Origin: Leucoraja erinacea
Taxonomy: Eukaryota
DNA: 64,000 nt
Direction: 5' to 3'
NCBI RefSeq assembly: GCF_028641065.1
Contig: NC_073404.1
Span: 13,454,001 to 13,518,000 of the forward strand
Shown: positions 1-64,000 of the stretch, piece by piece
Position numbering within the stretch: position 1 is the stretch's first letter
Layout: each line of letters opens with the position of its first letter
Translations under genes and position numbers: made by a program
The notes under the pieces: generated by a model
What the model saw: the letters and a program-made list of their open reading frames with translations, nothing else
Told to the model about the DNA's origin: nothing
Databases searched by the model: none

Positions 1-224
1 AGACATGGGGCAGTGATTCCCAGTGGTCAGTTGCCCCTCAGGTTCCTGGCGTGGGGGAGGGGTGCAGAGAACGAAATGGGACCCAGTGGGAGGGGGGGCG
101 AAGAAGGGATGAGTACTTTTTGTAACGTTGTCGGCAACTCTTTTGTGCACTTTGTATGCATAAACAAAGAATTTCACTGCACCTAGCAAGGTACAAATGA
201 TGAGAAAGTACCATCATGATCCCA

Positions 225-575
225 TAGATAGGCAAAGAGTGGATGTGGAAAGGATGTTTCCACTGGTGGGAGAGTCTAGGTCATAGCCTCAGAATTAAAG
301 GGCGCTCTTTTAGAAAAGATGTGAGGAGGAACTTCTTTAGTCAGACGGTAGTCCATCTGTGGAACTCATTGCCACAGAGGGCTGTGGAGGCCAAGTCAGT
401 GGATATTTTTATGGCAGAGATAGACAAATTCTTGATTAGAACGGGTGTCAAGGATTATGGGGAGAAGGCAGTAAAATGGGATTAGGAGGCAGAGATCAGC
501 CATGATTGAATGGCAGATGGACATCTATGGGCCAAATGACCTAATTCTACTCCTATAACTTGTGACCTTGTGAAT
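225..575 (+). mobile_element. CR1-clade LINE 3' fragment
   Basis: ORF2 C-terminus GHSLRIKGRSFRKDVRRNFFSQTVVHLWNSLP followed by the family 3' UTR. Confidence 0.8.
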
Positions 576-800
576 TCCATTCCAAACTGTATGGAGTTTG
601 TACTTTCTCCCTATGACCGTGTGGGTTTTCTCCTGGTGCACCGGTTTACTCCCACACTCCGAAGACATAGAGATTAATTGGCTATAGACACAAAATGCTG
701 CAGTAACTCAGCGGAACAGGAAGCATCTCTGGATGGAAGGAAAGGGTGACATTTCGGGTCGAGACTGCACCCATTCCTTCTATCCAGTGATGCTACCTGT

Positions 801-1530
801 TCTGATTCAGATTCAATTTTAATTGTCATTGTCAGTGTACAGTACAGAGACAACGAAATGCATTTAGCATCTCCCTTGAAGAGCGACATAGCAAACGATT
901 TGAATAAAAAATAATAAGTGCCATAAGTTGCCATACCATACTGTGATGCAGTTGGTAAGGATGCTCTCGATGGTGCAGCGGTAGAAGTTCACCAGGATCT
1001 GAGGAGACAGATGGACCTTCTTCAGTCTCCTCAGGAAGAAGAGACGCTGATGAGCCTTCTTGATCAGAGTAGAGGTATTGTGGGTCCAAGAGAGGTCATC
1101 GGAGATGTTGACTCCCAGGAATCTGAAGCTAGAAACACGTTCCACCTCCGTCCCGTTAATGTGGATGGGGGTGTGCGTGCCGCCTCTGGACTTCCTGAAG
1201 TCTACAATGAGCTCCTTGGTCTTCTTGGAGTTAAGGGCCAGGTTGTTGTCAGCGCACCATGCTGCTAAGTGCTGGACCTCCTCCCTGTAGGCCAGCTCAT
1301 CGTTGTTGCTGATGAGGCCAATCACCGTTGTAGCATCTGCATACTTGATGATGGTGTTAGTACCATGTACAGGTGTGCAGTCATAGGTGAAGAGGGAGTA
1401 GAGGAGGGGGCTCAGCACACAGCCCTGAGGAACGCTGGTGTTCAGGGTGAGGGTTGAAGAGGTGTGCTTGTCTAACCTCACAGACTGGGGTCTGTTGGTT
1501 AGAAAGTCCAGTATCCAGTTGCAGAGGGAG
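801..1530 (-). mobile_element. Rex1/Babar-type LINE RT fragment, internally deleted, inserted into a Penelope terminal repeat
   Basis: ORF 864-1481: [18 protein letters not shown]...[12 protein letters not shown]...[11 protein letters not shown]...[12 protein letters not shown]; TCTGAA-type tail at 801-815; host repeat resumes near 1535. Confidence 0.85.
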
Positions 1531-2239
1531 GGACTCTGCTGAGTTACTTCAGCATTTTGTGTCTATCTTCTGCAACGTGTCCCAAGTGTGTCGGATAACG
1601 CTGGTTGGAATGGACTCGGTGGGCCGAAGGGCCTGTTTCCACATGGCATCTCGAAGTCTAAAGACTCCATTCGTGCAGGCAGCGGTGAGAATCATCATCG
1701 ATGTCCACCTTCACTAAGAGGTGGTTTTGGAGATCTTATAATTGTCCATGTTTCACAAGGTCCCACTGTGAATTTCTACAGTTCAGTGTGTGAACTGTAG
1801 AAGGGTCTCGACCCGAAACGTCATCCGTTCCTTCTCTCCAGAGATGCTGCCTGTCCCACTGAGTTACTCCAGCACGTTGTGTCTATCTACAGTCAGATAG
1901 CCGAGTTGTTCAGCAGGGGCAGGCTGCCTTTGGTCTTGTGGATGTCGAGTGAAAGGCCCATTCTTCTCGTGCAATTAACGAGCGAGCGATATCTGGGAGC
2001 TCAGACTCCAAGAGCACACAATGCAAATGCCGTCTGCACCATACAGCTCCACCATTGGGGCGACTGTGGCTGGGAGAATGGAGGTGGAGGGTCCTAACCT
2101 GGGCAGTGGCATCGCCAACTAGTGACAATCTCCCGGCACTGAACTTGTTTATGCTCGTTTATTATATTGTTTACAGTACTATATTTACATATTCTGTTGT
2201 GCTGCTGCAAGTAAGAATTTCCTCGTTCTATCTGGGACT

Positions 2240-2600
2240 CTGTGACTCTGGAAGCGAACGGCGGAATCAACCTGCGCCTCCCGCACGGTTTCTGCTCTCT
2301 CTCCCTGCGACCAGAAACAGGGAGACGACGCGGCTGCTGAGGTTGCGGCGCCCGCCCGCCCGGCAGCGGGTCCTCCAGCATCCCAGAGTGCAGCGCGGAC
2401 TGTCATGGAGAGCGGCGTGGCCAAGCAGGAGCCGCACCGGCCCGGCAGCTTCAACCAGCCCAAGAAGACGCACAAGGCCGGGCGGCACCGCAGCAAAGGC
2501 GCGGTGGAGCGGACGAGCAGAGGTACCGGAGGCTTTGGGTCCACGGCGCCCGCAGGACGGCAGGAACTCGCCTCCCTCCCCCCAGTCCCGGCTCTACCGG
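2240..2600 (+). promoter_or_regulatory. CpG island / TSR1 promoter and 5' UTR
   Basis: GC- and CpG-dense block around the start codon in otherwise CpG-poor DNA. Confidence 0.7.
2405..2522 (+). CDS. TSR1: TSR1 exon 1
   Basis: ATG in CpG-rich DNA; [39 protein letters not shown]; donor G|gtaccg. Confidence 0.9.
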
Positions 2601-5600
2601 CTGGACCCCCCCCAAATGCCCAGCTTTCCCATCATCACACTATCCCCCCCCCCCCCCACACACCAGCAACCCCCTCCCCTCCAATCCCCAACCCCCCTCT
2701 CCCATTCAAATCCCCAACCCCTCTCCCTTCCCCCAACACAACCAGCGAACACCCCGTGCCCAACACAACACCTGGTCTTCTCCAGCACCATCTTCCCCTG
2801 CATCTTCCCCTGAGCACCCCATGCCGTCCCTTCCTTTCCCATTGATACCTGGCTCCCACTTTCCCCCTCCCACAACACTTAACAACTGGTAGACACAAAA
2901 TGCTGGAGTAACTCGGCGGGACAGGCAGCATCTGTGGAGTGACGTTTTGGGTCAAGACCCTTCTCCAGAATTTCTTCTCCAGACTCTGGTTTGAACACTT
3001 GGTTATAGCTCCTCCATGCCCCAACACTCAGCCCCTGCATTGCCTCCTCTTCCCCGCCCCCTGGTTTCCACATTCTCTTCCTGTCCAGCTCCCCCCGGCT
3101 CCGTTTTCCAGTGCTGGGGTCATTGGCTGACTCTATGCTCCATCACAGGGAGAGTCGATGTGAAGATCATCAGCAAGAAACTGAAGAAGGAGCTGAAGAA
3201 ACATGACAGGAGACACCAAGCCAGCCAGAGGCGTTTGCAGAGTCGGGAAACGGTGAGTCACCCTGTTCCCATCGACCCTGACCCTTCCCTCACCCACACT
3301 TGTACCTGTGGTGTCTGCTGGGTCTCAGAGGAAAAGAGGAAGTTTTACCTGCAATCCTACTGTTTACCAACATCAGTGCCACTGTCCCTTCCAATCAGGG
3401 GAGAGAGAAATTGGAGGAAGAAACGGCAGACATTTTATTGGAACAGCCACATGAATTCCACAGTTCCAAGAATAGGTCAGAGGTTGGGGACCCTGTGATG
3501 GGCGATCACCATTTGACATCCCTAATGTGATGGAACGCTCTTTACTTGCTTGGATGCGTGCAGTTTTACTCATTTGGGTCTGATCATCGTGTTGCATGAA
3601 GTATGTGAAGATTTGGAGATGGCAGTTCACCAGGACTAGGGGGTATTAGCCATAAAGAGAAGTTGAATAAACATGGATTTTTTTCCTCTGCAGTGTTGGA
3701 GGCTGAGAGGAGACCTGATAGAAGTATATAAAATGATGAGAGGAACAGATAGGATAAACAGTAGAACATTTTTCCAGGGTGGAAATATCAAGGACTGGAA
3801 GGTATAGCTTTAAGGTAAGGGAAGGGTGGGGTTAAAGCAGATGTGCTGGGCTTTTTTTTGCAGAGTGGTGGGTGTGTGGAACGTGCTGCCAAGGGTGGTG
3901 GTAACGGCAGATGCAATAATGGCATTGAAGAAACATTTATATAGGCACATGAACAACCAGAGACCAGAGGGATGTTGACCATGTGCGGGCAGATGAGGCT
4001 AGTTGTTGTCATGGTTGGTGCAGAAACAGAGAGCCTGTTCCTGTGCTACACTATTCTGTGTTCTAAGCTCCACACCATTCAGGACAAGCACCCACTTGAC
4101 TGGCACTGCATTCACCATCCTAAATGTTAATTCTCACTAACACCGCTGGCCACCCAAGGCTGCACCACAGATACTCATCCCAGCTACTCCGACAGCACTT
4201 CCCAAACCCATCATCTCCTCCACCGAGGATGAGCAATTGGTGGATGGGAACATCAACTCGTACTCCCCTCCAAGTTGCGTGATCCCAATGGGAATATGAT
4301 GGCATTACCTCTTCACCATTTGGGTCTAATTCCTGGAACTCCCTCACTGCCAGTGGTAAGATTATGGTGGTTTGCCCCCACCTCTTGAAAGATATTGTAG
4401 ACCTTGTTGCTGATTTCCAAATAAAGAAAGAGTCTGGGAATAGATCCTAGCGAATCTGTATTGTGCCCTGTCCGTGGCTAGTATTCCTTCTCAGAACCAA
4501 ACACATGATTCACCGGGATGGTGCCTGAGAAGCAGTAACTGGACAGGTTTGGTTTATTCTCACTGCTGTGATTGTGATTGTTATCGCCCTCTCATTCTGA
4601 GGGGCATAGATAGGACACAAAGAGTCCTTTTCCTATAGTTGGGGAGCCTGGAACTAGAGAGCACAGGTTGAAGTTGAGAGGATAGAAATTTAAAATGTCT
4701 TGTCCTTCACACAGACAGTGATGGTTATCTGGAATGAGATGTCAGAGAAGTGGTAGAGAACGATACAGTTCTGTTTTAAAGATCTTTGGGCAGGTAATTG
4801 GATTGGAAAGGAATGGATACATATGGGCCTGATACAAGCAAATTCGATCAGAGTTGATGAGCATCCCAGTTGGCCAGAATGAGTTGGGCTGGTTTCTGTG
4901 CTGTACGATTCTGCTTCTGTGATAAGAATCCAGGTTTGAGTGTGCCAGAATTCTACATCAGTGAAGCTTGCAAGGTATCGAGTTCAACACGTGAGGTGTA
5001 GCCATTCCTTCCTACTGCAGGTGCTGGCTGAGAAGCGGAGTCTGGGCAGTCGAGATGGGCCACCTCACCTAGTGGCGGTGATCCCGCTGCACGGTGGCAT
5101 TAGTGCCCAGGGCGCCCTGCGGCTGATTCGCAGCGATGAGGCAGCTAGCGTGTTCAACAGCGATGAGAGTGGCGAGAGCTTTGGCTTGGTTTCCAGCCGG
5201 TTCAAGCGGAGGTTTTACTTCATCCGAGTGAACGCAGGTGAGCGGCTTCACGGTCCTGTCCTGGGTGGGTTTGTGAGTGGGGCGGATGGAGCTACCATAG
5301 TTGCCATGGGGAGACAACAGATGAGGCCGAGGATAAGAAATCAGGCAGCAACTGCCTGCTCCACTCACCGGGTTAGAACTGGGACTGGTAGTTCCCTCAG
5401 AGCTGTATGTACATGGAATGAACATGGCCATCATCCATATTATCAAGCAATTTATTCTGGGTCACATTGTGATTAGGGAGTAAATGGGTAAGGGATTAAG
5501 GAGGTGTAAATGTGGGGAACTCTGATCAAAGGCTGGGGTGGTGGGGTCAGTTTGTATGTTGAAGACGGAGAGCAAGTGTAGAGTTGTGGTGCAGTGAGCA

Positions 5601-8600
5601 ATGTTGTAGCGGTGGCTCAATGGGCTGTACATCCCTTTTGGTTTTGATATTCATATCTTTTTGTTCCCTTTTAGGTGATATTCATGCAGTTCTTGACCTG
5701 GCCAAGGTAGCAGACACGCTGCTGTTTGTACTTGATCCCTATGAGGGTTGGGACAGTTACGGGGACTTCTGTCTCTCTTGCGTATTTGCTCAAGGCTTAC
5801 CCAGCCATGGTATGTGGTTTCAGTTTCCATTGGCTATCAGGGCGCGCCGAGTCATGGTGTCATTGAGCTGTGTTATATGAACACAGGCCCTTCAGCCCAC
5901 TTTGTCCAAGCTGGCCAATTTGGCAAGTGGGGCTACTAGTCCCATATGCCTGCATTTGGCCAATATCCCCCTCAACCTTTCCTATCCATATGAGATCCAT
6001 ATCTGTCCAAATGACTTAAAAGTTGTAATTGTATCTGCTTCCATAGCTTTCTCTAAGAAATGTGGGTGTGCAATCATTTTCTACTAGATTAGTGATCTGG
6101 AATCAAATGTGCAAATGGCAAAATTATAGTTTTGGACATTTAATCTTTTTTACTTTTGTTTAAAAGTAAACATTATGTAATGAGCCAATGAACTGTAGAT
6201 ACAACCTAGAAGCAACAAACACGAAGTGCTGGAGGAACTCAGTGGGTCAAACAGCATCTGTGGAAGGAATGGACAGATGATGTTTCAGGCTGGGATCCTT
6301 CTTCAGACTGATTGTGGTAAAACTTGTTTGGTCTTTGCTTTTGGGGATGTTTATCTTCTCCTATTACCTGGTTTAGAGGGAGTTTGCAGCATTGAACCCA
6401 GTCCCAACAGGACAGCGTTTAATAGCTTACACAAGTCTTAGGTGACCTGCTGGCTGCTGTCAGGAGGAGTGGGGAGTGGTTGATCCTACACCTACAACTA
6501 ACTGTTATTTTGCAGTGTTTGTGGTTCAGGGAGTTAACGACCTTCCCATCAAGAAGCGGGCAGAGGCCAAGAGGAACCTGAGCAAGATGCTGGAGCGCCG
6601 GTTCCTGGATGCCAAACCCTTTCACCTGGACACCGAGCAGGAGGCCACGCTGGTCATCAGGCACATGGCCATGCAGAAGCAGAAACATCTGACCTTTCGA
6701 GAACGTCGCTCCTATTTACTGGCTCAGCATGTGGCTTTTGAACCAAACGAGGAAAGTGGTCTGGTGGGAACGCTGAAGGTGTCCGGTTATGTCCGAGGGC
6801 AGAATCTGGATGTCAACAAGCTGGTGCACATTGTGGGACACGGGGACTTCCAGATGAGCCAGGTCGATGGGCCACCTGACCCCATGCCCATGAACCCTAA
6901 GGTTACGAAGAAAACACCCGGTGCTGAGGTGAGAGTGAGTTGCAGGATCTGCGAAGCACGGGGGGAGGGATGGGGGGATATTCAGCCCATGGAGCAGGTG
7001 CTAGCCCTTCAGAAGAGCCCTCTGATCAGTGCCACTTCCTGCATGTTTACCCTTTCTGCTCCTTGCTTAGTTCTCTTTCAAAATCTGTGGAACCTGCAGG
7101 AAATGTATTCCTGAACGGAACAGCTCACTGAAGAAGCCGCTTTCAGCTCGTGTTTTTCGTGTTTTCTTCTGATCAAGGAGGAAGCCACTCAACCCATTGA
7201 GTCTATGTCGACTCGCCGAGTAGCCTCAGGTCCCCTTCCCAACATTCTGTAACCAGTCCCATCTCACATCAACATCTCCCAATTCTTCGTCCATCTATGG
7301 GGCAGTTAACTTGCCAATGAGCTTGTCTGTTAGATGAGGGGGAGGAAACCCATGCGGCCACAAAGAGAACATGCAAATTCCACAGAGATAGCACCAGAGA
7401 TCAGGACTGACCTTGGCTCTCTGAAGCAGCGAGGTAGCAGCTCTACCTGCAGCATCAGGGTGCCACGTTTGTCCACTGTATTTCCGACTGTAATTACATA
7501 GGGAATGCAACACGGAAACAGGCCTAACCAGTGCATGCAGACATTTAAGATCCATTGATGCTTCCTGCAATCTTTCCTCCACTAAATCTGTCCGTGTGAT
7601 CTGGTCAATGGAATTGAGATGGCTTTTCTTTGCTGTTGTATTAATTCATGTTGGTCAAATCAGGTTGAGTTTACTGTCATATGCACAAGTACATGAGCTG
7701 GAGGTGGAGTGAAAAACCTGCTGGCAGCACACAATGACAATTGATTCTGTCGGCACACCAAGTCAAAAGTCACACATATCAGTGAAAAGAAAAGACTACA
7801 ATCAATAAGACTTCAACCTTTGTACAAACGTTGATATTTGAAAAGCGGTCCATGATTCTGAACCCCTCTATAAGTCTCACCTCAAATTTTGTACCTTCCC
7901 CTGCAGCTGATGTCTGGGTACTTTCAAGAGAGAGCTGGATAGGGCTCTTAAAAATAGCGAAGTCAGGGGATATGGGGAGAAGGCAGGAACGGGGTAATGA
8001 TTGGGGATGATCAGCCATGATCACATTGAATGTCGGTGGTGGCTCGAAGGGCCGAATGCCCTACTCCTGCACCTATTGTCTATTGTCTATTGATGTCCTA
8101 CTTCCTTGTGACTGCTGTGGGAAATATGGCAAATGTTTAGTATCAGTGCTGGTCCGTCTCCCATAGTAATACCCAAGACAAAATGTGGTCCTGATTGTAT
8201 GCCAGGAAGTAGTTGGGTAAGGGCCGTACATTACATTCACTTGTTGCTCCAGAAGATGTATATTTTTGTATTACCAATGTGTATGTTCATTTGCAATTAA
8301 AGCATTAAATGTCACATTGTAATGACACCCTATCACTAGTGTTGATGCAGTGTCTGCATTAGTCGGAGAGTTATTATAGTTATTATTGGTGACTCGGCCA
8401 CATTTTGCTCTCTGGGTGAAGTCATTGTAAATGAGAAATGCTGGTAGTTCTGGGGTGTGCATGATCCTTTCCAATAATTAGGCTCCTTTCTGATTATAGG
8501 AGCTTGTTGCTGAGATGGAAGAAGATTTGAAGGTTCTCATGAAAGCGGATTCCAGCAAGCAGGAATCGCTGGAGACGGAGGTGGTTCCAGACCCGATGGA

Positions 8601-11600
8601 AGGGGAGCAGACCTGGCCAACAGATGAGGAACTGAGAGAGGCCGATGGTGCGTACTAGTCATTCTCCAGTAAAAATACCAATACCAAGACCACCCCTCAG
8701 CAACCATGCAGAGTTAAGCATTTCCTAACAATGCACTGTTGGCAAGGGCAGCATTTAATGCCCATCCCTCAATGATCTTGCAGAAGTGGTGATGAGTCCC
8801 CTCTTTAATCTCCGCAGTCCTTCTGGTGAAGGTGTTCTCACAACACTGTCGGTGAGACATTTAGAGGATGTAGACACAGCGATGGTCAATGTCCTATCAG
8901 CAAAGCACAAAGTGATGAAGAAACCCAGCAGGTCAGGCATCATCTGTTAGTTACAGAAAAGTGCAGATTAAAATAAAGTGCAAATTTCACAATGTGGTAG
9001 GTTGGAAGATTGTGACTAGACCCTAGCTTATGTGAGGACGGTACAGCAGCGGTCCTTGATTATGTTAGCTGCCTTTCGGAGCTAGCATGAAGTGTAGATG
9101 GAGTCGATGGTGGGGAGGCTGGTGGTGTGATGAACTAGGGGTTAGATCTCAATGTTGGGCTCATCAACAGCACACACAGTTTCAAGAATTAAGTTAGTTT
9201 GGAACTTCAATCTGCCTTCTAATTCTGCTGAATAGACTCATCCAGTCATGCAGCATCCATGGTGCAAGAAACACTGAACATGATCGTGAAGAATAGAATT
9301 CAAATACTGATAGAATCTATGAAAATCACCACTTGCAGAAATCTGAAACTGCTGGAAACATTCAGCAGGTCAGTCAGTAACTGTGGAATGCAAAATCGAG
9401 TTTAAGGTCGAAGACTACCGTGTGAAATAGACAATCAATAATCATTAATGCTGTTGCCTTATTTATTGGAGCTGGTATGGCAGAGCAGTCCTGTAGGCTC
9501 TTGTACTACAGAACTGCGTGTGCTTCTGTCTCCCACTCAGCTTTACCACATGAGTTTTTAACGGAAAGTCATAAAATACTCCCCTCAGGATATCAATAAC
9601 AGATTTATGAAGAGTTAACATATTTGTGCCTGATGGTCAGTTTGATTATTTCATCCCTGCGTCTCAGTGGTGATTCAGACAGACAATCTTTACCTCGATC
9701 TCTTCTCTGGGGTACATCACAGCAGCCGAGCTTTGAATTCCTGCTTTGGAAGTGAGGAGGCTGTGCTCCTTGATTCGAATCCTTGATGCTATCAATGTCA
9801 CTTCTGTTCCATTCTGCTTTAGAGGCATTAAAGGCAAACAAGAAGATTGTTCGGAGAGTCCCAAAAGGCACGTCGGACTACCAGGCTGCGTGGATCCTGG
9901 ACGATGAGGAAGGGGAGGATGAGGAGGAAGAAAGTGATGATGATGATGATGATATGGAGGGGCAAGACCTGATAGGGGAGGCAATGTCGCAGGTGAGTAA
10001 CGTTTGGATGTATCATCTGTATTGTCTGGAATTGCTAACCCAGCTCTGAAGTCAGAAGACGGTGCATTTGTGCTGTGCTTTCCCCTGGTGCCAGAGAGCT
10101 GTATTACATTTCTCCTTGCCCTAGGCGGCACGGTGCCGTGGCGGTAAAGCTACTGCCTTACAGCGCCAGAGACTCGGGATCGATTCTGACCACGGGTGTT
10201 TGTCTGTACAGAGTTTTACGTTCTCTTTGTGACTTGCATGGGTTTTCTCCCAAGATCTTCGGTTTCCTCCCGCACAAAGTTGATGTACATGTTTATAGGT
10301 AAATTGGCTTGGTATAAATGTAAAATTGTCCCTAGTGTGTATAGGGGGTAGTAATAATTTGCATGAATCGCTGGTTGGTGCAGACTCAGTGGGCCACATT
10401 GTATCTCTAAACTAAACTAAACCTGGGGCAGTACTGTCCGTGTGGCTGAGTGTACCGTGTCAGGTTGCTGTAAGAGTGTGGTGCAAGAATGTGGCATTCC
10501 TGAACAATGAAGTTCAGGTACATGGGAACACCCTCATTAACAGGTTCCCTTCCAAGTTACACATCCTCCGAGACAGATGATATTTTGAGTTGGGGGCCCT
10601 TCTTCCGAATTGAAGCATAACGGCAGAGTCAAATTCAAACAGTGGTAAGATGGCAGACATTGTCTTGTAGAGGGTGCATTGGTGTGTGGATCCAGGAAAT
10701 AAACATTCAGATCAGAAAAGCAAGCCTTATGTTTGCAAATGTGTGAAGAAGTCTTGCTGGGATTGTCCATGGCTTTACTGAGACCACTTTTAGAAGAGTG
10801 TGTGCATTTTGCTGCTAGTTTCTAGTGAAGCATAGATGAAGCGCCAGTGCGCCCAGGTGTGAACACTGTCAACGGTCTGCACCAGAATATGAAAAGATTG
10901 CCATTGAGCTAAAAGAAAATGATCCTCCTATTCCAGTTGCCAAAGTTGATGGCACATCACAAGCTGGTTTGGGCCAAAGGTTTTATATTGGTATGCACCC
11001 CACGCTCAAAATTGTGAAAAATGGACAGCCAATTCATTATAAAGGAACATTGGACAAAGATGGTAAGAACATACTCTAATCATTTGGTCTCATTAACTGT
11101 TTATAAAATGTGCTTGTTAATAGTGGCTAACTGAAGTTACCAGTGAAGCCTATGAATGTGGGCTAATCTTATACATTAATCATAGAAGCAATCCCTTGCT
11201 TTTACCGCTAGTTAATTGTTGTACAATTCTTTTGTGTTATCTTATGCAAAGGAAAGTTATTTTGCTATAGTAATCTTCGAGATTAATGTTTTTAAATTCT
11301 TAATTTAGTAACCCCTACTGGTTAATTTCCCCATGATTTTTACACTTTCCAAGCAAGGTCAATAAATGTTTAACTTGAGCACCTCTTTTTGTGTTGAGGA
11401 CACTAAAGAGTTGACACGTGGTATTCCAGTTCCTTAATGCTTAATATGATGACTTTTACAGATGTTACTTAATACACCTTTATTATAGTTATGATCCTTC
11501 AGTGGAATTTCTTGTTTGTTTGTGCCATGAGCTAATGTTTCAAGAACTATCAATACACCTGAGCATGAATAGAGGTGAAATTGATGTTAGGTTATAAATG

Positions 11601-14600
11601 GGATGTGTGGAATAAATGAGAGGGAAAAGAAAATAACTGATTTATAGAATGATGCAACAGAAAATGCTTGATTTAGCAGAGCAGTCCCATTTACACTTGC
11701 TTCCCCCCCCCCCCCCCCCAGCTCTTTACATTCAATACACACCTAATTTGATTGTAAACATTGTATTTCAGTTTAGTTTCTCCCAGGGTATTAAAGTAAT
11801 GTGGCTAAGATTGGATTCCTGATCCAGAATCATGTGTTTTAAGTCCTAGCTTGACAGCTGGAGAAATTGAATTGGAACAAAAATTAAATTAGAATATAAC
11901 TGACCTGTCAGTGGTAAGGATTTTTGTTAGCTGATTAGTGCGTTTGCTTTACAAGTCAATGAATTGGTGTTAGATATAGCTCTTCGTGCTAATGGAATCA
12001 AGGGATATGGGGAGAAAGCAGGAACGGCTTACTGATTTTGGATAATCAACCATGATCATATGGTGGTGCTGGCTCGAAGGGCTGGATGGCCTACTCCTGC
12101 ACCTATTTTCTATGTTCCTATAACATTAGTTCAGGAGTTGACTCTGGATGTAGGTTTGCCCTCATAAAAATCATAAAAATGGTCTTTTCTCACGTGTTTG
12201 GAAGAATGAGAGGTTATCTTTCTAAGAAGGATTAACAAAGTGGATAATGAGAGGTTGTTTTATTGAGCTGAAGAGTCGTAGTCATACAGCATGGAAACGC
12301 CCAACTTGCCCACGCAGACCAACATGCCCATCTACACTGGTCCCACTTGCTTCATAAATTTGGCATCCATTCCTCTAAACCTATCCGATCCATGTACCTG
12401 TTTAAACGTCCATGTACCTGTCCAAATGAAAGAGCCGCAGCATTTAGGAGGATTTTTTAAAATTCAGAGCTTCATGTCCTTGGATTCCTCCACCACAAAT
12501 GGTCAATTGTTGAGAATATTCACGAATGAGATTAATGAACACTGATGCAATGGGGAATAACGTGAGATATGGGTTGAGGCACAAGATCGAATGTGATTGT
12601 ACTGAGTGGAGGATCAGTTTCTGGGCAGAGTGGCCTCCTGCATTGGAGGACACAATTTAAAATGCCTGACGTGATAAATGAATGCTGATGCACTGCTGAA
12701 GGGATGGGCCATGGGGTTTGTAGCTGAGGGTGACTGGCTGGTCCCAAGCTGCCTGACGTATCCCGGTGTTCTCTCCCTACAGGCCAGCAATGAGAGTGAC
12801 GATGAGGGAGAGGCCACAGAGGAGTGTGAAACCATGACTTTGCCCGAAAGTGTCCGTGATGATAATTACGACGAGAAGATTGACGAGTCTGAGGAGAGGG
12901 AGATGCTGGAAAAGTACAAACAGGAGCGGATGGATGAAATGTTCCCGGATGAAGTGGACACACCGAAAGATGTACCTGCTAGAGTCAGGTACCTTGCTGC
13001 TGGGTGCTACCAGTCTCGGCAATTTCTGACTGCTTTCCATTTGGTGCTTTGGAGCAAGCGTGAGGAATCCCTTGCAGAACACAATCTGGCCCTTGAACAG
13101 GATAGTGACCTTGGCTGCTGTCTGTGTGGAGCTTGAATGTTCTCGCTGTGACCATATGGGTTTCCTCTGGGTGCTCCCGTTTACTTCAAATTCTCAACTA
13201 AATGTAGGTTTGCAGGTTAATTGGCCTCTGTAAATTGCTCATTGTGTGCAGGGAATGGATGCGACAGTGGGTGAAGGTACAACTAGTGTGAACAAATTAT
13301 TGAGGGCCGGCGTGGACTTGGTGAGCCGACAGGTCTGTTTCAACATCGTACCTTTAGACTAATCTAAACTGAATTGAAGCCTGTACACCATTCAGCTGCT
13401 TATGCTGGCCCCACCATTCAGTAGATCATCGGACGTGTATTTCCTCAGGTTCACTTTCCTGCACTAACCTCCATACTCATTGGGTCCTCGCCCTCCAAAA
13501 ATCTATCTGTTTCTGTTCTGGCATGGGCCCTGCCTCTTTGTAGGCTATACCTGCCTTTTTGTAGGGTACGTCGAACAATCCTTGTTCGAGGCGTACCCTG
13601 GCCCTATCCCTGAACTCGCTACATTGACGACTGCATTGGTGTCACCTTCTACACCCATGCAGAACTCGTTGACTTCATCTATTTCACCATTAACTTCCAT
13701 CCGGCACTCAAATTCACCTGGACCATTTCCGACATCTCCCTACAGTTTTTAGACCTCGGTATCTCTATCGCAGGTAACAGACTACTGACCGACATCTACT
13801 ACAAACCCACTGACTCCCATGGCTGTCTGGACTACACTTCTTCCCACCCTGCTTCCTGTAAGGACTCCATCCTCTACTCACATTTCCTCCGTCTACGCCG
13901 CATCTTCTCCCAGGATGAGGTGTTCCACACCAGGGCATTGGAGATGTCCTGATTCTTTAGGGAACGGGGGTTCCCCTCTTCGACTATAGATGAGGCTCTC
14001 ACCAGGGTCTCCTCTAAATCCGTAGCTCTGCTCTCACTCCCCATCCCCCCCACTCATAACAAGGACAGAGTCCTCCTTGTCGTCACCTTCCACCCTACCA
14101 GCCATCACATACAACAGATAATCCTCCAACATTTTCGCCACCTCGAACGGGATCCCACCACTGCCCACATCTTCCCATCGCCTCCTCTTTCGGCTTCCCG
14201 CAGAGACCGCTCCCTCCGTAACTCCCTGGCCTATTCGTCCCTTCCCACCCAAACCACCCCCTCCCCTAGTACATTCCCTTGCAACCGCAGGAAATGCTGC
14301 ACTTGTCACTTTACCTCCCCCCTCGACTACATTCAAGGACCCAAGCAGTCTTTCCAAGTGAGGCAGAGGTTCACCTGCACCTCCTCCAATCTCATCTATT
14401 GCATCTGCTGTTCTAGCTGCCAACATCGATGAGACCAAGCGCAGGCTTGGCGATCACTTCGCCCAACACCTCCGCTCAGTTTGCAATAACCAACCTGATC
14501 TCCTGGTGGCTCAGCATTTCAGCTCCCCCTCCCATTCCGAATCTGACTATTCTGTCCTGGGCCTCCTCCATGGCCAGAATGAGTCCTACCGCAAATTGGA

Positions 14601-17600
14601 GGAGCAGCAGCTCATGTTTCGCTTGGGTAGTTTGCACCCCAGCGGTATGAACATTGACTTCTCCAATTTCAGGCAGTCCTTACTTCCTCCCTCCTTCCCC
14701 GTCCCTTCTCAGTTCTCCCACAGCCTACTGTCTCCGCCTCTTCTTCTTCCCTTCCGCCCACCCCCACCCCCACCTCCGTCTGAAGAAAGGTCTCGACCCG
14801 CAACGGCCCTTTTTCCTTCCCTTCCTTGAAGCTGCCTCACCCGCTGGGTTTCTCCAGCATTTTAGTCTACCTTCGATTTTTCCAGCATCTGCAGTTCTCT
14901 CTTAAACATGACTATCCATTTGTTAGGTGAGGGAATCAAAACTGGGCTCAGTAAGAGGCAGAGTTACAAAATAAGGGGCCAACCATTTAAAAAAGCAATG
15001 CAAATGGCGGAGGTAATGCAATAAGAGGAGGTGCTGGAACTGTGAAATATAGAACACAGTAATTGCCGGCAATCCAGTAAAAGAAAAAGCTGGAGATGCC
15101 CAGCAGACCAGGCAGCATCCGTGGAGAGAACTGAACGGAGTTTATGCTCAGATTCAATAATGTTGGCTCAAATTCGTGTAGACACAAGGAACTGCAAGTG
15201 TTTGCATCTTGTGAGGAAAACAATGTAACAGTGGGCTATGCAGCTTCTCTGGAGGACGTGGAAAGGTGACATTTCAGATCCTTGGACTCCATTTCTCCTT
15301 CTCCACAGATGCTGCTGTACCTGCTGCGTATTTCCAGCATTCTCTTTTATCCAGATTGCAGCCACAGTTTCAGCTTTGTCATTTCATGCTCCTCCATCCT
15401 CTAAAGAGCTACAATACACCACTAGAGTACTAGTGTACATTGACTAGGGGAAGATGATGCTGCCAGTGCAGTGTAGGGCTGGTGCCTCATCTCTGATGCA
15501 ATGCCAAGACCAGGTTTGGTCTTGATAGATGTAAAAGATCTGTGAGCAGCTTTCGAACGGGTAGGTGCGTTCCCCAGTTGCAAGGCAGAATGCAGGTGTC
15601 AGTATTTCCAGATTGCACACGATCCCTCCCCACTCCGATGCGGCGTTTGGCTACCATACATGCATCTTGATGAATTCCTGTAAACATCACAGGTTTCAGA
15701 AGTACAGAGGTCTGAAGAGTTTCCGGGCATCACCATGGGACCCCAAGGAGAATCTACCCCGAGATTATGCCAGAATCTTCCAGTTCCAGAACTTTACCCG
15801 AACGAGAAAACGAATCTTCAATGAGCTGAGTGAGGAGGAGGAAGGTGCAATGGTAACGTGACTGTGTGTACTGTGGTGTTAAAGGACACAGGTATCCTTC
15901 GCTGGTTCCTGCTTTAGAGCTTATGGGCCGGGGATAGTGAATGTCCTTCTGCTGCTGTGTTCCAAGATGGAGCCAATGTGGGTGGTGTGCTGGGATCCAT
16001 CTGTAACCTCCCCCTCTCCTTTCAGTTGCTAACCTGCTGGGAGCTGATGCATTTGTCACTTCATTGATCTCTCCTGTTGGAAGGCCAAGTTTGTTATTCT
16101 CCTGGCTGGTTCCTGTGGGAACTTGCCAGTGATTACACAGGAGTAGACATGCCTCAGCCTCAGACTCACTGCAGCCTATAGTTATACTTCAGGAGGTCAT
16201 GTCGGCATTAGGTACACCCACAATAGATGTAACAGCAGAAAGGGCAGGAGCTTTTGATTCTGCAGTTCACGGCTGATCTTTTTAATGCCCATCTAATCCC
16301 TTTCCCTGATCTGTGGTGTCTAAACATCTATGAATCACAGCCCTGGATATACTCAATGCTGTATAGATGAGCCTATGGTGGGTTCCATGATGAGCCTCGG
16401 ACCCCTCCCAAATCCATTCCATTTTGGAATCATTAATTCTCAGGGAGAATTTCAAAACTTTTCTGCATTTAGAACAAAAGCAGAATCTGTATTTTGGCAT
16501 GATGAACCACCCCCTTGGCATTCATTCTGTTGATCCCTTCTGCATGGCAGCAAACCTCAGTGCTCCATTCTTAGTCCCCGTCTCCCCACCAGACATGCCT
16601 CTCATTCCAGGAGTCAGAGCAGTGAATCAAGACTGAGCTGTCCCCAAGGCAGGTGTCTCTAGTGAGATGTCTCCATGGGTACAGAGACCCAAATGGCATG
16701 CACTGCTTGAGATGTGGTTTTACTGAAGCACTGTGCAATTGCAATAAGACCTTGCTAACCTTGTGCTTCAGTCTCCTTGTATTAAAAGCCGATGTTGTGG
16801 CAGCACCAAACGTGGTGAACAAACAGTTGCTTTATTCAGACATTACATGTACATGCACGTTTGGTCCTCTAACATATTGTCATTGCTGTTGCTGCTGAGC
16901 GAGGGTGTTGTCTTGAGCTCAGCTACCTGTCGACTCGTGATCTCAAGGTAAGATCTCCTTAAGTAGCAGGACACTCCCCTTAACATCTTCAAATCCAGTG
17001 TTAAAACACATTTGTACTCCCTGGCTTTTGACCGTGCCTGAGACTTTGCTTCTGTTTTTGGTGTTTTTGACGTTTCTTTATTTTACATGTCTTTTCCTAC
17101 TATTTCTTTTGATTGTTATTTTTGGTGTGTATTAACTTTTTTTTGTCAATGATTAGTGATGTACAGCACTTTGTTGCAACTATGTTTGTTTTTAAAGTGC
17201 TCTATAAATAAAATTATTATTATTATTATTATATTAACCCATAACGTCACGTGACTGTCCTGAAGAGGGTTCGACCGTAAGTGGTCTGACCATCAGGTGA
17301 CGCCTCAATGTTATGATTTACTTTTAAATTGCTTGTAACTTAGTGACTGGTGAAAATATTGTTCATGTCCTACATGCCATCCTGGTCTTCAGCCTCAGAG
17401 CTATTTATTTACTTCCTTCATAGCCTGGGTGGTACGTCACGGTCCACATCTGCAACGTGCCGCTGTCAGTGATGGAGAGCTACAAGCCCCAGGCACCCCT
17501 GGTGCTCTTCACCTTGTTGCCACACGAACAGAAGGTACGGAGGGCGTGGAAGGGGGTAGAGCCCGGTTATGGAGGGCAGAGACCATAGGTGCCGGGGCTG

Positions 17601-20600
17601 GTGAATGGGGGATGAGTTGGACAAGGACAGCAGGGCAGGACTTTGCATTATTGGGTTATCTGACTGCAGTTGTAATGAGATTGTTGATATTTGTTCTATA
17701 CTCAGTGATGAGATTATTTTGATCTTCAGTACCTTAAATTAGTTTTTCATTTCATAGTTCTGGACTATGACAAATATGGGGACTGTGTATAGTGACACTG
17801 CGGTGTTATATAGTGACAGACCTGTCCCCACCAGTACTGTACCCCAATGTTATACAGTGACAGACCTGTCCCCACCGGTACCATACCCCAGTGATATACA
17901 ATCATAAGGTCATAAGTGATAGGAGCAGAATTAGGCCATTCGACTCTGCCATTCAATCATGGCTGATCTATCTCTCGCTCCTAACCCAATTCTCCTGCCT
18001 TCTCCCCATAACTTGACATCTGTACTAATCAAGAATCTATCTATCGCTGCTTTAAAAATATCCATTGACTTGGCCTCCACAGCCTTCTGTGGCAAATAAT
18101 TCCACAGATTCGCCACCCTTTGACTAAAGAAATTCTTTTCATCTCCTTCCTAAAGGAATGTCCTTTAATTCTGAGGCTATGATCTCTAGTCTTAGACTTT
18201 CCCACTAGTGGAAACATCCGCTCCACATCCACTCTATCCAAGCCTTTCACTATACAGTGGCAGACCTGTCCCTACCAAGTCTCTATCCCAGTGTTATACA
18301 GCAACAGATCTGCCTCCACTAGTACTATACCCCAGTGTTTATCAGTGACAAAAACATCCCCGCCAGTACTGTACCTTATTGTGATGCAGTATCAGACCCA
18401 TCCCACCATTACTGTGACAAACCTGAACCCACCAGTGCTGTAGATTCCCAATATTAGAGTGCTGGAGAGATGCATCATGGAATAAGGTTCTTCGGCCTAC
18501 CAAGTTTAAATGATCTCAAGTGTGTGAGGGAGACCCGGGTAACAATTGGTGGGTTGAGGGTGGTGAATTTAATTGTTGATCAAATCAAATCTGGGCTTGT
18601 ATACTCCGAAGTTTAGGATGAGAAAGGATCTTATTGAAACATATACGATTATTAAGGGTTTGGACACGCTAGAGGTAGAAAACATGTTCCCTATTTTGGG
18701 GGAGTCCAGAGCCAGGGGCCACAGTTTAAGAATAAGGTGTAAGCCATTTAGAACGTAGACGAGAAAACACGTTTTTCTCAGAGAGTTGTGAGTCTGTAGA
18801 ATTCTCTGTCTCAGAGGGTGGTGGAGGCCAGTTCTCTAGATACTTTCAAGAGAGAGCTAGATAGGGCTCTTAAAGATAACGGAGTCAGGGATATGGGGAG
18901 AAGGCAGGAACGGGGTACTGATTGGGGATAATCAGCCATGATCACATTTAATGGCGGTGCTGGCACGAAGGGCAGAATGACCTATCCTGCACCTATTGTC
19001 TATTTTCTATTGTCTAAATCTAAACCAGGCACCCAGGCGGTCCTACGTGATCACAAGGAGAACATGCAATCTCCCCACACGAGTGCCGGAGGTCAGGATT
19101 GAACCAGGGTCTCTGTGCTGTGAGGTAGTGGCTCTGCCCACTGTGCCTCTGCTGACCTGTGGCAATATGTGTACTCCAGTACAGCACAGAGAGTGACTTG
19201 AGGGAGGGGGGTTCCCGGAGGGATGGGGAGAACACGGGTAGAACTGAGGGTTTGAGGGCAATGTTACGATGAGGACTGTCAGAGTTGCCCTCTCTTTTCC
19301 AGCTATCGGTTGCCCATTTCTTGCTCAGGAGACATGCGAGCAACAGCGGACCGGTCAAGTCGAAAGAGGAGATGGTTTTCCACTGTGGCTGCAGGCGGTT
19401 CCGCGCCCCACCTCTGTACTCACAGCACACAGCCGGTCAGTCCTGTCCTTGGACATCCCGTGTAGGGTGGGACTGGGATTGCCAGGGTTGGTTTCTCGGG
19501 CTAGTAGATCCCTGCCCAATGTGAAATTGCCCCATTGACCCACCACAGACTGCCCGCTGAAGGGTCTGCACTGTGCTGTCAGGGAGGGAGTTCCTGGACT
19601 TGCAGCCAGCAATGGTGAACTGTGACATCGAGCCAGAGGGGAAGCCACAGGAGATGGTGCCCTCTGTGCCTAATATCCATGTCCTCCCTGGTACTGGCTG
19701 CAGGGTTGAGGATGCAGTTGGAGTAACTGTGTAAATAACGACGCTGAGAGTTGGTACTGAGGGCACGCCACCCTGGATGAGGCCCCTCTGTAGAGGGTCC
19801 CGCGGAGCAGGGTTACTCGTCAGTCTTGGGCAGCTTTCCTTTCACTTGGTCAGCGCTGGGTCAGATGATCCCGAGGGCACGGGTGGTGGTTGTAGACTGA
19901 GGGTTCTTGGTGTTGCGAGGCGTGTTTCTTCATTCACCATCTGCTTGATCCCCCCCACAGCCAACAAGTTCAAGTACGAGCGGTTTCTGCGCTCCAACGC
20001 CACTGTGGTGGCTACGGTCTACTGCCCCATTACCTTTCCCCCAGCATCTGTGCTGATGTTTAAACAAAGAGCCAACGGTGGGTACTGCTGATTCTTGTCA
20101 ATATTGTTGGGGTGCGGGGCTGTTCTCCAGTGTGGTGGAGGAGGAGAGCCTGTATGGGCGTATTTGGTAGAGCATGGGAAATTTGTGCATGCAAGGGAGG
20201 TGTGTATGTAGTGGAAGGGGGAAGGACGAGCACTCAGTGGAGCAGAGGGTGCGGGTATCTGTGCAGTGGAAGGATGTGCATGTGTATTTGTGCAATGGAA
20301 GGGGGATGGAGTGTGTGAGTGCTCACAGAAGAGAACATGTGTCTGTGCCGATGTAACATCAAGTGTTGCTGTGCCTTACTCTCTCACTGGGCTTGCAGTC
20401 GGTACAGATGGTCTGCCGGTGTGAAAGTTTCCTGTCAGTGAAATTCGGATAGATCTGGGCCTGTTACGCTGCAGGCAGTGACCGGACGGCCCAGAATGGC
20501 TGCAGCTTCCCTCCAGCGGAGCTGGGTTTGTTGGCAGGGCGAGTGCTCAGCTGGTTGTGTGCCCATGGCTGCCTGGTGTTGCTCGGGGGCCTGCTGACAG

Positions 20601-23432
20601 GTGAGGCCTCCTTGCCCAGGGGCTGAGGACATCGTCTGTGGTGCCGCACGCATTGGTATTGCCTGCTTGCACTTGCTATCGAACATGATGTGGTGGGGTT
20701 GGGGTAAGCAGCAAGCCAGCAGTGCCCTGCTCTGGGGATTTACTGGTGTCCTGCCCCGTCACTCACTGCCTGTCCCTCTGCTCTTCACCAGGTATGCAGG
20801 ACCTGATAGCCACGGGCTCTGTGCTGAAGGTCGACCCTGACCGAGTGATCGTGAAACGGATCACCTTGAGCGGCCACCCGTTCAAGATCATGACCAAAAC
20901 CTCGGTGGTTCGATACATGTTCTTTAACCGTGGTAAGGGCTGGGCAAGGGGGGGTTGAATATGGAGGTGGCGGGGAGAGGAAAGATGGATAATGAGAGGG
21001 TGGGGGTGTAGTCATCAACGTGATCTTATTCATTAAAATGTGAAGAAACAACTGATGTGTTGGTCACCATGTCCAACGAGCACGATCCCTGCCCTGAGAG
21101 CGAGCACCACTATGTCTGACCCCGGGAGTGTGTGATGGGACAGTGTAGAGGCAGCTTCACTCTGGGTCTCGCCCACTATCTCCTTCCAAACAATTTTATT
21201 GAATGTAATTCGTAAAAAAGTCCAGACCAAGCTCTTTTGTCTTTTTATTTCCTCCACCTCTTTGTCCTGGTTGGTCTGAAAATAACTGAGCTACCTGCTG
21301 TCATTATGTGAAGCTGGTCTTACAAATTGTTCTTATTGAGTCATAGTGAGGTGTTCCATGAATCCCATTGAGCATCAGGGCTCAGAGGTAATAGTGATCT
21401 TACTCCTGTTTACGAAAGAATTGCAGATGCGGGAGAAATCGAAGGTAGACAAAAATGCTGGAGAAACTCAAGGGAGTGAGGCAGCATCTATGGAGCGAAG
21501 GAATAGGTGACGTTTCGGGTCTCGACCCGAAACGTCACCTATTCCTTCGCTCCATAGATGCTGCCTCACCCCCTTGAGTTCTCCAGCATTTTTGTCTGCC
21601 TGTGAACTTGCTGCTGCTCTCCTCAGTTACCGCCTTGGTGCTGAGGAACTGCTCCAAGGTGGAAGAGCCCGTGATTCCACCTGGCATCTGTTGCCTTTGC
21701 CCTGGGAGGTGTGTGACGTGGAAGTGTAGAGGAAGCTTTACTTTGTACCCATACTGTTGATGCCCCTGCCCTGGTAATGTTTGATGGAGGTACTGATTGC
21801 GGGGGTTAAGGGCATAAAGTTACTGTGCCGAGCGTGTCTTGCCGATACCAAGTTTGTTTCTCTTTAAGATGACGTGCTGTGGTTCAAGCCAGTGGAGCTT
21901 CGCACGAAGTGGGGTCGCAGAGGTCACATCAAGGAGCCTTTAGGTAAGCAGTTGCCCAATCACACAAGTTTTACATGGGTCGACATTGCTGTGGGATGAT
22001 GCTCTCTGCAGGCTAATTATTGTCAGCTGAGGAGAGAGGTACTGCCTGTAACAGCAAGTCCACGATTGACTGAGTGTGGCATCAAGGAGCCCAGGTCAAT
22101 GGTCAATGGGCAGCAGTGGGGGGGAAACACCTCCAGTGGCTGGAGACCGAGCTCACACCGGGATGTAGACACAAGGAACTAGAGATGTTGGAGTATATTT
22201 TAAAAAAAAAGAGTGTTAGAGTAACCCAGCAGATCAAGCAGCATCCTTGGAGCACGTGGATACATGTCGAACTACAGAAGGGTCCCGACCCAAAAGGGCA
22301 CCTATCCACGACCTCCGGTGTTGCTGCCTGGCCCGCTGAGTTACTCCAGCACTTGGTGTCTTTTTTTCGTACACAGGGGGAGATGGTAGTTGGAGGTTAC
22401 TCATCCCAGCCCCAGGACATCAATGTTGGAGTAGGTCAGGGCAAGATCTCAGTCCCAGCCACCTTCTGCTGCTCCATCAGTGACCTTCCATCCATCAGTA
22501 TTGGGATGGTCATTAGCACAATCTTCAATTCATTCACAGCTGCTCAGCAAGTGCAGCAATGCCTGCAAGTCCCAGATAACGTCCAGGTACCGGCTGATAC
22601 GTGTCATGTAACGTTCATGCCACAAAGCTGCCAGGCGGTGATCATCTCGAACCACCTATCCTCAATGGAGTCTAACCACCTATCCTCAATGGTGTTGCTC
22701 TCCACCACCCTCAACACTCCCCCCCACCCTCAACACCCCCTTCCTCAGCCACCCTCAACACTCTCTCCCTCCAGCCCACACACCTCTGCCTGGTAAACTT
22801 CATCTGCACCCTCTCCAAATCCTCCATATTCTTCCTGTAATGCGGTGCCCAGAGCCGCATGTTATGAGGAGAAATGTCCTCGTGCAAAGGGTGGTGAGTG
22901 TATAACGGAATGTAAAGTAAATCATCGTTAAATATATTTAAGAAAGAGAAAGAAGCACTGATGCTGACGGGGTTAAAGAAACAGGGAGGAGGTGGGGACA
23001 GGGTACTGAAGTGGATGATCAGGTGCTGAATGGAGGAGCGTTGTGAAGGCTTGAATAGTCAACTGCTGCTGTCTGAAGATGGGTACTGACCCAAGCCGCC
23101 AACTATCCAGAGATGCTGCCTGACCTGCCGAATTACTCCAGCACTTTGTGTTTTATTTTGTAAACCAGCATCTGCAGTTCCTTGTTTCTGGAACAGCTGC
23201 TGTTTGCTGCTGCGCGTATGTCTCTGATCTGGTACGCACTGTGTTGTCTGCAGGGACACATGGACACATGAAGTGTTTGTTCGACGGGCAGCTGAAATCC
23301 CAGGACACCGTGCTGATGAACTTGTACAAGAGGGTTTTCCCACGGTGGGCGTATGATCCGCATGTTCCCGAGCCAGTGCCGTGGGAGAAGTGTGAGGACA
23401 GCATTGATATGCAGGAGGTGGCGATGGACTAG
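2405..23432 (+). CDS. TSR1: TSR1 ribosome maturation factor (Bms1/Tsr1 family pseudo-GTPase), complete 15-exon gene, 808 aa
   Basis: Exons join in frame with GT-AG ends: 2405-2522, 3149-3252, 5021-5237, 5675-5809, 6516-6928, 8500-8647, 9823-9992, 12783-12988, 15693-15852, 17424-17534, 19303-19435, 19961-20077, 20792-20932, 21869-21943, 23254-23432 (2427 nt). Family motifs: [80 protein letters not shown]. Confidence 0.97.
3149..3252 (+). CDS. TSR1: TSR1 exon 2
   Basis: cacag|GG; [35 protein letters not shown]; donor gtgagt. Confidence 0.92.
5021..5237 (+). CDS. TSR1: TSR1 exon 3
   Basis: ctgcag|[24 protein letters not shown]...[13 protein letters not shown]|gtgagc. Confidence 0.93.
5675..5809 (+). 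CDS. TSR1: TSR1 exon 4
   Basis: ttttag|[45 protein letters not shown]|gtatgt. Confidence 0.95.
6516..6928 (+). CDS. TSR1: TSR1 exon 5
   Basis: ttgcag|VFVVQG...[32 protein letters not shown]...PGAE|gtgaga. Confidence 0.95.
8500..8647 (+). CDS. TSR1: TSR1 exon 6
   Basis: tatag|[49 protein letters not shown]|gtgcgt (absent from the ORF track). Confidence 0.93.
9823..9992 (+). CDS. TSR1: TSR1 exon 7
   Basis: tttag|[28 protein letters not shown], acidic tract, ...AMSQ|gtgagt. Confidence 0.94.
10124..10422 (+). mobile_element. tRNA-derived SINE (HE1/V-SINE-like)
   Basis: GGCGGCACGG head, degenerate A/B boxes, GAGTTT..GTTCTC core, (CTAAA)n tail. Confidence 0.8.
10857..11062 (+). pseudogene. orphan PDIA4/ERp72-like thioredoxin-domain exon inside TSR1 intron 7
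   Basis: Open frame 10858-11061: [68 protein letters not shown]; resembles the first PDIA4 a-domain ([23 protein letters not shown]...YPT.K), from memory; bounded by ccag| and G|gtaaga. Confidence 0.85.
11969..12122 (+). mobile_element. young CR1 LINE 3' tail
   Basis: Near-identical to CR1 tails at 7930-8090, 18860-19015 and 36880-37035; ends TTTCTATGTTCCTAT. Confidence 0.8.
12783..12988 (+). CDS. TSR1: TSR1 exon 8
   Basis: ctacag|ASNESDD...[25 protein letters not shown]|gtacct. Confidence 0.94.
13520..14905 (+). mobile_element. Penelope-like retroelement, 5'-truncated (RT C-terminal half, GIY-YIG endonuclease, terminal repeat)
   Basis: Degenerate [62 protein letters not shown], then the ctgaaga...cagcatctgcag terminal repeat. 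Confidence 0.88.
15693..15852 (+). CDS. TSR1: TSR1 exon 9
   Basis: cacag|[35 protein letters not shown]...EGAM|gtaacg. Confidence 0.95.
16975..17231 (+). mobile_element. L2-type LINE 3' tail
   Basis: tgtacagcactttg...aaagtgctctataaataaa(att)n ending. Confidence 0.65.
17424..17534 (+). CDS. TSR1: TSR1 exon 10
   Basis: catag|[37 protein letters not shown]|gtacgg. Confidence 0.94.
17800..18445. repeat. approx. 42-bp degenerate minisatellite (gtgttatacagtgacagacctgtccccaccagtactgtacccca) split by a CR1 insertion
   Basis: Repeat units at 17800-17900 and 18251-18445. Confidence 0.8.
17901..18250 (-). mobile_element. CR1 3' fragment with TATACA target-site duplication
   Basis: Reverse-strand [16 protein letters not shown]...[13 protein letters not shown]; TATACA at 17895-17900 and 18251-18256. 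Confidence 0.85.
18590..19015 (+). mobile_element. CR1 3' fragment
   Basis: [25 protein letters not shown]...RGHSLRI, 3' UTR, (ctattgt)n tail. Confidence 0.85.
19303..19435 (+). CDS. TSR1: TSR1 exon 11
   Basis: ttccag|[44 protein letters not shown]|gtcagt. Confidence 0.94.
19961..20077 (+). CDS. TSR1: TSR1 exon 12
   Basis: ccacag|[39 protein letters not shown]|gtgggt. Confidence 0.94.
20792..20932 (+). CDS. TSR1: TSR1 exon 13
   Basis: caccag|[47 protein letters not shown]|gtaagg. Confidence 0.95.
21443..21601. repeat. fold-back inverted dimer of the Penelope terminal repeat (46-bp perfect stem)
   Basis: 21476-21521 is the exact reverse complement of 21524-21569, with a TC loop. Confidence 0.92.
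21869..21943 (+). CDS. TSR1: TSR1 exon 14
   Basis: tttaag|[25 protein letters not shown]|gtaagc. Confidence 0.95.
23254..23432 (+). CDS. TSR1: TSR1 exon 15 (last coding exon)
   Basis: ctgcag|[36 protein letters not shown]...MD, TAG at 23430-23432. Confidence 0.95.
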
Positions 23433-23467
23433 AGTGAGCACCAGCAGTTTGGAGTCTGTGCCTTTAT

Positions 23468-23473
23468 ATTAAA
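23468..23473 (+). terminator. candidate TSR1 polyadenylation signal ATTAAA
   Basis: First hexamer after the stop codon, 35 nt downstream. Confidence 0.5.
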
Positions 23474-26382
23474 ATGTTACTGTTAGCCACCCTCTGAAAC
23501 CTGTTGGAGTGCCAATGCCCCGAATGCACTGCGATGTCTGGAGCCGTGTTTTACCTGTGAGGAGATTACTGCAGTTCCCAGGCCCTGCCACAGGGAGTCA
23601 GTGATGTGCTGTTGATGGAATGTGTACTGCTGGAACCTGGGCTGTGACTCATAGTAACCACAGTCCTTCCCACGATGTGCTCCCTTTCCAGATACTCCTT
23701 TCCTTCTTCAGGCTGTTCCTCGCCTGGTGTAGTTCCAGGGAGTGGGAAGTGGGTGTGTGCTGCTTGACTTTATTGCCTAACGTACAGGCTTGGGAATGCT
23801 GGTGTTTGTGTCTGTAACAGGGGCCCAAGGCCACGCACATGCAGGGCTGTCTGTCTGTGTGTCAGCAGGGAGTGTACGAGGTGACACGAGTGAGAGAGGG
23901 GACGGGCACAGAGTACAGTGTGGCAGTGAAGAGAATTAAACCATGACCCATTCAGTGGTTGGGTTATGTCCGAGCTGATCTCTGCATGCCACAAAGCAGC
24001 ATCCAGGGGGAGAGGGAGTGGGAATCCCATTCATACACCTAGCCTGGAGACTGTCCTGTCGGTCTCCAGCCACAGTGAAAACTCTTTTCCAGAACTCCGA
24101 GTTGTGCCCACTTCCTGCCCACATGACCCGTGCCCCGTGTGGTCTGGACTGGGTTTCACTGTCTGGTGCCACGCCCGTCCATTCAGAGCCCCAGTGATTG
24201 CACTGTGGATGGCAAGGGGTGAGTGCAGTGAGCTGTTCTCGCCCTCTGTGGCCAGTGCCAGGCTGGGAGGAACAGCTTCTCTGCGAAGGGGCAATGAGCC
24301 TGCCCTGCACAGCAGGTGAAGGTGGGCGGGAAGGTTGGGCTAAACGTGTTGCCCTGACAGAACAAGCATTGCTTTGGCTGGAACGTCAAGTGTGCCCAAA
24401 CTGCTGAATGTTCCGGAACTCGCTTCAGTATTGGCCGTTAAACAGTATGATGACACCTCCTAATGTCAAGGGTGCTGCACGTCTCACACACCCTCACACC
24501 ACTGCATGCTGTGCATGTCCAACCCCTGTGTCTAAACTCAGTTTCTGAGCACCCCATCATCTGCACAAACTAAGCAGAGTGTTGTGATACAGGATCAGGC
24601 CCTTTGGCCCACCGGGTCCATTCTGGCCACCATGTGCAGATTACACGGATCCTGTATTTGCCCCCATTCTATTCCTCCCGCATCTCACCAACTCCCCCAG
24701 ATGTCCTGCGCACACACCAGGGGCATCTTACAGGGCCGATTTACTCATCCATCCACATGGTTTTTGGGATGTGGGAAGGTAAATCAGAGCAGCTGGGAGG
24801 AAGAAGGGGGGGGGGGGCTGAAGAGGGGAACAGCCAAGTGATCACAGGGAAAACACGGAACAACACACGAACAGGCCCTTCGGCCCACTATGTCCGTGCT
24901 GAACATGGCACCAGGTTAAACCGATATCAGGCCGGCACAATCCAGGTCCTAAAAATGCTGATGGTGAAGGGATTGGGAAGAGCATTGGGGTTTGCGGGAC
25001 AAGATAGGCGAACAGGGTTTGCCTTTGCACAGTTAGTAAAGGGACAAGGTCGGTTCACGATGATCTGTACGGAAAGCACGGGTTGAGCAATGACTGGAAC
25101 GCACCTACTTATAACGTTACTGGAGGAGTGTGATCTGCCAGAGGAGCCGTGCTGTCAGCACCATTCCCCCCACCACCGGGCTCTCGCACGCACACGCACA
25201 CACGCCCTTCAATGCCACTTGGTTCTTTTGCCAGCGCCAACACTCGGGACAACTCGAGGTCCACAGGCGCAGGTCGTACACAGCCCGGGGGCAGCAGCAC
25301 AAACCTCTGCAGGGGTGGCAGTCTGTGTTGGAGGATTGGCCGATCTGAACCCGGCACCGCCCTGCACAGTCCCAGGAGAGCCATTCAGCCTAACGGGCCG
25401 AGGTTTCATATTCTCTTTGTTGCAGAAGCAGGGCCAGTTTAAGAGCCGCAGTGACCCAGAGCTGGCCCCTGGCTGGCAGCTTGGAAACACCCTGACGTAA
25501 ACAATTAAACTCAGCCTGACCTGTCTGAGCCTCCGTGCGATGCCAAATAAACTGCCTGGCCTCGATCACCTTACTTGCTGTCAGCAAAGGGAGGAAAATA
25601 TGAAAGTAATCAGTAATTATTTTGGGAGCCAGCGTTACCAGACTAGATGCCAGCTGACATCGATTCAAGCACACAGGCCCTCGCTTAAGTGAAGCTCGCA
25701 ACATGTACTGAGTAACTGAAGAAGCGAAAAGTCACGGATCAAACAGGGCAAAGGGAGGGAAAGAGAATGAGCTGGAAGGGAGAATTACAGATGGTGGACA
25801 TCTGAAATAAGAACAAATTGCGGGTGAGGGTCGATATGTGCAGCAGTGGCAGAGAGGGAGGAGGTGAAGCCCGATGAAGCTGCCTTCAGTGAGGGTTAGA
25901 ACACAGAGGAAAGCGCTGTCTTAGCAGCTGGCAGAGCTGCTGCCTCACAACACCCGAGACCCGGGTTCGATCCTGAACTCGGGTGCTTTCAGTGTGGAGT
26001 TTGTCCGTTCTCCTTTGACCGTGTGTGACCCTTTCACTGGGAACATCTACAGTGGCAGTGACTTTGCATTTGCTCACGTTTCCGTACATGATAGAAGGCC
26101 ATTCGGCCCGTTGAGCCTGTGTCAACTCCCAGAGCAATCACATTCCCTTGCCAACTTCTGTGTAGTCTTTCTCAATTGCCCGGGTTCGCTTTGAAATTTT
26201 CCCCTCTCACAATAAACATGAGTTCTTTAGTTTTGGACTCTCCTACCCAGGGACAAAGACTGGCCATCCGATTTTATGATCCTGTCTTCAAGAAGGAGCT
26301 GCAGATGCTGGAAAATCGAAGGTACACAAAAATGCTGGAGAAACTCAACCGGTGCAGCAGCATCTATGGAGTGAAGGAAATA

Positions 26383-26416
26383 GGTAACGTTTCGGGCCAA
26401 AACCCTTCTTCAGACT
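26383..26416 (-). ncRNA. minimal type I hammerhead ribozyme motif (Penelope-associated)
   Basis: Reverse complement agt CTGAAGA a GGGTT-TT-GGCCC GAAAC GTT acc. Confidence 0.65.
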
Positions 26417-26782
26417 GATAGGGGGTGGCGGGGAGAAGGAAGGAAAAATGGAGGACGAGGAGCCCGAGGGCTGGGGGATGGGAGGAGAAAGCTCGAGTGC
26501 TGGGGAAGGGGAGGAGAGCAAGGGCTAACAAAATTAGGAGAATTCAATGTTCATGCCCGACGGATGCAGGCTTCCCAAGCGGAATATGAGGTGCTGTTCC
26601 TCCAATTTCCGGTGTTGCTCACTCTGGCAATGGAGGAGACCCAGGACAGCTGTCTCCTCTCCTTCCATAGCCCTCGAGCTGTCTCCTCCCCTTCCCTAGC
26701 CCTCAAGCTGTCTCCTCCCATCCCCCAGCCCTCGGGCTCCTCCTCCTCCTTTTTTCCTTCCTTCTCCCCGCCACCCCCTATC

Positions 26783-26816
26783 AGTCTGAAGAAGGGTTTC
26801 GGCCCGAAACGTTACC
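26783..26816 (+). ncRNA. minimal type I hammerhead ribozyme motif (Penelope-associated)
   Basis: agt CTGAAGA a GGGTT-TC-GGCCC GAAAC GTT acc. Confidence 0.65.
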
Positions 26817-27039
26817 TATTTCCTTCGCTCCATAGATGCTGCTGCACCCGCTGAGTTTCTCCAGCATTTTTGTGTACCTTATGATCCTGTCTGTTGCCTA
26901 ATCCCTGGTTCATGTCATTACATTACAAACCGCCCCAAACCTGGGAGCCTGAATTCAGTGTCATAATCCCCTTGGTAAGTACATTACAAATACATTGCAT
27001 CTACTGGTTTCCCAATCTACCTATACAGTTAGATTCACA

Positions 27040-27620
27040 GTTTTTGATATTGGTTTAATATTGTCATGTGGACTGAGATACAATTAACATTTTTTTTTGC
27101 ATGCTATTTAGTCGAATCATATCATACATGAGTCCAATCAAGCGATACACAAGGACAACAAGTAGTGCAGAGAGAAAAATACCAGAGGTCAAATATAGTA
27201 TTACAACATTGTGTCATTACAGTTACAAAGGAATAGTGCAAGATCCACAATGAAGTGGGTTGGAAGATTGAGACAACACCCTAGCTATTGGGAGAAGTCA
27301 GATAACAGCGGGAAAGAAGCTTTTCCTGAATCTGCTAGTATGTGGTTTCAATCTTCTGCCCAATGTGAGAGGGGAGAAGAGGGAATGACTGGGGTGGAAG
27401 TGGTCTTTAATTATGTTGGCTGCTTTCCCATGGCAGTGTGAAGTGTAGATGGAGTTGATGGCAGGGAGGCAGGTTTGTGTGATGGAATGGATGCATCTGC
27501 ACTCCCTGCAATTTCTTGCAGTCCCTGAGCAGAACAGTTGCCAAACCAAGCTGTGATGCATCCCAATGGTATGTTTTCTTTGGTACATCTGTAGAAGTTG
27601 GTAAGAGTTGCCATACTCCC
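27040..27620 (-). mobile_element. Rex1-type LINE 3' fragment, degenerate
   Basis: Reverse-strand LTNFYRCTKENIPLGCITAWFGNC and FSPL..GRR...TSRFRKSFFPAVI. Confidence 0.75.
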
Positions 27621-29565
27621 TTGGTCTTTGGGGGAAGTAGATGCTTTGTTGGCCTTAGCTTAATGTGGTTTTATGGTGAATTATGGAGTCAACTTTTCTT
27701 GCGATACAGAGAACATGCTGAATAGAAGGCTTTGTCCTGTCCCTCCTCTTTCCCAGCTTTTCCCACGTCCACCACAATCAGTCTGAAGAAGGGTCCCAAC
27801 CTGAAACATCACCTATTCATGTTCTCCAGAGATGCTGCCTGGCCTGCTGAGTTACTCCAGCACTTTATAACTTTTTTTTAGTAAACCAGCATCTGCAGTC
27901 CCTTGTGTCTACAATTATAAGGAGACAAATCTGGATTGTTTTCTCTGAGGCACCAGAGGTTGAAGTATATAGAAGTATATAAAATTATGAAAGGCATAGA
28001 TAGGATAGGCAGCTAGAACCTTTTACCTGCGTTAGGGTTAGGACTAGAGGACAACTTTAAAGTGAAAGTTTAAAGGAGATGTGCAGGACAAGTTTTTGAT
28101 GCAGAGAATGATGGATGCCTGGAACACACTGCAAGGGGTGGTGGTGAAGGTGGACATGATGGGAGTGTTTAAAAAGCTTTTGGATAGGCACATGGATATG
28201 TAGGGAATGGAGTGATGTGGATCACAGGGGAGATTAGTTTAACTCGGCATCATGTTCAGCACGGATCTTGTGGGCCGAAGGGCCTGACCCTGTGCTGTAC
28301 TGTTCTATGTATGCTCTCCAGATGATGAGGATTTTGTGATAGAGAGCATAATTATTTGAGCGGTTGCTGGAAAATTTGACAATGAGTGTTAAACAGGCTA
28401 TAACTAACTTTGTTGGAGTAACCCAGTGTCCCTGTACTATGAACGCCCACGCAGGGAGAACGATCTTTTACCTCCTCACTCTGGCAATGAATGGGTGAAA
28501 CGATGCACAGGATCTCCCAGGAATGGCCGTACACCTGAGACTTGTCCAATACCCGGTGCGCTGCCTCGAGCTGCATCGGCCCCGGTGTACTCCCCGAGGC
28601 CCCAGCATTCGGAATCAATGACAGCATCTGACGGCCAGTGCATTTTGCAAATGGAAAAGTTGGAATTGTTTCCAAGGGCTGTCCGGCAATCCATTACCAA
28701 AGTGTTGCATTGTCTGAAACAGGAGTTTCTGCTAAAACAATTTGCCTGGACCAGTTCTACGCACTGGCATAAGTTTACTAGCTCTGAGAAGAAGTGTGAT
28801 TGGATTTCTGTGACAAGCATAACAAAGCCAGATGCCTCTTGTTGGACTCCAGCCATCATATTTGTGAACTTCACTCCTGGGATGTCAGGCCCATTGTTTT
28901 AATTCTGTTTGTCAGTCTGGGGGAGGAGGGGAGTTAGATGTTTGAGATACCACGGCTAGAAGACAACCAGGGGAGTTCTCCCGGTGTCCCGGCCAACAGT
29001 TATCCATCAACTTACACCATCAGAATGAAAACTAACAAGCTGTCCATCTTCTTGTTATTTGTGGGGTTGCGAGAGGTGCAGTAACTGTGCTGCGAGCCCA
29101 GAGCAGGCTGACTGTTAAAGTCGCACCTTGTGGGTCAGGCACCGACAGGCCTGGAGCAGTTCCTCAGCAGGGGAAGAACTTCAAAAACTTAGCAACAAAG
29201 TTTAACACCTTCATTACTCCGAAAACTCCATCAACCAGGAACCTTAATATGCAATGCCCACGCTCAGAGAATGAGTATTCTAGGTGTGAATTGTGCCAAT
29301 GACTCTCAGTGCCTGCCTGATACTAGTTATTGTAGTGAGCTTTCTCCTGATGAGGGGCTGATTGGCTATTGAAGGTACTCCTCGGGTCTGGAGCCATCTC
29401 GAGATGACCAGATTGTATAGACGAGGTTTGAGTGTTAGCACAACTTGCCCATTGTTGTGAGAACTACAGACTGTCCGGCATTGCCCATCGACTGAGAACT
29501 ATAAATGCATCAATGTGTGACCAAAGCTCAAGGGGAGGACACCACAAGACTCAATGGACCGAATA

Positions 29566-30750
29566 GACATCTAGGGCAGCGGATGCAGTAGATGAGGTTG
29601 GAGGAGATACAGGTGAACCTTTGTCGCACCTGGAACGACTGCTTGGGTCCTTGAATGGAGTCGAGGGGGGAGGTGAAGGAACAGGTGTTGCATTTCTTGC
29701 GGTTGCAACGGAAAGTGCCTGGGGAGGGGGTGGTACGAGAGGGAAGGGAAGAATTGACAAGGGTGTTGCGGAGGGAGCGGTCTTTGCGGAAGGCGGACAT
29801 AGGGGGAGATGGGAAGATGTGGCGAGTGGTGGGGTCATGTTGGACCCCACCATTCCCCCCCCCAAATGCACTGCCATTATCAACCGCCTCAACTTCTCCA
29901 CTCCCGTCTCACTCCAATCTCTCGCCCCCTGAACGCACTGCCATTGAATCACTCCGCAAAAACCCAGATTGGGTTATCAAACAACGTGACCCCACCACTC
30001 GCCACATCTTCCCACCTCCCCCTATGTCTGCCTTCCGCAAAGACCGCTCCCTCCACAACTCCCTTGTCAATTCTTCCCTTCTCTCCCGTACCACCCCCTC
30101 CCCGGGCACTTTCCATTGCAACCGCAAGAAATGCAACACCTGTCCCTTCACCTCCCCCCTCGACTCCATTCAAGGACCCAAGCAGTCGTTCCAGGTGCGA
30201 CAAAGGTTCACCTGTATCTCCTCCAACCTCATCTACTGCCTCCGCTGCTCTAGATGTCAGCTGATTTACATCTGGGGAGACTAAGCGGAGGTTGGGCGAT
30301 CATTTCGCTGAACACCTCCGCTCAGTTCGCAATAACCCGGTGGCTCAGCGTTTCAACTCCCCCTCCCATTCCCAATCCGACCTCTCTGTCCTGGGTCTCC
30401 TCCATTGCCAGAGTGAGCAACACCGGAAATTGGAGGAACAGCACCTCATATTCCGCCTGGGTTGCTTGCGTCCGGATGGCATGAACGTTGAATTCTCCCA
30501 GTTTTGCTAGCCCTTGCTGTCTCCTCCCCTTCCTTAACCCTCGAGCTGTCTCCTCCCATCCCCCCGCCCTCGGGCTCCTCCTCCTCCCTTTTTCCTTCCT
30601 TCTCTCCCCCCCCCCCCATCAGTCTGAAGAAGGGTTTTGGCCCGAAACGTCGCCTATTTCCTTAGCTCCATAGATGCTGCTGCACCCGCTGAGTTTCTCC
30701 AGCATTTTTGTGTACCTTCGATCTTCCAGCATCTGCAGTTCCTTCTTGAG
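29566..30750 (+). mobile_element. Penelope-like retroelement 3' part with an inverted upstream duplicate
   Basis: GIY-YIG region [35 protein letters not shown]...RKLEEQHLIFRLG; 29566-29842 is an inverted copy of 29982-30258. Confidence 0.9.
30621..30654 (+). ncRNA. minimal type I hammerhead ribozyme motif with GUC cleavage triplet
   Basis: agt CTGAAGA a GGGTT-TT-GGCCC GAAAC GTC gcc at the 3' end of a Penelope element. Confidence 0.68.
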
Positions 30751-33284
30751 GACTAATTTGGCTCCTGTGTCTTATGAAGAGTTGGCAACCCCCTTTTCAG
30801 GGTTGATGTGGTGGGTGAACTTGTCTACTGACTTTTGTTGGGGTGAGGGTTCTGCTGCTTTAACAATAGCAGCATCTTCAGCAGGGAACGGTGATCCACT
30901 CCCGAGTTGACTGGATGCCCAGGAATGGATCTCCAGTGTTATCTGAGCCTCTGGGCCAAGGGAGGACGGAGCTGGCTGGGCACAGTAATCGCGGAGCCTC
31001 TGCCACGTCAGCTGATCAGCCCCAGCACAGCAATTCCTGATGGAAGTACTTTGCCAGAGACCTGCCATTCAATCCAGATGGTGTTAAGAGGCCACGAGTG
31101 AATTCATGTCTGAAAGGCAATATCGTGATGTGTCAGACGCTCGCGTAGGAACAAGTGTAGAATTCTCCCAATTATCCAACTCTGCTTCTAATTTCCAGGC
31201 TGATCTCCCCACGGCGTTTCCTTTAACTTCGTGGCTGTCAAACAAATGTGACCACCAGCTGTTTCCTGAGTGGTGAGGTTAAGTATCAGAGTGCTGTGGT
31301 CTCCGAGTGTCCTTGGAACATTAGCTTCCCTGTAACCCTACCCACAGAAACATTGGCCATAAAGTCAAGAGGAGTTCACTGTGGACTGTGTGTGCCTACG
31401 GATGACCAGTGGGGGAGAAGCTTCACATCCTCCCAGGACACCTGGGACATGGTGACGTGGCTTGACCAGCAGAAGAGGAGTGGAACTCCTGCAAGGGCTC
31501 GGTCTATGTCGGAACAATATTGAACGTTCTCCTGCCTGACTAACAGTGAGGTCACGGAGCGAAGGTGTGCAGCGCTTTGCTTGATTCATGACTGCTCGAC
31601 ATCAAATGGACAGTCAGTGATCTGATGAAAATTCCCAGCGCACTTCTACAGTCACACAGGAATGACCCAAGCAAGGGCCCAAGTTGCTCTGCGATGTCCC
31701 TCACTTCGCGATTCACTGTTTTTCAGGGTTGCAATAATGTGCACCAAACCACAAGTAACTGGCTCTCGAATCAACTAATAGCTGCAACCATTGCCAATAG
31801 AAGCAGATACAATTATGACTTTTAAAGATATTTGGATATCTTGTTGTGGGCAGAGCACCAAGGCAAATTCCTTGTATGTGAATACTTGGCCAATAAACTT
31901 ACTTACTTATATATATGGATGGGAAGGGTTTAGAATGCCGTGGGCCAAGTGGGACTAGCCCAGTATGCCAACTTGGTTGGCATAGACAAGGTGGGCCAAA
32001 GGACTCTTTCCGTGCTGTACATTCACCACTCACTGGTGAAAAAGGTTGCATACATCCCTACCCTGCTTGGCCCTGTTTTATAATTGTGACCCCTGGTTCC
32101 AGACACCTCAACGAACTCCACATCTACCCTGTTGAGCCCCGGAGGAAATTATCTATTTTAATGGATCACTTCATATTCTGAACTTGCAGCCTAGGTCCAG
32201 TCTGTTTAACCTCCCCGACCCCACTTTGTGATAAAGTCACCACTCCAGCAAGCAGTCCAGGGAACCTTTACTGTGCTCCCTCATTAACAAATCTACCCTT
32301 CCTTCCAGAGAGCAGACCAGTAAATAATATTTCAGATATAGTTTTGCCAGAGTGTACATAGTTTGTGCCAAAACATCTCTATTCTTGAACAAAAAATATT
32401 TTACAATAGAAGTCAACATACTATTTCGTTCACAATCACTTGTTGTACCTGCATTTTAACTTTAGGTGACTGGTGCAGAAGGATGTCCAGGTTCCTGTGA
32501 AAACCAACACGCCTATTTCCTTCGCTCCATAGATGCTGCTGCACCCGCTGAGTTTCTCCAGCATTTTTGCGTACCTTCGATCTTCCAGCATCTGCAGTTC
32601 CTTCTTGAACACCATTCAATCCCTTTCCGTTTTGTCTGCAAAAGTATCTGACCTCGCATCTATGCGTGTTTCATTTCATCTGCGTGTCTGCACCTTCCCT
32701 GGAGCCCTTCTCCATTCTCCTCACAACCCACATTGCTACCTCACATGTGTCATTGGATATATTACATAGAACATGAGATAATGCAGCACAGGAACAGGCC
32801 CTTCGGCTCACATGCTTATTCATCCCAATTTAATTTTCTAAGTGTTCTTAACAACGGATTCCTGCTGTAGGATTATCAAATCAAGTCAGGAGTATGTAAT
32901 TGTCATAAGTGCCAGCCACGGAACAATGCAATTCTTACTTGTTGCAGATTAACAGGCCCATTAACACAATAACATAAAACATATATAAAATAATCAATAA
33001 TTATTGCAGCATTGTCGGTTTTTATTTCAGAGTTACAATGTGGATTAGGTGTAACTACAACTCTCAAGACATGGTTTCACATTGATGAATATAAAACACG
33101 GCATTCAAGTGCCTCTGGTGTTCACATCCCATCGCACAGTCCTGGTCTCAGGAGCACTGCAGCTGCCGCTTGCAGTAACATGCTCCACCAGACAGAGGAG
33201 CTGCAGCCCAATATTGCAACTTGCTGCCAACAGCTGTGGTGCACAGTAGGTGCTCTGCAGCATCACACTGATTGCAGAATGGGT

Positions 33285-33900
33285 CCCGCCCTATCCTTGC
33301 AAACCACTTCCTCTGCAATCGTTGCATCTCTCCCTATCTCTTCAATCCCCTCCCTACTGCAACCCCTACATCTCTCCCCTCCGGCCCGTCACATTCCCTC
33401 TTGTAACACCCTCTGTAACACCCTCTGCCCGCGTCTTTCCTCCCTATCTCTATCACCCCCCTCCAAACCCTCCACCCTTCCCTATCTCTGTAAATCCCTC
33501 AGCCTCCTACATCCCTCCCTATATCTGTAACCCCCTCTGGTCCCAACATCCTTTCTCAGTATGCCCTCTTCGCTTCTACACCCTCCCTATCTCTTATCTC
33601 CTCCAGCCCCTACACTCTTCCCTACCCCTGTAACCCCCTCAGGCTGCTACACCCCTTCCTATCTCTGTAACACCCTCTGGCCCCAAGATCCCTCCCTAGC
33701 TCTGCAAACCCCTCCAGCCCTTAAACCCCTCCCTGTCTCTGTAGCCCATTCTAGCCACTGCATCCTACCTTGCCTCTGTAACCCGCTCCATATCTCTAAT
33801 CCCTCAAACCCCTACATCCACCCTACCTACCTCAGTAACCTTTCCAGCCTGACATCCTCCCTCATCTCTGTAACCCCTAAAGCCTCCAGTCTCTCCTGCC
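33285..33900. repeat. C-rich degenerate tandem repeat (approx. 34-bp ccctccctatctctgtaacccc units)
   Basis: Recurrent ctctgtaa(c)cc and ccctaca motifs. Confidence 0.7.
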
Positions 33901-33999
33901 TCCTTGTACACTGTCTGAACTACTGAGTATTTTGAGGAGAGGTGAGAAATAAACTTTTCACCAAGAGGATGGTGGTGTGTGGGTCACACGTGGACTATA

Positions 34000-35160
34000 C
34001 GTGGATCCAGCCCACTTTCTCAGGCAGTCCCTGGGGATGGAGGGTGACTTGCTTCCATTCTGGTTCTGTGGGCTCTGATGTGACTGATGAGGCCAATGTA
34101 AGTACTCTAGGTCCTTCCCCAGAAGGGGCAGCAGGGATTTGATGGGCCGAGTGGTGGGTGGGTATTGTGGGAGGTGGTGCGCAACGTTTATCACTGACGT
34201 GGGGGCTCTGTGCTCTCCCACTACATGGGCTTGAGGTTCTCAATCCCACCCTAAACGCTCCTCCTCCGCTGTGAGTGGTCGTAGACCGGAGGTTCCCAGA
34301 GTCAGCAGGGACGGTGCACTTCCTTACTGAGGCTTCCAGCACATCCTAGATTCCCTTTTCCTGCCCCTCTGGGAATCTCTTCCCAAGTCAGAGCTCGGAA
34401 TAGAGGGTCTGATTCTGGATTCTGGAGTCTAGGGTTGGGTGCAGAATGAACTGACTGAGTGTATCGAGACCTCCAGTCTAGGCCACTGACCTGGGAGAGG
34501 ACTGACCTGACACTGGTTCCCTTCTCCCAGTGAACCTGGGGGATTTTGCAGACACACCACTGGTGGGATCTCTCCAGTTACTTGTGGTGCTGCTGGTGGT
34601 GGTCCAGGTCTCAGCAACACACAGGAGGCCGGGATCACTGCTGCCCGATGAACCACGAGATTTGTCCCATGCTTGAGATCTTAATCCTCAAGTACACATT
34701 TCCTCGATCGATTGATGGGGGGATGCTGCCATATTGAAGGCATCAACTGTTATCAACAACATTCACTTTTGTCAGGAGGTGGCTCCAGGGCTAATGAGAA
34801 GTTGATCCACTTTTCCACCAACCTTAATTGTTGGAGGGCAGCAGAACAAGTTAATGGAGGACTTTGGTAGATGATGAGTACGTGGCGTATTCAATGTTGG
34901 CTTGGAGCTTGGCCTCTGAGTGTGTGCAAAAGTAAGTCTCATCTGTACACAGCAGGTTAATTACTGAGATGAACCTTGGTTCTGGAGTGCAGTCACCAGG
35001 GGTTGAACAGTTACCTATCAGTTCTGAAGGTCAGCTCCACTCCTGCAGGCTGGTTGTTGGAGATGTGGTTCAATATCGAGGTAGGAAGATTGGCCCCTTG
35101 AGGAGCTGTGACCTGCAGCTGCCGATGGAGGCTGGGGTCAGGCTATGCGACTGGTACGGA
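34000..35160 (-). mobile_element. degenerate RTE-clade LINE fragment
   Basis: Reverse strand near 34900-34990 reads LHSRTKV..VINLLCTDE..CTHSEAKLQ, a decayed version of the RTE RTKV..ELQYADD..AHSEAELQ block; boundaries approximate. Confidence 0.5.
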
Positions 35161-35228
35161 GATAGTGGGCCAAATGGCCTCACCATGCGTCATTAATTTC
35201 CCACCGCTTCAACTTGCAACATTTCTTA

Positions 35229-37732
35229 CAGTGCCCTCCATAATGTTTGAGCCAAAGACCCATCATTAATTTATTTGCCTCTGTACTCCACAATGTGAGA
35301 TTTGTAATAGAAAAAAATCACATGTGGTTAAAGTGCACATTGTCAGATTTTATTAAAGGCCATTTTTATACATTTTGGTTTCACCATGTAGAAATTACAC
35401 TGCGTTTATACATAGTCCCCCCATTTCAGGGCACTATAATGTTTGGGACACATTGCTTCACAGGTGTTTGTAATTGCTCAGGTGTGTTTAAATGCCTCCT
35501 TAATGCAGGTATTAGAGAGCTCTCAGCACCTAGTATTTCCACCACCTTTGGAAACTTTTATTGCTGTTTATCAACATGAGGACCAGAGTTGTGCCAAAGA
35601 AAGTCAAATAAGCCATTGTGAGATTGAGAAACAATAATAAAACTGTTAGAGACATCAGCCAAACCTTAGGCTTACCAAAATCAACTGTTTGGAACATCAT
35701 TAAGAAGAAAGAGAGCACTGGTGAGCTTACTAATCGCAAAGAGACTGGCAGGCCAAGGAAGACTTCCACAGCTGATGACAAAAGAATCCTCTCTATAATA
35801 AAGAAAAATCCCCAAACACCTGTCCGACAGATCAGAAACACTCTTCTGGAGTCAGGTGTGGATTTGTCAATGACCACTGTCCGCAGAAGAGTTCATGAAC
35901 AGAAATACAGAGGATACACTGCAAGTTACAAACCACTGTTTAGCCGCAAAAATAGGATGGCAATGTTGAAGAAGTCTGAAGAAGGGGTTCGGCCCGAAAC
36001 GTTGCCCATTTTCTTCACTCCAAAGATGCTGCTGCACCCGCTGAGTTTCTCCAGCTTTTTCGAGTACCTGGCAATGTTACAGTTGGTCAAGAAGCACTTA
36101 AAAGAGCAACCACAGTTCTGGAAAAAAGTCTTGTGGACAGGTGAGACGAAGGTTAACTTATATCAGAGTGATGACAAGAGCAAAGTATAGAGGAGCAAAG
36201 GAACTGCCCAAAATCCAAAGCATACCACCTCATCTGTGAAACCCAGTGGTGGGGGTGTTATGGCCTGGGCATGTATGGCTGCTGAAGGTACTGGCTTGCT
36301 TATCTTCATTGATGATACATCTGCTGATGGTAGTAGCATAATGAATTCTGAAGTGTATATATACATCCTATCTGGTCAAGTTCAAACAAATGCCTCAAAA
36401 CACATTGGCCGGCGGTTCATTCTACAGCAAGACAATGCGACGTTTCTGGTCGAGACCCTTCTTCTGACTGTGTCGTCGGGGGGGGGGGGGGGGGGGGGGG
36501 GGGGGAAGAAGAAAGGAAGAGGGCGGAGACAATGGGCTGTGGGAGAGCTGGGAAGGGAAGGGGTAAGAGGGAGAAAACAATGGCTATCTTCTAAAATTAG
36601 AGAAATCAATGTTCATTCCGCTGGGGTGTAAACTACTGAAGTGAAATATGAGGTGCCGCTCCAATTTGCGCTGGGCCTCACTCTGGCAATGGAGGAGGTC
36701 CAGGAAGATTGTTCCCGATGTTGGGGAAGTCCAGAACAAGGGGTCACAGTTTAAGGATAAAGGGGAAATCTTTTAGGACCGAGATGAGGAAAACTTTTTT
36801 CACAGAGAGTGGTGAATCTCTGGAACTCTCTCCCGCAGAAGATAGTTGAGGCCAGTTCATTGGCTATATTTAAGAGGGAGTTAGATGTGGCCCTTGTGGC
36901 TAAAGGGATCAGGGGGTATGGAGAGGGCAGGTACAGGATAGTGAGTTGGATGATCAGCCATGATCATATTGAATGGCGGTGCAGGCTCGAAGGGCCGAAT
37001 GGCCTACTCCTGCACCTAATTTCTATGTTTCTATGTGTCTGTGTGCCTAGTAGTAGGATCCCGTTGGAGGTGGTGAAAATGTTGGAGGATTATATATTGT
37101 AAGCGACGGCTGATGGGGTGGAAGGTGAGGACAAGAGGTACTCTGTCCTTGTTACGAGTAGGGGCATGGGGATATCTCCCGATCTGACCTGATCTGAACC
37201 CAATTGAGCATGCCTTTTATATGCTGAAGCCCCCAAAACAAGCATAAGTTAAAGGTGGCTGCAATACTGGCAGAGCATCACCAGAGAAGACACCCAACAG
37301 CTGGTGATGTCCATGAATTGCAGACTTCAAGCAGTCATTGCATGCAAAGGATATGCAATAAAATACTAAACATGAATACTTTCATTTACATGACATTGCT
37401 GTGTCCCAAACATGATGGTGCCCTGAAATGGGGGGACTATGTATAAACACTGCTGTCATTTCTACATGGTGATAAGATAATAATAAGATAATGTTTTGTT
37501 TATAGGGACAGTGCATATTAATTAACATTTGCATGTAAATATGCGAGATTGTAGCTAATCAGCAGCTAATTTCCGTCTCTAGTGAAACCAAATGTATCGA
37601 CAATTATTAAAATCTGACAATATGCACTTCAACCACATGTGATTTTTTTTCTATTACAAATCTCAAATTGTGAAGTACAGAGGCAAATAAATAAATGATG
37701 GGGCTTTGTCCCAAACATTATGGAGGGCATTG
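35229..37732 (+). mobile_element. Tc1/mariner DNA transposon (IR/DR type), inactive, with nested insertions
   Basis: TA|CAGTGCCCTCCATAATGTTTG ... CAAACATTATGGAGGGCATTG|TA; long IRs with inner DR; transposase HTH TVRDISQTLGLPKSTVWNII, GRPRK, WTGETK (catalytic D to G), stop at 36188-36190, VMAWACM, QQDN, DLNPIEH. Confidence 0.93.
36438..37170 (-). mobile_element. Penelope-like fragment nested in Tc1, itself interrupted by a + strand CR1 tail (approx. 36705-37035)
   Basis: Terminal repeat directly after the QQDN codons; CR1 VNLWNSLPQKIVEASSL plus (tttctatg)n tail. Confidence 0.82.
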
Positions 37733-39019
37733 TACATACATTTAAGATTTCCAGCATATGAAGATTATTGGCCACTATTCACCCTCCCTTCATCCCTGCT
37801 GGATCTACATCCTGGAACTCCCTCCCCGTGGCACTGTGGGACCTTCCACCACATGGACTGCAGCCGCCCAAGAAGATGACTCGCCCCCAGCTTCCCCCCC
37901 AGAAGTTAGGGAGAGGTGATAAATCCTGGCCTTGCTAGCCAGGCCATGTTCCATGTAATAACACGAGACAACGCATCACTTTCCAGGATTTATCAAAGTT
38001 ACAGCAGGATCTTGATCAGATGGCAAGTGAGCGGAGGGCTGGTTGATGGAGTTTAATGCAGATAAGTGCGAGATGTTGCATTTTGGGATGTCAAACCAGG
38101 GCAGGCAGGTCCTTAACAGCGAATGGCAGGGCTCTGATTAGTGTTATAGAGCAGCGGGATCTAGGAGTGCAGGTGCATTGTTCCTTAAACGTGACATCAC
38201 AGGTAGAATGGGCAGTCAAGAAAGTTTTCAGTACATTGGCCATCATCATCAAGGTATTGAGTGTAGAAGGTAGACACAAAAAAGCTTCCTTCCATTGACT
38301 CCATCTACACTTCACACTGCCGTGGGAAAGCAGCCAACATGATCAAGGAGCTTTCCCACTCCAGTCATTCATCTTGGTCTTGCTTCTGTTGGGCAAAAGA
38401 AACAGAAGTTGAAAGCAGCTTCTTCCCCTTGTTTACCAGGTTTTTAGACAGTCCTTCCATAAGCTGGGCTACAGTCATCTTCTCCTCTACCTCATAGTAG
38501 ACATTTGACTTTGTTCCTGGATCTGTTGCGCTACAATACTGAGAACTATGTTCGGCACAGTATCTTTTCCTTCGCTCCATCAATTGCACATGAGTTTAAC
38601 GATCATATTTATATAGTAGTATTTATTTGGTTTGATAGGAATAGCATGTAAAACAAAACCTTTCACAAGCACACACACACGTGACAATAGTAAACCTAAC
38701 TTCAGGTCGAAGGCACTTCATCGAAGGAAGTGCAATGTTTTTCCTCCTGGAATAGATAGAAAACATCCTCCCGCAGAGAATCCCAGAGGATTGGAAGCAA
38801 CATTCTGACAGGTCCTTGAGGAGATTAACACAAAATGCTAGAGTAACTCAGCGGGACAGGCAGCATCTCTGGTGAGATGGAATGGGTGATGGTTGGGATC
38901 GAGACACTTCCTCAGACTGAGACTCAGGGAGCCAGAAATGTCTCGACCAGAAACGTCACCTATTCCTCTTCTCTAGAGATGTTGTCTGACAAGCCGAGTT
39001 ACTCCAGCACTTTGTGTCT

Positions 39020-39370
39020 GTCGTCAGGAAGCGTCTGCCGCTGCTAGGGGACGGAGCGCGTCGTCCCGGGCGGCCACCGTCGGCCCCCGGTGCATGGCGG
39101 GAGTTGTAGTCCGCGAACGAGACAAGATGGCGGACTGCCTGGAGCGGGTGCGGGTGTCAGAGGCTGAGCTGAGAGAACTGGCCCGCAATCTCGGCACGGC
39201 AGCGGGGACCCGCGAGGGTAAGACACCCTCGTGTGAAACGCACCCACCGGCCGAGGAGCCGGAAAAATCCCGCCCGGCCCGGGCTGAAGCCGATGCCCGC
39301 AGGCCGAGAGCCTGGGCCCCGGGAACGGCTCCAACCGGCAGCCGGCCGTCTCGGGCCGCGCGTCACCGGC
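39020..39370 (+). promoter_or_regulatory. SMG6 CpG-island promoter with ZNF143-type ACTACA motif (39092-39112, minus strand) and YY1 motif CAAGATGGCGG over the ATG
   Basis: gcatggcgggagttgtagtcc is the reverse complement of GGACTACAACTCCCGCCATGC; CAAGATGGCGG at 39123-39133; CpG-dense. Confidence 0.75.
39127..39217 (+). CDS. SMG6: SMG6 exon 1
   Basis: aagATGG; MADCLERVRVSEAELRELARNLGTAAGTRE; donor G|gtaaga. Confidence 0.9.
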
Positions 39371-42300
39371 CTCCCCCCTCCCCAACTGCCCCCTTCCCTT
39401 CCCTCTCCCTCCCCCCAACTGCTCCCCCTCCCCAAAACTTCCCCCTTCCCTGCCCTCTCCCCCTCCCCCCAACAGCTCCCCCCAACTGCCCGCCCTTCCC
39501 CCCAACTGCTCCCCCTCCCCCCCAACTGCTCCCATCCCTCCCCCCCAACTGCCCCCCCCCCAACTGCCCCCTCCCCCCCCCCCCCAACTGCCCCCTCCCC
39601 TCTCACTGACCCCCCCCCAAACTGCCCCATCCCCTTCCCCTCACTCTCCCTCCCCTCCCCCCCCCCACTTTCTCACTCCTCCCCCCAACCTCCTCACGAT
39701 CCCTCCTCTCCTCACGATCCCCCTCCCCCCCACCCACTCCCTCCTCCCCCCCACTCGCCCATCCAACTTCCCTCCTCCNNNNNNNNNNNNNNNNNNNNNN
39801 NNNNNNNNNNNNNNNNNNNNNNNNNNNNNNNNNNNNNNNNNNNNNNNNNNNNNNNNNNNNNNNNNNNNNNNNNNNNNNNNNNNNNNNNNNNNNNNNNNNN
39901 NNNNNNNNNNNNNCTCCCCGCTCCCATCCTCCCTCTCTCCCCCTACCTTTTTCCCTGCTCTCCCGGTATAGCAAAATGTAACATACTGGTTCTTTTCCAG
40001 ACGTTTCCACTAAAGAGCCACGATTGAGGAAGGACAACCGCCGGCCCGATATTCAAATTTACCAGCCTGGTGTTTCCAAGCTGAGAACCAACAAGCAGAG
40101 AGCCACACAGCTTGAAAAGGAGGAAGGAGATATTGGGGGTCATAAGGAAGGCCCTTTAAAGTCTGTGCCTAAGAGGTCCAGTCCTTTAGCTGGTGAAAGC
40201 CAAGGTAATGGTGGAAATAAACAGGGATGCATGAACAAGAATGGTCAGCTGGATCGAAACGAAGAGGATGATTTTAAGTATACCGATGAGTCAACTGTTG
40301 CAAGTTCTAACTCCAGTGATGTTGGAAAGCAGTTAAAAAGGATCAAGAAACCTGATCGCCAGATCTACCAACCAAACAGACGGGTGCAAGGGTTCAGTAG
40401 GGAATCACCCAGTGCCATGGGCAATGAAGAACTGGTGAAGAAGGTTGAGGAGCTGAGGCTGGCAGATTACAGTAAGGATGCCTGTCCCGAGGAGCAGATT
40501 ATTGAGATTGTTGAAGAAAAAGATAACCTGGAAGACCAAGAGAAAATTCAGCTAATTTCACCGGCGAAACCTGGAAAAAGGGAGAAAGGGAGGAGGGGGG
40601 GGAGGGAGGACGGTGCAGGTCGGGCAAATAACTATGCAGAAGAACCTGAAGACGGTCAAGTCAATCGCTTGCAGGCACGAGCAGAGAGAGCCGGCGGGCT
40701 GTCGAAGCGCTACTCCAGGTCTGACAAGCGCAGGGGCCGTAACCGGACGTGCAGCGTGAGCTCTGCAGGAAGCAACAACAGCCTCGAAGGACCTCCGTGC
40801 CAGCACCGGCCTGCTGACGTGGAAAGGAAGAGAGGAGCGGGGAAGGAAAAGAAAACTACAGGTGAGCGGAAAGAAAGGTTGAGATCTTCCAAACAGGTTT
40901 CAATCTCTTCCACAGATTCTTTGGAGGATGACTGTGCTGAGGAGACCAGAAACCATGCACCTGAAAAGCGTAAAGGTTACGAGAAAGAGCGAGCATTTGT
41001 CAGAAGTGCGGACTGCAGGAACAGGGAGAACAAGTCCTCGCAAAGGGTTATGTTTGACAATGAGACGGGCAGCAGAATGACCATTGCATCCAGGCCAAAC
41101 TCTGAGGAAAAGAACAAAGGGAGAGGCAAAGGCGGCCGGGTGGTGAACAAACCTGGCCTGTCGGGCAAACTCGGTCTGAACACGGAGAGAAGGGATAAAG
41201 TGGAAGAACCCAAAGGGAAGGGCCGGGGTATTTTGATCCTGCCCGCCAACACCGATCTGTCATCCACAGTCCCTGGCTCTCCTGATTCCCCACAGGTGGG
41301 GCTAAGACTTCTGTTTGGTCGAGGTTCCCGAAGCCGGGGCCGTGGTGGGACATCCCGGAGGCTCTGGGATCCCAACAATCCCGACCAAAAACCTGCACTG
41401 AAGAGCCAGACTGCCCAATTGCATTTCTTGGACACTGATGATGAGTGTAGTTCATCCTCCCAGGGAGAGACCTACTCTTCCTACACACACCCAACGCCCA
41501 CGGCGTACTACAAGTTCCAAAACTCGGACAATCCCTACGGTTACTCCAGGGCTGCCGTGACTGGCCCCCAGTATTCATATGGGGCCTACACTATGCCCTA
41601 CCAGATAGGTGGTAACACCACCATGTATTCTACACAGTATTACCCGAGCTACCCTCCTGCCCAGTTTATTGCTCCCTACCAGACTGGGCAGTTGCATCCT
41701 GAAGACATGGAGCAGCACGTGCAGACTCTCCAGCATCAGGAACTGGGGAAGCTCCTGCGGATGGCAGACAACCAGGAGCTGCAGCTCAGCAACCTGCTCT
41801 CCAGAGACAATGTCAGTAAGGACGGGCTGGAGAGGATGGCCCTACTCAGGTGAGCCCTTTTGCCTCTGGCCATGACTATTTACTTCCAGTTTAGTTTAGA
41901 GATACAGCGCGGAAACAGGTCCTTTGGCCCACCGAGCCTGCTCTGACCAGTGATCACCATACTCTAACACTATCCTACACACAAAAGGGACAATTTACAA
42001 TTTTTACCGAAGCCAAGTTAATCTACAAACCTGTACATTTTTGGAGTGAGGGAGGAAACAGTATCAGCCCGGGGAAAACCAACACAGTCACTGAGAGTGT
42101 GAAGGAAGGAACCGCAGATGCATTCACGGGTAGAACGTACAAACTCCATACAGACAGCACCTGTAGTCAGGATCGATCCCGGGTCACTAGCGCTGTAAGG
42201 CAGCAACTCTACCGCTGCGCCACTGTTGCCCGTAAGATTTGACCGAGTGTCAAGCCACTGTTAGTCTCTCCATTCCCTTGTCTCGATTAAACTCCCTCGG

Positions 42301-45300
42301 GAACCACGGGGAATTGCTAGGGAGGCCTGTGGAATGGGAAAATGGCAGGTGGAATATGGGGATGGCAGGCAAGGCACTGAGGTATTGGTAACAGATTCCT
42401 GAAGGTTAAGATGGCAGGTGAGATAGGTAGAAACGTAAAAGTAAATAAACTGCAGATGCCAGAAATCTGTCATAAATCAGGGAATTCTGGAGATGTTCAG
42501 GTTGATCTTCATCTATGGAGAGAGAAACAGTTCCTGGCTGTGGAATCTTCTTCAGAATTCATCTGGAAAAATGCCCACAGTTTTGGACCCCATATCTAAA
42601 AAAAGATATAGTAGCATTGGAGGCGATTCACCAAGTCCTGATACAGGTCTCGACCTGAAATGTGAATAGTTTGTTAGCCTCTCAGATGTTGCACGACTCA
42701 CCAAGTTCCTCCAGCAGTTGTTTTTTCCTCCAGGTTCCACCTGTGGCAGTATCTTGTGTATCGATTTGTACGTAAAACACCTTATCGTAAACCTTGGTTT
42801 ATGTAAAAGAAGGCAATTGTGTCTTGTCTGTACTACGCAAAGTTCAAGTGAATTATTCTGAGAATTACTAGTGATTCTCAGTTGTGAACCCATCATTGCT
42901 TCTGTTCAGGTACTTACCTAAAAAACAAAACGTGACAGCTGCTCGTCCCCTAATCATCAATTTTCTTGCAAAAATTACACCGGGCTAATCCAACTGTTTT
43001 TTAAAGATGCTATCTGCTCCTGCTGAGAATCTGCCATGTTCTCTTGCGATGGGGTGCTGTGCCAGGGTCTGAGTCATGTACTGTGCTGTGCTGAGGTCAA
43101 AATCTGCAGCGAATCACATAAAATGGCACAATCAGTTACCGTTAGTCATCAGATCAGCCCTTGGGTTGACGGTGTGATCATTTATATAATATTGGGTGCG
43201 AAGGCCTGAAAATCGGAGGCACGAGAAACCAGCAGATGCCGGTTTAAACAAAAGGACAAAGTGCTGGAGTAACTCAGCGGGCCAGGCAGCACTGAAAATC
43301 AACTGTGGTGGGGGTGCTTGTCCGTGTTAGGTAGAAGTCATTAACAGCAGTAGAGGAGTCAATTACTGTTCTGTGCAGGTTCTACTGAGCTCCCATCCTG
43401 GGCTGATGCTCGCAGAGAACAGAGACGGTGCTGCACTGAGGCTGGCTTAGAGTGAGACATTGAAACAAGATCTTGCATGTCAGCCTAAGTTAATTGGGCA
43501 ATCACATGGCAATGTATAAAGAGCAGGGGTGAGGGTTCCCCTTGTGGTCCTGGGGTGGTCTGGTGTACCTTTTCCAATGGCCATGTCGTGTGCTGAAGTA
43601 CTTTCTGTATGGACCTCCCTGATGGTGCTATGTATGCTGTTTCCACCTTGAGCAGTGCCCTACTGTCGGTAGGTGGACATGTGTTGCATTTACTTTTATC
43701 TTACAGCAGTGGCTCAGTTACAGTTCTTTAAGTTCCAAAATATCCTGAAATTCTTTGCAGGAGTTATGTGGGATAAAATCTATCATAGAGCCATGTGAAA
43801 TATTTGGCTGATCACCGTAAGGTTTGACTAAGAGTTAGGGGAAAAAAGAATCTTAATCGAGGCAGAAACAAGGAACTACAGATCCTGGTTATCAAGGATC
43901 GGCACACAATGCTGGAGTAACTCAGCAGGTCACACAGCATCCCTGGAGAACATGGACAGGTGATGTCTTGAGTTGGTACCCTTCTTTAAACTGCGTCTGA
44001 AGAAGAGTGCCAATCTGAGTTGTCGCCTGCCCATGTTCTCAAAGGATGCTGCCTGACACACTGAGTTGCCCCAGCACTTTGTGTCTTTCCTTAAAACAGA
44101 AGTAGGTTAATTATGATAAGATAATTCCATGATTTTGAAACAGGTAAGTGCCATATTATAGCTGTGTCCTGCGATTGGACAGTGTGAGATGTGGTGGAGC
44201 TGGGTCCTGGGAGGGTGTGGAGGTTGCAGTGGAGTTGTGTACTGACTCAGTGTCTGGGGGGGATGAGTGCATGCAGTGTCAAAGTCTCTCCCCCGGACAG
44301 TGCATGTGTGTTTTGAGGGAGAGCTGATTAGGTGACCATGGTGATCGCATGCTGGTAGGAGGAGTGGGATGGTGATTGAGTAATATATTGAAGCTCCTTA
44401 TGCGGATGGGTGGGTGCCTTTTTGCAACTTGCATACTGAGGTGGAAGTGTTACTTGGGACCATTGGTAGTGGCTGGGAAGGGTGTTGTGTCGGAATTCTA
44501 CATTGTAGAGGCTCTAGACCTTGTGTAGGCAGTCAAGCCCCCGGATGCTTTAATATGTTCATAAGTTATAGGAGCGGAATTAGGCCATTTGGCCCATCAA
44601 GCCTACTCCGCCATTCAATAATGGCTGATCTATCTCTCCTTCTCGACCCCTTCCTTATTAGAGTCTCTAATACATACAACTGCATGTTGGAAATCTGAAA
44701 CAAAAATAGTAAGCTGAAATATTAACCCAGTTTTTCTGTTTTGACAGGTGCTGATTGACGTGAGGTGCTTTATGTTTTTTATTAAAGTCTCTTTCTCTCT
44801 TATAGGGCGGAGATTTTGCTCTTGTATGAGCGTTGCATTCTCACAGATATAGAGTATTCAGACAATCAGAATGTGGAACAGACAATGTGGAAAAATGCCT
44901 TCTATCAAGTCATTGAGAAGTTCCGGCAGATGCTGAAGGAGCCTTCGTCAGAGAATGGGGAGGAAATCCGGGGGAAGCTTTTAAAATTATTGGATGAGGT
45001 GAGCAATTTTTTCCGTTGATGAACTTCAAAGTAAATTTTCAAGTTTTTATTTATTGCAAGTACTTCCCTGTTATAAGTGCTTTCATTTGTCCTACCCGTG
45101 TCTCTGCTCACTTTATTTCCTTCACCCCTATGTCCTGTCCTGTCCTTGATTTTTCCTTGCCTTCTTCCCTGTCAATGTTCAACAGAAGGATGTTCGACCA
45201 GGAGAGGCAAGTGCTGTGACTGATTTCGACCTTCCCTAGCTCAGGCACGCATCCTCACCTCTTCACCATTACCTCGATTTTTTAGAGGAAGGGAGAAGAT

Positions 45301-48300
45301 CTGTGCTTCTCCTGGTGTTGGCACAACCTGTGCAGCGTGGATGTGAGACCAGCCTTGTTTCTGCCTGGGCTAATCCAGAGCTTGTTTCTGTTTCAGGGAA
45401 CCAAGTTCTTTGACAGCCTTCTGCACAAGCTGCAGGTCACGTACCAGTTCAAACTGGAAGATTACATGGATGGGATGGCCATACGTAACAAGCCACTCCG
45501 CAAAGTGGTGAGTATGCTAGCCCTCTGCCAAAAATGGGCCGCAGCCAGTCCAGCTGGAAACCATTATCCTTAAGTGCAGAAACTTGGAGCAGTAATTAAA
45601 TAAACAAGTCCTGGGAGTACTGGAAATAATGAATTCAGTAATAATAACTTGGCCTGCCACTTATACGCAGTAAGTATAATTGTTTCTGAGCTGGACAGGA
45701 CCCATCAGACTCTTTCTGCCCTGGCACAATACAGGGCATTCCCCATCGATCCCTGCTCTCTCAGCTCCGATGTACTCTGTTCGGCCAGGCTTTCCCCCTG
45801 GAATCAGTTCAGTTCCAATGCGTGGTAGCCCTAGAGGTCCACTTAAAGTGTTCAGCGTTTCAGCAAATTTGATACCAAAGTAATAACTGGTTCTGTTTCA
45901 TCTCTAGGTGAAGTATGCATTGATTAGTGCTCAGCGATGCCTGATCTGTCAGGGAGACATTGCCCGCTACAGAGAGCAAGCCAACGACACCACAAACTAC
46001 GGCAAGGCTCGCAGGTGCAGTATCACTGTCCAGTTGCAGATGTGGAATTAAACCTCACCAGTCTATCTTCACTATAGACAATATTTCCTCTTTGGATACT
46101 GCTCTTATCTGTATTGATCTGTTATAACCCTTGCTTCATGTAGCTTTAAACCATCACCCATGCCGAACTCTTCTTGAGAAGGTGGGGATGAGCCAGCATC
46201 TTGAACTGTTGCAGTCTTCCTGGTGAAGGTGTTCCCACCCTCCTGTTGAGCAGGAGTTCCAGGATTTGCACAGTGATATTAAAGGACGCGGGATGCTGGA
46301 TGCCCCTGTTTCTCCATACCACTCTGCTCCCCTCATTTTTTTGTATGTTCCCTTGCTGGGTGCTTCTTCCTAACGGCATTAAATTCTAGATTAAATACTA
46401 TTTGCCACCTTTCTGCCCAACTGCCCAGGCAGTTTGCATCTTCTTGCAGTCTAAAAATGTCCCACATTTGCAAGCACATAGGCAATAGTTTCAAACTCCT
46501 GCAAAACCCGATTTCTGCAAATCCCTTTACTACACTTCCTACATTTAAATTTAAACCATTAATGTATGTTACGAAAAACAAGGAACTCATTGGGCACAAC
46601 CTTACAGTCATAAACACATCCATTATCCTTTGGTTCCTGGCCTTGAATAAGATAAAGGAGAATCCCAAAACATAAGTATATCGGAAGCAAGAGGGTAGCC
46701 AGGGAAAGAGTAGGTCCCCTTGGGGACCAAAGAGTCACCTGTATGTGGAACTAGGGGATGTGGGTGAGGTCCTATATGAATACATCTTATCTATATTAAC
46801 CAAGCAAGACGTAGAAGATAGTGAGTTCAGGGGGGGATATGTCAGGGCGGCACAGTGGCGTAGCGGTAGAGTTGTGGCCTGACAGCGCCAGAGACCCAGA
46901 TTTGATCCTGACTGCTGGTGCTGTCTGTATGGAGTTTGTACATTCTCCCTGTGACCGTGTGGGTTTTCTCCAGGTGCTCCCGTTTCCTCCCACGTTGCAA
47001 AGACTTACAGGTTTGTAGGTTAATTGGCTTCTGTAAAGTGTAAATTATCCCTAGTGTGTAGGATAGGGCTAGTGCACAGCATGATTGCTGGTTGGCATGG
47101 ACTCTTTGGGCCGATGGGCCTGTTTCTATGCTGCATCTCTAAATGAAAGTCTAAAGTCAAAAGTAAAAGTCAATATGAAGAACATGATGCAGTAAGATGT
47201 CATGGTTCGTATAAGGATTAATAATCTCCGGGCTGGAAGAGAAGTATCCCAGGTTGCTAGGGGAAGCAAGTGAGGAGATAGCTGTGCCCCCAACAGATAT
47301 TTTTACATCTGTCTCACAGGTAATTTATCAGAAGGGAAGAGCTGATGCCGAAGGGCCTATGCTTGTGTGCTGTGCTGTACAACTCATTCTGTGATGACTC
47401 ATCCAAACAATTCTACTGGGGAATTTATTTTAGACTTCCTCCAATACTAATATATCCTCTTGGATAGAGGGACCAAAAATTGCACTCTACTCCAGGCATG
47501 GGCTCACCAATATAATTGTAACAATTATTCCAACATGTGCAGTTCCCTTCCTAGCCACTGCTGCACGTGCCAGCTTGTGGTTTGTGGAAAATAACATCAA
47601 GATCCCTCTGCACTTTGTTCATCTGCAATCTTACTATATTCGGACAAAAGTCTGCCTTTGGATTCTTTTTAAAGAAGTGCAGCATCTCACACTTTGCCAC
47701 CTTAAACTCTGTTTGCCAAGTTTTCAACCACTCACCCATCCTTGCTGCAGAATCCAGACATTCTCGTCTCAACATGCTCTCCCACTTATTTTCATGTCTT
47801 CGGTAAATTTGGATAACCTGGACTCGTCCTCCTTTGGGTCATTATTATCATTTGTTCATAATTGAAGGACTGATTTATGGGCTTCCTTCCACTAGTTCCA
47901 TGCTTCCAATCTGAGAAAGACCAGTTTGCTCTGACTAAATCTGTGAGATAACCCTTCAATCCATGCTAACGTGCTTCCCCCAACACCATGAGCTCCCTTG
48001 CACTAGGGGGCGGTAATCCTTGAGGTGGATGGGGATTGGAATATCGTTGCCCTGTAATGACCAAGGTGCAGTAGGGACGTTGCAAGCTCTGTGGGGACAA
48101 AACATCACAGCTTTCATTTTATAGAAGGTGAAGCTTGTCCAAAACAGGACATGGAGCAAGCAGCTTGACACACTGGCAGTCGAGTGTCTGAGAAGCTGAC
48201 TGATGTCCACTGGGCATCATTTGATTCTTGCCTTGGGCAATGTCACTGGGGTAAGCCTTGGCAAAGAAGGAACCTGTGACATTTGCCCAGTCTGATGCAG

Positions 48301-51300
48301 CAAAGGGCAGACAATGTCTCAGAACCTTGCCTATTGACAAAGCAGAAGTCTCAGAGAGTGAAATCCAAAACTCCCTCGAGCCACTATATAGAGGCCCAGC
48401 ACAGTAATACAAATTAAGATCAAAAAGGAGCTAAACTTACACTTTGGTGAGACACCTGATCTGTGAGATGAGGCTCTGCTAGCTGAGATTTGCAGGATCC
48501 TCAGGGATGTTTGTACTGAATCCTCAGGCTCAATTACATACCCTACAACTGAGGGTATGGGCAGGAGGTCTGAGGGGAGCAATGGAGAGTTACTCAACAT
48601 TCTGGGCATTAAAAGTATATAAAATTATGAAAGGCATTCAGGAGAGACAGAACCTGTTTTCCCTGGGTAGAAATGTCAAAGACTAGATGACATAGATTTA
48701 AAGAGAGAAAAGCAGTTTAAAGGTAAGATATTTTTTACACAAAGTGATGGGTGCCTGGAACACACTGCCAGGGGTGGTAGTGGAGGCAGATGTATTTGTA
48801 GCATTTAAGACTCTTTTTAGACAGACATTTGGATATGCAGGAAATGGAGGGATATGAATCACCTAGTCAGAGGAGATTAGTTTAATGTGGCATCATGTTT
48901 GGCACGAACCTTGTTGGCTAAAGGGCCTTGTCCTGTGCTGGTTCCATTGTTTGTTCTATGTTAAATACATACAACAGGTGGTTAATGTTGGGCTGTTCAG
49001 CATGGGATTGAGGGGTGTACAGCAGAGGGGACAGTATGGTATTAAGTGAGCTGACACTGGCCAGATTAATTGCAGTGACTCGTTCCGTGTCTGTATATTC
49101 CTCTGATCATGATCAACTGTGGGAAAATTCTTCAGACATAAATAGACATAAATAAAAGTGGCATAAACCATCTGATGACTGACTGTTTAGCAGGGGGGGG
49201 GGGGGGGGGTGGGGGAGGTTGTTTACAGTACTGTTGGATCCTGGAATGTGACTGTATTTAACGCCTGCTATCTTCTCCACAGTTGGTACTTGAAAGCCCA
49301 ACAGATTGCACCGAAAAATGGGCGCCCCTACAACCAACTTGCTATTCTGGCCATCTACACGGTGAGACCATTGCTTGTCCTAACATGCTCTTGGATCATA
49401 GCTTTTACTGAGAAGCACAAGTTATGTACTTTGACCTTTCAAATTTTAACCTGTTAGTGGATTGAATCCCGACGTATGAAGGGTGTATATTTACAGTTTG
49501 TGTTTTCACCTCCGCCTGCATCTCAGTTCCTAGTACAATCAATCATAACATACAGGCTAGAATACCTCCCACTGGTGGCTTATTAACAACCTCCCTCAGC
49601 CGATGATTCAATCCTCCTGTAGACAATTTTTCCAGCAGTTTATTTTCTGCAATGGACATGTTTAAATTGGCATTTGGCAGCTCCAGCATCCCCAGATTTA
49701 ACTCTGCAAAACCCCCGTTTTTGTTAAGGAAGTAAGCGGCCATCTGGAATTCCATTGCTTCTGAAAACACTGCCTGAGACAGTGGTTGAAGCTGGATCGC
49801 TGAGAGCATTGACGAAGTAGCTCGATTAACATTTAAATTACCTAGGCATAGAGGGCTATGGACCAAGTGCTGGACAACTGAATGGCGATGAAAGGATGCA
49901 TGGATGAGATGGGCTGAATGGCCTGTTTCCATGCTGGATGAATTAATGATTCTATGAATACGAGAACTATCTTCCCTTTGAAGAGATTATGGGATCTTTT
50001 AACAAATTTAAAAACAAACTATAGTTTAATGACTGCAAATACCTGCAGTGTTCTTGGTTTAAGATAGACACAAAATGCTGGAGTAACTCAGCCGGACAGG
50101 CAGCATCTGTGGAGAGAAGGAATGGGTGACATTTCAGGTCGAGACCCTTCTTCAGACCGATGTCAGGGGAGTGGTCGGTACAGAGATAAAATGTAGTCGG
50201 AAACAGTAAGACTGGTAGAACTGGGAAGGGGATGGAGAGAGAAAGAGAGAGAGGGAAAGCAAGGGCTACTTGAAGTCAGAGAAGTGAATGTTCATACTGG
50301 TGGGGTGTAAGCTATCCAAGCTAAATATGAGGTGTTGTTCCTAAAGTTTGCACTGGGCCTCACTCTGACAATGGAGGATGCCCAGGACAGAAAGGCCAGT
50401 GTGGGAGTGGGAGTAAAAGTGTTTAGCAACCGGGAGATCAGGTAGGTTTAGGCAGACTAAGAGGAGGTGTTCGACGAAACGATCGCCGAGCCTGCTCTTG
50501 GTATCGCCGATATACAAGAGTCCACACCTGGAGGCGAGTTGTAGGGACAGGTGTTGCATCTCCTGCGGTTGCAGGGTAAAGTACCTGGGGAGAGGATGGT
50601 TTGGGTGAGAAGGGACGAGTTGATCGGGGAGTTGCGGAGGGAACGGTCTCTGCGGAAAGCAGAAAGGGGTGGAGATGGGAAGATGTGGCCAGTAATGGGA
50701 TCCCGTTGGAGGTGGCGAAAAAGTTGGAGGATCTTGTGCTGCATGCGATGGCTGATGGGGTGGAAGGAGAGGACAAGGGGGACTGTCCTTGTTATGAATG
50801 GGGGGAGGGGGAGCAAGAGCAGAGCTGCAGGATATCGAGGAGACCCTAGTGAGAGCATCTATAGTGCAAGAGGGGAACCCCCGTTTCCTAAAGAATGAGG
50901 ACATCTCTGATGACCTGGTATGGAACACCTCATCCTGGGCGCAGATGCGGCGTAAACAGGGGAATAGGGAGTAGGGGGATAGACTACAGAAAGCAGTGTG
51001 GGTTGTGGGTGGTGTTCTTAGTTTAGTTTAGTTTGGATTAGAGGTACAGAATAGAAACAGGCCCTTAGGCCCACCGAGTTCACACCGATCATCGATCACC
51101 TATATACTAGTTCTTCACTACATTGCTCTCTGTCAAACTAGCACGGAAGGGCTTAAGTCCATAATTATCAGCCTTTCAGCTGAATTGGTACCAACTGATC
51201 ATCACACACCCTTTTCAGAATCTCTGTCTTACTATCTGCTTCTGTCTGAGCAGAATGAACAGGAAACGGGTCTGTGCAGAAATGAGCCTTCAGACAGCTG

Positions 51301-54300
51301 GGTGCTGCAGCCACCACTGGGTGGCGGCATGGTTCCATTACTGTGGTGCGTGGTGACCATAGGTCGGCTGTGCTTTCACTTTAGTGTAGCAGCCGCTTAA
51401 AATGTCATGACAGCAGGGTAAATAAATTGATGGGTGTTGCCTGTGTGTGATTGCACCCATCATCAGAAGAAGTGCTGGAGGAACTCAGTGGCTCAGGCAG
51501 CATCTGTGGTGGGAAATGGTCGGATGTTTTTGGGTCGGGACCCTTCTTCAGACTGATGGAGTGGTGGGCAGATAGTTAGTAGAAATAGGTGTGGGGAAAG
51601 GATTGGGCAAGAACTGGCAAGTGATAGATGGAAGCAGGTGAGGAGGGTTTATTGGCAGATGAATCAGGTGGGGGAGGGAAAGGTAGAGATGGTCAGAAAG
51701 GCCGGATGTGATGTGGAATGCCCTGAGCATAGGATTTAACCATCAGCAACCTCAGCCAACACTTGAACTTATGAACTGTAACCACCTGATGCCATTGGTA
51801 GCTAGATTTATTTATAGAGTCATACAACGCAGAAAAATGCCCTTTGGCTCAACATTTATATACTGACTATCTACAATAATCCTGTTTACCAGGACGTGGT
51901 ATGTAGCATTCAATGCATTACAGTGCGCAGCCGACTATCTGAATGTTTTGACAATCCCAGCCCCTACCATCTCGCTGTGTGCATTTCGGATACCAGCCAC
52001 TCTCTGGGTGAAATAATTCTTCCTCAGATTCCTTCTAAACCTTTTACTCGTAAACTCAAACTTATGCCTTCTGATCTTAGACAGGACTTGGTAGGGGTAT
52101 AACAATACAAGCATTTGAGGCTAATGTTTTTTACATAGAGAGTGGTTGATATCTTGAACTCACTGTCAGAAGAGGTGGAAGAATCAGATATAGCCAGTAT
52201 GTGTAAGATATTTAGACAGGCGCTTAATTAGCCATGGCATAGAAGGATATGGACCAAGTGCAGGCAAATGGGATTATTATATATGGGCAAAAAAATTGGT
52301 ATTGACATGGTGGATTGAAAGGGCCATTTCTATGCAGTAAGACCACTCTATAGCCGCTGCCACATGGAAACGATTCTTATTATCTATCCTGTTTGTGTCT
52401 GTCATGATTTGGTATTTAACTCTATTTGGTCCCCCTTGGTCCTTCTGTACTCAGAGGAAAACTTTGGCTGTACCGCACGGCCGTGCACCTTCTGTGAACA
52501 TGTTTAAGAAAGAACTGCAGATGCTGGAAAAATCGAAGGTAGACAAAAATGCTGGAAAAACTCAGCGGATGAGACATGCAAGGATTGCATGAAGCTGCCT
52601 CACTCGCTGAGTTTCTCCAGCATTTTTGTCTACCGTCTGTAAACACGTGATTTGATGCCTGCCATCCGGGGCGGGATCCATGTGTACACGTGATAGATGT
52701 GGCCCGCCATCTGCTCACAGACATGCGCCCTGGCCCCTTTGCAGAACAAGGTTGTGTTGTGCAATTAACCTGATTTGATAAGGGAATTCGAGGTAAATGA
52801 GCCATTGGGCAGTAGTGATCATAATATGTTAAATTTTATTCTACAATTTGAGAGGGAGAAGGGAAAATCGGAAGTGTCAGTATTACAAGTGAACAAAGGG
52901 TACTATGGAGCCATGAGGGAAGAGCTGGCCAAAGTTGGAAAGATACCCTAGCAGGGATGACAGTGGAACAACAATAGCGGGTATTTCTGGGAATAATTCA
53001 GAAGGTGCAGGATCAGTTCATTCCAAAGAGGAAGAAAGATTCCAAGGGGAGTAAGGGGTATGTGAAGAGGAAATAATTAGTTAAGACCAAAGTTGGACCC
53101 TTGAAGACTGAAACAGGTGAATTTATTATGGGGAACAAGGAAATGGCAGATGAGTTGAACAGGTACTTTGGATCTGTCTTCACTAAGGAAAACAATCTCC
53201 CTGATGTACTAGTAGCCAGAGGATCTAGGGCAGTGGTTCCCAACGTGGGGCATACGCCCCACAGGGGGGCAATTTGATTTTTAAGGGGGGCAATTGAGCG
53301 CGACTGAGGAGGTCTGGGTCCAAATTTTCGATTTTAATTTTTTTGGATTTTCCATCCGGTAAACATATGTAGTTTATGTTTCAGATGTTATTTTGAGTAA
53401 ATAATATTTTTTGGGTAAAAAAGGTCTTTATTGCGTAGTTATTACATAATCACCACAATGTTCTTTTGAAGCTTGTTTAAACCAAGGTATTGGCGTTTTA
53501 AGCTTCTTCAGCTGAAACGGAGTTCACTTTTTAAATGACAAGAATTACATATCACCACATGGGGGGGGGGGGTGGCGGGGCATCAGGATTTTAGAGGTGA
53601 TTAGGTGGGGCATGGCCAAAAAAAGGTTGGGAACCACTGATCTAGGGTGACGGAGTAACTGAAGGAAATTCACACCAGGCAGGAAATGGTGTTGGGTGGA
53701 CTGATGGGACTGAAGGCTGATAAACCCCCAGGGCCTGATGGTCTGCATCCCAGGGTACTTAAGGAAGTGGCTCTAGAAATCATGGACGCATTGGTGATCA
53801 TTTTCCAATGTTCTATAGATTCACAATTAGTTCCTGAGGATTGGAGGGTAGCTAATGTTATCCCACTTTTTAAGAAGGGCGGGATAGAGAAAACAGGGAA
53901 AACAGGGAATTATGGACCAGTTAGCCTGACACCAGGGAAGATGGGGAAGATGATGGAGTCAATTATAAAAGATGAAATAGTGGCACATTTGGATAGCAGT
54001 AACAGGATCGGTCCGAGTCAGTATGGATTTACGAAGGAGAGTTGAGTATAGGAGCTAAGAGGTGCTTCTGCATTTGTACAGGGCCCTAGTGAGACCACAC
54101 CTGGTGTAATGTGTGCAGTTTTGGACTCCAGATTTGAGGAAGGTCATTCTTGCTATTGAGGGAGAGGTTCACGAGGATGGTGGGATTAATTCCCGGGATG
54201 GCTGGACTGTCATATGTTGATAGAATGAAGTGGTTGGGCTTGTATATTCTGGAATTTAGAAGGATGAGAAGGGATCTTATTGAAACATATAAGGTTATTA

Positions 54301-57300
54301 AGGGTTTGGAAACGCTAGAGGCAGGAAATATGTTCCCGATGTTGCGGGAGTCCAGAATCAGGGACCACGGTTTAAGAATAAGGGGTAAGCCATTTAGAAC
54401 AAAGATGAGGAAATACTTTTTCCACACAGAGGGTTGTGAATCTGTGGAATTCTCTGCTTCAGAAGGCAGTGGAGGCCAATTCTCTGGATGCTTTCAAGAG
54501 ATAGTTAGATAGAGCTCTTAAAGGTAGGGATATGGGGAGAAGGCAGGAACGGGGTACTGATTGTGGATGATCAGCCATGATCACAGTGAATGGCGGTGCT
54601 GACTCGAAGGGCCAAATGGCCTACTGATGTACCTATTGTCTATTGTTTAAATTGGACTGTCCCAGTAGGCCAACTTGGTCGGCCTGGTCAATGTGGGCCG
54701 AACGGCCTGTTTCTGTGCTGTATAGTTCTATGAATGCTGTTGGGTGGGAGAACAGAATGGACTGTGTTTGGCTGCTGTTTCTCTCTGTATTCCTGTGTTT
54801 ACTGCACAAGGAAAAACCACAATACATTCCCACTGGATAATTGCTTTACTTTGTGCTGAAATAAGGCTGACCCAGGGGCATTGGAATTTCCCGGAATGTC
54901 AGCAGCCAGAGGGTTAATGGTCAAGAGCAGTTGGAAATGTACCCAGGAGAGTGGGCTGGTATGCAGCTATCTCATTGTTACCAAGTGTTGTCATCTGGGC
55001 AGCCACTGTGGGAGAGTTGAGAGCAGCAAGATTTCGGTTGTGGAGCTGAACTGTTGGCCAGCGTTTAACTTTGTTTTTCCCATTTACACTGAAATTTGCC
55101 ACTTCTTGGCTGAGTGGAGAAATGAAGCATTTGACAGTGAGAAGATAGCTTTTCCATGTTGTCCTCCTTTCTCCATATCCCCAGGGCTGCAGATCATGCC
55201 TTTTGTCAGATGAAAGCTTGAGCATTTTTAGGGCTGAGGTGTGCTGGAATCTGTTTTCTTGCTCCCGTACCCTCTCAACGGAACGAGGCAACGTGGAGTT
55301 TGTGGGCCGGCTGCTTATCGGGACGGGGAAAGCAGTTGTTGGGTGATTACTGATTCAGCTGCTGTCTTCGTGATCTCTATTCGGGATTGAAGCTGATGTG
55401 TTAGTCAGTTAATTAATCTGTGTACGTTTAACCCAAATTTGATAGAAAAGGAGGTAGGATTCTCAGAGGAATGTTCCTCGAGGAAGGGCACTGATGGTCC
55501 AATCCCTCTTTCATGGTATGAATCCACTTATCCAAGCTGGAATAAAACAGCAACATTTGAATAAGTTGGAGCTCCCAGCTCTCCTGATGCATAGCCTCTC
55601 CCTCAACGGTGCAGATGCACAGAGCCACTGGTTTTCCCAGGTACTGAGTTGCTTGTTTCTCCTTCCCCTTGTCTGAGAACGCCAACTTGAGGCCAGGATC
55701 ATTATCTAATAATCCTGGGTCTCATATCTCCCCACAGCTGTATTTGTGGCAAATTTTTCATTAATTTTGGAACGATGTGTTAGTGCCCAGGATAGAGCAA
55801 GAGGGGAAGCCTGCCAAACCAGCAACCGATTCAATGTCCAAAGAGTGCAGGGAAGATCTACAAGGATGCTGTCAGGACTCGAGGGCTTAAGCTGCAGGGG
55901 GAGGTTTGGCAGGCTTGGACTTTATTCCTGAGACCACTGGAGACTGAGGAGTGATCTTATTGAGATGTATAAAGTCATGACGGGGCATAGATATGGTGAA
56001 TGCAGTGGTGTAGGAGAATCAAAAACAAGAGGTCATAGATTTAAGGTAAGATTAGAAAATTTTTGTGAGGTGCAACTTTTACACATGGGGTGGTGAATGG
56101 ATCGAGTTACCAGAGGAACTAGTTGAATAAGGTGTACGACATTTGGACAGATAAATGGACAGCAACAGTTTGGAGGGACGTCGGGCAAATGGGATTGGCT
56201 GAGATGGGTCACGTTGGACGAATTGGGCCAAAGGGCCTATTTCTGTGTGCTGTGTGACACTGAGCGCCTGCTCCACCTTGCCTGGTGTCAGCCAGAGTAG
56301 TCTGCTCACTTGTCAGATGTTTCAGACAAACACTGGCAGCGGAATGGCAACACAAAATACTGGATTTATGTTTAGAATTGCGACCCCCCCCTCCCCTCGC
56401 CCCAATTTTAGAATCCCACCGTTTCCACGAGATAAAAGCAGAGTAAATAGACATTGGTGGAGGAAAGCTGTGAGACACTTTTGTATCTCGAATTGCAATG
56501 GATTATCCCAGGTTAGTGAGCTTGTCGACTGATGTGAGCCCAACTCTCTTGCAACAGCTTGTGCACACCGCCAACAATCCTCCTGATTCTTCTCACTAAA
56601 TTTCTTATTTAGGACAACACATCTGCATGTTCCTGTTTAAAAAATCTGGTGAAGAGGAGCAGGGAGGTTTCCCGCCGTGCTGGCCAACATTCCAGCCCAG
56701 GCTGACGGTCCCAGAAACAGAGCAGCTATCCTGTCCTCCCCCTGCTGCCCTTGGGATCGTTCTATGTACAGAATGGTGGGAGTAGTCCCTTGCACAAGTC
56801 ACTGCACTTCCTTCTCTAAAGTACTCTTGAGAATGTGAACCCCGTAACTGTAATGAACCTTCAATTAATCCGAACCTTTGAAAATGAGACGTCAACCCTC
56901 AGCATAACCTGAACAAACGTAACAACTGGGGCAGGTTCTCTGTGCCACTAGATGTCAGTGGTTCACATGAGAATTGCGCTGAGGAAAGTATTTGAAGTGT
57001 TAATGAGGAGTCATTGTATTCCCAAAGGGATTGCTGATTAAATTTCACATTTGAAATGGGGTAAGGAATTCGATCTCGTGGCACTGAAAGCTGCAGTGCG
57101 TGGGTTTGATGTTGAGTCGGTGCCAGCATATTGCAAGAAATGGAACAGATTTTGTCTCTTTTTTTTAGGAATTTTAATCTTTTTTGGAGTTGGACCTCAA
57201 CACCCTCACCTCACGTGAGGTGTGTGGAGCTGCCTGTCTGCGGGCAGCCTTTGGTGGATATTGCAGTGACCCAGTGAAATCTTAGTTTGGGATTTGGACA

Positions 57301-60300
57301 TGCAGCGAGCGAATATTTCTCTCCTCGTTAAGCTGTAGTTGTCAGTATTGTTTTCTGTGCACCCATGCTGATAAGGGCATTGAAAAGGCTGAGTGCTCGC
57401 ACACCTCACGAAACAGCCAGGGGCCGTGTCAGGGGTGCGAGAAAGCTGCTTTATTATATTTGTGTTGGGTCTGATAAATCTGAGCCCTGGTCCTCAGAGG
57501 GGTAAAGCCAATGGGGAAAAAATGTCCAGCGGTTTTATGAAACTTGGATAATTTATGACTAATAGATTTCAGTGAAAATGAAGTAATTGTGGGAATGCGT
57601 AGTAATTGGGTTCAGCTGAGCTTTGTCTGCGTTTTAAACTGGTTTCATCTTTGCTTTTTTTTTGTTTTTCTGTTAACAGAGGCGGAAGCTGGATGCTGTA
57701 TACTATTACATGCGGAGTCTGGCTGCCAGTAATCCAATTCTTACAGCTCGAGAGAGTCTGATGAGCCTCTTCGAAGAAACCAAGAGGAAGGTCAGTCTGT
57801 CGCTCAGTGCAGGCAGCAAGCTGGCAGAGTTATTCTGTGTGTGCGTGCGTGGGAGGGAGGGAGAGAGCAAGTGAACGAGCTTGGCTTTTGCTGGTGTTTA
57901 CTTAGTCATAAACAGACCTTGGTGGCAGTGCTGGAAGGCTCTATGAGATCTCTGTGACTTGTTGAGAACAAAAAAACAAGTTGCCTGGGCCGTGTGAAAA
58001 TGACCATTCCTGCCTTCTGCACGATTCTGATGGCAAGCTTGGCAAGTGGACAAGCTGTGATCAAAGCACTGCTCGTCTCTCAAAATAAACAGAATAAACT
58101 GTGCTTGAACACTTTGGGGAGGTTGAAAAGGCTGCTCTCACTGAAAGTCAGAGTGCAGGATTGCACAGGGATATGATGCATATTTTTAAAGAAATAACCA
58201 TTCCAAGAAGATGAAAACTTCATCATACGAAGTAGATGGATCCCAGAGTCTACTGAAGGCCTGTCTATATATTCATCATGCCAGACTGGACTCCCTGCCA
58301 CTGCTTCCATTCGTCAATTCCATGTAGTTTGGGGTGACCATCCCCTGTAATTCTTTCCATCACATACATTTCTTCTGCTGTGTGACATGAACAGAATCTT
58401 TCACATTAACAGTAGAAATATATATGGAAAAGAAAAAGAGAAAGAGAAGAAATCTTGCCTCTTTCTCTAGAAATCACCACCGGCTACCTTCAGGGCAGGA
58501 GCAGCATAGCTTAGGCATAGAAATAAGGTCCTCTACACTGACCTATCTCGCACGCCTCTCTCACCATAAACCTATGCCCCCTTAGTTTAATACTCTCCTT
58601 CAATTTTTCACAGAGTAGAACTGGGATACTCTGAGTTTCGGCTTACAGGTTGACAGCTGCGCAAGCTTAGAGCTATGTTCTGAAGGATTTCATTCCCTTG
58701 CACTGACCTCACAGTGATTAGACGACGAGTTCTGAATAACCCATGCCCGTGTCCTGCCGCTGATTTCTGCTCACTAACATTTCCCTGGTCACTCACTATT
58801 TTAAATGCGAGAAACAGGGTGCAGAATGGGAAGTTTACAGATGGGGTGATCTTGGAACATACAGAAGGAGCCCCGTGCACTGGGCAGCTACAAGTATTCA
58901 GACCAACGAGAGCTAATAATCATGAGCAGCAACCCCTGGTCGCCAGTTCGGTACCTGATTTGAGTTTGGTTCAAATGTTCGAGTTGGTTTAGGTTTTGAG
59001 ATTTCACTAATCTCTCTACAATCCAAGTTCATTCTCCTTTCCCATTCACTCCGATTTCTGATAGTCTCTTCAGATTTCCACAGTGCACTGCTGCATCGAT
59101 ACATTTGGATGTGAGCTATTCTAGGTCCAGATCACTTTCCTTGCCCTTGTATTCCAGACCCCTTGTGGCAGGAAGGCAAGTTCACTGTCTCCACTGCCCC
59201 CCCCCCCCCCACCGCGCATCTATGATGTGCTTGTGAGCTGATGCTGCTACCCCTGTTCTTGGGGGCAGGTGGGCCGTAGGCAGTGGGACAGATTGCAGGG
59301 TAGCAATGTAGAATTGCAGGGACATGGTGGAATGGAACGGGCAAAAGAAACAATACTGATGGAGCACTGAGCTGTTTGAATGTTTAGCAATGGAATATTC
59401 TCATGGAGTTGTGGGGCAAGGTGAGGGTGGGACATGACAAAGGGCCTTTCTGGTGAACTGAGAGGTGTTGCGATGGGGTGCAACTCAGCGGTGGGCAGTT
59501 CTTGTGGAGCTGTGGGATTGGTGAAGTGAACATTGCAGCAGTTTGAGCTGGTGGAGCTATGGTAAGTTGAACAGTGATAAATTAGATGGAGTTCAGAGTT
59601 AGAAATCTATCATGGTGCAGCACTCTAGGCTATACATTGTGAATATCAATGTTATATTTGCTATGCAGAAACAAGGAACTGCAGATGCTGCTTTATCAAG
59701 GAAGGACACCAAATGCTGGAGTAGCTCAGCGGATCAAGCAGCATCCCTGGGAAACATAGATAGGTGACATTTCGGTTCGGGACTGTCTTCAGACTGACTT
59801 TGACACCTATCCATGATCTCCAGCGATGCCGCAAGACCCGCTGAGCTCCTCCAGCATTTTGTGTCTTTCCTCCATTATATTTTCTGCCTTTGTTCTTAAA
59901 ATGACTATTTGTATTGATGTTTCTTTGTGAAGTCATGGCTATTTAAAGTCATTGCTGTAGGACGATTGTCCCCAATCGCAGCTTATAAGATTATGAATGT
60001 CTGCACTATCATTACTTTCCTTGGATGATCAAAAGACCAGACTCTGCTCACTTTTTCGAGAGAATTACAAATTTACAACTTTGGTATAATATGTGATCTA
60101 CGCTTAATCCTGAGTGCTTCTGTCTGTGTTTGCAGGAGCCTCCCACCCTCACCCCCATACCAACATCTCCGAGGGAGGGAGAAGATCTGAGCTCAGTAGA
60201 TTGGTTTTGTAATAATTAATTGCTTAACATTAATTTTTACAATATGTAGGGAGTGGATGAGAATGTGGGATAACATAGAACTGGTGTGAACGGGTGTTTG

Positions 60301-61169
60301 ATGGCCAGCGTGGACTTGGGCCGAAGGGTCTGTTTTCATGCTGCATCTTTCAATCAATCAATGATTTTACTATACCCTTGATGGGCTTTCTATTCCAATA
60401 ACCTCTGATTATCCCTGAGGGTGTCCCAATTGCCTCAATCTGGGCTTCTGTCTCAAGGGAAACGAAGAGGGTCTGAGCATCAAGAATTAGGGTGTTTGCT
60501 GCCTCTGAGTTTCTTTAAGACGCAGCACATCAATATCAGAGAACAGCGGTCCTGATTAAGACTCGAGCCATGAACTGAACCACTGCTGGATCAATTTTCT
60601 TGGTCTCGTTGTACCCTTGATGAAACTACAAAAGCCCTTACACAATCTGGTTGATATGCCACTTCAGATCCATCAATGTGGTTAACTCTGAAACAGCCCT
60701 TCTGGTTAGTATCAGCTCAATTTTGCTTTTTTGATGCACAAAACTTTAACCGAAATGCAATGGCGTTTTGGTGTTTCCCAGCATCACTTACTTTGCAAAT
60801 TTCATGGTCACTTGGAAGTAGTTAAATGATAAAGCTTAAAGCATGGTGGGGTATACCCGGGTTATGAAAGTAACTTTGCTGTAGTAACTGTCACCTCAGT
60901 GACTGCACCTGACCACCCTGGTTGCATCATGTCTTTGTTTATTGCAGGCTGAGCAGGCCGAGTTCAAGAGGCACAAAGAATCTGATCAGAGCCCAAGCTC
61001 CAGAGCCAAGGGCAGAAAGCAGATGTTCAGGCACGTTGGGGAAGATTCCAGCAGGGTGGAGGTTTGGATCCACACCTCACATCCCCACTTCTCCCAGGGT
61101 AATGAATTGAACAGGGACGATGCGACTTCAGAGCAGGATGAAGATCTCGGAAATCTATCTCCTAGTGAT
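39127..61169 (+). CDS. SMG6: SMG6 (EST1A) NMD endonuclease, exons 1-8; the gene continues past the window and the PIN domain is not included
   Basis: In-frame exons 39127-39217, 40001-41849, 44806-44998, 45397-45507, 45908-46014, 49283-49361, 57680-57790, 60948-61169 (2763 nt). N-terminus MADCLERVRVS, EJC-binding motifs, RRLWDPNNPDQKPAL, and TPR/14-3-3-like motifs WKNAFYQVIE, GDIARYRE, PKNGRPYNQLA, DAVYYYMRSLAASNP. Confidence 0.96.
39779..39913. other. assembly gap (135 N) within C-rich low-complexity DNA of SMG6 intron 1
   Basis: Run of N. Confidence 0.99.
40001..41849 (+). CDS. SMG6: SMG6 exon 2 (large disordered exon with EJC-binding motifs)
   Basis: ttccag|DVSTKEPRLRKDNRRPDIQIYQPG...KKPDRQIYQP...GLERMALL, AG|gtgagc; corresponds to ORF 40024-41853. 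Confidence 0.96.
41889..42231 (-). mobile_element. tRNA-derived SINE (HE1/V-SINE-like)
   Basis: Reverse complement GGGCAACAGTGGCGCAGCGG A-box, GGATCGATCC B-box, (CTAAA)n tail. Confidence 0.82.
44806..44998 (+). CDS. SMG6: SMG6 exon 3
   Basis: tatag|RAEILLLYERCILTDIEYSDNQNVEQTMWKNAFYQVIEKFRQ...LLDE|gtgagc. Confidence 0.95.
45397..45507 (+). CDS. SMG6: SMG6 exon 4
   Basis: tttcag|GTKFFDSLLHKLQVTYQFKLEDYMDGMAIRNKPLRKV|gtgagt. Confidence 0.95.
45908..46014 (+). CDS. SMG6: SMG6 exon 5
   Basis: ctctag|VKYALISAQRCLICQGDIARYREQANDTTNYGKAR|gtgcag. Confidence 0.95.
46845..47170 (+). mobile_element. tRNA-derived SINE (HE1/V-SINE-like)
   Basis: GGGCGGCACAGTGGCGTAGCGG head, GGAGTTTGTACATTCTCCC core, AAAGT-repeat tail. 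Confidence 0.82.
49283..49361 (+). CDS. SMG6: SMG6 exon 6
   Basis: ccacag|SWYLKAQQIAPKNGRPYNQLAILAIYT|gtgaga. Confidence 0.95.
50064..50985 (-). mobile_element. Penelope-like retroelement 3' part (GIY-YIG plus terminal repeat with near-intact hammerhead core at 50125-50158)
   Basis: ORF 50341-50928: SEMSSFFRKRGFP...CGLLYIGDTKSRLGDRFVEH...PVAKHF. Confidence 0.88.
52538..52634. repeat. fold-back inverted dimer of the Penelope terminal repeat
   Basis: ggtagacaaaaatgctgg..ctcagcg pairs with cgctgag..ccagcatttttgtctacc. Confidence 0.8.
52760..54645 (+). mobile_element. CR1 LINE ORF2 remnant with internal deletions and 3' tail
   Basis: PLGSSDHN, PGPDGLHPRVLKEVA, DWRVANVIPLFKKG, YGPVSLT, RMRRDLIETYKVIKGL, (ctattgt)n tail. 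Confidence 0.9.
53231..53639. mobile_element. non-autonomous hAT (Charlie-like) element nested in CR1
   Basis: 14-bp TIRs CAGTGGTTCCCAAC / GTTGGGAACCACTG; 8-bp TSD ATCTAGGG at 53223-53230 and 53640-53647. Confidence 0.92.
57680..57790 (+). CDS. SMG6: SMG6 exon 7
   Basis: taacag|RRKLDAVYYYMRSLAASNPILTARESLMSLFEETKRK|gtcagt. Confidence 0.95.
60948..61169 (+). CDS. SMG6: SMG6 exon 8
   Basis: ttgcag|AEQAEFKRHKE...FRHVGEDSSRVEVWIH...LGNLSPSD|gtaagt. Confidence 0.93.
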
Positions 61170-64000
61170 GTAAGTACTTTGATAACATTTGTGAATAATA
61201 GTTATAGCGATGGAAACAAACCGATTCACTCCCTTTGCTAATTTTGAACAGAGAAGGAAAACCACATTCAGCTAGTCTGGCTTAGATGTGATCCAGAGCA
61301 CCAGTAATATGGATGTCTCTTTACTGTCTCTAAAGCGGATTAGCAAGCCTTTCAGTTCAAGATCAATTTGGGGCAGGCAATCAATATTAAAAATGAAGTT
61401 GATTGGCAAAAGGACAAAGTCCTTGAGAAATAATGTTTTTATAGTGTGTATTTAACATGTCTGGAATGAACTGCAAGATTTGAAGTATTCAAAAGGGAAC
61501 TGGAGGGTGTTGGAAAGGAGACATAGGAGGCTGGCGGAAAGAGTGAGACGGGCAGTTATGCAGTTATGCCAATGCAGTTCTCCTGTGCTGCACCCTCTGT
61601 GCTGAGATTTTGTCTTGCAAATTATACCTGCAAATGTTTTTAAGAAATAGCAAACCAATATGTATGGTATCCTTAAACTCCATTGATCTGCTATTTATTT
61701 TGTTGGCTATGTGGTTAGAGGGTTCGGATTGCCCACTGGTTTTCATATCTGTCCAATATGCCTGATAATTCTTATTCTGTGCCATATCGTTTGCTTCACT
61801 TTTCATCTCCTTCCTGACTGTCATGTTCCTTGGTCCTCCAAAGAGTTCCTCTACCTGCCCTATTTTGGTAATTGGGCAGAAAGGGGCCTCATGTGGCCCT
61901 CAACAGCAAACAAAATTTAGAGTCGTAGACCTATACAGCATGGAAACAGGTCCTTAGGACCTGAGCTAGTCCCATTTGCCTGTATTTCCCACAGCTCTCT
62001 AAACTTTTCTTGTCCATGTACCTTTTCATTTGTATTTTAAACGTTGTACCACCACTTTCGCTTTCAACTTGTTCCATACTCCCACCATCCTATGTGTGGA
62101 GAAACTTGCTGCCAGAGAGTGGTCCTTTTTAAAAATTTCCCCTCTCACCTTAAACCTACACCATCTAATTTTAGACTCCACTCCCCTTGACAGACCATCT
62201 TTATTATGATTTTATAAAACTCTATTCTTCTAACTCGCACATCTCAGCTTTGTTTACACCAGGGGAAAGCATCCCAGCCCATCCAGTATATCCTTATTAC
62301 TTAAGCCCTCTAGTCTCAGCAACATCCTTGTGAATCTTTTTTGTACCTTCTCCAGCTTAATTGTATCGTTCCTTATTGTATGGTGGGTAGAATTTAAAAT
62401 TCTATATAGATTCTTTCCTGTTGTGGTGAAGCTGTACAGTGACTGATTTTATTCTTTTAGAATGTTCAGTGCAGCCTTATGACAACAAAGTCTCAAGTTT
62501 GACAAAGTATAAAATGGCACTTTCTCTTTTTCTTCTGAAAGTGTGCATGAGAATGTGGCTGCAGTGTAATGTGACAATTACAAGATTGCACCTCATTGAT
62601 TAGGAATGATCATTTATTCTGAATGCATCTCACACGTAACAGCAGTCATTCGATTTGGTTTGTTTCCCCTCTGCTGAAGGATTTCCACCTTTCCCACGCC
62701 TGTAAGATGTAAGAAAAGCAAACTTCAAACAAGCCAAATATTAAAACCAAATCCCAATAAAAGCAGAGCCCATGTCTGGCATCAATAGACTACTACATGT
62801 TGAAGTGTTTTGTACACGTAAATTTCTATTTTATTTTCTCCACTTGTGAGGCTGACATGCCTGCCTCAATCGAAGAATAAGAAACATATGAGACATTTCA
62901 ATTTCACGTCTGCTCTGCAGAATGTCTGCACTTCTTTGCCCCTTCACCTTCAATCATTCAATTATTTATTAAGTAGTTTAAAAGGTTCAGTTTACATACT
63001 GTGCAATTTTGTGCCACTATAAGGTTCTATATTCTGTTTGGTGCTGCAATAATGGAAGAACACAAGTATCCCAGCACTATTAGGAGTCTGGATTTAAAGC
63101 AGGGTAGGGATTGGGGGATGTGGGCTGTGAAAGTGAGCTGGCACTTAAACAAGCAGATTCTCCAGACCGCAAAGATTTAATTTAAAATGGCTTTTGATGG
63201 TGCTGGCATTAATGCTGCCGTAACAAATTTGCAGATTGTATCAAAATCTTGATTTAAAAAAAAAATTGGCATTCCCTCCAACTGTTGGTATGTATGTACA
63301 ACAATAGAGCTACTATCTCACCGCTCCAGACTTTCAGCTTCACTCCTGACCTCCAGTGCTTTGTGTGGAGTTTGCACTATTATGAGAGGCGTAGATAGGT
63401 TAGATGGTCAGAATCTCTTTCCCCAGGAGGAAGTACTAGAAGTTTAAGATGAGGGGGAGAAAGTTTAGAGGAGATGTGCAAGGCAACTTTTTTAACACAG
63501 AATGGTGGGTGCCGGTTATGCACTGCCATGGAGGTAGTGGAAGCAACATTTAGATAGACAAATGAATACGGAATAGAAAGAATCGGCCATGTGCAGGCGA
63601 ATGGAACCAATTTAGATTATCATCAAAGTTGACGCAGACATGGTGAGCCAAAGGGCCTGTTCCTGCACTAATACTATTGTGTAACTACGTGAATTTCCCC
63701 TGATGCTCCAAGTTGTGTTGATTGACCATTTAAAATTATCCCTCGTGGGTGGGTGTTAGGAGAATTAGCAGGAGTCAATGGGCATGAAACTGAGCAGATT
63801 ATGGCACAATAAATGATGGAACGGGATTGCTCTTGAGAGCTGGCATAGACTCATTGGGCAGAATAGCCTGGCATGTTTCAAAGAATTATGACTACAAGGT
63901 CATGCAAGCAGCCAATTGTTGTGGAACTCGGCAGCATTGTTGCAGCGTGTGTTTGTCTAAAGACGACTCGTCTCCATGGATTCATCTTCCTCTTTATTTG

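Follow-up and report, generated by a model that had tools for sequence, protein, structure and literature searches.

Insertions of CR1-type elements often carry a short target-site duplication or none at all. LINEs of this kind are described as recognizing their own 3' end stringently (accessible sections of PMC3747384 and PMC5470649; Suh 2015 as cited there), and CR1-type enzymes, for which that end is required, are considered inefficient at producing retrocopies (PMC5470649, accessible sections). Here we describe a fragment of PDIA4 (ERp72) that lies, together with a LINE tail, in an intron of TSR1 in the Leucoraja erinacea genome. Within the window (i.e., the whole stretch of 64,000 nucleotides that was analysed), TSR1 intron 7, as numbered by coding exons (9993-12782), holds a segment of 206 nt with 68 codons and no stop, which begins in phase 2, ends in phase 1 and is flanked by ccag on the 5' side and by a G/gtaaga donor on the 3' side. 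All of these traits, as well as the placement in the seventh intron, had been described correctly in a first-pass annotation of the sequence, and its attribution of the segment to the first active domain of PDIA4 also held. The translation gave a significant match to the Pfam Thioredoxin family (E=4.6e-12), in which profile positions 30-95 of 103 are covered and the fold is thus incomplete; its best match in the PDB was PDIA4 (E=9e-41); and the exon phases equal those of the parent gene, as expected from the claim that a phase-2 start fits a PDIA4 boundary. A search of the 64-kb window returned no second PDI exon, again in agreement with the annotation. The coordinates of the insert and its surroundings are given in Table 1.

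Table 1. Parts of the PDIA4-derived insert and the TSR1 exons on either side, in window coordinates
Feature	Position	Strand	Remarks
TSR1 coding exon 7 (host gene), phase-0 donor	9823..9992	+	65 reads of run X24 join the exon to 12783
5' junction, 9 nt like the end of PDIA4 exon 2	10848..10856	+	7/9, in frame (A-P-R vs A-P-W), AG end; probable exon 2 origin
PDIA4 exon 3 copy (a0 thioredoxin domain, second half, with CEHC)	10857..11062	+	14/206 nt differ from parent
PDIA4 intron 3 copy, first ~650 nt	11063..11738	+	donor GTAAGAAC same as parent; 57/641 aligned bases differ, 7 indels
Probable further PDIA4 intron 3 copy	11739..11955	+	no counterpart in assembled parent; found on X1 and X6 contigs of parent type; assignment probable
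High-copy LINE, 5'-truncated 3' tail, putatively CR1-type	11969..12129	+	sense with the PDIA4 piece; start maybe 11956
TSR1 coding exon 8 (host gene)	12783..12990	+	genome single copy

When the genome was searched with the DNA of the tract, PDIA4 was the one match that was not a short repeat. In the genome's own PDIA4 (G000:C2), exon 3 and the beginning of intron 3 align with 10855-11738 at 778 of 893 positions (87% including gaps), and the exon of the first active site was located at G000:C2:55831722-55831928 (-). The exon is accompanied by ~680 nt from intron 3 of PDIA4, which the annotation had missed, and identity between the copy and the extant gene is 91-93% at the DNA level with the intron included. 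A protein search of the same genome with the segment gave five matches, namely the window, two C2 exons of one gene and two more distant PDI-family exons. Likewise, a search with the whole PDIA4 protein gave 20 matches, among which nine were exons of one intact PDIA4, one was the window and the rest stood at 38-64%; no second PDIA4 gene was found by this search of the genome. The PDIA4 a0 domain is the best match of the tract in both protein and DNA, and the exon boundaries of the parent are kept (among the named homologues, the nearest relative of the source exon was from a ray, at 85%). The tract, exon 3 plus the beginning of intron 3, exists as one copy and derives from the genome's only PDIA4. 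Since this single gene, itself CEHC at the a0 site, suffices as the source, the divergent paralogue that had been suggested is not needed.

The CEHC motif had likewise been read as a change from CGHC that took place in the copy. Exon 3 of the parent reads CEHC at the first active site, and in an alignment of PDIA4 homologues (13 of the 14 found, one frog isoform being omitted) the seven named sharks and rays carry CEHC (4), CEQC (2), or CEEC (1) at this position, as opposed to CGHC in all five bony vertebrates; a near-identical homologue also has CEHC. The two other active sites of PDIA4 are CGHC throughout the alignment. Because the parent is CEHC and 7/7 shark and ray proteins are C-E-x-C, no such change occurred in the copy, and to judge by the alignment its motif is an inherited one, the form taken at the PDIA4 site in the sharks and rays compared. 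The acidic residue, along with the loss of histidine in some lineages, may shift the redox potential of the site or serve a non-canonical role. No description of a C-E-x-C site in PDIA4 of sharks and rays was found in the literature searched, which took in few subscription papers. As a lineage-wide change of a redox motif, C-E-x-C versus CGHC is a side result that is possibly worth more than the exon copy.

Copy and parent exon differ at 14 of 206 nt, four differences being synonymous and ten nonsynonymous, and not by the "many substitutions" noted before the parent had been located. The resulting dN (0.066) and dS (0.094) give a dN/dS of 0.70 (p=0.51), a pairwise value that blends the constrained parent branch with the branch of the copy and in which no constraint was detected. 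Divergence amounts to 6.8% (14/206) in the exon versus 8.9% (57/641) in the intron (p=0.39). Outgroups place five amino-acid changes clearly on the copy branch (K5Q, F7S, D43Y, Y47H, and F50L) and leave three ambiguous, and contigs of related organisms put the changes at codons 36 and 37 there too. The copy branch bears 7-10 amino-acid changes in comparison with a neutral expectation of 7.05, calculated from half the intron distance; an omega of 0.2 would predict 1.4 changes, with a probability of 0.0006 or less for seven or more. Four of the seven clear changes affect positions that are invariant in seven other elasmobranchs, and such positions make up 39 of the 68, an equal share. Purifying selection was not detected, on counts (10 and 4 changes) that are small enough to accommodate weak constraint by themselves.

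The annotation was right that both cysteines and the cis-proline are kept and that the exon has neither an indel nor a stop. Its reading of this preservation as constraint fails: in neutral simulations with 8-16 substitutions the open frame, both cysteines and the proline survive in 33-58% of cases, and the absence of an indel over 206 nt has a probability of 0.11-0.32 by chance. The dN/dS value, the neutral count on the copy branch, a 68-nt deletion in a relative and skipping in RNA (both below) all speak against constraint. The exon copy is in neutral-looking decay and gives no sign of function.

Splicing was followed in three raw-read RNA runs and one run of contigs (X15) that carry the label of organism A, with X24 as the informative run, of which ~5% was read. 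In X24, 65 reads from 42 different starts splice TSR1 exon 7 to exon 8, and the same junction was seen in one X22 read and one X15 contig. The annotation had proposed to look for junction reads at 10857 and 11062; in the four runs (X24, X22, X23, and X15) there were none, and RNA depth over 10840-10953 was zero in each of them. The exon copy is skipped in RNA, and the 0 inclusion versus 65 skipping reads set an upper bound of 4.5% on inclusion, for one run in which tissue and the state of nonsense-mediated decay (NMD) were not controlled. Reads that do fall on 10954-11067 are PDIA4 mRNA, because they show the parent letters at 11019 (9/9) and 11035 (15/15), which are absent from the copy contig of X1. 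RNA of the parental intron 3 is also present in the libraries, given that 5/5 reads at 11587 carry the parent letter. If included, the exon would be read in the TSR1 frame as Val-stop, with the stop at its second codon. By a simple count, the acceptor region from -24 to -4 has 9 pyrimidines of 21 and three AGs, as opposed to 14-17 of 21 and no AG in three real acceptors; lacking a polypyrimidine tract, the "ccag" acceptor would be ignored by the spliceosome. The annotation had overlooked this weakness.

The same reads differ from the window in the TSR1 exons. Every covering read disagrees at 9896, 9974, 12947, and 12975, several further sites are mixed, and 47 of 74 X24 reads lack 3 nt at 9935, in the acidic tract of TSR1. 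Unlike these exon reads, the DNA contigs of X1 match ~1 kb of the TSR1 intron exactly. High polymorphism, a population difference, or an assembly error are alternative explanations of the mismatches.

The orthologous intron, which the annotation had wished to see in other elasmobranchs, was followed in DNA contigs of organisms A, C, D, and E, from one run each, four runs in all out of 24 listed. In 4/4 runs the junction between TSR1 flank and exon is spanned by a contig with over 31 letters to either side of it; since this holds for all of them, the insert is genuine and predates the split of these four organisms. Misassembly of the block, which the annotation had considered, is ruled out by an X1 contig that covers 10801-10959 and runs through the left junction without a single difference. 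In organism A, the copy contigs agree fully with the window over 10801-10959 and 10933-11287. Two contigs of parent type differ by 30 mismatches and 27 gaps and by 20 and 1, the same counts as for the assembled parent. One contig of organism D, with a side of 30 letters, joins 10940 to 11009, i.e., a deletion of 68 nt of the exon (10941-11008), whereas the copy of organism E has no gap within 10933-11062. Depth in organism D drops over 10941-11008 to the parent contig alone; contig depths are inconsistent (records were filtered and small bubbles apparently merged) and are therefore not used for conclusions on copy number or gene conversion. The letters that the copies in organisms C, D, and E have in common do not yield a single consistent tree.

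At the left junction, homology to the parental genomic DNA ends at the acceptor AG, and the 2.66-kb intron 2 is wholly absent. Of the 9 nt that precede the exon, seven agree with the end of PDIA4 exon 2 and two with intron 2, and the protein searches ran on into 10848-10856 unprompted. Matches of at least 7/9 occur at 0.15% of the 4582 AG-ending positions of the window and in 0.13% of local shuffles, and the same extension score is reached in 0.26%, so that the exon 2 match has p=0.0013-0.0026 given the AG. The Bayes factor for a spliced template versus a DNA break is 9, and up to 71 with a longer break range, a figure that depends on the prior range. The match is thus suggestive, not proof, of a spliced exon 2/3 template, being nine bases with two transversions and noticed post hoc. 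For the left flank (10430-10855), no source was found in the PDIA4 region or elsewhere, short repeat matches aside. The stretch 10832-10856 forms a short near-tandem in which gcgccag occurs twice in 16 nt, and this could be an end-joining scar; organism E lacks 3 nt at 10840.

On its right side, the tract leads into the LINE tail. This repeat has 3252 candidates in the genome, of which 40 were scored with a best of 91%, and the tail lies 6-7% from its nearest copies, which is of the order of the age of the PDIA4 copy. Longer copies of the tail family (e.g., L032) carry C-terminal ORF2 peptides that we take to resemble those of CR1. Pfam searches with a nearby ORF2-like piece and with two ORFs of the repeat region identified no family, and the tail folds no better than its shuffles (z=0.28). 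The match to the assembled parent ends at 11738, with 11739-11955 and the tail absent there, and a search of G000 for a second match to 11735-11965 gave none. The nearest tail in the assembled parent is 1.6 kb further on and 80% like 11969-12129, and seven LINE tails occur within 50 kb around PDIA4.

Parent-type contigs extend beyond this point. One from X1, identified by the parent letters at 11587, 11592, and 11596, reaches 11919 at unchanged divergence, with 31 mismatches, 16 of them before 11738, and a parent-type loose end from X6 resembles 11920-11950 by eye past 11919. As calculated from record lengths, the parent-type remainders of X1 and X6, of 78 and 76 letters, stop near 11996 and the copy contig at 11998, ~30 nt into the LINE tail. 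From these stop points, and from the 30 letters seen past 11919, we infer a fuller PDIA4 allele that runs into the LINE tail and a deletion in the assembled parent. The assembled intron 3 (G000:C2 near 55831074) seems short by at least 250 nt in comparison with the parent-type contigs of X1 and X6, which would mean either an allele with a deletion or a gap in the assembly. A target-site duplication was not found: the longest exact match between the insert ends is 6 nt, and matches of 5-6 nt beyond the tail are no more than chance would give. The 8-mer shared by 10816 and 11774 was rejected as a target-site duplication because 11774 is probably inside the copied tract. Poly(A) was also absent.

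We regard it as an even call that this dead PDIA4 copy was made by the reverse transcriptase of a CR1-type LINE acting on a half-spliced pre-mRNA. According to this proposal, PDIA4 intron 3 would have borne a fresh LINE 3' tail ~0.9 kb past exon 3, and the CR1-type enzyme, dependent on its own tail, would have primed on that tail in a PDIA4 pre-mRNA from which intron 2 had already been removed. Reverse transcription would then have run back through intron 3 and exon 3 and across the spliced exon 2/3 junction, stopping ~9 nt into exon 2 in nucleotides that have mutated since or that matched the target imperfectly; these nine would supply the acceptor-like "ccag". Against the proposal, its left-end signal consists of nine bases with two transversions, the AG would equally fit a DNA break at the parent's acceptor, there is no target-site duplication, and the assembled parent lacks both 11739-11955 and a tail at that place. 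Neither the insert's right boundary nor an empty site was seen, and the name CR1 comes from ORF2 motifs of longer copies. The main rival is a patch at the DNA level, in which a break in TSR1 intron 7 was filled from the PDIA4 locus, maybe via the shared LINE tail, and rejoined through the 2-nt AG microhomology. An unspliced intron 3, the lack of poly(A) and of a target-site duplication, the AG held in common with the parent's exon 3 acceptor and the abundance of LINE tails at both loci all suit such a patch; we nevertheless consider it unlikely, since it needs two coincidences, i.e., a break that falls no more than 2 nt from where the exon starts and a 7/9 in-frame match to exon 2, with a Bayes factor of 9-71 against them. 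More doubtful still is a template switch, whereby an active LINE started on its own RNA and jumped after ~160 nt to a PDIA4 pre-mRNA, the tail never having been in PDIA4. The orientation and order of the parts (cellular RNA 5', LINE 3') are those of the chimeras in the accessible part of PMC2104539, and the assembled parent has no tail at the equivalent place, but the parent-type contigs of X1 and X6 stop inside the tail where the copy contig does, which argues for a parental tail.

Retention of the exon by selection, either as a poison cassette that tunes TSR1 through NMD or as a coding exon, appears very improbable in spite of the intact donor, the open frame, the strand shared with TSR1 and the presence of the copy in organisms A, C, D, and E. 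The exon is slightly less diverged than the intron, not significantly so, and a poison exon would require no protein-level constraint, which makes it compatible with the dN/dS, and would be hidden by the decay of its isoform; set against this are 0 inclusion versus 65 skipping reads (at most 4.5%) and a purine-rich acceptor. Use as a coding exon is excluded by the Val-stop frame, the changes at invariant residues and the 68-nt deletion in organism D. A divergent or lost PDIA4 paralogue as the source, or an assembly error, is scarcely credible: codons 22, 60, and 68 of the copy do encode the residue of most sharks instead of the parent's, but identity is 91-93% including the intron, the genome has no second PDIA4, and the junction is bridged in 4/4 runs. 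Returning to the CR1-primed copying of a half-spliced pre-mRNA, we think it somewhat short of an even chance that a dead intronic CR1 tail can give a stringent LINE enzyme the handle with which it copies a pre-mRNA in mid-splicing into the intron of another gene. That this route delivers a whole exon with its donor in sense orientation, and so amounts to RNA-based exon shuffling in genomes thought to be poor in retrocopies, is a suggestion to which we give the same slightly less than even credence.

Elsewhere in the window, an open stretch at 35612-36187 (+) presumably resembles a Tc1-type transposase, one at 867-1562 (-) presumably the end of a LINE reverse transcriptase, and one at 53659-54649 (+), blank in Pfam, presumably a longer fragment from the LINE family that the tail belongs to. 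A stretch of 140 open codons lies at 28479-28898 (-), between TSR1 and a SMG6-like gene (large exon 39982-41850), and the strand opposite to it has an open frame of 164 codons.

No report of a PDIA4 copy in TSR1 intron 7 was found in the literature searched, which included few subscription papers. As part of a gene, the exon copy is a fossil without importance. If the tail-primed route is true, its importance would be modest: any pre-mRNA could bear such a handle, as tails litter introns (seven in the 50 kb around PDIA4). Compared with exon 3 of the PDIA4 a0 domain, the copy is alike in sequence, phases, donor, CEHC, and cis-proline, with 58 of 68 residues identical to the parent gene. It differs from PDIA4 in being half of one domain, without the EFYAPW strand, the signal peptide, the other domains, and the retention signal, and in that it is not spliced into mRNA and gains changes at invariant residues. 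Small DNA duplications and templated insertions at breaks are, like the copy, ~1 kb long, single and on another chromosome, with the intron kept and no target-site duplication. They would leave the exon 2 match at the left end unexplained. Processed and intron-containing retrocopies of the L1 type, as covered in the accessible sections of PMC5470649, are likewise dead, dispersed, and 5'-truncated, and the copy may share with them one trace of a spliced junction; it differs in that it retains the next intron, probably ends in a LINE tail and has neither poly(A) nor a target-site duplication. Judged as a retrocopy, it offers a junction with 7/9 nt of exon 2 and a kept intron 3, and beyond the tract a LINE tail on the same strand, with the end of the insert unfixed. 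In SINEs and other RNAs with a borrowed LINE 3' tail, such as HE1/HER1 of sharks and rays (PMC3747384, accessible sections), cellular sequence also stands 5' of the LINE tail, as a stringent enzyme would require, whereas the insert described here is one copy, presumably of a protein-gene pre-mRNA, without a Pol III head or amplification. Chimeras formed by LINE template switching, as far as the accessible part of PMC2104539 describes them, have the cellular part 5' of a truncated LINE on the same strand, as does the insert; they show direct repeats and join two RNAs, whereas the tail of the PDIA4 copy was probably already in the source intron. The copy, which now works like none of these systems, belongs among the dispersed gene fragments.
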